DNA of 64,000 nt, taken from the NCBI GenBank assembly GCA_965287045.1, contig OZ336894.1, positions 14,942,001 to 15,006,000 on the forward strand, read 5' to 3'. The DNA is from Carcharhinus amblyrhynchos. Taxonomy: Eukaryota. Made by a program: the position numbers and the translations under genes. This document shows positions 1 through 64,000 of the stretch, in pieces; positions within the stretch are counted from its first letter, which is position 1, and the number at the start of each line of letters is the position of its first letter. The notes beneath the pieces are model-generated. The model was not told the DNA's origin. It saw only the letters and a program-made list of their open reading frames with translations, and made no database searches.

Positions 1-664
1 TGTTCACAGTGCTAATTAATTCTGTTGGGTGGTGAGATTGACAAGTTCTGACATGGAGATGACTTCTGTTTGCACTTTACGTCATTTAGTTTTACAGTCA
101 CAGAGTTTTTAGAGCCAAGGTTGCTGATTTACCTTTGCTTTTGCATTCTCTTGGGTCTGGTGCCATGACCTGATTGACATTATTCTGAAATGAGTGAGGG
201 GAGAAGCCCTGAATTGCACTTGAAGGAATTAATCACTTTTTAGACTTTGGAAAAAACTTCTCCAGGTGTTCCTGCTGTGGAGCTTTACATTGAGTAAGAC
301 AGAGGCCATTTTAAAGTCTATGAGAAGGAGGCATGTGCTGCTGCAGACTGGTTAAAAAAAGTTACTACCCTGATCAGGGTTTGTTTGGCTGACTCCGGCT
401 TTGCAATCTTATTAAATTTGGAGATTTCTAACACGCAAATCAGAAAGGCCATTTGAGAACTGGTGAGCATGGTATTTGCTGAAGATGAGGGAGAGGAGCC
501 ATTTTAAAGCTGATGAGAGAGACATTTGCTAAAGGTGAGGCAAAGAAGCCATCTTAAAGTTCTTTGATTCCAATTGATATTGCAGCATTAATCACAAACC
601 CAAAGTAATCTCAATCAGTCTTGTTCAGGATCCAAAAATGCCCAGCTGAACTACCATGCCCTCT

Positions 665-865
665 ACTTTTGTCAATGAAGTGGCTGTCAAGAGCTTTCTG
701 ACTCATTGAAGAGGTGATATGGAAATCTTCATGGAAGGTTACCCAAATGTAGAGCACAGTGCCAGAGTGAACAGCATGATCAATGAAGGGATTAACTGCT
801 ACAAGGAGATCTAGCAAGAGAAGAAAAGAAAACCATCCAAAGGTCCTTTCTTAAATTCCTTAAGA
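665..865 (+). mobile_element. Tigger/pogo-type transposase C-terminal relic
   Basis: Manual translation from 719 gives MEIFMEGYPNVEHSARVNSMINEGINCYKEI*QEKKRK, resembling the Tigger C-terminal DPNxERSxxV...CYxEIYxEKK motif; contains an in-frame stop. Confidence 0.6.
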
Positions 866-1094
866 TTGTTGACGATCCTGTCCCCTCATCCCATTAACTC
901 CTTCAGAACCTGGCTGTTCAACTTACACCACCTCCAATTCTAAACCAAAATTACCATAACTTTAGCTATTGAGCTTCTGTATGGAGGAAGACGATTTTGT
1001 CTGCACTCACTCATGAAAGAATGGGCCTTTTACTACTAATACCAGGAAAACAAAGATCCTTTTCCAACTAGCTCCCACAGCTTAACACCATCCC

Positions 1095-1375
1095 CTTCAT
1101 TGGCCTAGATGACATCACTGCCAAGATGCTCACTGTGTTCTGCCAACTAAGAACAAGCACATATCAAGATTAAACCCAAGATTAAGATCATGGCTCACCA
1201 GGCAGCAGTGATTGCCACATATGTACCTATGTCGGACAACTTGCAACAGACACTTCAAAGTACCACTGGCAATGTCTTCAATATGTTCTCCAGATTAAAT
1301 GGCAAGAAAATAGTGTAACGGTAAGCTCTTCTCCGAAGCAAGTATGGACAACACTGAGGTGCTAATCAAGCATCC
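1095..1375 (+). mobile_element. Degraded RTE-clade LINE fragment
   Basis: Weak resemblance to the RTE RT C-terminal region (TKIMVYQAxV...RCLRxILQIKWQ-like); heavily mutated. Confidence 0.3.
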
Positions 1376-1489
1376 CTGAAGAGTTTAAATACCAGCTCTG
1401 GTAGCCAACCAAATTGTGGGAAGATTACTTTGAGAATCCCACTGGCGTAAATAACCAAAGAATTCCAGCCTATATATAATTCTGGGCAG

Positions 1490-2850
1490 GTTAAGCCTTG
1501 CAGTTACAAAAGAACATTGTGTTTTGCCACTGGATTCCTCCAGATGCAGCATGGCATTAATTGCAGCCACCTGACCATTCAAAGCACCAAAATGCATCTA
1601 GCCCCTGAATGTTCAACTGGTCCCCAATCACAATTACAGATTCCTTTGTGTATGCTCGTATTCCCAAAAGCTGCCATGTTTCCTTCATCCTCTGCCAGAC
1701 CACAACCCTTCACTCAATTCCTCAAACATTATGGATAGATTGTTGTGGCAAAAAGTATCCCATGAATGGATGGCTACTCATTCATCTGCAATAACCTGAG
1801 ACACAGGCTGAGGTGATACTACCAAAACCGTTTGGAGGACAATCATTAAGAATGCCATGAGGCCTCTGTAAATGTGGCTCCAGAGCTTGGACTAGGCAGG
1901 TGGAACCCTGTAATACGCTTGTGGAATGGTCTTGCACATGGTGGTGATCTTCTGCATTCTGTATGATGTGGCCTCCAATGTGTGGATTTTGGGAGAGTGA
2001 GACCCTGGAACGATACAATTCATTGAAGGAGCAGGACCTGGAAGTGGAGACACAAGAAGAATGCAGAACAGTAAGGTCCCTCACTTCACAGGAAGATAGT
2101 CAGGCCAGATGCAAAGTAATCATCTAATTCATATCTCTGACTCCAGATGAACAGCATGGCATGAAACTTGCTGAGTTGCTTGTGCTAACATTTCACTGCA
2201 GACGCTTACTGCCAATGAAGGATGTGTATCTGCCTAGAGGTTACCATAGATGTGCCCTTGCTTGCCTTCACCACTTTATGTCTCCGATGTCATTTAATAA
2301 AGAGGTTAATGTGCCTGACTTAGTGCTTGTATTTACTTGTGTTCATAAAGAAAATATATGCACAGTTATAGGTAGAAGATGCCCCAAAGACTTACTCAGT
2401 GCTGTATCCAAATCAGTAGCCAACATACCTGGTCATTCCCATGCGATGCTTGTGACTTCAAAGTTGATGGAGCATTCTCACTTGTCTCTGCCCGAGGCTG
2501 AGATGTATGTGGCGGTAGTACCCTCATTGGAGGTATTGATGGGGGCACCTCCAGAGGCTCACTTGCCCTCTACCATCCGAGGAGCCAAGAAGGCCAATAA
2601 CGAGGATGCATCTCAGGGGAGGCACCCTCATCCTCTTCTACCCTTATGCATTGCTCTGGATGCCCGGAGGGGAGCATCAAATAAGACGCAACTGGCATTC
2701 CCTCTGGACGTCCCTGTGCCATCTGCGCCCCTGACTGATCAAGGCCACATAGTGGCTTTCTGTGGACATCAGTGCAAAGTTCCTGCAGGCATTCTAGTGC
2801 TATTGCTTTCCTTGTGATTTCCTGCACAATCGATGGAAGCTTACCTGCTC
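1490..2850 (+). mobile_element. PIF/Harbinger DNA transposon relic (HARBI1-like transposase ~1490-2000; downstream part probably the companion gene region)
   Basis: Decayed motifs GFLQMQHGINCSHLTIQS (~GFPQVQGAIDCTHVAIKA), VYARIPKSCHVSFIL (~VCARYPGSCHDSFIL), GKKYPMNGWLL (~GDKGYPLxxWLM) and LDxAGGTLxY...VVIFCIL. Confidence 0.7.
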
Positions 2851-3185
2851 AAATCCCTGAGCTAAGCTAGTCAATTTGATTTGCATACCCTCCATTATCA
2901 GCCCATGACCCTGCACGGCTTTGGAGAACTTTGAAATCTGGGCATACATCTGCAGTTGGTCTAGGTTGAACCTTTTCTCTTGGGGCCTGGCATCTGTATT
3001 GAGTTAAGTAAAGCTGCTTTGTACCCTCTATCCCTGCAAGGGATTGTTCATAATTGCCTGTGCCTCTGGCACCCCTCTTTGCACACTAATACTCAGCTTC
3101 TGATTCAATGCTACCATGCCTCACCATGTGTGAGGATACACTGTGGTCACTATATCTGTGCTGTGCAGGCTGTACTTATATGGTG

Positions 3186-4005
3186 TGTTATGATCTCAAT
3201 CCAAACAGTAATGTGTGTTTATTTCTTTTAGAATCCAAAAACTCAGGTATTTCCTAAAGGAATGAAGAGCTAGTTTAAATCAAAAGAATTTTATTAAACA
3301 AAAATTTAAAAAATGAATATTCATAACCACACTTTAGCTTTAATGGTCAGTCAAGTTAATGATATCATACAATGAACAGTAACTGATTTGCTGAACCAAA
3401 CTTACAAATTAATTCTCCTTTCTTTCTCTACCCAATCTCATTTTTTATACATGCAACCCAAAACTAATGTCAATAATCACTTGGTCTGGGTGCTGCTTTG
3501 AAGATTTGTATAAGGTTGAGATTTTTTGGCCTTTGTTTCCTTCTGCCAAGATTTTACCTCCAACAATGCCATGCTTGTCAGCTCCCAGTTCAACACCTGC
3601 CTCTTAAATGTAACCAGCTTGGGTCAGACCCCTCCTGATTCTAATATCCTTTCACTTTGGAGTCTTGCATCTTGATCATGTATGTTCCTTCTCTGAAGTA
3701 TGTCACTGCTATTCAGTTAATAACCAGTTAACTTTTTTAGTCTTCACACACCAAATTTCAAATGAACTCTGCTGGAAGCAGATGTCCTTGCTTTGGAGTC
3801 AGGTTGTCTAAACTCAGAAGATCTGCTTGAACCAGAACATCTCTGTCTCAAACTGCTCACTCGTATAATTAACTTGTTGACCCCTTTGCTGTTCTATTGT
3901 TCATCTCCCTGGCAACTTGTTCACATGATCAGTTAGTGGAAGAAAGATGTTTCATGAGAAGACATTTTGTGGAAAATTCTAATTGTTAAAGGGACCAACA
4001 CCCCC
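3186..4005 (-). mobile_element. Probable solo LTR (Gypsy-type)
   Basis: Begins TGTTATGATC; the far end TAAAGGGACCAACA resembles the reverse complement of the LTR starts at 35816 and 60807. Confidence 0.35.
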
Positions 4006-4027
4006 AACTTAAATATAAAAACTAAAA

Positions 4028-5672
4028 TATGGCATCAAGGACCCCTAGTGAAACTGAAGTCAATGGGAGTTGGAAAATTCTCTCCTGGTTGGAGTCCTAC
4101 TTGACACAAAGGAAGATGGTTGTAGTGATTGAAAGTCAATCATCTCAGTTCCAGCACGTTGCTACAGGAGTTCCTCAGGATAGTATCCTCAGCCCAAACA
4201 TCAGTGATCTTCCTTCCAGAGGTGGGAATGTTTGCTGATAACTGCACAATGTTCAGCATCATTTATGACGACTCAGATTTTGAAGCAGTTCAGGCTAAAA
4301 TGCAGCAAAATCTGGCCAGTATGAAGGCAATGTGTGGCACTAATGACCATCACCAAAAATAGTGGACCTAACTATCTTGACATTCAATTACATTACCATT
4401 GCTGAATCCCCCACCATCAACATCCTGGAGGATACCACTGACTAAAAACTGAACTGGACTAGCCATGTGAATACTGTGTCTATAAGAGCAGGTCAGAGGC
4501 TAGAAATCCTGCAGTGAATAATTTACCACTTGACCGTCAAAAGTCTGTTCACCATCTATGAGGCTGAAGTCAGGGGTGTGACAGAATTCTCACCACATGC
4601 CTGGATGAGTGAGCTCCAACTGCACTCAAGAAACTAGACACCATCCAGGACAAAGCAGCCTACCTGGGAGACAGTTGCTGGGAGTCATGGTCTCTGGAGC
4701 CAAAAAAGAAAGACAAGACTCAAGTGGCTGTGGAAAGGGCCCAGAGGAGATGGAGGTCAGCGAGTCGTGCATTGTTTCAGCCCACTACTTCCCCTACATC
4801 AAAAGAGGTTGCCATGTCAGAGTGGTGCTCCTGAGCCATAATAAGCGAGGCTTAATACAGAGTTGACCTCCATAGTGCAGAATATTGTTTTATGAGAAAG
4901 GAAGCTATACTGGATGTTGGTGAGACCACGTTTGGAATATTGTGTGCAGTTCTGGTTGCGTCACTATAAGAAGGATGTGGAAGCGTTGGAGAGTGCAGAG
5001 GAGATGTACCAGGATGCTGCCTGGTTTGGAGGGTAGGTCTTATGAGGAAAGGTTGAGAGAGCTGGGGCTTTTCTCTTTTGGAGTGAAGGAGGACGAGAGG
5101 CGACTTCATAGAGGTTTCTAAGATGATGAGAGGGATTGATAGAGTGGACGTGCAGAGACTATTTCTTTGGGTGGATGTAGCTGTTACAATAGTACGGGGA
5201 ATAACTATAAGGTTCACAGTGGGAGATATGGGAGGGATGTCCGAGGCAGATTCTTCACTCAGTGGTTGGGGTGTGGAATAGACTGCCTTCTGTGATAGTG
5301 GAGTCGGGCACTTTAGGAACTTTCAAGTGGTTATTGGATAGGCACATGGAGCACGCCAGATTTATAGGGAGTGGGATAGCTTGATCTTGGGATTAGACAT
5401 AGCTCGGCACAACATTGAGGGCCAAAAGGCCTATATTGTGCTGTAATGTTCTAAGTTGCTATCTGCGAACATTCAATCCCTCTTCCACTGGTGAACAGTG
5501 GCAGCATTGTGCACCATCTACAAGATGCACTGCAGGAACTCACCAACGTTCATTAGGCAGCACGTTACAAACCCATGACCACTACCGTCAGGAAGGAGAA
5601 GAGTAACACGCGCCTGGGAACTCCATCATTTGAAGGTTCCCTTCCAATTTACCCACCATCCTGACTTGGAGA
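4028..5672 (+). mobile_element. CR1-group LINE family B, RT plus 3' region, interrupted at ~4666-5462
   Basis: WLESYLTQRKMVVV..GVPQDSIL, MFADNCT, and KAEVRGVTEFSPHAWM...KKLDTIQDKAA; the 3' part resumes at ~5463. Confidence 0.8.
4895..5455 (+). mobile_element. CR1/HER1 LINE 3' fragment
   Basis: LVRPRLEYCVQFW...YKKDVEALE, RGDFIEVSKMMRGIDRVD; 3' tail GGCCAAAAGGCCTATATTGTGCTGTAATGTTCTA. Confidence 0.85.
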
Positions 5673-6221
5673 AATGGAATGCGGAGATGCAGGACAAGGG
5701 AAGTGGGATGCGGAGACGGTGACAGTTCTGATGAAGCAGGTGATTGCAAAAGGTGAAAAGAGGAAAGATAGCAAACTCAAACATATGGTAATTTGAATAT
5801 TCCCATGTATGGTTTAGAGATTTGTGAATAAAAGCGATGGTCTGGATTTTGCAATCAGTGGCAAAGCAAGGACACTCATGACTGGCCTCAAAGAAAGCTG
5901 CGCTGAGGGATCTATGTGAAAATTTAGCTTTTTCTCAATTTATTATTGATTGTACATAATTAAATGGAATTCCCAGTGCTAAGCTCTAAAGATGCCATCA
6001 AGCTGCCTAAGCAGACAATCACCATAAAGAATTCTCATTGCCAACTAGGAAACGAAAAGCACTAATAATCAAGTAACTTGAAAGAATAAATAAATATTGG
6101 GGATATACACATGGTGTTAAGGAGAAGCTGAATTATGAATGAACTTTAAATAGAAGAAAAAATTGTTTAAAAAACTGGTAATTTATCAGAAGACATTGTC
6201 AATAACAATCAGTTTTTGTAT

Positions 6222-6320
6222 AAAGGCAAAATACTGTGGAAACTGGAATCAGAAACAAAAACACAAAATGCTGGAAAATCTCAGCAAGTCTGACAGCATT
6301 TGTGGAGAGAGAAGAGAGCT
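6222..6320. mobile_element. Penelope-like terminal repeat fragment
   Basis: AAATGCTGGAAAATCTCAGCAAGTCTGACAGCATTTGTGGAGAGAG; related copies at 11110, 25555 (opposite strand), 28320 and 62740. Confidence 0.5.
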
Positions 6321-6324
6321 CAAG

Positions 6325-6540
6325 AGTATTTGTCCTGCAAATCCACACATCTTTGAGACATTAAGGGGCAATTTAGCACAGCCAATCCACCTAACTTGCA
6401 CATCTTTGACTGGGAGGAAACCTGAGCACATGGAGGAAACCCATGCAGACATGGAGAGAATGTGCAAACTCCACAGATGGTCACCTCAGGCTGGAATAGA
6501 ACCAAGGTTTTTGGCAATGTGAGGCAGCAGTGCTAACCAT
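6325..6540 (-). mobile_element. HE1 (V-SINE)
   Basis: Reverse complement has the tRNA-like head TGGTTAGCACTGCTGCCTCAC and the V-domain GAGTTTGCACATTCTCTCCATGTCTGCATGGGTTTCCTCC. Confidence 0.9.
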
Positions 6541-6839
6541 TTTTGGTCTCATTCTCTACAAACATTTCTCCTTAGAAGCCATCCTTTCAACATTTAAGTG
6601 TGACATGATTTCTTATGTCTCCGCTTTGCATTCATCTCTTGTGTAGTTTTAACATTTACAATTCTATACTTTATTGTCCTCCACTTCACATGGGTAAATA
6701 CCTATTTATCCTACTCCTAAACTAGTTGACATATCAAAACCCTCCAGGCAGTGCACTCCTTATCAGTTCCCTTTGAAGCATTTTTTTAAAACTTTATTTT
6801 ATCCAAGATTCATTATCTTGCCTTTATTCAAGCTTCATG

Positions 6840-7180
6840 ACAAAGTCTTGCATTTATATAGTGCTTTTCATGATCACTGGACATCTTAGTGCTTTACAGC
6901 CACTGAGGTACTTGGCCTAATCACTGTTGTAATGTAGGAAATGTGCAACCATATTATGCAGAGCAAACCTCCACAAACATAAGTAGTAATAATGATGAGA
7001 TAATATCACAAAAAACAAATTGAGGGATAATTATTGGCCAGGGCTCTGGGGATCCTTTGCTCTCTCAAAATGGCACCACAGGATGTTTTACACTTGCCTG
7101 AGGAGGTAAATGGGATTTTAGTTTAACATGGCATCCAAAAGATGGCACCTCCAACAACTCACCTCATGACTGCACTGAAT
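6840..7180 (-). mobile_element. Deu-SINE (SacSINE1/AmnSINE1-like)
   Basis: Reverse complement contains TTTCCTACATTACAACAGTGA...GGCTGTAAAGCAC...AAAAGCACTATATAAATGCAAG (Deu domain with L2-like tail). Confidence 0.75.
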
Positions 7181-7257
7181 TGACAGTTGCAGATTTAAAT
7201 TTTTGAAGTTTTGGTCTTGAGCAATTAATTACAGCTGGTGCTGTGGGCGTGTTACAT

Positions 7258-7560
7258 TGTTGGAGATGCTGTTTTGTAACTGAAACATTAAACTTGAGGC
7301 TCAGTTTGCCTATTCAGATAATTAATGTGAAATATTTTAGAATTCATTTCTTCATTGAGTTATGGAATTCTGGTGCATTCACCCAACATGGATTAATGAG
7401 TCATTCCTTTAGTGATGTCTAGCTTTGTGCACAGTCGCCTACATCTTCCTATTTAGCAAAAGTAACAATACTTCAAAAGTAATTAATTGGCTGTGAATTA
7501 CTTTGGGATGTTCCGAGGGTGTGAAAAATGGTGTACAGTTTATATAGATTATATAAGCAT
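7258..7560 (+). mobile_element. Deu-SINE, older copy
   Basis: TACTTCAAAAGTAATTAATTGGCTGTGAATTACTTTGGGATGTTCCGAGG..GTGAAA. Confidence 0.65.
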
Positions 7561-8056
7561 TGTACTGGGGTTAGTGAAGCTATGATGGGGATCTATTTTC
7601 AAAATAGATTTTCTAGTAAAGTAAGGTACATTAATACATCCAGTGGATTTCTTCTTTCAGAACTAAAGATTATGCTGTTAAATGTCATATCAAGCACAGT
7701 TTGTTGGCAGGCCCCTGATTCTGTACTAAACATTGTTTTTCTATTCCTGATATTTAGAAAAGATGTTGTAAGTGGGATAGGAGATAGATTGAATTAGAGA
7801 ATAATTGGTATAACGTGGTTCAATGATGGAGGAGTGGAAGAGATGGTGAGAGGGTCCTGGGATTTGAGAATAGTGGAAAAGATGTGCTTGGGATAGTATT
7901 GCCAAAAGTTTGGGAGGAAATTGGGTTTGTAACCAGAAAATTGGTTTTGTAAGTTGGTGTGTGTTGAAATATTGAGATGGTGGTAAGAAAGTGTGGGAGA
8001 ATTAGGAGGTGATTCTGTTTTGAAGCACTGAAGAGGTGTTCCAGTGCACTCCTTAG

Positions 8057-8362
8057 GGGTGGTGCTGTGGCACAGTAGTTAGAACTGCTGCCTCACATGC
8101 CAGAGACCCAGGTTCAATTTTGGCCTTGGAGTGACTGTGTGGAGTTTTCATGTTCTCCCCATGTCTGCGTGGGTTTCCTCTGGGTGTTCCGGTTTCTCCC
8201 AAGTCCAAAAGATGTGCTAGTTAGGTTGACTGGCCATGCAAAATTGACCCTTAACGTCAGGGTGATTAGCAGGGTAAATGTGTGGGGTGATGAGGATAGG
8301 GCCTGGGTGGGATTGTTGTTGGTATGGGCCAAATGGCAGCCTCCTGCACTGTAGGGTTCTGT
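8057..8362 (+). mobile_element. HE1 (V-SINE)
   Basis: GTGGCACAGTAGTTAGAACTGCTGCCTCAC head, B-box-like GGTTCAATT, V-domain, and CR1-derived tail GGGCCAAATGG..CCTCCTGCACTGTAGG. Confidence 0.9.
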
Positions 8363-8752
8363 GATAAGCTTATGCAGAACACTGGTGCTCATATCCTAAC
8401 TCTCACCAAATCACATTTAATTAGAGCTCAGCTGACTTTTGCTTACTCATGTTATTTTAATGCTTTCTCTTTGAAGCATTTATCCTTCTCCCTATGAAAA
8501 GATCATGGGTTCTGCTCCCATAACTCCTAATTTACTTTATTAAAATACCTCATGAATTTGAATCTAAGTCCTTACTTATAACTGTCTTCATTTTAATAAG
8601 AAAAGTCTGAGTTTCTCCATTCTCCTTTAATGATAAAACCATTCATTTTGTCATCTTAGTGAATCTATTCCATGTGCTCTTCATTACCAGGATCTCCTAT
8701 ATAATGCCCAAAACCACGCACAATATGTGAAGACCAAAGTTATGACTTCTAT

Positions 8753-9163
8753 AGTAAGAAGTCTCACAATACCAGGTTAAAGTCCACCAGGTTTATTTGA
8801 AATCACGAGCTTTTGGAGCGCTGCTTCTTCAGGTGAGTGGAGAGTTGGGTTCACAAACACAGCAAATATAGACAGAGATGCAATTGCAAGATAATGGTTG
8901 GAATGTGAGCCTTTGCTAATAACCAAGTCTTTACAGGCACAGACAATGCAAGTGGTGTGTGATAAGATGTAGGAATTCTAACGAACATTCTTTTCCCCCC
9001 CCTCATTCTTCAAAAGCTGTAAATTTCCATTCCGCGCACACTCCCTCCATTCTCACTCTGCTATATCTATAGCTCGTGATTCCAAATAAACTTGTTGGAC
9101 TTTAAACTGGTGTTGAGACTTCTTACTGTGCCCACCCCAGTTCAATGCTGGCATCCATCATGG
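8753..9163. mobile_element. Penelope-like element remnant with inverted terminal (pseudo-LTR) repeats
   Basis: AGTAAGAAGTCTCACAATACCAGGTTAAAGTCCACCAGGTTTATTTGAAATCACGAGC (8753-8810) is the inverted copy of GCTCGTGATTCCAAATAAACTTGTTGGACTTTAAACTGGTGTTGAGACTTCTTACT (9071-9127). Confidence 0.7.
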
Positions 9164-9767
9164 TTTATATAAATTTATTCCAAATATTTGTATTTAACAT
9201 TTTTATAAACCTAGAATTTCATATCCATTTGCTTTTTTTAACATGCTTATTGATTTAATTTGTCTCTTGAAGGTTTGTGCATCTGAGCCACAAACCTTCC
9301 CTGCACCTCCACTCTGTTTCATATTTAACTTGTGTATGTCTATTCCTGATTTCTGCAAAATCTCATTTTTCCATATTAAATTTCATCTAACATCCAGCCA
9401 ATCTATTAATATCTCCTCCTCATGTTGTTTACATTCTTGCAGGACCCATACTCCCTATTGTAGTGCTGCCTACAAATTGGGTCCCTATCTTCAAGTTCAG
9501 TGTATTCATGATTTTAAAAAAAATAGCAATCCCTGAACTAACCACAAAGGGGAACCACAGTTTAAACTCCTTTAGTCCAGAAAAATCATAATGTTTCCTG
9601 TCTTTTAACCATCTCCTGTTGTTTCTGTAACTCTTCATTTAATACCATGTGTATTCATTGTATTAAAAATCTTCAATAGATAGCAACTTCCATAGGTAGC
9701 TTCAGTAGCCCCTTCTGCAGGAAATTTACACTTGTGCCTGTCTATTTAGAGTCGTAAAATTATATGG

Positions 9768-9905
9768 AGATCTTGTGGCACAGTGGTAACATCTCCACTG
9801 TTCGATCAGAAGCTTTGGATTCAAGTCCAAGGCAAGGACTTGTTGGCCATGGAAAGAAAGTTAATAATGTGGTTCAATGGGCTGATAACCAGATCGTGAA
9901 TCATT
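9768..9905 (+). mobile_element. tRNA-derived SINE head (non-HE1)
   Basis: A-box TGGCACAGTGG and B-box-like GGATTCAAGTCC at tRNA-like spacing. Confidence 0.5.
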
Positions 9906-11107
9906 TCACCACACCTCCACCCCTCTCTCCAGCATTCCCCAAAGGGAAAAAATGTGAGTTTGAAGATATGTGGGGGGAAAAAATGCATCTCTGCAGTTTC
10001 CTAGTTTCCCAAGTTTGAACCTATTTTGCTGGCTAGCCCTGCATTTATTGCACACCCCTTGTTAGCCTGAAGAAGATTGTTGTAAGGTGTCCCCTTGAAC
10101 TGCTGCATCCAGATGAAGCAGGTAGAGAGGAAGTTCCAGGATTTTGATCCAGCGACAGTGAAGGAACATTGATATATTTCCGAGCGAGGGTGGTAAGTGA
10201 CTTGGAGGGGAACTTTAGCTGGTGGTGTTCCTATGTATTTGCTGCCCTTGTTCTCCTAGATGGTTGTGGTCATGGATTTGGAAACTGCTGTCGAATGAGG
10301 CCTTGGTGAGTTCCTGCATTGCATCTGGTTAATAGTACACATTATGATGTGCGTCAGTGGTGGATGGAGCAAAAATTTATGGGTAGTATGCTTATCAAGT
10401 GGGCTTCTTATGTTGTGGAGCTGCACTCATCCAGGCAAGGGGAGGATATTTTATCACACTCCTGATTAGTGCCTTGTAGATTGTGGACAGATGTTGGGGA
10501 ATCAGGAGATGAGTTACTTATTGAAGGACTTGCTCTTGTAGTCACAGTGTTTATATGGCCAGTGTAGTTCAGTTGGTAATCCCCAGGATGTTGATAGTGG
10601 AGGATTCAGTGACAGTGAATGTCAAGTGGTGTTGGTTAGATTCCCATGTTGCAGATGTTCAGTCTGCCGCTTGTGTAGTGTGAATGTTACTTGCCACCTG
10701 TCAGCCCAAGTCTGAATATTATCCAGGTCTTGCTGCATTCTGACTTGGACTGCTTTAGTATCTGAGGAGTCGTGAATTGTACTGAACATTATGTAATCAT
10801 CAGCAAACATCCCCACTTCTCTTATGATGGAAGAAAAGTCATCAATGAAGTAGCTGAAGATGGTGGGCCTGGAACACTACTCTGAGGAACTCCTGCAACG
10901 ATAACATGGAACTGAGATAACTGACTTCCAATAATCATAACCATCTACATTTGTGCTATGTATGTCTTCAAGTAGTAGAGAGTTGTTCCCCCATATTCCC
11001 ATTGACTCCCAGTTTCGCTAAGCGCTCTTGATGTCGTACACGGTTGAGTCTCACCTCGCCTCACCTCTGGTCCTGGTGGAACCCAATCAAAACATCAGTG
11101 AATAGGT

Positions 11108-11240
11108 AAAGGTAGAATACTACAGATTTCTGGAATCTGAAACAAAATCAGAAAATGCTGGAAAATGTCAGCAGGTCTGACAGCATCCGTGGACAGAATA
11201 GAGCCTGTTTAGAGCCTGGATGATCCTTCGTCAGAACTGG
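11108..11240 (-). mobile_element. Penelope-like terminal fragment nested in the family-B LINE, with decayed hammerhead-like core
   Basis: Minus strand reads GTTCTGACGAAGGATCATCCAGGCTCTAAAC (CUGAnGA...GAAA-like) followed by GATGCTGTCAGACCTGCTGA..TTTTCCAGCATTTTCTG. Confidence 0.55.
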
Positions 11241-12031
11241 ATGAGTAGGTTATTGCCAAGTTACTGCCACTTGATAGCACTATTGATGACACTGCCATCA
11301 CTTTACCGATGATTGAGAATAGACTGATGGACTAGCAGGGTTTAATATGTCTTGCTTTTTGTGTACAGGGCTGCTGGGTACATGACAGTGTTATAGCTGT
11401 ATTGGGAGAGCTTGGTTAGGCCAATGCCTTCAGCCATTTTTTGATATCGCCTGAAGTGAATATAATTGACCGAAGATTGACCTGTGATGTTGGGGACTTC
11501 AGGAGGAGACCAAATGGATCTTCCACTTGACATTCCTGGATACAGATTGTAGCAAATGCCTCATCTTTTGTACCGATATAGTGGGCTCCCCCATCATAAT
11601 GGATGGGTATATTTGTGGAGTTGCAGTGTTTTTAATTGTCTACCACCATTCGTAGCTGGATGTGGCAGGAATGGTGAGCTTAGATCTGATGTGTTTATTG
11701 TGGAATCACTTAGCTCTATCACTTGCTGCTTGTACTGCTTGGCACAGAAGTTGTTCTGTGTAGTAGTTTCATTAGGTTGACGCCTCATTTTTAGGTATGC
11801 CTGATGTTGCTGCAGCCATGCACTTTTCAGTGAATCAGGATTGATCTTTCTGACTTAGTGTAATGGTAGAGTGGGGGATATGCTGGGCCATGAAGTACAT
11901 TTCTGCTACTGGTGTTGGCCCACAGTCCCTCATGGTTGCCCAGTCTTGAGTTACTAGATCTGTTTGAAATATATCTGATTTAGCACAGCAGGATGAAGAG
12001 TATCCTCAATGTAACGTTGGGACTTGTCTCA

Positions 12032-12362
12032 GAGAAACTCTACAGTGCAGAAGGAGGCCATTTGGCCCATCGTGTCTGCACCGACCACAATCCCATCCGG
12101 GCCCTACCCCCATATCCCTACATATTTACCTGCTAGCCCCTCTAACCTACGCATCCCAGGACACTAAGGGGCAATTTTAGCATGGCCAGTTCGTCTAACA
12201 CACACATTTTTGGACTGTGGGAGGAAACCGGAACGCCCAGAGGAAATCCAAGCAGACACGAGAATGTGCAAATTCCACACAGGCTGTGACCCAAGCCGGG
12301 AATCGAACCCAGGTCCCTGGAGCTGTGAAGCAGCAGTGCTAACCACTTTGCTCCCATGCTGC
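12032..12362 (-). mobile_element. HE1 (V-SINE) nested in the family-B LINE
   Basis: GTGGTTAGCACTGCTGCTTCACAGCTCCAGGGACCTGGGTTCGATTCCCGGCTTGGG head, V-domain and CR1 tail. Confidence 0.92.
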
Positions 12363-13159
12363 CCACTGGAAGGATTCTGCAGTAGTCAGCTGCAACTGCG
12401 GCAGGCAGTTTGGTGAGGTTGAAGTCAAGTGTGTTTTTTCTCCTTGTTAATTCCCTCACTATTTTGTGCAAATCCATTCTAAGATTTGGCCAATGTGATC
12501 AGTAGTGGCCACTCTTGAGCATTGAAGTCCCTCACCCAGAGTACATCCTACACTGAGTGGTATGATACCATGTGTATGATTATGTCAGGCTGGTGATTGA
12601 TTAGTTTGAGAGACAGCTCTCCAAATTGTGACAAGCCGCTGGATGTTTGCAAGGTAGACATTGCAAGTCTGGATTTGCCATTGTCATTTCCTGTGCCTAG
12701 GTCAATATCGGGTCGTTGGTCCGGTTTTATTCCTGTGAGACGTTTTAGCGGTCTGATACAACTGTGTGGCGTTCAATCATTAGTTGTGCCATTCAATCAT
12801 TAGTTGTGCCACCAGAGGGCATTTAAGAGTCACATCTAGGCCAGATCAGATAAGGACGGCAGATTTTTTCCCCTAAAAGACAATCAAGATTAGTTTCATG
12901 GTTATCAGTAGACTTTTAATTCCTTTTTTTTTTACTGAACTCTAATTCCACTATCTTTTGTGGTGGGATTTAACCCAGAACATTATCCTGCCTGAGTGTC
13001 TGGATTAGGAGTTCAATACCACTATATGTCACTTGTTTATTCACGCTCCTTTCTAAAGGTTGTATAAATTGCGGAGGTGCTGACCACAGTCTTTGAATCC
13101 TTATGGATGATGCTGAGCCCTAGAGAGTTGCTAATACACTCTTGTTTACAAAAGGATAA

Positions 13160-14955
13160 ATCACAGAAACATAAAGCGCAGAGGAGGCCCTTCGGCCCAT
13201 TGAATCTGCACTGACACATTAAAAACAGCTGAATTCCCACCTAATCCCATCTGCCAGCACTTTACCAACAGCCTTCATTGTTATGATGTGCCAAGTGCAC
13301 CCATCACTACTACCCTCCCAAGTAGCACATTCCAGACTGTTGTCACCCTCTGGCTAAAAAGGGTTTTCCTCACATTCTCTCCCCCGCCCCCCCTCATGAC
13401 TTATCCTGCAACTAAGGGGGACAGCTGTTCCTTATCTACTCTGTCCATGTGTCTCATAATCTTGTACACCTTGATCAGGTTGCCCCCTCAGTCTTCTCTG
13501 CCTCAGTGAAAACAGTAAAACAACCCACACAACCTCTCTTTATAACTTCCATCCCAGGCAGCATCCTGGCAAATCTCCTCTGTATCCCCTCCAAAACAAC
13601 CATATCTTTCCTATAACTGCATACGGTACTTTAGCTGTGGCCTCATCAAAGTTCTATACAACTCCAACATGACTTCTCTACTTTTGTAATCTATGCCTCG
13701 ATTGATAAAGGCAACTGTCCCATATGCCTTATTCACCACTCTGCTGGCATGCGCTTCTGCTTTCAGAGATCTGTGGACAAACATGCCAAGGTTCCTTTGC
13801 TCCACAGAACTTCCTAGTGTCCTATAATTTATTGAGTACTTCCTTGTCAAATTACTCCTCCCAAGGTGTATTACTTCATACTTAGATTCCATCTGCCACT
13901 TAACTGCCATTTGACCATCCATCTTTATCTTCTTGTAGCCTGAGACACTTTGCCTCACTGTTATCTACCCATCCGATCTTCGCGTTATCCACAAATTTAC
14001 TAACCCTACCCCCCACTTTGTCATCAATGTCATTTATATAAATGACAAATAAGAGGGTCATCTGCAGACTTAATAACCATGTCTCCTATTTTCTCATGCA
14101 AATCATTAATATAAATGACAAACAAGAGGACCGGCACTGATCCCTGAGGCACACCGCTGGTCACAGGTCTTCAGTTTGAAAAATAATTCTCTACAACCAC
14201 CCTCCGCCTTTTGTCAAGAAGCCAATTTTGTATCCACTTAGGTACCTCACCCTGGATCCTAAGAGATTTAACCTTATGCAACAACCTACCATGCATTACC
14301 TTGTCAAAGGCCTTACTAAAGTCCATCTGCTCTCATGTACCTTCTTGGTTACCCCTTCAAAAAACTCAATCAAATTTGTGAGACATGATTTTCCACTCAC
14401 AAAGCCATGCTGACTGTCCCTAATCAGTCCTTAAGTCTAAGTGCCTGTCGATCCTGTCTCTCAAAATACCTTTGAACAATTTATTCACCACAGATGTGAG
14501 GCTCACTGGCCTGTAGTTCCCAGGCTTTCCCCTGCAGACCTTTTTAAACAAAGGCACAACATTTGCCATTCTCCAATCTTCAGGGACCTCACCTGTGGCT
14601 ATTGATGATTCAGATATCTTGGCTAGGGGACAGCAGTTTCTTCCCTAGCCTCCCTGGGATACACCATCAGGTCCCAGGGATTTATCTACCTTGATGTGCT
14701 TTAAGACTTCCAGCACCACCACCTCTGTAACATGTACACCCCTCAAGACATCACCTTTTATTTCCCCAAGTTCCCTAACATCCATGCTTTTTCTCAACAG
14801 TAAATACTGATGAGAAATATTCATTTAGAATCTCACCCATCTCTTGTGGATGACCTTTTTGATCCTCAAGAAACCCTATTCCCTCCCTTGTAACTCTTTT
14901 ACCCTTTTATGTATTTGTAGAAGCTCTTTGTATTCTCCTTTGCCTTATCTGCCAA
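13160..14955 (-). mobile_element. CR1/HER1 LINE, degraded (probably two joined segments)
   Basis: ORF 13611-13958 (VIHLGRSN...IDYKSREVMLELYRTLMRPQL), GVPQGSV at ~14140, and a 3' tail at 13160-13215. Confidence 0.85.
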
Positions 14956-15163
14956 AACTTGATTGAGTTTGTGGATGAGGACAATGCAGTTGATGTGTAT
15001 ATGGACTTGCAAAAAGTGTTTGGAGTCCATATATGTAGGGCATGGTTAATAGGCTCCATTTCTCAGGGGTCTCCTCATAACTATAGTGTGCCGTCCCTTC
15101 AGTGAATCTGGTGAATATCTGCAGCAGTGAGTTGGCTTCGACATGATGTGCTTATAGAATTAT

Positions 15164-15288
15164 AGCTAGAATTCTACTACCCTACCTGCCACAGAATCGG
15201 AGTGGGTGAAGGGTGGACAATAGAAATGTCTGTTGACCTCAGGCGGTAATTTCTAGTCTCACTCGAAGAAGGCTGTAAAATCCCGTCC
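15164..15288. mobile_element. Short MITE, GGGCnGRATTTT-type TIRs (Harbinger-like)
   Basis: Ends GCTAGAATTCTAC ... GTAAAATCCCGTCC; related to the elements at 16541 and 16682. Confidence 0.45.
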
Positions 15289-15599
15289 ATAGAATCCCTG
15301 CAGTGCAGAAGGTGGCCATTCGGCCCACTGAGCCTGCACAAGTATCTCAGACTCTATCCCCATAACCCCACATATTTGCTCTGCTAATACCCCTGACACT
15401 AGGTCAATTTAGCATAACCAATCAACCTAACCCCACACATTTTTGGACTGTGGGAGGAAACTGGAGCACTCGAACGAAATCACAAAGACAAGGGAAGAAC
15501 ATGCAGACTCTGTACAGACAGTGACCAGAGGCCGGATTTGAACCTGGGTCCCTGGTGCTATGAAGCGGCAGCACTAATCACTATACCACCATGCTGCCC
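15289..15599 (-). mobile_element. HE1 (V-SINE)
   Basis: GGGCAGCATGGTGGTATAGTGATTAGTGCTGCC head, V-domain and tail GGGCCGAATGGCCACCTTCTGCACTGCAGGGATTCTATG. Confidence 0.9.
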
Positions 15600-16540
15600 G
15601 TTATTTGCTTAATGATTCCTGTTCTGCTGTGTTAACCTTTTTCTTGAAGAACAAAATGAATGAATGTAATAATGTATGGAGAAAAAGATACCCGTAGCAT
15701 TTATAACAGATTAAAAATCTGTGCAAACTTGTATGAAAAAGCTTTATCTTATTAGCACAACTTTTCTTTCACACTAACTTCTGCTGCCACTGAACAGAAA
15801 AAGGAAATTGGGATGTCAGCTCCCACTCAGTCTTCTCTAAATGCTGGTGTAACTGTGCATATGCTGCCCACCTCAACTCCCTCCTCTGCTGCGCCCTTTC
15901 CTGCTTCTCTTCCTCGCTTTTGGATAAGGGGGAAATAGGAAGCAGTCAGAAGAGCAGAGGGAACAGGGGAGTGAGGTGGGAGGGAATGGGGCAAATGGCA
16001 GAGGCAGAGAGATGGTGAGCAGGAAGGGAATGGGGTACAAGACTTCATGAAGGGAACCAGAACAGTGGTGTTTTCTTGTCTGTTTGGTCTTTGCCATCTT
16101 TAATGCAGGCAGATGCTTGTAATGTTGCTATCAGTAATGTCACAAGTAGTGAAACTGCATGTGTGGGGAATGTATCTCTCTAGTCATGGCATCAGCAAGC
16201 ATAGTCTGTCTTTCATAAATTCCTAAGGCTGGCCAAATTTGATTGACTAACTATTGATGTAAAATTATTATGCTGTAATTAAACTTCCTGCCGTTGGTGG
16301 TGCTGCAATGCCTCACTTTTGATCTAAAGTGGATGGCCCCGTTTCCTCATGTTGAGCCATTGGAAAGGAGAAAGAAAAGGGGCATGGATGATAGTGCCAA
16401 AATAAGAAATAGGAAGGTATTAGGTAGATCAGATTCAGATTTGTTTACAGTGCGCATACATGAGCACATGAAGCCTGTTAACTTGGTTGGTGCTCTGTAA
16501 ATGCACGTAGTCACATAGGAATATGATGTGATGAGACCTG

Positions 16541-16810
16541 GAGGCTGGAATTTTACCTGCACACCTGCCCCGATTCCGGAGGCGGGCTCGGCTCAAGAAC
16601 AGCGTTCTCCGTTGGCCTAGGGTAGACATGCCAGTAAAATTCTGCCCAGAAGGTCTGGATGCTGAATATTCCCAGATATAAGAGGTAGGATTTTCTGGCC
16701 AAGCTTGCCCCAAGATCAGAAAACCCCATCCAAGGTCAATGGGCCTTTGCATAGTCAATGTCCCACCCACTATAATTCCCATGGTGGATGGAATGGTGAA
16801 ATTCTTTCCC
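16541..16810. mobile_element. Two adjacent short MITEs (16541-16647, 16682-16810), Harbinger-like
   Basis: GGCTGGAATTTTAC...GTAAAATTCTGCCC and GGTAGGATTTTC...GTGAAATTCTTTCCC terminal inverted repeats. Confidence 0.55.
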
Positions 16811-17815
16811 AGGTGTTTGGGGAAAGAAAGGAAGATGAATGGAAGTACTAACTGTTGGAGAATATGGCTGTGCTAGAAAGAGGAATCAACGACAGAGGCT
16901 ATTTGGCTTAAGGTTTAAAAAAAAACAGAGGTAGACTTATTACTGGGTGAATTCGAAAGGCCATTAACTTGTTAATGATATGGAAAAACAAATCTGCAGG
17001 GCAAGTTAAAAAGTGCAAAAGCTATGAAGCACTTATAATGGGGACTTCAATGATCATAATATAGACTGGATTAGAATAGTAATAGTATAAAGGGCAGAGA
17101 TGAGGAAGACTTTTAATGTGTGTTCAGGAGAATTTTCTTGATCTATATTTTTCAATCTAGTGAAGAGACTTGATGGATCTGACTCTAGGTAACGAGGTAA
17201 CAATGAAGGAAATTCAGCACCAAATTGGAGAATGGGTCTCAGGTAAATTGGAATCAAAAATTATCTGGCAAAATGGTAAAGAAACAATGGTTCAGCTATA
17301 GTCGGAGTACATTGCAGTGAGGGGGAACGTCGACAAACAAAACCAGTGCTTCTCGGATGACCAACGAGATGGAGACAAAGATGAAGCCAAGAAAGGGTGT
17401 ATATAACAGATGTGAGGTTGATAATTCAAGTGAGAACCAGGCTGAAAACATACTCTGAGCCCACTCCACAACCTACAAACTGGTAACTCTTAATGGCACA
17501 CATCCTCGTGGCTTGCAAATTTCAACATCTGTAACCAGGTAACTAACCTGAGTGGAAAATCCCAGGTTTCAACTTTCTACCAAAAATCTGGATAATTTTC
17601 AGCTGCTTAAGAACAACGGGGAAGATGTGTGCTCCACAAGGGAACATGAGGAACAACTTGAATTGTGACTGTTATCAGCCAAGCCAGACCGTAGCCTAGA
17701 TGTTTAACTCCTGTCCTGAGAAATCTATCCCCGATGGTATCACGATCATTCACATTGTGTTAGTGGAAGCTGTTGAATGGATTGTTAACCTTCTCATTGA
17801 ACTACAAGTATTAAT

Positions 17816-20272
17816 CATAAGAACATAAGAAATAGGAGCAGGAGTAGGCCATCTAGCCCTTCGAGCCTGCCCCGCCATTCAATAAGATCATGGCTGATCT
17901 GTCGTGGCTCAGTTCCACATTCCCGCCCTCTCCCCATAACCCTTAATCCCCTCGCTTATCAAAAACCCATCAACCCGCGTCTTAAAAATATTTAGCGAGG
18001 TAGCCTCCACCACTTCAACGGGCAGAGAATTCCAGAGATTCACCACCCTTTGAGTGAAGAAGTTCCTCCTCAACTCCGTTCTAAACCGCCCCCCCCCCCC
18101 CCCCTTTATCTTGAGGCTGTGCCCCTTAGTCCTACTATCCTTTCTGAGCAGGAAGAGTATCTCCACCTCTATCCTATCCATCCCATTCATCATCTTATAT
18201 GTCTCAATGAGATCTCCCCTCATTCTTCTAAACTCTAACGAGTACAAGCCTAGTTTATTCAGCCTCTCCTCATAGTTCAACCCCCTCAACTCCAGCATCA
18301 GCCTAGTAAACCTCCTCTGCACTCCCTCCAAGGCCAAAATATCCTTGCGTAAGTACGGCGCCCAAAACTGCACACAGTACTCCAGCTGCGGCCTCACCAA
18401 TGCCCTATACAGCTGCAGCAAGACCTCCCTACTTTTATATTCAATCCCCCTCGCTATGAAGGCCAGCATCCCATTAGCCTTCCTGACCACCTGCTGCACC
18501 TGCAAGCTGGGTTTTTGCGACTCATGCACAAGGACCCCGAGGTCCCTCTGCACCGTCGCCTGCTGCAGTTTTTCACCACGTAAGTAATAGTCCTTCCTAC
18601 CATTATTCCTACCAAAGTGGACCACCTCGCACTTCCCAACATTAAATTCCATTTGCCATTTCCTGGCCCATTCGCCCAGCCTATCTAGATCCTTCTGTAG
18701 ACTCTCCACACCCTCTGCACAATTTGCCGTTCCACCAATCTTGGTGTCATCAGCAAATTTCGACACCCTACACTCGGTTCCCTCCTCCAGATCATCTATA
18801 TAAATGGTAAATAGCTGAGGCCCCAGCACCGACCCCTGAGGCACTCCACTAGTCACCATCCGCCAATCCGAATAGCACCCATTGACCCCCACTCTCTGCC
18901 TCCTATTTGACAACCAATCCTCTATCCACGCTAACACCCTACCCCCAACTCCATGTCTCCTGACCTTCTGCAATAACCTCTTGTGAGGTACCTTGTCAAA
19001 CGCCTTCTGAAAATCAAGAAAGACCACATCCACTGGCTCTCCTCTATCCACCGCCCTAGACACATCCTCATAGAACTCCAGTAAATTTGTCAGACACGAC
19101 TTCCCTTTAATGAAACCGCGCTGCGTCTGCTCTATGAAGGAGTTCCCCTCAAGATGCCTCGCTATTTCCTCCTTGATGACGGATTCTAACATTTTACCTA
19201 CAACAGACGTTAAACTAACCGGCCTATAATTCCCTGCCTTTTGCCTGCCACCCTTCTTAAACAACGGCGTAACATTAGCCGTTTTCCAATCTTCTGGCAC
19301 TTCCCTGGAATCCAGCGACGTCTGGAAACTAACCACCAAGGCATCCACTATCACCTCCGCCATTTCTTTCAAAACCCTTGGATGCATTCCATCCGGTCCT
19401 GGCGACTTGTCCACAATCAGCCCCTCCAGTCTGTCGAGCACTGCCTCTCTAGTAACAGTAATGTCATTAAGACCCTCCAGTCCTACCACCTTTCCATCTC
19501 TAACACCCGGCAAATTATTCACGTCCTCCTCCGTGAAGACAGAAACAAAAAAGTTATTCAAGACCTTAGCCATATCCCCATCCCCTACCACTAAGTCCCC
19601 CCTCCCATCCTCTAAGGGACCAACGTTCACCCTAGCCAGCCTCTTCCTTTTTATATATTTATAAAAACTCTTGCTATCCTTTTTTATATTAAGCGCTAGC
19701 CCAGCTTCACAGTTTCTCCTACCCTTCTTTATCAACTTCTTTGTCAATCTTTGTTGACATTTAAACCTCTCTGAATCCTCTTCTCACCCACTACTCTTAG
19801 CTACTCTAAACGCCTCCGCTTTTAATTTAACACGTTCCTTCACCTCCTTCGTTATCCACGGCTTATTACCTTTCCTCCTACTGTCCTTTCTGACCATCGG
19901 AATAAATTTCTGCTGAGCACCAAGAAAGATCTCCTTAAAGATCCTCCACTGCTCCTCAGCAGACCTACCTTCCAACGCGCTCCCCCAGTCCACATTCGCC
20001 AATTCTTCTCTCATCCTACCGTACTCCCCTCTGTTCAAACAAAGGACGCACGTCCGGGAACCCACTTTCTCCTCCTCCATCTGCACCAGAAACTCCTCCA
20101 TACAATGATCACTCTCCCCAAGAGGATCCTTCACGGCAAGGTCCCTAATTCTACCCGCCTCATTACATTGCACCAGATCCAAGATAGCTCGCTCCCTCGT
20201 CGGCTCCAACACACACTGTTCAAGGAAACTATCCCGGCAGCATTCCAAGAACAACTCCTCGAGCCCACCGCG
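17816..20272 (-). mobile_element. Young 5'-truncated CR1/HER1 LINE
   Basis: EN C-terminus (PTRERAILDL, LGESDH), full RT, 3' UTR stem GGCTCGAAGGGCTAGATGGCC and (TTCTTATG)2 tail; CpG-rich. Confidence 0.97.
17909..19747 (-). CDS. CR1 ORF2 reverse transcriptase, open for 612 codons; continues in frame upstream across one TGA at 19784-19786
   Basis: [77 protein letters not shown]. Confidence 0.92.
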   Translation of the reverse strand: MTKKLIKKGRRNCEAGLALNIKKDSKSFYKYIKRKRLARVNVGPLEDGRGDLVVGDGDMAKVLNNFFVSVFTEEDVNNLPGVRDGKVVGLEGLNDITVTREAVLDRLEGLIVDKSPGPDGMHPRVLKEMAEVIVDALVVSFQTSLDSREVPEDWKTANVTPLFKKGGRQKAGNYRPVSLTSVVGKMLESVIKEEIARHLEGNSFIEQTQRGFIKGKSCLTNLLEFYEDVSRAVDRGEPVDVVFLDFQKAFDKVPHKRLLQKVRRHGVGGRVLAWIEDWLSNRRQRVGVNGCYSDWRMVTSGVPQGSVLGPQLFTIYIDDLEEGTECRVSKFADDTKIGGTANCAEGVESLQKDLDRLGEWARKWQMEFNVGKCEVVHFGRNNGRKDYYLRGEKLQQATVQRDLGVLVHESQKPSLQVQQVVRKANGMLAFIARGIEYKSREVLLQLYRALVRPQLEYCVQFWAPYLRKDILALEGVQRRFTRLMLELRGLNYEERLNKLGLYSLEFRRMRGDLIETYKMMNGMDRIEVEILFLLRKDSRTKGHSLKIKGGGGGRFRTELRRNFFTQRVVNLWNSLPVEVVEATSLNIFKTRVDGFLISEGIKGYGERAGMWN

Positions 20273-20690
20273 TCCAACATGCTTGATCAACTCTGCTAGG
20301 CAGGCCATGTCGTCTGCATGCCTGAAATGTGACTTCAGAAACAAACACTCTGCTCTACTTGGAGAGCTACAACACAGCAAGTGAACCCCAGGTGGGCAGA
20401 GGGACACCCTAAAAGCCTCTTTGAAAAAATGCAACATTCTCACTCACACCTGGAATCCCTGGCCCAAGACCACCTGAAGAGGAGGAAAAGAATCCGGGAA
20501 AGAACTGAACACAGTTTTATTGCCAAGAGCAAGATGAAGCTGAGGGTTGCGGTGAAAAGAACGTGGCAATCTCGGCTCTCCACCCTCCTGGTCCTCTGAC
20601 CACCATCTGCTCCGTTTGTGACACAGGTTAGGTGGTGCATTGGGCTCCCCATATCTGAAATTCATTTTTTGTGTGGAAGCAGACAGCCAT
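20273..20690 (+). mobile_element. RTE-clade LINE 3' fragment
   Basis: Decayed QLxWAGHVVxMP...LLYxEL...GGQ...DTLKASLKKCNIxTxTWESLAQD; ends GGAAGCAGACAGCCATACC followed by an A-run. Confidence 0.75.
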
Positions 20691-21939
20691 ACCAAAAAAA
20701 GTCCTTTAAAAGATCATTTTGACTGGAATGGTTTCACTTTGTTGTTTAGTCTTTTTTCTGGTATTAACAGAGGAATTTCTCACCATTCGATATATTTGAA
20801 TGGTGAACCAGACTGAGATGTCATTTCCATGCAGCTTATGGAACGCACCTCAGACTGCAACTTTAGATTTTTATGATTAACTGCACACGTGATTGCTGTA
20901 AATTGCTGATTTATGCATAAATAATAGTGAATAATTAACATTATTCCCTAATGAAATATGGCCCACTGCCTTTTGATAAATATTGTGAACAGAGGAAAAA
21001 ATTACAAATCTGTCCCAGTTTGGCTAAGAATTCAGATGGCTGTGGTCAAAACTTCTCATCAGTGCATGAATTCATGATGAAACACAGTTGCTGCGTTTTA
21101 TAACCTTTTGTGGAATGTGATCAAAGATTTTTAAAGTGCACTTTCAAGTTTCCCTGCTTTAGTTTCCCTCAGAACAGGAAATGCAGCTTAGTTTTCATTT
21201 TTTCTTTGCAATATTACATTACTGGTGGTCAGATATTATCAGCAGGAACTGGAAAATAAAAGATTTATTTTGACAGGAGATAATAGTTAGTAATTAAATG
21301 CAGTAATTGAAAAACAATTGCGCTATGCTGGAGGCTGAAAAACTTGGAAGAACGCATAACTTTTATCAAAAATTCATCACAATACAAATTTTGTGTAAAT
21401 TTCTATCTAGTAAATATTCAATTTTGTATATGCATTTGGTTTTTAATGCAGCAGTGAAATCATCCAGCATTTTATGCTGAGGTTAGAAATATGTTGTTCT
21501 GTTGCGCTGTCTGTGATGCAAAAGAAAGGGCTACCATGCAGCTCATAGCAATTAGGCAACTGTATAGGTAGGCAAGAGCCTCATGTAGTTACTCAAGTCA
21601 GAGCCCTATTACGTCACTATGACCCTGGAAGTATTTTAGCACAGACTTGGGTCAAAAAACTTTCCCACCAGGTGGCGGCAAATTTGCAGTTGTCAGGGAG
21701 GACAAAGAGTCTCAAAACTTACTGAAAAACATTCCTTAGTGGGGTTCCCACTATCTTCACTTCAGCGATTTTAATTTATTTTAAATAGCTGAGTGTGCAC
21801 ACCATTAGGACCTGAGTTATTCCCCCCCTTAAATTTTACTAATCTTCTTTAAAAAAAACATTTTTAATTGGGAAAATGAAAGACTGTGTACAGCACCTGC
21901 CCAACAAGCTGATAAACTGTGTACAACCTCCTTCCCAAT

Positions 21940-22990
21940 GAGCTGTGCTAAACCATTTGCCTCTATCCTAAAGAAAGTCCTTCACCCAGTCTTGGGCAAA
22001 GTCAAGGTCGAAAGAAAAAAGGTGCAGCAGCAAATGGTTATGTCACCATGCCAACTAAATGGCGTTTGGATATGGTTATAATCCCAAACTCACCTGCTCT
22101 AATAAGAATTTGTGTGGATTTAACTCGACTAAATAAAGCAGTGGAATGTGAGACCCACGCAATGGTCTGTGGATGAGAGCCTCACAAAACTAGCTAAGGG
22201 CAATTAATTTTCCAATTCGGATGTCAAGAGTGGATTCTGACAGTTGCCTCTTGACAAATAATCCAGCATGCTGACCATGTTTATAATGCCCTTCAGTCGT
22301 TATTGTTTCAATAGATTGCCCTGTGGAATCATGCCTACTCTGGAAATTTTCCTGAGAAATACATCCATGGAAGCAGGATCATGGGAGGGGAGCATGATAA
22401 AAGAATTAGAGCAGTTCAGAAAGCCTTACAGGATGCAGGCCTAACATTGAAAATAAGTCTGTCAAACCCATGATTACGTTTCTAGGTCACAAGCCACTGG
22501 GATCACAGTTGATCTACAAAAAGTGAAAATTAGAAGAAATTTCTGCAACCCAGGAAACATAACTGAGCTTCAAAGGTTTCTAGGGATGGCAAATCAAGTA
22601 CACAAGTTCTGACCAAATTTAGCAGAGATCAACAAGCCCTTGAAACAGCTGTGGAGATAGGAGGAAAAGAAGTGCTGGCACATGGATCAATCAAGTGCAC
22701 TTGAAATGATTAAACAACTTTAATCTCTTCTGAAATCTTGGTACATTATGGTCCATACTTATCAACCATAGCTGTGGATGCATTGTCTATAGGTCTGGGG
22801 ACAGTACTGTTTCAAATGCAAAAAGATGGCAAGTGTAGACCAGTCTACTAATACCTTGGCCACTGACAGAAGCAGAACATCAATATGCTGTAATATAAAA
22901 GTAGGCTTTGGCAGTCCTTTGTGGGTGGGTGGAAAATTTTCAGACTGTTATGAAGACTGTTGTATCTTGCCAACCAGAAAAAAGTCCATT
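21940..22990 (+). mobile_element. Gypsy LTR retrotransposon pol relic (RT-RNase H)
   Basis: IRICVDLTRLNKAV, DVKSGFxQLPL, PFSRYCFNRLPCGI, ELQRFLGMANQ, VDALSIGLGTVLFQ, LTEAEHQYAVI; many stops and frameshifts. Confidence 0.85.
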
Positions 22991-23009
22991 TATGCCTATT
23001 CTCGGTTTC

Positions 23010-23625
23010 CTGTTAGCTAGCCAATCTTCTATGTCAGTATGTTACTCCCCCTGCATCATAAACTTTTATTTTCTGCAATAGCCTAAGAATTGGGATCTTG
23101 TCAATACCTCCTGGAAATTTATGTACAGTATAGCCATCAGTTCCCTTTTTATTCACACGGCACATGTCCCAAAGAACTCCAATAAATTAAACATGATCTC
23201 CCTTTCACAAAACCATGTTGGCTCTGCCTGCTGATTACCTTGAATTTATTTAAAAGCTCTGATACATTGCCTGAAATAATAGTTACTAACATCTTTCCTA
23301 TGACTGATGTTAAGCTAGCTGGCTTGCTTTTTGTTTCCCTCCTTTTGAATAGTTTAAAATATTGATCTTGGATCCATTCTTCTTTCTGTCAAATTGAATG
23401 TAAAATTCAATCATATAATGATTGCTGATATACAGGGGTGCTTGCGCAGTGAGGTCAATAATTAATCCTGTCATGTTGCAAAATACCAGGTCTGAGTACA
23501 TTCTGTTGTCTGGTAGGGTCAGAATGTGCCATTCTAATCAACTATCCTGAAAAAGTTCTCTGAACTTCTCATTTAGGCTACCTTTGCCCATCTGATTTTT
23601 CCACTTTATATGTAGTTTAAAGTCT
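23010..23625 (-). mobile_element. Old CR1 fragments inside the Gypsy relic
   Basis: Reverse complement resembles QHGFVKGRSC, KVFDK and the EN motif NHYMIEFYIQF (ORF 23310-23501). Confidence 0.6.
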
Positions 23626-24274
23626 GTCATGATGATGGAGAATAAAACGTGGAATTATACACAGAAATATTGGACTTTAAAAAGACTGGAGTTTTTGATT
23701 TCAAAAATGGACCCGAAAGTTTCTGAGGATATACAACTAGCCACTGAAGAATGGCTGCAGGACATTTCTCTAAGGAATATAGGTGTTCCAGGCAAGGTAG
23801 CTCTAATAGAATCCAAAGATTGATTACCAGCTCTGGTAAAAACAGAGGAACATAATGACTGTGCGTTTATGTGCTGTGAGAAATGGCAGCTGGAGGTTTG
23901 CCATGCTGAAGGTGATACACTAACCTAAACAGAACAAATGATGAAGAATCAACTATTCACCAGCAGAAGCCAGCTACTGGAATCAACTTGTATCAGCTGC
24001 CCAGAAATTGAAACCCATTTTTCCTGCACCAGTCTTTGAGTGCTGTATTCATCTTCAGAATTTTATTCACCCAGTTTGCTTGTGGCTCAGGTAATAACAG
24101 ATATTATTACCCCTGAAGTTCTGCTTTACAAAGTGTCATGCAAGGGCACAACAATCCGGTGATCAGCTTTTACTCGTTTACCATAAACAGCTAAGAGTAA
24201 AAGGAACCATTATTTTTAACAAGGCTGTGGGAGTGCCTGGGAATGGACTTTTTGAATTTAAGGGATAACCTTCC

Positions 24275-24313
24275 ATACCGTTCAGCCTTTTGGCTAAGAT
24301 CAAGTGTAGTATC
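24275..24313 (+). pseudogene. RNU2: U2 snRNA 5' fragment (about nt 1-40, ending just after the branch-point recognition sequence GTAGTA)
   Basis: GCCTTTTGGCTAAGATCAAGTGTAGTATC is identical to vertebrate U2; a second partial copy CTTGGCCTTTTGGCTAAGAT lies at 24381-24400. Confidence 0.9.
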
Positions 24314-24582
24314 GACATGCTTGGTTGAAGTCATTAAGTTACATTTTAGCTTCGTTTGAAGCAATTTTTAAAAGCGACATCTTGGCCTTTTGGCTAAGAT
24401 GAAAATGAGATCAAGCCTTGGAGGAGGAGCTATGTCAATTCCAATCAACTTAAATCATGTAGATCAAGCCCAAGACAGGAGGTGAGAGCCCTGTCTGGTC
24501 AGCTTGGATCAGGAATGTCTCAACTTGTTGAGACTCTGAATTGGACTTGATTTGATTGAATTGGAATAAAAACAAAAAAAAA
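24275..24582 (+). mobile_element. Candidate U2-snRNA-headed retroposon (SINEU-like) with AATAAA and A-tail
   Basis: Two U2 5' fragments, several hairpins, AATAAA at 24565-24570 and an A-rich tail to 24582. Confidence 0.6.
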
Positions 24583-25044
24583 CTGTTAGTGATTATTATT
24601 CATAATGGTTCAATCTTTTGCATATTTAACATATGGCATTCTATACGTTATAATACCTGACAATAGGGACTGTATTTTTCCACTGAACAATCTCAAAACT
24701 TTGTAAACAAATATGGCTTTGATCAATTGTGTAACTAATTCACCTCACTATCTTGAAGCGAACAGAGTTGACCGAGGGGTACAAACCATTAAGTACTTAT
24801 TGAAGGAAAATGAAACCCTTGACCTAATTCTTCTGAGTTATTGATCATCTTCATTACTGAATGGTTTCTTGCAATTAGAGTTGCTAATGTGTAGGAGATT
24901 ATGACCACTGCTTCTATCTCTGACAAATCAAATGCGACATCAGTATGAATGACCACCAATAGGTAAACCAGTGTGAGGAAGAACAGAAAAAGAACCAGCC
25001 TTGGAACTTTAATCACAGCCATAGAATATCTGAATTAGCAGCTG

Positions 25045-25545
25045 TGAAGCTTGCAGAGAGGGTATGGTCTGAGACAAATGGAGAAAAGGTATACTTATTG
25101 AAAAAATTCCTCAACCAAGATTGTACAGGGGTTGAAACAGGCCAGGGAAGCAAAACTGCAGGCCGTTAATACTGTCTGAAAAGAAAACCAACAGAAACCT
25201 GGGCTTGCTACTCAGATCCTGAAGAAGAGGGAGAACCTAATGGAAGCTTTGCAGCTATGTAGAAGAACTCCCACACCAAGAAGGGAGAGTGTTGAATATC
25301 CTTGACCTCAATAAGATTAGAATGAGATCAGTGAGATTGGCCAAGACAGCTCAGAGACTAAACCTGTGAAGGGACAGGCTTTGGGGAGGAAGATGTAGGA
25401 AAAGGCAATATGATGGGGATAAAAACTTGGGGGATGGGTGGGAGTTGTAGAGTAAATAGTGTGCATGTGTCACATCACATGACTGAGAATTATGATTTTG
25501 AAGAGAGCAGCAGCTTGTACCTCAGGTGGAAGTTGATACATACAA
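25045..25545 (+). mobile_element. Gypsy integrase C-terminus, PPT and probable 3' LTR (from 25394)
   Basis: ERVW..PQPRLY..VETGQG-like, RSVRLAKTAQRLNL* (~TRSGRxVKxPxRL), purine tract GGGGAGGAAGA then TGTAGG. Confidence 0.55.
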
Positions 25546-25554
25546 TATATAAAT

Positions 25555-25662
25555 GATTCTGAAGAAGAATCATACAGACTCAATACAGTAACTCCTGTTT
25601 CTCTGGATACAAATGTTGCCAGACCTGCTGAATTTTTCCAGCATTTTCTGTTTTATTTTTGC
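25555..25662 (+). mobile_element. Penelope-like terminal fragment
   Basis: TTCTGAAGAAGAATCATACAGACTCAA...GCCAGACCTGCTGAATTTTTCCAGCATTTTCTGTTTT. Confidence 0.5.
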
Positions 25663-26304
25663 AAGTAAGTAGTTACGTTTAAAAAGACTGGGTGCAGCAT
25701 ACCTTTGTGAGGCTAGACAATTCTCATCTTCAGTCCTGCTACACAACAAAACACCAGGTAGAAATGCTGATTAGCTATTCTTGTCCTCTACTCCCTTTTC
25801 ATCTTAGAAATAAATGGTTAGTTTACAGTGCAACTGAATACTCCCAGATACCTTTAACATCTTTCTGGGACTGAGGGACACTTGGTCTATTCAGCATAAT
25901 GTCACGAGGCTGCTGCCGTTGTCTCAAAGCATAATACCTTGCACCTTTTTTCTCATTTAAAAATCTAAGCCACCTTTTGATTTGTAACAATCAAAGCCCT
26001 CACTGTCAGGCATAATAGTTAACATGACCCCCTTCATTTATCCTAAATTTAAAGCTACAATCCCTATATACACACCTCATAATTATATATTTATATAGTA
26101 CATAATAATAACATATTATAAACCTCATCATTGTATAATTGGAGCACCTCATCAGTTTTTAAATTGTCATGACTAGCTGATGAATAGATTGATAGGAAAG
26201 AAAGAGATAGCAAGCTGGGGAGGTCCTGGCAACCAGGAAGTGGAAATTATTGAGAGCTTCACGTTTCTACATGGCCAGATTCCCCCACCAACTTTTGATG
26301 TTTT

Positions 26305-26776
26305 GGTTTGATTTATTATTGTTACGCGTATTGGGGTACAGTAAAACATTGTTTTTTGCGCACTGTACACACAAAACACATTGAAACATGAGACCCCACC
26401 ACCACCTCTACTTTACTTTCTCAGGAGGCTAAGGAAATCCCCCCCACCAATTTTTACAGATGCACCGTGGGAAGCATCTTTTCTGGATGTATCATAGCCT
26501 GGTTTGGCTTCTCTGACCAAGACCGCAAGGAACTATTAAGGGTCATGAACGTGGCACAGTCCATCGTGCAAACCAGTCTCCCATCCATTGACTCTGTCTA
26601 CACTTCCTGCTGTCTTGGAAAAGCAACTAGCATAATCGAGGATTCCACACAGCCGGGACGTGCTCCCTTCCACCTTCTTCCATTGAGGGGGGAAAAAATA
26701 CAAAAGTCTGAAAACCTATACCAACTGTCTCAAGAATAGCTTCTTTCCTGCTACCATCAGACTTCTGAATGGACCC
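26305..26776. mobile_element. Rex1/Babar LINE fragment with internal inversion
   Basis: 26393-26776 (+) reads LYFLRRLRK...FYRCTVGSIFSGCIIAWFG; 26305-26392 is the reverse complement of the 3' tail seen at 31710-31806. Confidence 0.75.
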
Positions 26777-26799
26777 ACCAAATATTGAGCTGAGGAGTG

Positions 26800-27502
26800 T
26801 GAGGGGTCAGGAGAAATGACTGGCAGTGCCAAAGGAGGGTGGGGGTGTGTCTGTCTGTCGGGGGAGAAGACTGGGAGTGGGGGTGGGGAGGGTGTCGGGG
26901 ACGAAGACTGGGAGGGCGGGGGGTGGGGAGGATGTCGGGGTCGAAGACTGGGAGGGCGGGTGGGGTGAGGGTGTCGGGGAAGAAGACTGGGAGGGCGGGG
27001 GGGGGGGTGAGGAGGGTGTTGGGGGGAAATCTGGGGGGGGGGCGGCGAGGAGGGTGTTGGGGGGAAGTCTGGGAGGGTGTCGGGAGAGATGACAGGGAAT
27101 GCAGAGGATTGAGAAAGTTCAAGTATTGGTGGTGGGTTAATGTGAAGGCCTGACTGCCAATCAGGAGGGAGGGTGGATTGGAAGGTCACTGGTAGGTGAT
27201 GTTGGTGGAGGTGGAAAGATGTCAGACGGGGGAGGGGGCTGTGTGTCAGGAGAAGGCTGGGAGGAAGGGGGGGTAGGGTGTCAGGAGAAGGCTGGGAGGA
27301 CGGGGGGGGTAGGGTGTCGGGGAGAAGCCTGCTGGAAGGGCAGGGGGGAGGGTGTCAAGGGAGAGATGACAGAGTGCAAAGGATCGAGAAAGATTAGGTG
27401 TTGGTGATGGGTTAGTGTGAAAACGGTCTGACTGGCAATCAGGAGGAAGGGTGGATTGGAAGGTCACTGGTAGGTGATGTTAGCGGAGATGGAAAGATGT
27501 CA
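26800..27502. repeat. G-rich minisatellite (~32-bp unit GAAGACTGGGAGGGCGGGGGGTGGGGAGGGTGTCGGG) within a larger ~280-bp tandem duplication
   Basis: Unit visibly repeated at 26866-27080 and 27245-27358; block 27081-27223 recurs at 27359-27502. Confidence 0.85.
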
Positions 27503-28533
27503 ATCTGTCAATCCGTAAGGAAGGGACTGGAAGAGGTTGCAGCAGAAGGTATAATTAAGCACTCCTCCTCTCCCTGACTCAAACATAGTATTTTAGAAAG
27601 TATTTAACCTGTTGGAAACAGCTGTTCTTGCATCCCTTTAGCTGCTGGGTTTAAATTCATTTCACCCATCATTAAGGGGCTGCCAAATTATCACAATTTT
27701 ACAGATAAAGTCGACCATCTTGCCGGAGTGCATCTTGCCAAACTATTGGTGCTATTTCGCGATGGGCTGTAGTCGTCTTTCTAGAATTTGTGTTTGCCTG
27801 CCCCTCCCTCCCCATCCATGGTGGAGGTAAGAAAGTTCCCCCTTATGCTCCTTGCTACCAATTTGCCAAACAGTGGAAGACAATTATTAAGTATCTGATT
27901 TCTGAAAACCTTTCACAACTTTGAAATCTTGTTTCAGGTACTCCTTTATCTTCTCATTCCAATTTTTAATAAAAAATTATTTCCACATAACTTTTGCGGC
28001 ACCCTTTCATGGTTCTTTTTATTCCTGCTATAATGGATTGCGCAGAAATATTTGAAATGTCCACCTGATATTTTCTTGTTTTCAGTTAATGTTTTCAGTG
28101 CATGTTTCTTACATTAATGAGTTCAAAATGTGTTTTCTTTTTTAAACTATACTTGGAATTCCCCTGAAGCTGTTATCAAAGGGTCAAGCAATATACAACA
28201 TAATGTGCCCATACTAATGTTCTTTTTTTAATATCCCAATGTTAAAATTATTCCATTTAATAATGTGAAATACCAGTTTGTGTTGCTAAAGAAGTATGGT
28301 CAATGATGTATTTAGTTAAACTACTGGAAATCTGAAATAGAAAAACTAAATGCTGGAAATACTCAGGCGGTCAGACAGCACCTGTAGGAAGAGAGATATA
28401 TATTTATGTAAATCCCACTTAAAAGTTTATATATTGATTACTTTTGCATGCACTAAATTTGGAGGCGTTTGAAGTTGGAGTGACCCGACCATGCAACAAA
28501 ATTCAAATGTTGGAGCAATAATGTTCTTCTGTC

Positions 28534-29345
28534 TGTTCAGATCCAGGCCAGAAACTGGCATGGGTGAGCAGAAGGTGTTTCACACTAGCAAGTGACCCAC
28601 TAGCAAACTTTTAACAAATAACGTTTATTTAAGAATAGTTAGAATAGAACAAAAAGAATTAGCATAACTTTTACCAATTATAAGGCTTACGCATGACACA
28701 GTATATTTCTTAACAGTTAGCTACCTCTGTTAGTCCAATTTGAAGCGATATCCCATAGACATACACCCTTCTTCAAAATTAGCACAAGAACAAGTATGCA
28801 TATGATGCTGGATTTTCAGCTTTTTAATAGTTCTGGTCAGATGCCTGGATATATCTTCAAAACAGCAAAACCTCAAAGTGGCAAATCAAGCCTCTGGCAG
28901 TTCCCAGTCACCAGACAGCAGAGACAGAAAAGGATACCTCTCCCTCTGCAGCTTCTAAAGCAACAATTCTGTTACAGCAGAATCTCCAAAAAAGAGATTT
29001 GTTTTCTGGCAGATTCTGGTCTTCCCCTCTCAACTCAAAAGCAGCATCTAAGCTTGAGTATCCTGTGAAAAACCTCAGCTTCCCTGTCACATGACCATGC
29101 CTGCCAATGATCCCAGTGAAGCCCCACTCTGCAAAATCTCAGGGGAAAACAGCAGAACAGCATAAATTCAGATTGAAATCAACATTTTGGCCATTAAAAT
29201 CAATTAAACTGCTGCAACATCAGTGCAGCATACTGGTACTGGTATGCTGCACTGATATGGCTCAGTATTTAAGAAGAACTGTTACAACAGATCCCACACA
29301 AGAACATGGCTCAAAAACGTTTCTTAAAGGCAAAGCATTGTCACA
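28534..29345 (-). mobile_element. Solo LTR related to the Gypsy LTR at 60807
   Basis: Minus strand starts TGTGACAATGCTTTGCCTTTAAGAA and ends CTAGTGGGTCA...AGTTTCTGGCCTGGATCTGAACA (TG...CA); shares these motifs with 60807-61576. Confidence 0.65.
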
Positions 29346-30980
29346 TACTTATCTTCAGTAGACTACTACAGAAGTAAACAATGGGAATGTTGACGGAGAA
29401 TAATAAAGTGATGATACTTATGAGCGGCATAAAACTGTTTTCTGCTGAGTACATTTTGCAGCAGAAAATAAGTTATTTTCATCGCGATATATTACTGATT
29501 CTATTCAAATTCAATAGCTGTCTTGTCTTAAAAAGGTCAAGTAAAGTACATGTCATCTGGAAAAGTTACTAGCATTTTTCTCAACTGGCTAATAAGAGGA
29601 CAGCCATCAAACCTTTGTTATTTTATTTCACCAAAATAATTCCACAGGAAATAGATGTTAGAAAATTAATGCAATTTGTGCAGCAACTTTGAAAGGGAAA
29701 ATCAAATAATTACATCAGATCAAACTGATATATATTCAGTAAGCATGGAGATGCATACTTTTGGTTTTAATAAACATTAGAGAGCAGAAGTAGTATTTTT
29801 GCCCGAATATCAGTATCCCTGTAAGGTTAACTGAAGTTTAATGACGTGATTTTATGCCAGGATTGTGCTGGCCCAAACAAGAATATGCACCCCTTACAAA
29901 ATCATAGAGTTCTGAAATACTAGCCTGGGCTTTTTAAACTTGGGACTTTCCAATAAATCTGGGATGGATAGAGGTGCAAGCTATTAGTGATGCTATGTCT
30001 CCCACATCCTTGCATCCCTTCTCCCATTAACCAGCGTTGAATATGAATAGAAATTTGGGAATAATGTTCCGTACTGTTTCCTGCCATTTTCATTGAAACA
30101 CTGGGCAAAAAGGCTGCATGTTTGGCCTGGACATCTGCACGGTAAAACATTTTTTTTTGTAGGAACCAGAGCCCATGCAAACACCAATAGAACAAGGTAT
30201 TGTACAGGCAAAGAGGGCAAGACAATTTCTTTTTTAAACCCACTTTCCTGATTGCCTGGATTTCTATACCACAGCAGGCCTCTGGTGCCTTCACATCAGC
30301 ACTGCCGATGTATCAGTAGAGCTGGCAGAACTGATATTAGCATTCAAATTTTAGCCAAGGGAGCTGACAAGTGGAAATCCTAACCCACTTCTCTCACTGC
30401 TTGAAATGTGTCCCAATCATTGAGGAATTTGTAGAGATTAGGGGGAAAGCTTAGTGTGTAAAGTAGTTGTGGCGTGTACATTTCTACTACAAAATAGAAC
30501 CATAAAATCTACAGTTTTAAAAAAGATGTGTTGTTTGAAACAAGATATTTTTTGCCTTTCTACCTTTGAGCTGATGAATGAAGTCAAAGCAACTGGGTTG
30601 TAAAAGTAAGAATTATTTTTGGGCAATATTGTTAATTTACCTGAAATACCAACCAGTTAAAAGTTAAGGGGAAAAATGGATTTATTGCGCTTGGAACATA
30701 TGCTTATTTTTCATACTGTGTGATAGTTATTGCTTTCCTTGCAATTTGCTGACTGGTTTCTCTAATTCAGTTATTGACTGGTTTTACATTTAAAAAAAAA
30801 TTGTGGGATGTGGGCATTGCTGGCTAGGTCAGCATTCATTGTGAGAAGATGGAGGTGAGCTGTGTTCTTGAACCATGGTAGTCCATGCAGTGTAGATGTA
30901 CTCAGTGTTGTTAGAGGGAGATTAAGAATTGTGACCCAGTGACAATGAAGGAATGGCAGTAAGGTTTCCTCGTTGCGACG

Positions 30981-31806
30981 CACCACCATTGTGAGTTAGA
31001 TCTCGAACAATGACGAGACAGATTACAGGAATGAGAGAAGCTGGTGAACTGGTACAGCAACAATAATCTCTCCCTCAATGTCAACAAAATGAAGGAGATT
31101 GTGATTGACTTCAGGAAGCTTAATGGAGAACATGCCCCTATCTAGATCAATGGAGACGAAGTAAAAAAGGGTCAAGAGCTTCAAGTTTTTAGATGCCCAG
31201 ATCATCAACAACCTGTCCTGGTCCCCCCCATGCCGACACAATAGTCAGAAAGCCCACCAATGCCTCTAGTTTCTCAGAAGACTAAAGAAATTTGGCATGT
31301 CAGCTACGACTCTCACCAACTTTTATGTATGTACCATAGAAAGCGTTCTTTCTGGTTGTATCGCAATTTGGTATGGCTCCTGCTCTGACCAAGACTGCAA
31401 AGAACTACAAAAGATCATGAATGTAGCCCAATTTTTTATCCAAACCAGCTTCCCATCCATTAACTCTGTCTACATTTCCCACTGCCTTGGCAAAACAGCC
31501 AGCATTATTAAGGACCCCACGCATCCTGGACATTCTCTTCCCCCTTCTTCCATCGGGAAAAAGATAGAAAAGTCTGAGGCCATGTACCAACCGACTCAAA
31601 AACAGCTTCTTCCCTGGTGCTGTCAGACTTTTGAATGGACTTACCTTGCATTAAGTTGATGTTTGTCTACACCTTAGCTGACTGTAACACTACATTCTGC
31701 ATTCTCTCGTGTCCTCCTTTATGAATGGTATGCTATCTCTGTATAGCGCGCAAGAAACAATATTTTTCACTATGTTAATATGTGTGACAATAATAAATCA
31801 AATCCA
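30981..31806 (+). mobile_element. Rex1/Babar LINE, 5'-truncated
   Basis: ISNNDETDYRNE..NNNLSLNVNKMKEIVIDFRK, FKFL, TLTNFYVCTIESVLSGCIAIWYG, IIKDPTHPGH; tail GACAATAATAAATCAAATC. Confidence 0.88.
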
Positions 31807-32411
31807 GATAGTAGTCTTGGATTTAAAAGGAGCTGTAGATGTAGTCTTGGTGAGTTCCAGCAGTGCTTCTTGTAAATGGTACACAGTGCTGCCACTGTGG
31901 AGGGAGTGACTGTTTGTTTGTGGGTGGAGTACCAGTCAAGCAGACTGCTTTGTCCTGGATGGTTCTTGGGTGTTGGAGCTGCACCATTCAGGCAAATGAG
32001 AGAGTATTCAGTCACCTTCCAGACTTGTGCCCTGTAGATGGTGGCCAGGATCAGGAGGTGAGTTATTCAATGCCAGGATTCCTAGCCTCTGATCTGTTCT
32101 TATAGCCACAGTATTTATATGGTTAGTTCAGTTTCTGATTAATGGTGACCCTGAGAATGTTGATAGTGGGGGATTCAGCAAAGATAATATCACTGAATGT
32201 TGAGGTGTGATAGTAGGTTGTCTCTTGTTGGAGGTGGTCATTGTCTTGGATCTGTATGGCATGAATGTACTTGGCACTTGTCAGCCCAAGCCTGGCTATT
32301 ATCCAGGTCTTACTCCGCATGGACATGGACGTGGACTGGTTCAGTACCTGAGGAGTCATGAATGGTGCTGTACATCGTGCAGTCATCAACGAACATTCCC
32401 ACTTCTAACCT

Positions 32412-32833
32412 CATAAGAACATAAGAACTAGGAGCAGGAGTAGGCCATCTAGCCCTTCGAGCCTGCCCCGCCATTCAATAAGATCATGGCTGATCTGTCG
32501 TGGCTCAGTTCCACATTCCCGCCCTCTCCCCATAACCCTTAATCCCCTCGCTTACCAAACACCCATTAACCCGCGTCTTAAAAATATTTAGTGAGGCAAC
32601 CTCCACCACTTCAATGGGCAGAGAATTCCAGAGATTCACCACCCTTTGAGTGAAGAAGTTCCTCCTCAAGTCCGTTCTAAACCGCTCCCCCTTTATCTTG
32701 AGGCTGTGCCCCCTAGTCCTACTGTCCTTTCTGAGCGGGAAGAGTCTCTCCACCTCTATCCTATCCATCCCATTCATCATCTTATATGTCTCAATGAGAT
32801 CTCCCCTCGTTCTTCTAAACTCTAACGAGTACA
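32412..32833 (-). mobile_element. Young CR1 3' end, same subfamily as 17816-20272
   Basis: Near-identical to 17816-18245; splits the host LINE at CCCACTTCTAACCT|ATGATAGAAGGAAG (compare the uninterrupted host at 10811-10835). Confidence 0.95.
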
Positions 32834-33213
32834 ATGATAGAAGGAAGATCACGATGAACCAGCTGAAGATGTTTGGGCTTAGGACACCATCCTGATGAAT
32901 TCCTGTAGCAATGCCCTGGAACTGAGATGATTTACCTCCATCAACCATAACCATCTTTCTTTGTACTAAGTATGACTCCAACCAGTAGAGAGTTTGGCTC
33001 CGATTCCCATTGACTTTTGCTAGGGCTCCCAAATTTGGTCATGTACTGTCTTGATGTCAAAGGTATTTACTTTCTCCTCATTTCTGCTATTTAGCCTCTC
33101 TGCTGTGTTTGGACCAAGGCTGTACTGAGGTTAGGAACTGAATGGCCCTGCCAAATCCAAATTATGCACCAGCAGGTAATTGCTAATGAAGTGTTAATTG
33201 TTGCACTGTTGAT

Positions 33214-33512
33214 AGTGGCACAGTGGTTAGCATTGCTACCTCTCAATGCCAGTGGCCAAATTTGATTCCCGGCTTGGGTTATCATCTGTGTGGAATCTGC
33301 ACGTTCTCCCTGTGTCTGTGTGGGTTTCCTCTGGGTGCTCCGGTTTCCTCCCACAGTCTGAAAGATGTGCTGGTTAGATGCATTGTCCATACTAAAATCT
33401 CCCTCACTGTACCCTATCGGGCACCAGAGTGTGGTGACTAGGGGATTTTCACAGTAACTTCATTGCATTGTTAATGTAAGCCCACTTGTGACACTAGTAA
33501 ACTAAACTAAAC
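33214..33512 (+). mobile_element. HE1-like V-SINE with alternative (non-CR1) tail
   Basis: GTGGCACAGTGGTTAGCATTGC head and V-domain, then GACTAGGGGATTTTCACAGTAACTTCATTGC..GTAAGCCCACTTGTGACAC(TAAAC)n. Confidence 0.85.
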
Positions 33513-34113
33513 TTTCCATCACTTGCTGACGATTGAGAGTAGACTGAAGGAGTGGTAATTGGCTAGGTTGGATGTGTCCTACTTTTTGTGACAGGGCATG
33601 CCTGGGCAATTTCCCATGTGGACTGCAACTGTTCAAGAAGGCAGCTCACCACCACCAACATTTGAAAGTTGATTAGGGATGCGCAATTAAATGTTGGCCT
33701 GATCAATGAGACCCACATCCTGTGGAAAAAACAATTGCTGGTTAAGTACCACTGTTGTAGCTGTACTGGAACAATTTTGCTAGGGGGCATGGCAAGTTCT
33801 GAAGCACAAGCCTTATTGTAGGTACTATTGCTGGAATATTGTCAGGGCTTATTGTCTTGACACCAAGGGTACTGAACCCTATGATTTGAGGAAATACTAA
33901 GAATTGGAATTCTTGAAAATGGATATTCACCAATGCCATATGGATTGTTCCTTAGGATGTTAAAGGTGGTCAGGGAGCAAATGACAGATGCTCTGAGGAT
34001 TATTTTCCAATCTTCATGAGACACAGATGAGGTGCTGGACGACTGGAGGAATGCATATGTTGTTTTGTTGTTTGTAAAAAAAAGTATGATGGAAATGTCA
34101 AATAATTATAGGC

Positions 34114-34749
34114 GAATGGAACGCGCTACCGAGTAGGGTGGTGGAGGCAGGAACGTTGGACTCGTTTAAGGTTTACTTAGATAGACACATGAGCGAAATG
34201 AGGATGGAGGGTTATAGTAGGGGGTATTAAATAGGGTCAGAGCCTCAGGAGACACCGGAAATGCAGACTTGTATGTTAACATTTTTGTCTTTTTATTCCG
34301 CAGGTGGAGGTCCACCTTGTTGTCAAATGAGGGGCATGCACACGGTGGGTCGTGTGTGGGCTGCTGTTGGAGGTTCCGGGAGTGGCCTAGTACTTCGTGT
34401 CAGTGTGTGTGCTTGATCCTGGACTGGTAGACGGGTGCTGCAACAGCTCAGTGACTAGCACTGCTAGCTGTGCAGATACATGGATTTGGGCCTGTGTCTG
34501 TGGGAGTTTGCGCATTCTCCCTGTGGTTGCGTCGGTTTCCTCCGGGCGCTCCGGTTTCCTCCCACACCCCAAAGATGTGCTCTTAGGCTGATTGGTTTAC
34601 CAAATTGACACTGTTCTCCCCTGAATCTGGCTAAGTTAGGGGTTCCACTCGTAGACACGCAGGGTAGAATAGGTGTAGGAGGATGCGGTGGCGCGGGCTC
34701 GTTGGGCCGAAGGGCCTGTTTCCCGTGCTGGGTTGTTCTTTGTTCTTTG
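34114..34749 (+). mobile_element. Young CR1 3' end with long 3' UTR containing a V-SINE body
   Basis: WNALPSRVVEAGTLDSFKVYLDRHMSEMRMEGYSRGY* (34117-34230), V-domain at 34495-34580, CR1 tail GGGCCGAAGGGCCTG..(TTCTTTG)2; interrupts the host at TATAGGC|AGTTAGCC. Confidence 0.8.
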
Positions 34750-35439
34750 AGTTAGCCTTACTTCGGTGGTGGAAAATTGGTAGAATCAATCCTGAGACAT
34801 ACTCATCAATCCTGAGATAAACTGTCATTTAGGCATGGCTAATTGTTAAGGAAAAGTCATGCCGTACAAACTTCATTGAATTCTTTGAGGAAGTGATAAG
34901 GAGGATCGATGAGGGTAAAGCAGTAGATGTGTAAACATAGATTTTAGTAGTGTATTTGAAAAGGTCCCGCATGGTCAAAAAAGTAAAAGCCCATGGGATA
35001 CAGGCTAATGTGGTGGATTGGACCTAAAGTTGGCTTAGTAACAGGAAACAAGGGATAATGGTCAATGGCTGCCCTAGCAAATGGAAAGCTGTTTCAAGTA
35101 GTGTTCTGCAAGGTTCATGAATTCAGACCCTTATTTGTTTCATATATTAATGATTTGGACTTGAAAATGGGAGCATGATTGGGAAATTTGCAGATGACAC
35201 AAAAATCGGCCATTCAGTGGATAATGTGGAGGATAGCTGTAAGCTGAAAAATGCTACAGATGTACTGGTGGAGTTGCAGGGAAGTGGCCGATGGAGTTTC
35301 AGTCTTAAGTATGAGATGATGCATTTAAGGAAGTCAAACAGCAAAAGGGAATACATGATAAACAGGAATATACTAAGGGGGTAGATGAAGTGAGAGTGCT
35401 TGGCATGCAAATACACAGTCACTAAAGGTAGCAATACAG

Positions 35440-35645
35440 AAATCATAAGAATCCCTACAATGCAGGAGGAGTCCATTTGCCTCATTCAGTTTGCACCAAT
35501 CCTCTGACAGAGTATCTTACCCAGGCCATCTCCCCTGCCGTACACCCGTAACCTCATACATAACCTAATCCAACTAACCTACACATCTTGGGGCGCTAAG
35601 GGCCATTTACCATTGCCATCCACCTAACCTGCATATCTTTGGACA
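35440..35645 (-). mobile_element. HE1 3' fragment
   Basis: AGAATCCCTACAATGCAGGAGG...CCACCTAACCTGCATATCTTTGGAC. Confidence 0.75.
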
Positions 35646-35815
35646 GGTTGATAAAGTTGTAAGGAAGGCATATGGAATGCTCTCCTTCCTTGGCAGAGGT
35701 ATAGAATACAAATTGGATAAATGATGAAATTGAAGATACTGATGAGGCCATAACTGGGATATTGTCTACAGTTCTGGTCACCACATTACAGGAAGAATGT
35801 AATTGCTCTGGAGAG

Positions 35816-36130
35816 TGTGATGTTAGTGTCCCTTTAAGAAAGTTTTTTTTGAAAAAATATGATTTTTGCAGCCCACAGCTTCAGTGGTTTCAGCAGGTCA
35901 GGTGATGGGAAGGATTTCAGTTTCATTTTGGCTGTAGTATTAGAGCAATTTTAGAAGCAAGCTGGAAAAGAAGTTTCTTTTTCTCTCTGTTTTGCATTGA
36001 AAATTTTACCAGTTAGGTGAAAGACTTGTTGCCATGCTGCAGTAATTAATCTGTGCTTTGGTGTTTTTGGGGAGCTGATACGACTGCAAGCTGCTTTGAG
36101 TTTTCAAGACCATTTGAAATCAGCATTCAA
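35816..36130 (+). mobile_element. Partial LTR, same family as 60807-61576
   Basis: TGTGATGTTAGTGTCCCTTTAAGAA matches CGTAATGTTAGTGTACCTTTAAGAA at 60807. Confidence 0.7.
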
Positions 36131-36410
36131 CTCCAGTGGCAGATGGATTAAAGGGTAGATGAGGAAATACATTTTTATGCAGAGTGTTGTGGGTGTCTGG
36201 AATTTACTGCCTGAGTTGGTGGTGGAAGCAGAGGCCCTGAACTTGTTTGAAAAAATACCTGATTCTGCATCTTAAGTGTTTTAAGTTGTAGGACTGAGGA
36301 CCATGTGCAGGAAGATGGGATTTGAAAGGGCACTTGGCTGTCTTTGGGTTAGCATGGACAAGAAAGGTCAAACAGCCCCCTTCTGACCTGTATCGTTTCT
36401 GTGGTTTCAA

Positions 36411-36995
36411 TGAATCGAATTGGCTGAAGACTGGAATTTGGATGCTGGGCTTTTCTGGAGGAAGCTAAGATGGGTCACCCACTTGGCACTCCTGGCTGAA
36501 AATTGTCCCAAATGCTTCAGCCTTTTTTGCATTGTTGTGTTGGGCTCCCCCATCGTTGAGGATGGGGATATTTGTGGATCCTTTCTTTCCTAGTGAGTTT
36601 TTTAATGGTCCACAACTATTCACAACTGGATGTGGCAGGACTGCAGAATCTCTATCTGATCTGTTGATTGTGGGATTCCTTAGCTCTATCACAAGCTGCT
36701 GATGTTTGGCATGGTAGTCCTCCTGTTTTGTAGCTTCACCTAGTTGACACTTCATTTTTAAGTATGCTTGGTACTGATCTGGGCATAACAACCCCCCTTT
36801 CCCCCACTGTACCAGAGTTGAACCCCTGCTTTGATGGTAATTGTAGAATGGAAAATATACTGGCCAAATGAGCTTATGGTTGAGTACAATTCTGCTGCTA
36901 CTGATGGCCCACAGCGCCTCATGGGTACCCAGTCTTGACTTGCTAGATCATTTTGAAAGCTTTCCCATTTAACATGAGGGTGGTGTACGCAACAT
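36411..36995 (-). mobile_element. CR1-group LINE family B fragment (EN-RT linker)
   Basis: ORF 36465-36791 contains NIPILNDGGAQH..KAEAFGTIFSQECQV; homologous to 11450-12000. Confidence 0.75.
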
Positions 36996-37712
36996 GCTGC
37001 AGGGGTTTCCTGAATGTGAAAAAGTAGACATTACTACCTTTTATGGTGCATTTATATCTCATTCCAATGAAATTTTAATTCATTTTAGTTTCAGGTACAT
37101 TTTTAAAATATCGCCATTTGAGTTGCACTGTTGCACAAATCACCATTTACTGTCGGGAAATGAAAGAAACCTTTTCGCTTTATGTTTTCCATCTATGTAG
37201 ATGTATTTTGTAGTGAGTAGAAATTTCAAACGTTTTTGCTGGTTAACTAAATTTAACTACGAAGGGAAGTATTTACAACATGCTACTCTGCAATTATATC
37301 ACATGATTTTTTATATTGAATTAAAGGGCACACCCTCCCACAAATGTCATGTTTGCCAAAATAGTATAGCATTGAATAAAGTTAGATTATGGTTGAAGTT
37401 GGAATTACGAAATAAGACTGCTGGAAGTGAAGTCTGATGAATAAGGCCTTCCAAGGATACTGTATGCAAACAAATGATGAGATTTTGACTTCAGTTCCAT
37501 TATAACAATCTAATTTATGGAGCTAAAACTGTGAAATACTGAGTTTGAGTCACAAGTGTAATTTTGTTAGGCAAAATTTTGGTATTCATTGTGCTAAGGC
37601 TGTTAGGCCGCACAGTGGTGATTTTGTGGAATATGCAATGTTTCTCACTGCCTACTTTTAAAGAAAGCTTTGTGTTGAAGAGAATCAACATCTTGGATTT
37701 AGCTCTTCTAAA

Positions 37713-37775
37713 ATGCGAAGAGTGCTGTACAAATGTAAGCGGTTGTTGTTGCAAAACTCGCCTGAAAGTAAACAG
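37713..37775 (+). CDS. Candidate short first coding exon MRRVLYKCKRLLLQNSPESKQ (host gene unknown)
   Basis: Non-repetitive context, ATG with A at -3, 21 open codons and a consensus donor CAG|GTAAGT; no recognised homology. Confidence 0.25.
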
Positions 37776-37805
37776 GTAAGTGTTTCCATGTGCCAACAAG
37801 TTTAG

Positions 37806-38778
37806 CAGAAATTGAACACGATCTGGAGGAGGGGGCTGAGTGTAGGGTAACAAAATTTGCTGATGACACGAAGATGAGTGGAAAAGCGAATTGCGTGGAG
37901 GATGTGGAAAGTCTGCAGAGAGATCTGGAAAGGCTGAGTGAGTGGGCGAGGACCTGGCAGATAGAGTATAACGTTAGCAAATGTGAGGTTATCCACTTTG
38001 GTAGAAATAATAGGAAGAAATATTATTTAAAGGGTGAAAAGCTGCAGCGTGCTACTGTGCAGAGGGACCTGGGGGTTCTTGTGCACGAATCACAAAAACT
38101 CAGTCAGCAGGCGATCAAGAAGGCGAATGGAATGTTGGCTTTCATCGCGAGGTGGCAAGAATATAAAAGCAGGGAGGTCTTGCTGCAACTGTACAAGGCA
38201 TTGGTGAGGCTGCAACTAGAGTACTGTATGGAGTTTTGGTACCCTTATTTGTGAAAGGATATAGTGGCCTTGGAGGGAGCACAGAGAAGGTTCACCAGGC
38301 TGATACCGGAGATGAGGTGGTTAGCTTATGAGGAGAGATTAAATAAACTGGGCGTGTACTCATTGAAGTTTAGAAGGCTGAGGGGGGATCTTATAGATAC
38401 TTACAAGATAATGAAGGGGCTAGATAGGGTAGAGGTAGAGAGATTCTTCCCACTTAGAAAGGAAAACAGAACTAGAGGGCATAGCCTCAAAATAAGTGGG
38501 GGGGGGGGGCAGCTTAGAACAGAGTTGAAGAGGAACTTCTTCACTCAAAGGGTGGTGAATCTCTGGAATTCTCTGTCCATTGAAGTGGTGGAGGCTACCT
38601 CGTTGAATATATTTCAGTTATGGGTAGATAGATTTCTGATAGACAAGGGAATTAAGGGTTATGGGGAGAAAGCGGGAAAGTGGAACTGATCCACTGCAGA
38701 TCATCCATGATCTTATTGAATGGCGGGGCAGGCTCGAAGGGCTAGATGGCCTCCTCCTGCTCCTATTTCTCATGTTTT
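37806..38778 (+). mobile_element. CR1/HER1 LINE, 5'-truncated
   Basis: ORFs 37790-38254 and 38264-38689 (KFADDTK...NFFTQRVVNLWNSL), closely related to the 17816 copy. Confidence 0.95.
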
Positions 38779-38829
38779 TAGGAATAATCTGGCTTGACAG
38801 TAATTTTAACTAATTCAGGATCAACAAGG

Positions 38830-41800
38830 TCACCTATGTGCGGACCCATAAGAGATGGTTGAGATCCTAAATGAGTAGTTCTCATCAGCATTTACTGTTG
38901 AGAATGGCATGTATGTTAGGGAACTCAGGAAAATAAATACTGATGTCTTGAGGAGTATATATATTAAGGAGAAGGTGGTGCTGGAAGCCTTAAAGCGCAT
39001 CAAGGTAGATAAATCTCTAGGTCCAGATGAAGTGTATCCCAAGACATTGTGAGAAGTTAGGGAGGAAATTGTGGGTCTGCTAGCAGAGATATTTGGATCA
39101 TTGACAACCACAGGTGAGATGCCTGAAGATTGGAAGGCAACAAATCTTGTGCCTTTGTTTAAGAAGAGCTGCAAGGAAAAGTCTAGGAATGACAGGCCGG
39201 TGAGCCTAACATCTTTAGTGGGTAAGTTGTTAGATGATATTATGAGAGTCCGGATCTACAGGCAGATAGAGAGGCAAGGACTGATTAGGGACAAGCGGCA
39301 TGGTTTTGAGGAAAATCATGTCTTACAAATCTGATTGAATTCTTTGAAGGGATAACCAAGAAGGTCGATGAGGGTAGTACAGTTGATGTTGTCTACATGG
39401 ATGTGAGCAAGGCCTTTGACAAGGTACCACATGATAGGTTGTTGCTTTAGGTTAAACCTCACAGGATCCAGGGTGAGGTAGCCAAATGGATACAAAATTG
39501 ACTTGATGACAGAAGACAATGTGGTTGTAGAGGGTTGTTTTTCAAACTGGAGGCCTGTGACCAGAGGTGTGCTTCAGGGATCGGTGCTGGGTCCCCTGTT
39601 AGTTCTCATTTCTTTTAACGATTTGGATGAGAATTTGGGAAGCATGGTTAGTAAGTTTGCAGATGACACCAAGGTTGGTGGCATAGTGGATAGTGAAAAA
39701 GCTATCTAGAATTGCAATGGGATCTTGATCGTTTGGGCCAGTGAGCTAATGAATATCCACTGGAGTTTAATTTAGATAAATGCAAGGTGACGCGTTTTGA
39801 TAGAACGAACCAGTCAGGATTCAGTTAGTGGTAGGATGTGGGGGAGAGTTATAGAACAAAGATCTAGCGGTGCACGCTCATGGCTCCTTGAAAGTAGAGT
39901 AATAGGTGAGCAGAGTGATGAAGAAGGCATTCGGCATGCTTGGTTTCATGTCAGAACGTTGAATACAGGAGTTGGGACATCTTGTTGAAGTTGTACAAGA
40001 TATTGGAAAGGCCACACTTGGAATACAGTTTTCAGTTTTGGTTAGCCTATTATATGTAGAAATTATATTATTGAACTAGAAGAAGTGCAGAAAAGATAGA
40101 CTAGGATGCTACCAGGACTTGAGGATTTGTATTATAAGGAGAGGTTCAATAGATGTGGACTTTTTTCTCTGGAGCATTGGAGACTTAGGGGTGATCTTAT
40201 AGGGCTTTATACAATAATGAGGAGCATAAATCAGCTTGACAGTCAACATCTTTTCTCAAAGATAAGGTAGTCTAAAACTAGAGGGCAAAAGTGATACAAA
40301 TGGGTCCAGAGGGGCAATATTTTCACAGAGGGTGGTAAGTGTCTAGAACAAGCTGACAGGTGGTAGTAGAGGCAGGTAAAATTTTTTCTTTCAAAAAAAC
40401 ATTCAGTTACATGAGTAAGATGGGTATAGAGGGATATAGAACATAGAACATAACAGCGCAGTACAGGCCCTTCGGCCCTTGATGTTGTGCCAACCTGTGA
40501 AACCAATGTAAAGCCCATCTAACCTACACTATTCCAATATCATCCATATGTTTATCCACTGACCATTTAAATGCCGTTAATGTTGGCGAGTCCATTACTG
40601 TTGCAGGCAGGGTATTCCACATCCTTACTACTCTGAATAAAGAACCTACCTCTGACATCTGTCCTATATCTATCACCCCTCAATTTAAAGATATGTCCCC
40701 TCATGCTAGCCATCTCCATCCGAGGAAAAAGACTCTCTCTGTCCACCCTATCTAATCCTCTGATCATCTTGTATGCCTCTATTAGGTCACCTCTTAATCT
40801 TCTCTCTAATGAAAACAGCCTCAAGTCCCTCAGCCTTTCCTCAAGACTGTTCCATGATACCAGGCAACATCCTGGTAAATCTCCTCTGCACTCTTTCCAA
40901 TGCTTCCACATCCTTCCTATAATGTGGCGACCAGAACCGTATGCAATACTCCAAGTGCAGCCGCACCAGAGTTTTGTACAGCTGCAACATGACCTCATGG
41001 CTCCGAAACGCAATCCCTCTACCAATAAAAGCTAAGGCACTGTATACCTTCTTAACAACCCTATCAACCTGGGTGCCAACTTTCAGGGATCTATGCACAT
41101 GGACACCGAAATCTCTCTGCTCATCCACACTACCAATATCTTACCATTAGCCCAGTACTCTCTATTCCTGTTACTCCTTCCAGAGTGAATCACTTCACAC
41201 TTTTCTGCATTAAACGCCATTTGCCACCTCTCAGTCCAGCTCTGCAGCGTATCTATGTCCCTCTGTAACCTGCAACACCCTTCTGCACTGTCCACAACTC
41301 CACCGACTTTAATGTCATCTGCAAATTTACTAACCCATCCTTGTATGCCCTCAACCAGGTTACTTATAGAAATGACAAACAGCAGTGGCCCCAAAACAGG
41401 TCCTTGCGGTACAGCACTAGCAACTGAACTCCAGGATGAATATCTCCCATCAACCATCACCCTCTGTCTTCTTACAGCTAGCCAATTTCTGATCCAAATT
41501 GCTAAATCACCCTCAATCCCATGCCTCCATATCTTCTGCAATATCTTATCGTGGGGATCCTTATCAAATGCTTTACTGAAATCCATATACACCACATCAA
41601 CTGTTTTACCCTCATCCACCTCTTTGGTCACCTTCTCAAAGAACTCAATAAGGTTTGTGAGGCATGACCTACCCTCTCAAAACCGTGTTAACTATCCCTA
41701 ATCAAATTATTCCTTTCTAGATGATTATAAATCCTATCTCTTATAATCCTTTCCAAAACTTTGCCCGTGATAGAAGTATGGCTCACTGGTCTATAATTAC

Positions 41801-42030
41801 CAGGATTGTCTCTACTCCCCTTCTTGAACAAGCAGACAACATTTGCTATCCTTCAGTCTTCTGGCACTATTCCTGTAGACAGTGGTGACCTAAAGATCAA
41901 AGCCGAAGGCTCTGCAATCTATGGGCCAAACAAGGGCAATTCGGACCAGCTCAGTAGTTTAAAAACAAAGGGACAGTGTGGAAAGTTAGGCTGAAGGGCC
42001 TGTTTCCATGTAGTTAACCTCTATGACTCA
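38830..42030 (+). mobile_element. Degraded CR1 LINE split by a nested antisense CR1
   Basis: PEDWKATNLVPLFKK, GVLQGSVLGP, KFADDTK; 3' UTR broken at GAGGGATAT(40437)|GGGCCAAA(41923). Confidence 0.88.
40436..41920 (-). mobile_element. CR1/HER1 LINE nested in the 3' UTR of another CR1
   Basis: ORFs 41083-41631, 40841-41128 and 40567-41025 (YMDFSKAFDK, KFADD); (TTCTATG)n tail at 40436-40452. Confidence 0.93.
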
Positions 42031-42306
42031 GTGTGCCAAGACATTGTCATTTTGAAATTTTCAAATTATTTTCTGCAGCATCTTGTTTTGTCTTTGCCTT
42101 CAGGAAGTACATCCTACCCTTGCTCAACATCAACCAGATTGATTTCCTTCTCTCCCTCTAATTCGAGCTCTGGTTTTGAGGCCAATTGTATGACTACTGG
42201 CATCAGTTGACTTAGTGTCAATTAATCCTTCTTTTCCAAATTGTTCTTGGTAATGCATTTGAAAGTTTGTTGAGATTACAGTGAAATCCTACTGTTCGTA
42301 TGGGGT

Positions 42307-43360
42307 TATAAGAACACAAGAACTAGGAGCAGGAGTAGGCCATCTGGCCTCTTGAGCCTGCTCCACCATTCAAAAAGATCCGGGCTGATCTTTTTTGTGG
42401 ACTCGGCTCCGCTTACCTGCCCTCTCACCATAACCTTTAATTCCTTTACTCTTCAAAAATTTACCTATCCTTGCCTTAAAAACATTCAGTGGGGTAGCCT
42501 CAACTACTTCACTGGACAGGGAATTTCACAGATTAACAACCCCTTGTGTGAAGAAGTTCCTCCTCAACTCAGTCCTAAATCTGCTTCCCCTTATTTTGAG
42601 GCTATGCCCCCTAGTTCTAGTTTTACCTGCCAGTGGAAACAACTTCCCTGCTTCTACCTTATCTATTCCCTTTATAATCTTTTATGTTTCCTTAAGATCG
42701 CCCCTTATTCTTCTGAATTCCAATGAGTATAGCCCCAGTCTCCTCATAAGCTAACCCTCTCAACTCCGGAATCAACCCAGTGAATCTCCTCTGCACCCAC
42801 TCCAGTGCCAGTATATCCTTTCTCAAGTAAGGAAACCAAAACTGTACACAGTACTCCAGGTGTGGCCTCACCAACACCTTATACAGCTGCAACATATTCT
42901 TGCTGTTTTTAAACCCCATCCCTCTAGCAATGATGGAAAAAATTCCATTTGCCGCCTTAATTACTAGCTGCACCTGCTAACCAATTCCTTGAGATTCCTG
43001 CACAAGGACACCCAGATCTCTCTGCATAGCAGCATGCTGCAATTTTTTATCATTTAAATAATAGTCAATTTTGCTGTTATTCCTACCAAAGTAGATGACC
43101 TCAGATTTATTAACATTTTACTCCATCTGCCAGATCTGTGCCCACACTTAGATTATCTACATCCCTTTGTAGACTTTCAGCGTCCTCTGCACACCTTGCT
43201 GTTCCACCCATCTTAGTGTCATGTGAATTTTGACATACTATACTCGGTCCCCAACTCCAAATCATCTATGTAAATCGTAAACAATTGCCAGCCCAACACT
43301 GATCCCTGAGGCACACCACTACTTACTGATCACCAACCAGAAAAACACCCGTTTACCCTT
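42307..43360 (-). mobile_element. CR1/HER1 LINE, 5'-truncated
   Basis: GVPQGSVL at ~43300, LYKVLVRPHLEYCVQFW, tail CCTACTCCTGCTCCTAGTTCTTGTGTTCTTA. Confidence 0.92.
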
Positions 43361-43893
43361 GATAGTTATGATAGTCATGATAGTTATGCTCCTGTCAAAC
43401 CTTGTAAATGCTGAAATTGCAAATGATGACCATACTTTCCAATAGGAATCAATTAGATAGGTTCCAGCCATCCTAAAATTTTGTGCATAAAGGATCAAAC
43501 CTCTTCTAATAAATTTAAAGCAAAATTTACTGGAGAAATTAAGTAAAACAAGAAAAATGTGAAATTTGTCACACAGTACTTTGCTTGAGAATGGAAATGG
43601 ACTGTGATGAGTAATTAAAACACAGCAACTAGGAACATCTACATGCAAAGAATGGCAGTAGATGAAAATGCAGTCGCACTTTCACTGCAGAGAAACATTG
43701 TTGACACATTACTTTTTTTCAAAATTTTGGTGGTTTTCCTTTTTCAGCATTTTCTAAAGCTGGCTTCTATTTTGTAATTTAAAACCATGGACAAGTGAAT
43801 ATTTGACCTCGGAATGGATGAATTGGTACACAAATACTTTTCACAGATAAATAACTTTATCATAGAGGAAAGTTTGTAATCAATCCTAACTTT

Positions 43894-44170
43894 GTTTATT
43901 AATTTGTCGCAAGTACGGCTTACATGAACACTGCAATGAAGTTACTGCGAAATTCCCCTCGTTGCCAACTCCGGCACCTGTTCGGGTCAACACACCTAAC
44001 CAGCGTGTCTTCTGGACTGTGGGAGGAAGCTAGAGCACGTGGAGGAAACCCATGCAGACATGGGGAGAACATGCAAACTTCACACAGACAGTGACCCAAG
44101 CTAGAAATTGAACCCAGGTTCCTGGTGTTGAGAGGCAGCAGTGCTAACCACTGTACCACCATGCCTCCCA
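43894..44170 (-). mobile_element. HE1-like V-SINE with alternative tail
   Basis: Head, V-domain and the CAGTAACTTCATTGCAGTGTT tail shared with 33214. Confidence 0.88.
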
Positions 44171-44459
44171 CCAGTTTCTAAATGGTGGGATTTTACTGCA
44201 GGTGACACTTGTCCATGATGCTCAATTGTATATTTTCATCTAATAACTGTGATATTTATCAAATGTGTCTATGTGGGAAAATAATTGCCCTATTTTAAAA
44301 ATTGCTTGAAAAGGAAAATGTATGCCTAAAGTTGTATTTGGGAGAATTGCTTTTCATTTTTTAAGGGAGGTGCGAATATGAAGTTGAGTTTCCAATCAGA
44401 TCAGCCAAGCGGCCTTCTACTGCTTCTCATTTCATATGTTCGTATGAACCCAATAACTT

Positions 44460-44596
44460 CAGTTGGTGCCCTTGTTCTTGGCAGTTATTTACTGAGCCAC
44501 AGCAAAGTGCTGTGATTTACTTACTTTAGATAAGGTGAGGAGGAAGACTCTGAGAGCTGGGGTCAAACCCATGTAGCCAACTGAGCTAATCAGCTC
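44460..44596 (-). mobile_element. Old tRNA-derived SINE fragment
   Basis: Minus strand GAGCTGATTAGCTCAGTTGG (A-box) followed by GGGTTTGACCCC. Confidence 0.4.
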
Positions 44597-44944
44597 AACT
44601 GATACCAATATATACGTTTTAAAAATCTAAGAATCATTGAAATATTAGAAAAACAGTCCCCTGTAATTTACAGCGCAGTAAATTTTTAAAAATTAGTGTG
44701 CAGTTTGAAAAGGGTAAAGGAGTTATGTATGCATTGTGAAATGAATGGGAACTGGGAATTTGATTCTCATCTTTACTCTTTTTTGACTTGGATTTAATGG
44801 AGTAGTTATAAAAAAAAATTAATTGTCTAGAATGTAGTATGATCGTTCCCACATGTTGTTCACTGTTAAAAATATAAGTCACATTACCTTATTTATTTGG
44901 TTGGAGGGAGTGGCAACAGTACAGAGGAAAGAAGTGATGGTTAG

Positions 44945-45258
44945 AATAGAATAGAATCATACAGTGCGTTCGGCCCATTGAGTCTACGCCGACCCCAATC
45001 CCACACAGGCTTTTTTCCCATAACCCCATGCATTTATCCGAACTAGTCCCCCTGACACTAAGGGGCAATTAAGCATGGCGAATCCACCTAACCCACCCAT
45101 CTTTGGACTGTGGGAAGAAACTGGAGCTTTCGGACAAAACTCACACAGACACAGGGAGAATGTTTGTGCGGAGTTTGCACAGTGATCCAAGCCAGGAACT
45201 GAAACTGGGTCCCTGGTGCTGAGGAAGCAGTGCTAACCACTGTGCCACTGTGCTGCCC
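44945..45258 (-). mobile_element. HE1 (V-SINE)
   Basis: GGGCAGCACAGTGGCACAGTGGTTAGCACTGC head, V-domain and (TTCTA)n tail. Confidence 0.92.
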
Positions 45259-45269
45259 AGGAATTAGAT

Positions 45270-45705
45270 TAACTCTAATTTCTCGAATGAGAGGGTTGTC
45301 CTATCAAATATTCTGAATCTGTATTCCTTGGAGCTTACTCAAGCATATACAATTCTGAGTCGGGTTTGACTGAAAGGATGGTGACATGTTTTCACTAATG
45401 GGACAGTTGCGAAAAGGGCCATACCTACAAGATAAAGGACCGGTCATTTAAAATTGAAATGTGTGTGGAGAAATTTCATGTTGCAGAGGGTGGTTAATCT
45501 CTGGAATTCTCTGCTCCAAAGGCTGGTGGATGCAGGAGCATTAGAAGTATTTAAAGTGGAGGTGGATAAATATTTGATAGATCAAGGAATAGAGAGGGCT
45601 GTGGGAAAATGGCACAGAGAAGTTGAAGCCAGCTTAGATCGTATTGAATGGCAGGGCATGCTTGAAGGGCCTGGTGTCTTCCTCCTGCTTTTATTTGTGT
45701 TTTGG
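45270..45705 (+). mobile_element. Old CR1 3' fragment
   Basis: RNFMLQRVVNLWNSLLQRLVDAGALEVFKVEVDKYL. Confidence 0.8.
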
Positions 45706-46486
45706 TGTGGGTGTACCTACAGTACTGTGGCCTACTAGTACATTGCTAAAGAATCATGTTCTCGAGGACAATTGGGGACGGGCAGTAAATGCTGGCTAAG
45801 CCAGCGACACCTACATTTCATGAACAAATACTGAAATATTCTAAAACACAGTGGAAGATCATTTCAGTCCCATGTTCTGCACAGTGATGTTACAACTAAG
45901 GATATTGGACTACAAGATGCTCAAGGATGATAAAACACAACTTCAAACTCAATTTCGACTTTAATACAAATGTAAGAATTAAAATTTTGATTTTGGGTGG
46001 AATAATTTCTTTGGGAATTAACACGTGTAAATTTGTTTGGGGTATATTCACTTGAGTTGATTGTCAGACCCGTTTGTACAAAAAAATTGGCCAGTCTAGA
46101 TGTTCTGCATGATGGCACAATTACATTAATTGCCATATATTTGTGTTAGCACAGATTTAATCAGTTCTTTTCAGAGGTTCATTAATAATTAGTTCTTGTT
46201 GTGAATTAAATAAAAAGCAAGGTAATTATTTGATGTGTATTGCTTACTTGAAGCCTTTTGAAATACTAATGGTAAATGTATTTGCCCGTAGCAATATTCC
46301 TTAAACAGGTGCTTATTCTATTCCGTATTCTCCATTTTAAAAGCATGTCCCACTTTTGTCTGGAATAGCTGTTAGTCTGTACGCTTTCCCATTGTCGACA
46401 GCTTATTCATCTTGTTATGGTGAAAGCTGTAATGTTGTCTGTAAGACGCTAGGCTATTGAATGCAGTCTCTTGAAAAACCTTTGGT

Positions 46487-46846
46487 GATTGGCTGTTGCG
46501 GAGGAATTCAGCTTGTAGAGAATGTGTGAACACCATCTGCTGTAGGGGGTTGCAGCCAGTGTGCAGCTGGCTCTGCAGGCTTTCAGCTGAAGAGACTGTA
46601 GCAACTCCTGATTTAACTTGCAAGTTTCTAAACTTTATCTTCTTCTCTTGAGTTTTATGTGTTGAATATTGTTCTTGCTTGCAGTGATTAGTTTATGTGC
46701 TGTTACTTGGAATTGAAGCAAAATTGAAAGAGGAAAATTACAAAAGGATGGCAACTTGTTGCTTTTGGCCTCTGATATGAAGAGGGAAATCCAACGTTCT
46801 TTTCGGCATTTGTTCGTGCCTAGTTAATCAGCAGTTAAAGGTAGGA
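46487..46846 (+). promoter_or_regulatory. Possible alternative promoter or non-coding first exon
   Basis: Repeat-free island with a reverse CCAAT box (ATTGG, 46488), two short uORFs and donor-like AAG|GTAGGA at 46840/46841. Confidence 0.2.
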
Positions 46847-48221
46847 TCTTGTTCCAGATAAGTAGCTTTAAATAAAGCGCAGTGTTCATGTTTTGAGAGA
46901 ATGTAAGAGAGTGCTGTTTCTCCAACAAGTCCTTGTTTGCTGATTTGTAAAACAGATGTACTCTTTTTTTCCCACTAACTTGTCTACGTGAAGTTCCTTA
47001 GGATTCCTTTTTATTTTGGTTTGTGACGTTTGGCATAATTTAGCCCTTTTTTTAATTAACAAAGTGGGATCATTTTCTTTTGTATGCTTAAGTCCAAAGT
47101 GTAATTCTTCAGTAAATCTTTTCAAGTCTGGGAAGTACTGGTGACCGTCCACAACTGCTATTTACCCTATGTAAATGTAATCAGGATTAAAGCATTTCTG
47201 ATTAATTTGTTTTTGCTGTATTGTAGCCTGCGTGTTGCTTGTTACTCTAAGAACTATAATATGTTAATTACTTTTAATTTCTGACTGGAGATCGCATAAT
47301 TTGTAAAGAGATGAGCAGTCATGTTTATTTCTCTCAACCCACTCCCCCAACCCACTCTCCATTTCCCTTCCCACTTTTATTTTTCACAGCATGCACAAAT
47401 GCACTTTCAGGAGAAATTCTCCGATGGCAATCGGGTCTAAGAACCCTGCTACCTTTTCCCCCTGCCAAACCTAGTTTGGGGTTGAAGAGGCTAATGATTA
47501 CAAATCCTGCTACCCTGGGTAATTCAGTACAGCTGGGATTGAACTGGAACCTTCCTGATTTGTATGATTTAACTGTCTGTTAGGTAAACTTGTTGAATTA
47601 TCATACCATGAACAGTCAGATGTTTGGTTTCATGGTTGTGAATGTAAATGGTTTTGATATGATATATGTACAAAGTGAGCTTTTCTAGGGTGACATAGTT
47701 TTAACTATTTTGAAACACGCATCTGAGGCAGGCTTGTTGGATATTGACCCAGCTGCAAACGGAAAACTAATTTTTAAAATATTTCTAATTAGTTACAAAA
47801 ATATTGTTGATACAAATTGACAACTGTGATTGCAAATTCATGTTGTAATTTTATTTTCATCGTTCTCCATTCTAAAGGGTGGGGAGACATATTATGAGGC
47901 CCATACTTGTACCAGTCCCCTGGGAGTGGGAGTGTAAGTGCTAAGCCTAATCTCCAGATTTCCCTACTTTGACTACCCAAATGCAGTTGGAAGCTCAATG
48001 AGAATTGATTGCACAGACCCACAGCCTACCTCTATCATACTTTCCTGCTGGCCCCAAAAACTGTGACTTTTTAATTCATTGAGAAGCAAAATACATGCCA
48101 TGTTGAGTACAGGGCATTTTCAACTTTTATACATGGGATAATACAACTCAAATGAATTTCAAATGTGCTTTCTTATAGTGATTTTAATCTCAAGAAATTG
48201 TATGATAGCCAATATAGTTCT

Positions 48222-48510
48222 AAGTTTATTTATTACTGTAACAAATAATCTTACAATAACGATGCAGTTACCCTGAAAATCCCCTAGTTGTTACACTCCA
48301 GTGCCTGTTTGGATATACTGAGGGAGAATTTAGCATGGCCAATGCATCTAATCAGCACATCTTTCTGACTGTGGGAGGAAACCAGGGCACCCGGAGGAAA
48401 CCCACACACAGGGAGAATGTGCGGAGTCCACACAGTGACCCAAGCTGCAAATTGAACCAGGGTCCCTGGTGCTATGAGACAGCAGGACTAACTGCCATGC
48501 CACCCCATTG
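48222..48510 (-). mobile_element. HE1-like V-SINE with alternative tail
   Basis: V-domain and CTAGGGGATTTTCA..TAAC tail as at 33214. Confidence 0.82.
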
Positions 48511-49064
48511 CCTTGCCTAACTGGTCTTTCTTGAATATGTTTTTTGCAAAAGTACTGGAATACCTTTGTTTTTCTTTGAATAATCCTGAGGAAATGAATG
48601 AGAGACATACAAATTAATATGCATATTTTTAATTAGTATTCTCTGAGCATCAAAAGCAGAAAGAGAATGCATACATCTTCATGTCTATTAAATGTAACCT
48701 GCTAAAATGCTATTGGAGGAAAATCCTATCACATTCCTGCCACGTTATCTAATGTTTAGGTTCAACATTACAGTCAGTCATAATACCTTTGATGGATTGT
48801 GTCAATCCTGTACCTTAGTTCAATCTGCTTGTCAGAAAATTAAAAAATTAATATGGAATTGTTTGCTTTGATTTCACATTCTCTTTCACTTTCTTCACTT
48901 CCCTAAATTCTTCTTTACACTCTCAAGAACAGTGGACATGGGGTATGTTATTGCAACAAGTACTGGGAGCTGCAGCAGTCAATGTCTCACACATTGTAAT
49001 TGTGGCTCCAGTGTACATCATCAGGCATTTGACTTTAAAACCAAGCTCAATCTTGCCCCCCGCA

Positions 49065-49102
49065 ACACACGCGCGTGCACACATGCACACGCGCACACAC
49101 AC
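49065..49102. repeat. Alternating purine-pyrimidine (CA/CG) microsatellite
   Basis: ACACACGCGCGTGCACACATGCACACGCGCACACACAC. Confidence 0.8.
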
Positions 49103-49384
49103 TCTTATTTTTCTTTAATGACTTGTTATAGGCTGCTTAGAGTTTTATCTTGCAATCCCCTATGTGTTATTGTAATTACTGTCTAGCACTTCAATTTTCT
49201 TAATTACACAGTATTGGGTGGTAACTAAAAGCAGATGCTGTTGGCTATAGTATGACTTCTGCTGTTTATTCATCCATTTTACTTCAGCTCTTTAGAAGTT
49301 TTGTGAATCCATCCTGTTGGTAGAATGAAATACCACAGGCCAAGAAGGCTCTTCGAACGCTGTAAATTTTTAAAAAAAAGTTTG

Positions 49385-51722
49385 TTCATGGGAGGCGAGT
49401 GTTATTGTCCATTTCTAATTGTCTTTGGGAAGCTGGTGGTGAAACATTCCCTGCTGCAGTTCATCTGCCGTAAGGGAGGATGTTCCAGGATTTTGACCCA
49501 GCGACAGCAATATAATTCCAAGTCAGGATGCTGTGTGGGGCTCGGAGGGTACCTTGCCAGTGTGGTGTTCCTTGCATCTGCTGTCTTTGTTCTTGATGGC
49601 CGAGGTTGAGGATTTGGAACACACTGCTGTCAATCTGGACAAGTGGTGGAGAGAATAAACATTTAGAGTGGATGATGGGTTGCCGTCAAGCAGGCTACTT
49701 TGTCCTGGATGGTGTTGAGCTTGTGTTGTTGAAGTTGCACTTATTGAGGCAAGTGGAGAATATTCCATCACACTCCTAATGTTCCTTGCAGGTGGTGGAC
49801 AGACTTTGTGGAATAGGAAATAAGTTAGTTGTTGGAGAATTCCTGGCCTCTGACCTGCTGTTCTGGCCACATTATTTACATGGCTAGTCCAGTTCAGTTC
49901 CTGATGAAAGGAAACTCCCCAGGATGTTGATGGTGGGAGAATCAATGTTGGTAATGCCGTTGAATGTTGAGGGGAGATGACTGGAATCTCTGCTGTTGGA
50001 TTTGGTCATTGTTTGACCCCTATGTGGCACAGATACTGCTTATCAGCCTTAGCCTGAACGTTGCCCAGATCTTGTTGCGCAAGGACACGGACTGCTTCAA
50101 TACCTGAGTAATTGTAGATGGATCTGAATACTGCAATATTTGCTTCTGACAATGTTGGAGCGAAGTAATTGAAGAGCAGCTGAAGGTGATTAAACCTAGT
50201 CCTGAGGAACTATTGCAGCAATGTTATATGACTCGGATCATATTGTAGAATCCTTACAGTGCAGAAGGAGACCATTCAGTCCATCAAGTCTGCATCGACT
50301 CTCCAACAGAGCACCTTACTCCGGACCAATCGCTGTAACCTCTCATATTTATCCCACTAATTCTCCTAATCTATGCATTTTGGGACATAAGGGACAATTT
50401 AGCAGCACCAATCCATCATTGACTTACAATTTTAAAAAAAGCATCACCATTTACCTCCTTGTCAATTATGAAATCCAATTGGTGGGGAGTATTACTCCTG
50501 GTTACCATTGACTTCATCTTTGCTAGAGCTTCTTGATGCCACACTCAGTTAAATGCTGCGTTGATGCTGAGGACATGTCACTTGCCTCTGGAATTGAGCT
50601 CTTTTGCTCATGTTTGGACCAAGGCTGTAATAGGATCCAGAACCAAGGAGCTCTGGTGGAACCCAAACTGAGCACTGATAAGCAGGTTGTTACTAAGTAA
50701 GTGCTGTTGATGCATTCCATCATTTGTCTGATAATTGAGAGTTGGGATGATAATTGCCTGGATTGGATTTGTCGTCCTTTTAGTGGACAGGACATGACTG
50801 GGCATTTTTTTGCATTGATAGTCTTGTAGCTGTACTGGAGCAGGTTGGCTGGAGATCAGCTGGTCCTGGAGCAGAAATCTCCATTAGTAAGCTGGGAAGT
50901 TATAAGAACCCATAGCTGTTGCTATAGCCAGTTCCTTCAGCTGTTCCATGACATCACGTGGAAAGAATTGAATTGGCTTAAGATTAGCCTCTTTTGATGC
51001 AGGGGACCTCAGTGGGAGGCTGAAATGAATCACTTGACACTTCTGACTGAATATGGTTGCAAGTGCATCAAGCCTTGTCTTTTGCACTTCGTCTGGGACC
51101 ACCTATCATTGAGGATGGGGATGTTTTTTATTGTTAATTGTTTAATTGGATCTCCAGTTTAGAACTACTAGGTTTGTTTTGAATCAGTCTCCCTCACACA
51201 GTGGTAGTACAAAACAGCACTCTGAAGGGGATCCCTATGTGAAGCTGGGGTTTTGTTTCCACAAGGACTACGCAATGGTCAATCCTACCAATACCGTCAA
51301 GGGCAGGTACATCTGTGATCGGTGGATGAAAATAAAATGTGAGTAGGAATAGACACCTAACCCCTCAAACCTACTCTGCCATTCAGTATGATCATTGCTA
51401 ACTGTCTGTCTGCCCACCATACCCCTTTTCTTCCCTGAGATTGATGAGGATGTGATCATGTGGGTTATTTTTTGTTGTTCTCTCACTACTTGCTTCAGGC
51501 CCAGATATGTCCCTCAGGACTCAGCCAGTTGAGTGAGCGGTAATGTCCCTGAGCCACTCTTGGCCATGGACATTGAAGTCCCACACCAGGAATACATTAT
51601 TTGCCCATTCTACCTGCACTACTGCTTTCAAGTGCTGTTCAACATGGTGAAGCACTGATTCATTGGCTGAGAGTACATTGTAATCAGTAGGAAGTTTCCT
51701 TGACCATGTTTGTACTGATTTC
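49385..51722 (-). mobile_element. CR1-group LINE family B, degraded, with HE1 fragment at ~50245-50415
   Basis: WDFNVHGQEWL (EN), LLISAQFGFHQ, IRSVMEYSPLA and 3' tail at ~49390-49440. Confidence 0.8.
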
Positions 51723-51739
51723 ATTAAATATCCTGCCTA

Positions 51740-52198
51740 GCACCCATGCTAGGCTTAAGAGAAGCCTCTGAAGACTCCGCCTCAAATGGAGATGGAAGCT
51801 TTGGAATCACAGCCCGAGGTCATTGCTGAGGGCAAGTCATCTACAGTGGCACTTTGATATTCATCGAAGAAGAGATGATTGCCTACTCTGTATACCCCCC
51901 TGATCAGACTTACATATGCAAAGGAAAGAAGGCCATGGAACAAAAGACAAAGACAGTCCCGATGACTTAGGAACGAGGGGAAAGCCTCGGACTCGGAGGG
52001 GAAGAAGTGTGATAACTCTTAGGACTTACATGGGGAATCCTTAACTAATCTCACTGTGGGACTTGTGGAATACAGGTTCTCTTGGTAGTAGGTGATTGCC
52101 TACCCAGGTGGAACTCATCTTCTGAGCCCCTGATAAGGTGGATTTCTGAGCAGGTCCAGTGACCTGTCGTCCCAGATGGGACTCATGTATGCACTACA
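51740..52198 (+). mobile_element. Probable Gypsy 3' end: PPT and short LTR (52008-52198)
   Basis: Purine tract GGAGGGGAAGAAG immediately before TGTGATA...ACTACA. Confidence 0.4.
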
Positions 52199-52429
52199 AG
52201 GTTGTGATTTAACTTTTGATTTAAAAATAAAACATTGTTCCTTTCCTGTCAGTTTCCTGAGTTATTACACTTGCAATGCAGCCTTGACTAGTCTTCAAAA
52301 GTGCTTGATTATCTGTAAAGTGCATTGGGTTTAGCCTAATGTCATGAAAGACACAATATCTATTTATTCTTTTAAACTCTGATTCTAGAATTAATAATCC
52401 TGTAGCCACTTTATTAATAAGGATGAAAA

Positions 52430-52690
52430 AAGCAACTTGTATTTATTGCATCTTTTGGTATCCTCAAGACATTTCAAAGTGCTTCACAGCCAGTGTTATG
52501 GTGTCTGTAAGTCAGTTTGTGTGCAAAATTCCACAATGGCAAACAAATAATGACCAGATAATCTGTTAATCTGCCAGAACCTGAGGATAATTTTTGCTTT
52601 TTGAATAGTGCCATGGAACAAACTTAGGCAGGCTGGGACTTCAGTTTTGCAACTCGCCACCTGAAAGACTAGATTGTATTTGCAACTTGT
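52430..52690 (-). mobile_element. Deu-SINE
   Basis: Homologous to 6840-7180 (CAAAGTGCTTCACAGCC, TAATGACCAGATAATCTG, GAATAGTGCCATGG). Confidence 0.65.
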
Positions 52691-52910
52691 CAGCCATTTC
52701 ATTGAAGGAAATTAAAATTGGTTTCTGAACAGGCTGCAGATCTTCAGTGCCAATTTGTGTCTGGACAGCAAGTTAAAAATCTGTCCCTTGACGGGATCTC
52801 TGATGTTGTCCATACCTGTCCTGCTACCTGTGAGAATGGAGAATTTGGTGCTCAGCCAGAACTCCATTCATTGCAACGGTACTGGAGAAACACAGCAGCT
52901 GACAACCTCA

Positions 52911-53540
52911 AATTCAACCTTTTACAATGCCAGCTATCCCACGGCACGCCTCTTTTGAATTGGTCTATCATTGAGGATAGTGTCAAATATTTTCCTAAAG
53001 TTAAGGCTAATGAAACCCCAATACTTATTCCACAATTGACGTAAGACTCTCAGATACGTTTAGCATTTTCTGCTTTTATTCCCAAATTTCTTTCCTACTC
53101 GGTTACCTTAAGCACACTGCCATACAGTTTACAATGTGTATTCTTTTACCTAATTTTCTGACTTTACAGTTGTGTGTTAAGTTTTATTTTCCATCATTCT
53201 GCTTTCAGATCCCTGTGGATTACAGCATATTATTTAGCATTATTGGCCAATTTTGTGCAATATGTAAACTTAGATACTGTAGACGTCACCCTGTTCTCAA
53301 AGTCAGTGTTATTTTTAAATGCAGATTCCTGTGAGACTCCACTGTCAACCAGTTGCTACTGACACTTCCCACGTACCATTATTCAGTGATGCATCAATTC
53401 AACCTTTTACAATGCCAGCTATCCCACGGCACGCCTCTTTTGAATTGGTCTATCATTGAGGATAGTGTCAAATATTTTCCTAAAGTTAAGGCTAATGAAA
53501 CCCCAATACTTATTCCACAATTGACGTAAGACTCTCAGAT
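52911..53540. repeat. Exact 145-bp direct repeat (52911-53055 = 53396-53540)
   Basis: AATTCAACCTTTTACAATGCC...GTAAGACTCTCAGAT is identical in both copies, separated by 340 bp. Confidence 0.95.
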
Positions 53541-53735
53541 TTGTAATTGGAAAATTCAACTCCTGTCCTTTTTTTGAAAGATGGATCTACTTGTATTTTG
53601 ACGTGTATCCCAGAAAAAGGTTACTGTGTGTTATGATTACACATGAAAAGAGTACTCAGATTGTTGCTGTTTAGTTTCCACTGTAATGGAAGGTTTATTT
53701 AAACAATTACTATATATTTTTACTTCTGGTTGAAG

Positions 53736-53880
53736 GTTGATCTTGGACAGCAAAAGGACTTGCAGATCTTTATGACTTTGCTTACAAATATCATTCAATC
53801 TCCCTTTGACTATATTCTCGACAATGTTGTCTACGGTTGCTGATATTAATGGTGTCCCTCATTTAAAACTGGCAGTTTAA
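53736..53880 (+). other. Possible non-coding (5' UTR) exon
   Basis: TTTTTACTTCTGGTTGAAG| acceptor-like and |GTAAGC donor; stops in all three frames. Confidence 0.2.
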
Positions 53881-54897
53881 GTAAGCGGTTCAGTTTCTTC
53901 TTTATTAGAATGAGAAACATCCCTTTGAAGTACTCAAAGACTTTAGATAAAATGTATTCAAGTTATCAAACAGTTTACAGTTTTCAACAACATAAATGTT
54001 CCAAGTCATGCATTCACGTGACTTCCAATTTGTTTCTTATTGCTTACATCAAAATTGTGCAAAGCTTACTGGGTCTTTAGAACTGAATTCTGCAATATAG
54101 CAATTACTAGATATTTGTGATTTCTAAAGCTTCTGTTAGTTGGACTGCACAGCCTGCCAATACTGAATGTGTGTTTGACACTAGTTCACTCTTTCACTTT
54201 TACATTTTGAAGTGGTAAGTCTGTAACCAATTAAAACACTTCATTGGTGTTCCAATTAAAAATAACAAATTTAGCTGAGACAGAGTTTTAATTCCACTTG
54301 CATGGCCGTAATGTGAAGTGGGGAAAAGAAATCTCAGTTTTAGGTTTAATAATATGTTCAGATCTGGGTTCTATAATGTCATGACAACTCCAAATCCATT
54401 TTTAGTTGCAGTAGGTGGGATTGCTTTTAAGGTGGTAATCAAAAGCAGCATTTAAAATTTCATGCAAGCATATGATTCATTGGTATATCCTTATTATAGC
54501 ATTGTTTGGATTTCCACAAAATGCTTGTTCTCTTTTTCAAGAATCAAAGGAGCCAAACTAGATGGGTTTTAAAGAAGGAAGAAGAGCAGCAGCGGACTGT
54601 ACAAACACGACGAGCAACAGTTCCTTACTGTTGGGGAAAATATTTCAGTTTGTTTGAGATACAGAATGGATCTGTTTCCACATTGCATCTGCTTTCACTG
54701 GTCACTTATTCTTCCTTTGTTCCTTTATAAGAAGAATCCTAATACTGTAGGGGTAGAAAGGATGCCAATAATTGATGAGCTACAAAAACTAAAAGAGTAG
54801 AATACCTACATATATTGAAGGAAACTATGGAAGAGATAGCAGAGGTACTTGTTGATAGTCATATCTCATATTTTGCTTAAAAAAAGACATGCCAACT

Positions 54898-55140
54898 AAG
54901 CTTTTTGTCTTGTACCCATCAGGATAGACAAGAATACCAACAGCAAAGGGAATAATCATTTATGCTGTATGAGGTGAGAGTGCTGATTGGTTGGCAGGTG
55001 GACTCTGGTTGCCATGGAGATTGCAATCCGAGTCCATTGCCAACCAATCAGCATTCTCGCTTCATGCAGAATAAACTGTTGTTCTATTTGCCATTGTTAA
55101 TCCTGTGATCTGCCTTGATGAGTGCAGGAAGAAACATTGA
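54898..55140. mobile_element. Palindromic (fold-back) Penelope-like element with hammerhead-like cores on both arms
   Basis: GAGAGTGCTGATTGGTTGGCAGGTGGACTC pairs with GAGTCCATTGCCAACCAATCAGCATTCTC; cores CTGATGGGTACAAGACAAAA (- strand) and TTGATGAGTGCAGGAAGAAA (+ strand). Confidence 0.7.
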
Positions 55141-58100
55141 GGAAGCATGTCTCCTTTTTCTCCCCCCCAGCAATACCCAAGTTTTGTACTATCGAACAAT
55201 TGCCTTTATATTTTATTTAGTCTTAAAGTTAGATGATATTTCCATAGAGGGGATAGCGACAGGGGATTGGCAGACAGGTAGTATTCTGAGATACAAAAAG
55301 GGAGATAACAATGCTTGGAACTGTAGACCAGCCATCTTAGTACCCATAATAGGAAATATTCCGAAAGCTATACAAAGTGATGGAAAAGGATTAAGTGACA
55401 GAAAGTGTAACAAATATTCAGCTTAGATTCTGAATGGTTTGAGTTGTGCTTAAATAAGCTGATATAATTCCTTGAATAGGCAATGATAAAAATGACTACC
55501 TCCTGTCTTTAACAACCTAAAGTGTTTAAAAAAAACAGCATTCTGAGTGTCTTTAAAGATCTCATTTGGACCTCCCACTGGACAGGTTTTAACTACTGGA
55601 ACTTGTGAAATGTTTAAACTGAAAAATATGAAACTCTAGCAAAAGCTTGCTGTGATCAAAAGTTTTAGATGCGTTGTTTTACCAGGCACACCATCATGTG
55701 CCATTGCATTAATGGTTTACAATTGTCCACAAGCTAATCAGTTAAGTCTGAAAAGGTGACTAAAACAAAACTTTTGGAATTGGCAAAAACATTGCAGTTG
55801 ACATTGCCTGTCGCTGTAAGGAAAGGGGAGATAATTATGGTGATAGCTCAGCATTTAAAACGGCTAGAAACACAGTCAAATGAAACAGCTTGAACATGAA
55901 AAAGAATAAAGGCAGCTTGAATTTGAAATAAAGGCAAAAGAGAGGGTAGTGAAAGAAAAATAAAGCATAGCCTGAGCAGAACAAAAAGCAAAAGAAGGGG
56001 AGGCTGTAGCAGCAGAGAATGCCAGAGAAAGCAAGGAACAAAAAACAAAGGAAATTAAACTGATTGAATTACAGGTCAGGGAAAAAGATAGTCCTAGCAA
56101 AACAAAAAGAGAGACAATTTGAACTTTGGAAACTGATAATCGAAAGTGAACATCAGTTAAAATGGGTGGACGTAAAGAGAAAAGTACAGGTTGAGTATAG
56201 TTATGAGGACTGTGAGAAGGAGCAAGAGCTTCCTAGTCAAAGGCTTGAAAGAGATGTATTTAAATATGTCCAGGCATACCAAAGTTTGGTGTGAAGGATG
56301 GAGAAGCCTTTTTCATTTCATTCGAGAAAGTGGCTAAACAGATGAAATGTCCACAGACCATGTGGGTATTACTGACCCAAACAAAGTTGGGAGGTCGAGC
56401 TAGTGAAGTGTTTGCATCACTATCAGAAGAGATATTTGGGAAGTATGATGGGGTGAAGAAATAGATCTTGGATGCATGTGATCCAGTGCCAGGAGCCTCC
56501 AGACAATGGTTTACAAATCTAAGGAAAGAACTTCGTCAAATGTATATGGAATTTGAAAGGATCAAACACAGTCATTTTGATAGATGGATAAGGACTTTGA
56601 AAGTAGACAAGACATATGAAGCTCTTAGAGAAATGATTATTTTGGAGGAGTTAAAAATTATTTTCCTGATGTAATGAGAACTTGTGGAAGAGCAGAGGAT
56701 TAAAATTGCAAGGTTAGCAGCAGAAATGGCAGATGATTATGAATTAATTCATAAATTAAAAGTTGGTTTCTGTTGTCAGTTTCAACCTGTGTGGCATAGA
56801 AACTGAAGAAAAGAGAAATCCTCAGGTGTAAAGGTAAAAGAGATCTTGTGGGAGAAAATAAAGATAATGTACTTCAAGTTAAAAAGGAAATCCAGGAGGG
56901 TGGAAGAGAAATGAAAAGCCTCAGATGTTTTCACTGTAATAAATTAGGCCATGCAAAATCGCAGTGTGGTGGTTTAAGAAAAGCATTGGGAAGACTGATG
57001 TGGTAAAACGGGATAAACCAGTGGGGTTTGTTTAAAATGGTAAAGGAAAGCCCAGATGAAGTGAAAATAATGGACAGCTGATCAGGAGTTGATTGGTAAG
57101 AAGGTGTCAGATCTCTTTAAAGAATTTCCCTGTGTGGGTAAAGTTTACTCTTGTACCAGGAGGAGTAGGAAAGAAGTTAGTATTTTAAGAGATATGGGAG
57201 CATGGTAAGAGATGAGGAGTTATGTAGTCTGGAAGGCGTATTGGCAGAAAACGTGGTAATATGTGATATTCAGGATGAGAAGAGTAGTGTTCCATTATAT
57301 AAGATGAGGTTGGAGAGTCTGATGGAATGGTGAAGTTGTACTAGCAGTAATAGAGAAATTATTTTGTCCAGGAATACAGTTTATCTTGGGTAACAATATA
57401 GTTGGATCACAGGTATTGAGTTATGCTTACTAGTGGTTGAAAAGCCAGTGAAGAATCAAACAACTGAGTTGTTGAAGGACACAATTCCTAGGATTTTTTC
57501 TTACTTTGTTGTAACAAAATCTTAGAGCCACAGGTTAGTACAAGAGGAAAAATCAGAGTGAAGATCAGAAGGTTGAAGTTCAATTATCAGAAACAATTTT
57601 TGATCAGATGTTTGGACAAGAAAGTGGGTAGAATTAGAACAAAAAGAGAAAACCAGCACGCTTAAAACCCATTCCAGCATTTGAGGAACCATATTTACCA
57701 GGGTCTTAGTTGATTGCATAGGACCCCTAAAACAAAATGTGGGAATCAGTATCTTTTGACCATAATGGATGTGTCTAGTAGGTTTCCAGAAGCCATTCCA
57801 TTATGCAATGTTGCAGCTAAAAGGCAGCTAGAGGAGTCACTTCAATCTTTTTACTAGATATCAACTACCCACAGAAATACAATCAAATCAAGGATCAAAT
57901 TTTACATCAAAGTTAGTCAGGGGGGCTATGGATTGCTTCGGAATAAAACAATTTAAATCAACTGCGTACCACCCAGAATTGCAGGAAGCATTAGAACAGC
58001 GGCATTAAACTTTAAAGACAATGTTGAGGGCTTATTGTCAATGTTATTCAGAGGATTGGGATAAAGGAATTCCATTTGTAATTAGGGTTGCACCTAATGA

Positions 58101-59523
58101 GTCAACCAAATTCTGTCCGGTTGAATTGATTTTGGTCATGAGGTAAGAAGACCATTTAAATTGATTAAGTAAATTGGTGATTGAGCGTTCTGAGACTACA
58201 TTGGACTGTGTGTCAAATTTTAGGGAAAGATTGAATGGAGCAGGTGAATTGGCTAGACAGTGTTTAAAAGTGGCACAACATGTGATGAAACAGGAAGCAG
58301 ATAAGAAATCAAAAGTTTGTAGCTTTGCTATTGGGGATAAAGTCTTAGTACTGCTACTGGTGGTAGGTGAACTTCAAAAGCAAAATTTATCAAATTGAAA
58401 GGAAATTGAGTGAGGTGAATTATTTGATAAGTACACCAGATAGAAGGAAAACTGTATCATGTGAATATGCTTAAAAGGGAAGGAGAGCAAAAGGAGGAGG
58501 TTTTAGTGCTCATAATTCAGAGTGAAGAGCCAATGCAGATGTCTCTGGATTTGGTATTCCTCCAATTAAGTTGGATAATGAGGACATTATTGAATATTGG
58601 AATAAATTGTTGAGTTACGTCCCGGAGGAAAATCGACCTGATCTGAAAGACTTAACTTTCTAAAGGTTGGCACAGGTTTGGATGGAAAAGCTGATGCTTA
58701 CTCGGTCTGAGACGCAACAGCCAAAAGTCTCAATCTTTCGTGGAGAAGGAGAACCAGTTAATGGCCAGTAATGTGAACAAAGTGAGCTAGTGTGGAGACA
58801 GTTACAAGTCAAGTTGAATGTTTTGGAACATGTTCCTGAATTGTTCAAATTGGCTGAACACAAAACTGCAGAACTGTCAAAAACAGCTCTTCATCAATGC
58901 AAAGGAAATTGTGGATGAATCAACAGTCGTGTAATTTCAAAAGAGTTTGAGAAGTGGAAGCATCATACTAAGGTGAATCAAAGGAAAGAACAACACCGTG
59001 GAACTGGACTGTTTGCCAAAATTGTACTATCTTCTAAAACAAACTGATTCTGTACAGTGTACAGAGATGTGGATGCCTAGTGAAATCATAATGTACACAG
59101 CTTGCGTTTGAATAAATTATAGTGATCTTTGCAGCAATAACTACCACAGTGTGGAATCATTGTTGAAATGGGTTCTGACACCAAGGAAGACCATTTGCTT
59201 TGTGCCTTTACCAAAGAATGTGCAGAAATTGATGGTGTAGTTCTAGAACACACAAAGGAGGAGGAGCTAAGGCCAATGAGCAAGAAAGGAGGCAGAGATA
59301 AAATGACTTCTCTAAATGGCCCTGATTACACACATTTAATGTGTTATCCTGCTGATCCTGCTTAATTCTGAGGACATTACAATGATAAACTAGCTCAGGT
59401 AATGACAAACCTGAGTTCAGATTTGGAATCATTGCGGGATTAAAGACAGAAGGAGAATTTTGGAGATTGTGGTTTGTCATAAATGTAATAAAAGGAGTGT
59501 TCAGTGGGAGAAGACAAGGACTT

Positions 59524-60645
59524 CCACATAGGAGACTGTTAAATAAGTTAAGTACCCATGGTGTTGAGGGTAAGTTCCTTAGATAGAGGATTGGCTGACC
59601 GGCAGAAGGCAGAGAGTGGGGATAAAGGGGTCTTTCTCAGGATGGCAGCCGGTAACTAGTGGTGTGCCTCGGGTCAGTGCTGTGACCACAACTTTTCACA
59701 ATTTATGTTGACAATTTGGAGGAAGGAACTGAAGGCACTGTTGCTAAGTTTGCAGATGATACAAAGATATGTTGACGGGCAGGTAGAATTGAGGAAGTGG
59801 GGGGGGTGCTGCAGACGGGCTTGGACAGGTTAGGAGAGTGGGCAAAGAAGTGCAGATGGAATACAGTGTGGAGAAGTGTGAGGTTATGCACTTTGCAAGG
59901 AGGAATTGAAGCATAGACTAGCTTCTAAATGGGAAAATGCTTAGGAAATCAGAAACACAAAGTGACTTTGGAGTCCTTGTTCAAGATTCACTAAAGGTCA
60001 ACATGCAGGTTCAGTTGGCAGTTAGGAAGGCAAATGCAATGTTGGCATTCAAATCGAGAGGGCTAGAATACAAGAGTAGGGATGTACATCTGAGGCTGTA
60101 TAAGGCTCTGGACAGACCCCATTTGGCGTGAGCAGTTTTGGGTCCCATATCTAAGGAAGGATGCGCTGGCCTTGGAAAGTGTCCAGAGGAGGTTCACAAG
60201 AATGATCCCTGGAATGAAGAGCTTGTTGTATGAGAAATGATTGAAGATTCTGGGTCTGTACTCTTTGGAGTTTAGAAGGATGAGAGGGGATCTTATTAAA
60301 ATTTACAGGATAGAGTGGACCTGGAGAGGATGTTTCCACTAGTAGGAAAAACTAGAACCAGAGGGCACAACCTCAAGCTAAAGGGACAATCCTTTAAAAC
60401 AGAGATGAGGAGGAATTTCTTCATTCAGACACTGGTGAATCTGTGGAACTCTTTGCTGTAGAAGGCCGTGGAGGTCAGGTCATTGAGTGTCTTTAAGACA
60501 GAGATAAATAGGTTTTTGATAAGGGGATCAGGGGTTATGGGGAAAAGGCAAGAGAATAGGGAAGAAAAAAATCAGCCATGATTGAATGGTGGAGCAGACT
60601 CGATGGGCTGATTGGCCTAATTCTGTTCCTGTGTGTTATGGTCTA
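59524..60645 (+). mobile_element. CR1 LINE nested in the Gypsy element
   Basis: GVPxxSVL, KFADDTK, GLEYKSRDV and tail GGCCTAATTCTGTTCCTGTGTGTTATGGTCT. Confidence 0.9.
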
Positions 60646-60806
60646 ATGGACTGAAATGGACTATGTGACTATTAGGTCTGCATGTTTTGATTTTTGTAAA
60701 ATGTATGTATATTTATTGTAGAGTATTAGTGATGTGAAACTGGAAGGGTTTGAAAAATGAAACCATCTTTGAATGTTGATGGTTCGTTTTTTTCTTAAGG
60801 CGGAGG

Positions 60807-61576
60807 CGTAATGTTAGTGTACCTTTAAGAATTTTTTTTTAAAATCATGATCTTTGGCGATTTCACAGCCTCGGTGTTTCTCATTGCTGCCAAACTGTCC
60901 ACCAGCTGTCCTTTTATTGCTCCTTAAGTGGCTTAAATGGAGGTTTCAGGTACTTTGCGATTAGTTAGGAAAGCTGGTTGACAGGTCAAGTGACAGGAGC
61001 TTTTTCATTTTCAGCTCTGAGCTGCAGGTTAGTTGTGCAGCAAGCCAAATGGAAATGTTTTTCTTTCTCACTTTTTTTTTTGCAAATTCTGCTGGTTATT
61101 TGAAAATAGCCTTTATCTGAAGGGGAGAGTCTGCTGTTGGTGGCTTGACCAGAGTCTACCTGGTGTTCTGGAAAGCTATTCTGACTTCAAACTGTTCTGG
61201 GTGTGTAAAGAGGACTACTAGAACTTACAGAACTTAATTCCACTATCATGTGAGCTTTAGACTTTGCTGTGTTGAACTTGTTTAAAGGTTTTGTTCATGG
61301 ACTTGGTTTGATTGGATCTTAGATATATTTGTTAAGGGTTAAACATTATCGTGGTTGTTTTTTTTTGTTTGTAATTGATAAAAGTTATTACTAATTTTCT
61401 TCCCATATATGTTAACTATATTCCTAAATAAATGTTTTGATAAAAGTCCCTAGTGGGTCATTTTAATCATACCTGAAATGAAACTTATGCTTGTCTTAGT
61501 CAAATTCAAGATGCAAAACTTGTGATGCAGGCAGGCTCCGTAAAACACTTTGGAGTTTCTGACCTGAACCATAACA
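60807..61576 (+). mobile_element. 3' LTR of the Gmr1-like element
   Basis: Follows PPT AAGGCGGAGG; (C/T)GTAATG...CCATAACA ends; AATAAA at ~61427; related copies at 35816 and 28534. Confidence 0.75.
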
Positions 61577-62737
61577 AATAAACCCTGTCATTTCAGCATT
61601 CAAGCATGAAGCATTTGACACAATGGAACTATTCGAACTCCAAGGAACATATTGATTTACTTTGAATTGTTAGAGTTTGATGTTCTTTTTAAATGGAATT
61701 ATGTTTACAGCAGATTTTAGATACAGTAATAATGAATGGCCAAATTTTATTTGCAAAACAAACCTGATTATTTTCAGACCAAAATCAAATTGGGTGCAAA
61801 TGGTATTGATAACTGACCAAGTTAATTACATCTTGAGTTAAGATGTTTATTAACATTAAGATGTTAATAATTACTTTGTAATATTGGTAAATATAAATGG
61901 TTTTCTTAAAATTGCTCAAAGTATATCAGGCTGTTATGTACTTAACTATTCTGCAGGAATATAGATTAAAGCTGCTTGAATAATGTATGCTTTATTTTAA
62001 TACATGTTTTGAACTGGTGAAACTTTTTTCGTGAAATACCACTCTGACTGAAGTAGAGCTAAATGTAGACTAATGGATAGTTGCGAGTATCTACAAGGTA
62101 GTAATCTACTTAACAGATTCAGATGACATCATTCAAAGAGTAAAAACTCAAATTGTTTACAACCCTTGAGTAGGGTGCAGATTTATGATTACTTCCTGGT
62201 TTATTATTTTAGTTCATAATGGATCATTACTCATGGATTCAAAATGAGCTTCATGTTGATGAAAAAGTGACAACTTTTACAGTAAAGCATTGAGAGCTAG
62301 TTAATCAGTTTAAGTTGATTGAGAATGAAATTTGCATTTAGATGCTGGAAAACAACCTGTATACATTGTATTATGCAATACTGTACTTGCACTAAATATT
62401 GCAGTACATGGTATAACTGAAAAGTGTCATGTGTTCAAAAGGATACTGATGTCCTTAAAGCTATGATGGGACACTCTGGAGGATGTGATAAAATGCTATA
62501 TATAAATATAGTGCAAATTCTTTTTAAATTTGATCTCATTCCTTAAAATGGCAACTTTTTTTTGATGCTTATAACAAGAAAGCAACATAGAATTCTGATT
62601 GTTGTCTACAGTGAGATTTAATACATAGTTTAAACTTATTGTTACATTGCTGTTTTTGTTTCCTACACTGTGCTTACCTTCTAAACCATTAGTCTAAACC
62701 TGTAGATAAAAGGTTAAAAAAACAGCCTGGATCTGAG

Positions 62738-62995
62738 TTAATAACAGAAAATGCTGGAAGAACTCAGAAGGCCTGACAGCATCAGTGGAGCGAGGACATA
62801 GTTAATATTTGAAATCCCTATGACTTCAGAGCTAAAGAGAAATGTGATGAATCGTATACTGTATGAGGGGGTGGACCAGCTGAAACACAGTGAATGATGG
62901 GAGCTACGAGAGATGCTGGGTTTATTCAAGACTTTGTTTTTATTTCTTTTATTTCAGATTTGCTGCATCCATCCACAATATTTTGCTTTCATTAT
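62738..62995. mobile_element. Penelope-like terminal fragments in inverted arrangement
   Basis: AACAGAAAATGCTGGAAGAACTCAGAAGGCCTGACAGCATC at left and TTTATTTCAGATTTGCTGCATCC..ATATTTTGCTTT at right. Confidence 0.5.
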
Positions 62996-63135
62996 AGCCT
63001 GGTTTGGAGTGTTGCGTATCATCCAAATGAGTAATCTGCATATTTTAATTCCCATTTATAAACAGTAAATAGTTCAGTTTGTACTGCATTATATTTAGAA
63101 AGGGAAATGCAGTTTGCTTTTGATTCTAACGTAAT

Positions 63136-63601
63136 CAGTGACGTAGCTAGAGGGGGAGCAGGGGCAGGGACTGCTCCCCCTGAGCACATTCTTCAAAAGT
63201 GGCACCTTTTCAACAGGGTGTTCCTCACGGGCCTCTCAGATCTCTTCCCGAGATCTGAAGTCTTCAATCCGTGTACTGCAATCGTGGGATGTGATACAGA
63301 TGCGGGAACTTCATTGAAAGACAGTTGGCTTCTGACGTAGATTGTAATAAAGTTACGGATAACTTTGCTAAAATGAAGCCGAGACGAAAGAGGCTGTTGT
63401 AGTTGCTTCGTACCTTTTTCATATTGCTTCGTTTTATTTTCATTTTACGTTTAACGTGTAAAATAAATAACACGCTTTTATTGTGTTTTGATTTTAAATA
63501 CAAAATAAAAATATATAATGGATTTAAAATAATTTTGTATGCATCGTGGCGCCTTTTTATGTGCTCACTCCCCCTAACTTCAGAACCTGGCTATGCCCCT
63601 G
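63136..63601 (+). mobile_element. Non-autonomous hAT (Tip100/ZMYM1-like) element with 8-bp TSD
   Basis: TIRs CAGTGACGTAGCTAG / CTGGCTATGCCCCTG (11/15 match); TSD AACGTAAT / AACATAAT; internal transposase end FIERQLASDVDCNKVTDNFAKMKPRRKRLL* (63310-63402). Confidence 0.88.
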
Positions 63602-63849
63602 AACATAATCTATAGGGTCTTTATCCTCAAGTTGTATCAGTCTGCTACGTCTTCAAAGCCATTCAGTATATTTTGTTTACACCCTGTATGTGGTGATAGA
63701 ATTTTAGTCATACCTAAGGATTTCTAGGTAAATGACAGTTAACTGTCTGCTGAACAGCTTTCCAAATGAAAATTGCATACCCAAATCTGAACTTCCTTTT
63801 TCATGTCTATCAAATATTTTGTGATCCTTATCAGAACCTTACTAATTGA

Positions 63850-64000
63850 ATACATCGTCATAGTACCTACTAGTGAGGGAGTCTGGAAGAAAGAGGCATA
63901 AAATTAATATTAGAGCTAGGCTGTTCAGAAGTGATGAGGAAGCACTTCTTTATACAAAGGGTAATGGAAATATTTTTGAAGAAAGAGACATGTGCTGGAA
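63850..64000 (+). mobile_element. Old CR1 3' fragment
   Basis: RGIKLILEL..RKHFFIQRVMEI-like sequence. Confidence 0.55.

What the first reader, a model, noticed from the sequence alone, without database searches (positions are those of the whole stretch)
12540..13035. LINE with a tRNA-like Pol III head fused directly to an EN-RT ORF (no ORF1)
Seen on the minus strand: A-box-like GTGACATATAGTGGT (13032-13018) and B-box-like GGGTTAAATCCC (12976-12965), followed only ~380 bp from the head by the APE N-terminus (LANIQRLV/GELSLKLINHQPDIII), then GDFN, TRxxNTLD, the RT and a 3' tail at 10028. Known: CR1/L2-group LINEs normally have an ORF1 and Pol II internal promoters, while tRNA heads define SINEs. 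Inference: family B may be a single-ORF autonomous LINE driven by, or descended from capture of, a SINE-type head.
Basis: partly seen in the sequence, partly recalled or inferred. Interest (0 to 1): 0.7.

Follow-up and report, generated by a model that had tools for sequence, protein, structure and literature searches.

The report
Shark LINE with tRNA-type promoter
This is a worn-out copy of a common shark jumping gene whose full-length form starts with a tRNA-type promoter and carries none of the stop signals for RNA polymerase III, so its 3.3-kb protein-coding RNA is likely made by the enzyme that normally makes only short non-coding RNAs.

Summary
Observation largely confirmed, and it is a family trait. 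The window holds a decayed copy of elasmobranch Zenon-1, a single-ORF LINE of about 3.29 kb. With an endonuclease-only query, 28 of 29 other loci carry the same head or body just upstream; none has an ORF1. Published Zenon-1 consensuses of five sharks and rays start with this head, but the paper's main text never mentions tRNA or polymerase III. Lacking ORF1 is normal for Zenon. New here: the family majority has perfect A and B boxes, no sense-strand TTTT or TVTTT in 3.29 kb (4.5 expected, P 0.006), and 3 T-triplet runs in the ORF against 12 expected. Shark CR1 and 73 other LINE ORFs do not show this. There is no in-frame AUG before the endonuclease. An abundant SINE is this LINE's first 290-317 nt plus its tail. 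Best reading: a Pol III-transcribed LINE, inferred and untested. In the window copy both boxes are damaged. The scan found this before on three other stretches of this genome.

The parts
12955..13035 (-). tRNA-like head with damaged A-box (13032-13018) and B-box (12976-12965)
   Evidence: Aligns to family positions 16-95; family boxes are perfect; not recognised alone
12760..12954 (-). Conserved 5' body shared with the SINE (family positions 96-317); small deletions and a 20-nt tandem duplication at 12811-12772
12654..12759 (-). Start of the reading frame: Arg-rich N-terminal extension in the family, no in-frame AUG; decayed here
12387..12653 (-). APE endonuclease remnant, frameshifted, with about 268 nt deleted at 12560/12559
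   Evidence: Pfam Exo_endo_phos on a sister copy
12033..12366 (-). Later insertion of a different tRNA SINE (V-SINE/HE1 type; name recalled, not tested)
   Evidence: many copies in the window; absent from intact family copies
11242..12030 (-). Linker and start of the RT region (family positions 1062-2022)
11050..11236 (.). Short insertion of another repeat family, not identified
   Evidence: (family D10)
10028..11047 (-). RT, C-terminal part and 3' tail (family positions 2155-3262); the last 35 nt or so overlap the tail shared with the SINE
   Evidence: (RVT_1, E 1.6e-5)

Best explanation
The window holds a dead copy of elasmobranch Zenon-1, a 3.29-kb single-ORF LINE whose 5' end is a tRNA-type A/B-box head, and whose full-length RNA is likely transcribed by RNA polymerase III. 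Shown: head (1-95), conserved body (to 317), one endonuclease-RT frame of 979 codons, short tail, A-run. Shown: no Pol III terminator-like run on the sense strand. Inferred: an ancestral Zenon in the shark-ray lineage acquired the head, Pol III starts about 10 nt before the A-box and reads the whole element, and selection removed oligo-T from the coding strand. Inferred, weaker: the RNA is translated without a cap and without an in-frame AUG, perhaps through the conserved body. Inferred: the protein binds the tail and primes reverse transcription as in other CR1-group LINEs; the SINE keeps promoter and tail and is mobilised by this LINE.
For: Architecture: (11 of 29 copies picked by a mid-body query keep head or body plus endonuclease start). 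Flanks upstream of the head are unrelated and 35 of 61 copies reach the first 20 nt. One ORF in a majority of 26 copies; its single stop is a CpG site read TGA in 11 and CGA in 10 copies. A-box fits in all five species with the free positions varying; B-box perfect in three (read by eye). Four exact B-box 11-mers occur in only 3 rows of the paper's roughly 900 CR1-group consensus starts, all shark Zenon-1. T-runs: T4 0; T3 5 against 22 (base shuffle) and 13 (dinucleotide shuffle, P 0.0005); in the ORF 3 against 12.1 with synonymous codons permuted, 0 of 5000 permutations as low, A, C and G runs not depleted. TTTT and TVTTT, the shortest terminators tested in PMC8466645: 0 on the sense strand, 15 and 17 on the antisense. 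Controls: shark CR1 11 T4 runs in 2.2 kb; 0 of 73 other LINE ORFs lack T4, lowest T3 ratio 0.69 against 0.25; L301, a same-clade relative with the same T content, shows no T3 depletion (19 against 16.2). Lepidopteran Zenon derivatives have no tRNA homology or Pol III promoter (PMC6740152).
Against: No transcript, 5' end or polymerase was observed. Absence of T4 alone is not significant against the dinucleotide shuffle (1.9 expected, P 0.10). TT avoidance is partly shared by L301, which has an AUG and T5 and T6 runs in its 3' UTR: junction T:C 2:21 and only 1 T4 in its ORF; L369 also has just 1 T4 (P 0.012). The old and young majorities differ by only 221 of 3279 sites and the old one was projected on the young, so they are not independent tests. 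Rfam's tRNA model does not hit four young copies (only a weak tmRNA T-arm match); similarity to genomic tRNAs is modest (z up to 4.3). The stingray consensus B-box lacks one base. The 5' region folds no better than shuffles (z -1 to 0.2), which gives no support for an IRES. Two AATAAA near the 3' end fit Pol II too. Loci were best hits, not a random sample.
Confidence: 0.65

Rival explanations
1. Split labour: Pol III makes the full-length template RNA, but the protein is translated from capped Pol II read-through transcripts of copies lying in host genes or introns, and acts in trans on the tail.
For: Explains head conservation and T-run loss equally well. Action in trans on this tail is implied by the abundant SINE. 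39% of Zenon-like sequence in whale shark is intronic (bioRxiv 10.1101/443036, passage). No folding signal in the 5' region.
Against: The frame has no AUG before the endonuclease and 11 AUGs lie upstream, one in frame but closed after 16 codons, so a capped RNA would not solve initiation either.
Confidence: 0.15
2. The head is a captured relic or works as a Pol II promoter; the LINE is an ordinary Pol II unit and oligo-T is avoided for another reason (splice or polyadenylation signals, codon habit of the Zenon clade).
For: All LINEs are held to be Pol II units (PMC10886601; PMC5786205). AATAAA at the 3' end. Partial TT avoidance in L301.
Against: Box positions are kept while free positions vary across five species. 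Depletion is specific to T and to the sense strand and absent from Pol II-type controls. An AATAAA sits at +114 in the 5' UTR.
Confidence: 0.17
3. Chance adjacency of an unrelated SINE, or a local deletion of ORF1.
For: The head occurs far more often as a SINE: 27 of 29 loci found with the head query.
Against: Same junction without tail or A-run in 28 of 29 and 10 of 10 loci, and in published consensuses of five species.
Confidence: 0.01

Closest known systems
Elasmobranch Zenon-1 (CarCar, RhiTyp, ScyCan, SquAca, HypSab; Stuart et al. 2026, PMC13343379)
   Same: First 400 nt match by eye; length 3244-3314 nt against 3290; no ORF1; poly-A tail. This is that family.
   Different: The paper's main text has 0 hits for 'tRNA' and 'polymerase III': head, T-run loss, missing AUG and the linked SINE are not described there.
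Lepidopteran Zenon and its internally deleted derivative Persaeus (PMC6740152)
   Same: Single ORF; an abundant non-autonomous element made of the LINE's 5' and 3' ends.
   Different: Persaeus has no tRNA homology and no Pol III promoter; the 5' ends shown look unrelated.
RTE-1_DAn and relatives (one sentence in Kojima 2018, PMC5786205)
   Same: A LINE said to hold a tRNA-like sequence.
   Different: Other clade; position and function not given; only that paper names it in the library.
tRNA-derived SINEs; TRIMp3 (Helenus, Ajax, Cassandra; PMC10886601)
   Same: Small-RNA-derived internal Pol III promoter on a retroelement.
   Different: All non-autonomous and non-coding.
R2 elements (recalled, not tested; ribozyme and rRNA co-transcription noted)
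   Same: Single-ORF LINE whose RNA is not made as an ordinary capped Pol II message.
   Different: R2 is co-transcribed with rRNA and released by a ribozyme; no own promoter.
SacSINE1 / DeuSINEs (PMC5499810)
   Same: Shark tRNA SINE with a conserved body.
   Different: The Deu core printed in PMC7245038's supplement does not resemble this body; a 10-nt core motif is absent at one mismatch. SacSINE1's own sequence was not seen.

Membership tests
Zenon (CR1 group) | APE endonuclease plus RT in one ORF | tested here: met
Zenon (CR1 group) | No ORF1 | tested here: met
Zenon (CR1 group) | Poly-A tail | tested here: met
   A-run ends of full-length copies
Zenon (CR1 group) | RT groups with named Zenon references | tested here: inconclusive
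   Quick tree: falls in a 28-row clade (SH-aLRT 99) apart from shark CR1, but no named Zenon was in the tree
Elasmobranch Zenon-1 | Sequence match to the published consensus | tested here: met
   First 400 nt by eye and one exact 13-nt motif hit; the rest of each consensus is cut from view
Pol III type 2 transcription unit | A-box and B-box near the 5' end | tested here: met
   Family majority: A-box at 11-21, B-box at 74-84; not met in the window copy
Pol III type 2 transcription unit | No internal terminator (TTTT, TVTTT) | tested here: met
Pol III type 2 transcription unit | Actual transcription by Pol III | not testable with these tools
   needs inhibitor, ChIP or 5'-end data
tRNA-derived head | Cloverleaf or traceable parent tRNA | tested here: inconclusive
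   No Rfam tRNA hit; z up to 4.3 against 12 tRNA types sampled, no clear parent; anticodon-like and T arms visible in the old majority
DeuSINE / SacSINE1 (for the linked SINE) | Deu domain in the body | tested here: not met
   (by eye and one short motif)
Canonical vertebrate CR1 | Esterase ORF1; RT in the vertebrate CR1 clade | tested here: not met

The most novel reading that the evidence does not exclude
Elasmobranch Zenon-1 is an autonomous, protein-coding retrotransposon transcribed end to end by RNA polymerase III and translated from that uncapped RNA without an AUG: a SINE-headed LINE that recoded its whole ORF to avoid Pol III terminators, has persisted across sharks and rays, and gives rise to a SINE by internal deletion.
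Probability: 0.4. Interest if true: 0.9.

Novelty: new variant of a known kind. Interest (0 to 1): 0.7.

Why it matters
LINEs are held to be Pol II units and SINEs Pol III units (PMC10886601). A 3.3-kb coding LINE run from a tRNA promoter would break that divide and would be a natural Pol III message, raising the question of how an uncapped RNA with no in-frame AUG is translated. It also offers a direct route to a SINE, head included, by deletion of its own LINE; Kojima 2018 lists only RTE, Ingi, Vingi and R2 as sources of such two-part elements. The prediction is sharp and cheap to test.

Tried and rejected
1. My first recall that the SINE is SacSINE1 with a Deu domain: not supported. 2. Parent tRNA: 54 tRNA calls, 37 distinct, 12 types; no clear best. 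3. IRES or ribozyme fold in the 5' region: no signal over 95-235-nt windows; two 120-nt windows reach z -3.1 and -2.3 in the young majority only; no Rfam family. An apparent compensatory pair in the acceptor-like stem can be CpG decay and is not claimed. 4. Independent origins of the SINE: 36 junctions fall in about three 5' classes (near 290, 298, 317) but share one 3' breakpoint (3220-3236), so nested deletions in one lineage explain them too. 5. Target-site duplications: none clear by eye in the flanks that could be placed. 7. Metagenome scan gave 2 distant loci, unused; viral scan 2 weak loci, unused; atlas gave generic endonuclease clusters. 8. One search used the wrong orientation and returned 3' ends; L151-L160 were wrong-side flanks and were left out; L253 was skipped as an apparent duplicate; 7 of 80 loci had no ORF of 450 codons. 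9. The careful tree did not finish; the quick tree is cited. 10. Literature: searches listed no paper describing a tRNA head or Pol III transcription for shark Zenon; Repbase, Dfam and most subscription journals could not be searched.

Full report
What is at the site. The minus strand from about 13035 to 10028 is one decayed LINE. The quoted A-box and B-box strings are at the stated places but neither is within one mismatch of the box patterns, and neither ARAGORN nor Rfam sees a tRNA. The first endonuclease motif starts at 12653, 379 nt below the head. The copy has lost about 268 nt of the endonuclease, carries two later insertions and is 67-77% identical to the family majority. The genome is 2.92 Gb in 1520 contigs; its repeats are those of a shark.

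Is the head part of the LINE? A head query returned mostly a short element with its own tail: 27 of 29 other loci (26 by BLAST junction, 1 by eye), while 2 ran on into the endonuclease. I therefore searched from the LINE side. With a mid-body query, 11 of 29 other copies kept head or body and the endonuclease start. With a query that excludes everything the SINE shares, 28 of 29 other loci had head or body sequence within 90 nt upstream: 18 the full head, 1 the full head split by an insertion, 9 truncated inside it; 1 had none. Ten further hits all had it, 4 in full. A second query from the window copy gave 28 of 29, 15 reaching the A-box, with 5 loci repeated from earlier sets. No SINE tail or A-run lies at the junction, and flanks before the head are unrelated. 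These are best hits, not a random sample.

Anatomy. A majority over 26 young copies is 3290 nt: head, body to position 317, one frame of 979 codons, short tail, A-run. The one stop is a CpG site (TGA 11, CGA 10). Pfam confirms endonuclease and RT on natural copies. The A-box lies at 11-21 and the B-box at 74-84, both perfect. No in-frame AUG precedes the endonuclease; the first Met is residue 182. The N-terminal extension is Arg-rich, as in the database relative P0012, which does begin with Met. The window copy belongs to an older class. The SINE equals the first 290-317 nt plus the last 70 nt of the LINE.

Identity. Earlier scan notes and my own search pointed to Stuart et al. 2026 (PMC13343379; passages and supplement rows seen). 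Its Zenon-1 consensuses for white shark, whale shark, catshark, spiny dogfish and stingray begin with this head and body and are 3244-3314 nt long (only the first 400 nt of each are visible). The paper says Zenon lacks ORF1 and has a poly-A tail, and has 0 hits for tRNA or polymerase III. The hagfish and coelacanth Zenon starts show no such head and contain T-runs (by eye; the coelacanth start is low-confidence). Four exact B-box 11-mers hit only 3 rows of the supplement, all shark Zenon-1. In a quick RT tree of 103 rows the family sits in a 28-row clade apart from shark CR1; no named Zenon was available. The best protein hits are from whale shark and manta ray.

Test of Pol III. Pol III stops at TTTT and, less well, at TVTTT; TTT is minor (PMC8466645, passages). 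The family majority has no TTTT and no TVTTT on the sense strand, against 15 and 17 on the antisense; 4.5 are expected from dinucleotide shuffles, P 0.006. Runs of three or more T number 5 against 22 and 13. In the ORF they number 3 against 12.1 when synonymous codons are permuted, with none of 5000 permutations as low, and A, C and G runs are as expected. Phe is TTT 2, TTC 16. Six natural copies have one T4 each, against about 6 expected, mostly at scattered places. The older majority (35 copies) has T4 0 and T3 4. Controls: shark CR1 has 11 T4 in 2.2 kb and Phe 19:8. Of 73 other LINE ORFs none lacks T4. L301, in the same clade and with the same T content, has T3 19 against 16.2.

Against. 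T4 absence alone gives only P 0.10. L301 avoids TT at codon junctions almost as strongly (2:21, against 0:15 here) and L369 has few T4. Old and young majorities are not independent. The head is tRNA-like by boxes and arms, not by a covariance-model hit. The 5' region shows no consistent folding signal. Nothing here observes an RNA.

Mechanism. Shown: the architecture, its presence across sharks and rays, and strand- and base-specific loss of terminator-like runs. Inferred (0.65): Pol III makes the full-length RNA. Inferred and weaker (about 0.4 overall): the same uncapped RNA is translated from a non-AUG start. Rivals: Pol III template with protein from Pol II read-through (0.15); Pol II with a relic head (0.17). 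Since lepidopteran, hagfish and coelacanth Zenon starts lack the head, acquisition in the shark-ray lineage is the simplest history. Whether the SINE gave the head or was cut out of the LINE is open; Persaeus shows that Zenon does yield 5'-plus-3' derivatives (PMC6740152, passages and supplement part 1 of 4).

Papers seen. PMC5786205: passages and one section. PMC5499810: part 2 of 6 and passages; its supplement, which holds SacSINE1 alignments, was not available and could bear on the SINE's name. PMC7245038: passages and supplement. PMC4824008, PMC10886601, PMC11481361 and bioRxiv 10.1101/443036: passages. The names HE1 and V-SINE for the inserted element, the box consensus patterns and the R2 comparison are recalled.

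Verdict. Known family, undescribed trait as far as eight literature searches reach, with one loose precedent (RTE-1_DAn). New variant of a known kind; interest 0.7.

Noticed in passing
window 4030-4660, 5461-5670, 30803-33858, 36411-37020, 45759-45807, 49466-51711: Further headless fragments of the same Zenon family.
   Followed up: partly
L002-L030: The SINE has its own diagnostic bases in the head compared with the young LINE, so it amplified as a family of its own (by eye).
   Followed up: partly
family positions 481-600, 1261-1380, 1501-1740: Parts of the coding region fold much better than shuffles (z down to -4.8); role unknown.
   Followed up: no
family position 349 (window 12688 region, decayed): An out-of-frame AUG opens a 36-codon frame overlapping the endonuclease start; the same offset is visible in the stingray consensus.
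   Followed up: partly
L293-L372: Prokaryote genome bins carry intact eukaryotic LINE ORFs (73 of 80 loci with 450 codons or more), most likely host contamination.
   Followed up: partly
L369:3498-5531: A LINE ORF with 29% T but only 1 T4 run (5.4 expected, P 0.012); no B-box match upstream.
   Followed up: partly
window 17815-18247 and 32411-32834: Two CR1 segments 95-96% identical, much younger than the Zenon copy.
   Followed up: no
window 52911-53055 and 53396-53540: Exact 145-nt direct repeat 485 nt apart.
   Followed up: no
window 26834-27313: G-rich tandem array with units of about 37-45 nt.
   Followed up: no
P0001: A manta-ray gene model ends in a Zenon RT fragment, 77% identical: the family is present in rays and leaks into gene annotation.
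   Followed up: no

What the first reader, a model, noticed from the sequence alone, without database searches (positions are those of the whole stretch)
34114..34749. CR1 LINE whose 3' UTR has captured a V-SINE body (LINE-SINE chimera inserted as one unit)
Seen: the ORF2 C-terminus and stop (34230), ~210 bp of unique UTR, a decayed tRNA-like head (CAGTGACTAGCACTGCT), an intact V-domain, then the CR1 terminal stem and (TTCTTTG)2. The whole unit interrupts the host CR1 cleanly at TATAGGC|AGTTAGCC and is CpG-rich, suggesting it is young. Known: HE1 SINEs borrow their 3' tail from HER1/CR1 LINEs. Inference: here the flow appears reversed, with a LINE lineage that has adopted a SINE as its 3' end. 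This bears on the origin or function of the V-domain.
Basis: partly seen in the sequence, partly recalled or inferred. Interest (0 to 1): 0.7.

Follow-up and report, generated by a model that had tools for sequence, protein, structure and literature searches.

The report
LINE keeps a captured SINE fold
A self-copying jumping gene (a CR1-type LINE with thousands of copies in this likely shark or ray genome) carries in its untranslated tail the promoter-damaged front half of a small parasitic element, likely captured once long ago, and keeps it far less changed than the DNA around it, likely as a folded RNA that helps it get copied, which makes a long-unexplained SINE domain testable.

Summary
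Confirmed. Window 34116-34749 is a 5'-truncated copy of an abundant CR1-type LINE lineage. A lineage-specific 26-mer has 8,631 exact matches, full-length copies are about 4.6 kb, and one has both ORFs open. Its 519-nt 3' UTR holds a V-SINE head without a B box, plus the V-domain. All V-bearing ORF2 ends form one clade of seven or more subfamilies; other sampled CR1 lineages lack it. So the capture is single and old, and only this copy is young. The captured piece is about 90% identical across subfamilies, against 68% at ORF2 third positions and 40-49% in flanking spacers. It is predicted to fold into the same four-way junction as the SINE, with a few compensatory changes. The terminal stem resembles sister LINE tails more than SINE tails, so the SINE piece is an internal insert rather than an adopted 3' end. 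A conserved splice-acceptor-like motif yielded no spliced retrocopies. Best reading: an RNA structure domesticated by the LINE; its function is untested. Not found in print in seven searches. This scan noted the same lineage before, in this and other genomes.

The parts
33940..34113 (+). Older host CR1 copy, left part (ORF2, decayed); start approximate
   Evidence: translation of 34041-34112 ends NNYR
34116..34230 (+). 3' end of ORF2 of the inserted, 5'-truncated CR1-type copy, with stop codon
   Evidence: full-length relatives
34231..34281 (+). Variable UTR spacer (59 nt in this subfamily, about 150 columns in the alignment; 40% identity between subfamilies)
34282..34303 (+). Pyrimidine tract plus CAG resembling a splice acceptor; CAG kept in 7 of 7 subfamily majorities; use not shown
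34304..34432 (+). Conserved UTR block of unknown origin (79% identity), predicted hairpins
   Evidence: (z -2.7); no Rfam match
34433..34492 (+). Remnant of the V-SINE tRNA-derived head: A-box/D-arm region retained with changes, about 17 nt lost, B box gone; 90% identity between subfamilies
   Evidence: alignments and shuffles
34493..34607 (+). V-domain (89% identity between subfamilies); with the head it forms a predicted four-way junction plus hairpin
34608..34684 (+). Variable spacer (49% identity between subfamilies)
34685..34749 (+). CR1-type terminal stem-loop and (TTCTTTG)2 tail (97% identity between subfamilies)
34750..35400 (+). Older host CR1 copy, right part (RT region, decayed)

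Best explanation
This is a 5'-truncated copy of an abundant CR1-type LINE whose 3' UTR contains the head and V-domain of a V-SINE, likely captured once in the lineage's ancestor and likely kept since by selection as a folded RNA element that helps the LINE RNA get copied. Shown: the chimera moves as one unit, full-length copies with ORF1 and ORF2 carry it, it is confined to one clade, the B box is lost, and the segment is as conserved as ORF2 codon positions 1 and 2. Predicted: a four-way junction shared with the SINE, in which the SINE's long B-box arm is replaced by a shorter arm with a different 5' strand. Inferred: capture by SINE insertion or template switch upstream of the LINE's own terminal stem; loss of the B box because an internal Pol III unit was useless or harmful; benefit in cis through RNA stability or RNP/ORF2p loading.
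For: Copies and unit. 19 of 20 fetched full-length copies run from the shared 5' end to the tail; L141 has both ORFs open; Pfam RVT_1 and Exo_endo_phos above cut-off. 23 of 30 motif-sampled loci reach ORF2 and 7 are truncated inside the UTR. 30 of 30 tail-sampled loci align to this lineage. One clade of 29 rows, SH-aLRT 99; 0 of 27 outside rows carry V in their UTR. Identity among 7 subfamily majorities: head 0.90, V 0.89, ORF2 positions 1/2/3 0.885/0.88/0.68, spacers 0.40 and 0.49. Head vs SINE head: scores 34-40, reached by 0-19 of 2,000 shuffles. Structure: 97.5% of cells paired, 3 of 41 pairs with double changes, slid controls 33-52%. 6 of 7 LINE majorities (z -2.0 to -3.4) and the SINE majority give the same topology. 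The head remnant is LINE-specific, so conversion from SINEs cannot explain its conservation.
Against: No functional data. Double changes amount to about 2 independent events plus one single copy; for pair counts the shuffle control was reached 21 of 500 times and 87 of 500. RNAalifold on 20 decayed SINE copies did not recover the junction (-14 kcal/mol), and the SINE majority is no more stable than shuffles (z -0.34). One 2-copy subfamily majority folds differently. The window's own copy folds its V part in another register, and the whole UTR has z -0.88. Part of the sample was picked with a motif in the head, which inflates head conservation. Outgroups were whatever lay in fetched flanks; no intermediate with an intact B box and no immediate short-UTR sister was found. 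The DNA-level sequence could be what is conserved instead of the RNA fold.
Confidence: 0.6

Rival explanations
1. Captured from a SINE as above, but conserved as a DNA or protein-binding sequence element (enhancer, factor site, silencing decoy); the fold is a by-product inherited from the SINE.
For: Loops and unpaired positions are also nearly invariant (102 of 202 columns invariant); few compensatory events. Transcriptional and epigenetic roles are among the proposals for SINE domains (PMC4824008, passage).
Against: LINE-specific changes in the head create a new strand that pairs with the start of the V-domain and keep the topology; most variable pairs change to other standard pairs.
Confidence: 0.2
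2. Captured and carried passively; the apparent conservation comes from recombination among subfamilies or with SINEs, or from low local mutation.
For: V-SINEs are abundant here (43 copies in fetched DNA); module exchange and recombination hot spots are proposed for such domains (PMC5499810 introduction).
Against: All subfamilies share LINE-specific states that differ from the SINE majority (alignments). Spacers on both sides diverged to 40-49% while the segment did not, and the segment still varies in step with the subfamilies.
Confidence: 0.1
3. Reverse direction: the V-domain is an ancient CR1 3' UTR module and V-SINEs took it from such a LINE.
For: Kojima 2018 proposes that SINE bodies derive from LINE UTRs (PMC5786205 section 24).
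Against: A tRNA-type head remnant precedes the domain; the V clade is one of several CR1 lineages and the others lack it; V-SINEs occur from vertebrates to cnidarians and bivalves (PMC4824008 passages).
Confidence: 0.05
4. The UTR is kept because it is a spliced exon: donor-like motifs in the 5' UTR join the acceptor at 34303 to make a short non-coding RNA holding the V-domain and tail.
For: CAG after a pyrimidine tract in 7 of 7 subfamily majorities, at the edge where conservation begins; donor-like GTGAGT motifs near +42 and about +287 in full-length copies across subfamilies.
Against: 0 of 30 and 0 of 30 5'-end samples are spliced. 0 of 19 copies lacking the intronic C join a LINE 5' exon, against 3,651 unspliced; only the youngest subfamilies were tested this way.
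Confidence: 0.05

Closest known systems
HE1 V-SINE and partner LINE HER1 of sharks and rays (pair listed in the table of PMC3747384, passage; Ogiwara 1999/2002 originals not seen)
   Same: tRNA-derived head plus V-domain; CR1-type terminal stem and microsatellite tail. Naming the genome's SINEs as HE1-like V-SINEs is recalled; no reference sequence was available in any call.
   Different: Here head and V-domain sit inside an autonomous LINE's UTR, without a B box, behind ORF2; the tail is closer to sister LINEs than to the SINEs.
Canonical vertebrate CR1 elements (PMC13343379 section 15)
   Same: Esterase-like ORF1 and APE+RT ORF2; tandem subunits near the 5' end are also described there, for ORF1-less elements.
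   Different: 3' UTR of about 520-620 nt with a SINE-derived module, against tails ending within about 45-110 nt of the ORF2 end in most other CR1 rows sampled. The paper's main text has no occurrence of V-SINE, HE1 or tRNA; supplements not checked.
LINEs with SINE-like sequence in a UTR: Ingi-3_AC with Ceph-SINE-like sequence (PMC5786205 passage); BovB with SINE/CR1 pieces (recalled, paper not held)
   Same: A LINE lineage carrying sequence from another retroelement in a UTR, possibly by recombination.
   Different: Those cases involve RTE-derived or lineage-specific pieces; here it is a superfamily domain with its tRNA head, in the 3' UTR, conserved across subfamilies.

Membership tests
Canonical CR1 LINE | ORF2 with APE endonuclease and RT | tested here: met
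   RVT_1 E 4.8e-34, Exo_endo_phos E 5.8e-14 on L141 ORF2
Canonical CR1 LINE | Esterase-type ORF1 | tested here: inconclusive
   Lipase_GDSL_2 E 3.2e-5 and OSK E 3.8e-6, both below curated cut-offs
Canonical CR1 LINE | 3' stem-loop plus short tandem repeat tail, variable 5' truncation | tested here: met
Canonical CR1 LINE | RT groups with reference CR1 rather than L2, Rex1 or Zenon | not tested
   no reference sequences fetched; trees hold only elements of this genome
V-SINE (HE1 type) | Conserved central V-domain | tested here: met
   homology to the genome's tRNA-headed SINEs; that this body is the published V-domain is recalled
V-SINE (HE1 type) | tRNA-derived head with A and B boxes | tested here: not met
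   A-box region altered, B box absent in 7 of 7 subfamily majorities, present in the SINE majority
V-SINE (HE1 type) | Short non-autonomous unit beginning at the head | tested here: not met
   23 of 30 reach ORF2; only L113/L119 (one duplicated insertion) start within a few nt of the head
V-SINE (HE1 type) | Pol III transcription | not testable with these tools
   needs Pol III ChIP or in vitro transcription

The most novel reading that the evidence does not exclude
The tRNA head and V-domain together form one RNA four-way junction that promotes retrotransposition in cis regardless of polymerase, and an autonomous LINE has domesticated it from its own parasite; this would explain why V-domains have been conserved across animals and give the first direct assay for a SINE superfamily domain.
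Probability: 0.4. Interest if true: 0.75.

Novelty: new variant of a known kind. Interest (0 to 1): 0.55.

Why it matters
The function of conserved SINE domains is an open question (PMC4824008 passage), and Kojima 2018 remarks that no sequence similar to conserved SINE bodies had been found (PMC5786205 section 24). Here a V-domain is kept at coding-level conservation inside an autonomous LINE after losing its B box. That points to a role in the RNA or in cis rather than in Pol III transcription or host exaptation. It also gives a ready test system: an element with open ORFs whose module can be deleted or mutated in a standard retrotransposition reporter. Practically, these copies would be split into LINE plus SINE by repeat annotation.

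Tried and rejected
Two sequential insertions: rejected. A fixed 5' end at 34116: an artefact of using the truncated window copy as query. Spliced retrocopies: none. Eight of 19 loci start at the acceptor, but in 6 of the 8 the added 5' bases are complementary to bases just downstream (one with a mismatch), which fits fold-back at truncation, not an exon. Rfam: 0 matches in 30000-40000; 8 weak matches below gathering in 4 loci, none on the captured segment. ARAGORN: 0 genes. Sequencing runs: no RNA holder on record. Contigs of four coded runs cover all 30 bins, including the LINE-specific UTR block in organisms A and C, but none of the 15 listed joints (of 48) is GT..AG; this says nothing on expression. 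A narrower look at reads over the acceptor was not obtained, so splicing in RNA stays open. The first tree had 6 mislabelled rows from a crude rule and was redone, where 3 in-clade rows still failed the head motif but have the V hit. The SINE consensus fold by RNAalifold did not give the junction. Literature searches without a description of this lineage; Repbase and Dfam were not available, and Ogiwara 2002 and one BovB paper were not held.

Full report
Observation. The unit interrupts an older CR1 between NNYR and VSLTSVV, residues that are contiguous apart from one proline in an intact ORF2. It is CpG-rich relative to its flanks (0.64 vs 0.16-0.26).

It is a family. The ORF2-UTR-head junction gave 3,903 candidates; 40 of 40 scored matches cover it at 96-100%. 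All 29 other fetched loci continue to the same tail and differ in where they start, as expected for LINE copies. Exact motif counts in the 2.92-Gb genome: 8,631 for a 26-mer in the head remnant, 10,571 for a tail 27-mer, and 150 and 262 for two 5' UTR motifs; reversed controls gave 0. Of 20 full-length copies picked by their 5' UTR, 19 run about 4.6 kb to the tail, 2 have the whole 964-codon ORF2 open, and 1 (L141) also has ORF1 open. Pfam finds RT and endonuclease above cut-off and only weak SGNH-esterase-type hits for ORF1. Of 30 loci sampled by the head motif, 23 reach ORF2 and 7 are truncated inside the UTR. All 30 loci sampled by the tail motif align to this lineage; none is an intact-headed SINE or a short-UTR LINE.

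One old capture. Eighty copies (of 111 found) with enough ORF2 fall into 9 clusters, 7 with at least two members. A tree of ORF2 ends was built from 56 of 92 hits (35 of 43 near-identical young copies and 1 incomplete row left out). It places all V-bearing rows in one clade of 29 (SH-aLRT 99); none of the 27 rows outside has the domain in its own UTR. Three in-clade rows were labelled 'noV' by a strict motif rule but have the V hit. Rooting is midpoint and outgroups are opportunistic. The deepest subfamilies are about 75% identical in protein to the youngest, so the capture predates this copy by the whole history of the clade; I did not date it. Words of the family occur in runs of four coded organisms.

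Direction. Against a majority of 22 SINE copies from fetched DNA, the LINE segment aligns from the SINE's 5' end through the V-domain, with about 17 nt lost and no B box. The head alone scores 34-40, reached by 0-19 of 2,000 shuffles, against 25-32 for the longer upstream block as a control. A tRNA-type remnant inside a LINE UTR, restriction to one clade, and the wide distribution of V-SINEs (PMC4824008, passages) all point from SINE to LINE. That these SINEs are HE1-type V-SINEs, and that the host is a shark or ray, is recalled and inferred; the HE1/HER1 pair was seen only in a table of PMC3747384. The LINE's last 65 nt score 42-75 against 9 short-UTR CR1 tails (five at 62 or more) and at most 52 against 22 SINE tails. 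The SINE piece is therefore most simply an internal insert in front of the LINE's own end; an extinct donor SINE with another tail is not excluded.

Conservation and structure. Among the 7 subfamily majorities the head remnant is 90% and the V-domain 89% identical. ORF2 codon positions 1, 2 and 3 are 88.5%, 88% and 68%, the two spacers 40% and 49%, and the 129-nt block before the head 79%. Sampling by a head motif inflates the head figure but not the V figure. RNAalifold on 16 real copies predicts a four-way junction closed by the head's 5' end pairing with the V-domain, followed by a hairpin. On 24 copies 97.5% of cells pair, and 3 of 41 pairs show double changes, about two independent events plus one single copy; slid controls pair 33-52%. 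Six of 7 LINE majorities and the SINE majority fold into this topology; in the LINE the SINE's long B-box arm is replaced by a shorter arm with a different 5' strand. Against this: the alignment fold of 20 decayed SINE copies does not recover it, the SINE majority is not more stable than shuffles, one subfamily majority folds otherwise, and the window copy's V part takes another register. No Rfam family fits.

Splicing idea. A pyrimidine tract and CAG mark the edge of conservation in 7 of 7 subfamilies, and donor-like motifs persist in the 5' UTR. But 0 of 60 sampled 5' ends are spliced, and 0 of 19 copies lacking the intronic C join a LINE exon, against 3,651 unspliced. RNA evidence is lacking, so the motif is unexplained.

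Mechanism. Most likely (0.6) an ancestral CR1 acquired a V-SINE's head and body upstream of its own terminal stem and lost the B box. Its descendants then retained the folded module because it helps the RNA in cis, through stability or RNP loading. Capture, single origin and conservation are shown within the limits above; the fold is predicted; the benefit is inferred.

Literature. Seven searches listed no description of this lineage. I saw passages and section 24 of PMC5786205, passages of PMC4824008, PMC11481361, PMC3747384 and PMC13756887 (the last not relevant), the first of six parts of PMC5499810, and the outline, passages and section 15 of PMC13343379. Supplements, Repbase and Dfam were not examined and could hold the family. 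Earlier notes of this scan report the same lineage in this and other genomes; my reading was fixed before seeing them, and they are not counted as support.

Verdict. A real, well-supported new variant of a known kind, interest 0.55.

Noticed in passing
L142, L154, L162, L165/L166, L167, L171, L176, L177, L184/L185, L187 (5' ends of full-length copies): Full-length copies share one start resembling an initiator. Several carry an upstream tandem monomer of about 190 bp ending in a TATA-like box about 30 nt before the next monomer's start, suggesting a monomer-type promoter.
   Followed up: partly
L253, L255, L257, L260, L262, L265: Copies truncated at the acceptor-like site carry 4-5 extra 5' bases complementary to bases just downstream, as if the cDNA folded back on a native hairpin before integration.
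   Followed up: partly
window 34304-34432: A 129-nt conserved UTR block of unknown origin with predicted hairpins (z -2.7; 79% identity across subfamilies).
   Followed up: partly
L075, L080, L172, L061, L187: Internally deleted copies joining 5' and 3' parts at different, non-splice positions.
   Followed up: no
window 33213-33500; also near 6477, 8131, 12282, 15479, 44090, 45162, 48435: tRNA-headed V-domain SINE copies with two different tail types.
   Followed up: partly
window 32409-32830 (-), 35450-35645, 31270-31800: Other nested repeats near the finding: a short-UTR CR1 end, a reverse SINE-like copy inside the host CR1, and a further LINE-like 3' end.
   Followed up: no
L033, L034, L039; L113/L119; L115/L121; L116/L123: Copies sharing long flanks, i.e. 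segmental duplications, so some loci are not independent insertions.
   Followed up: no
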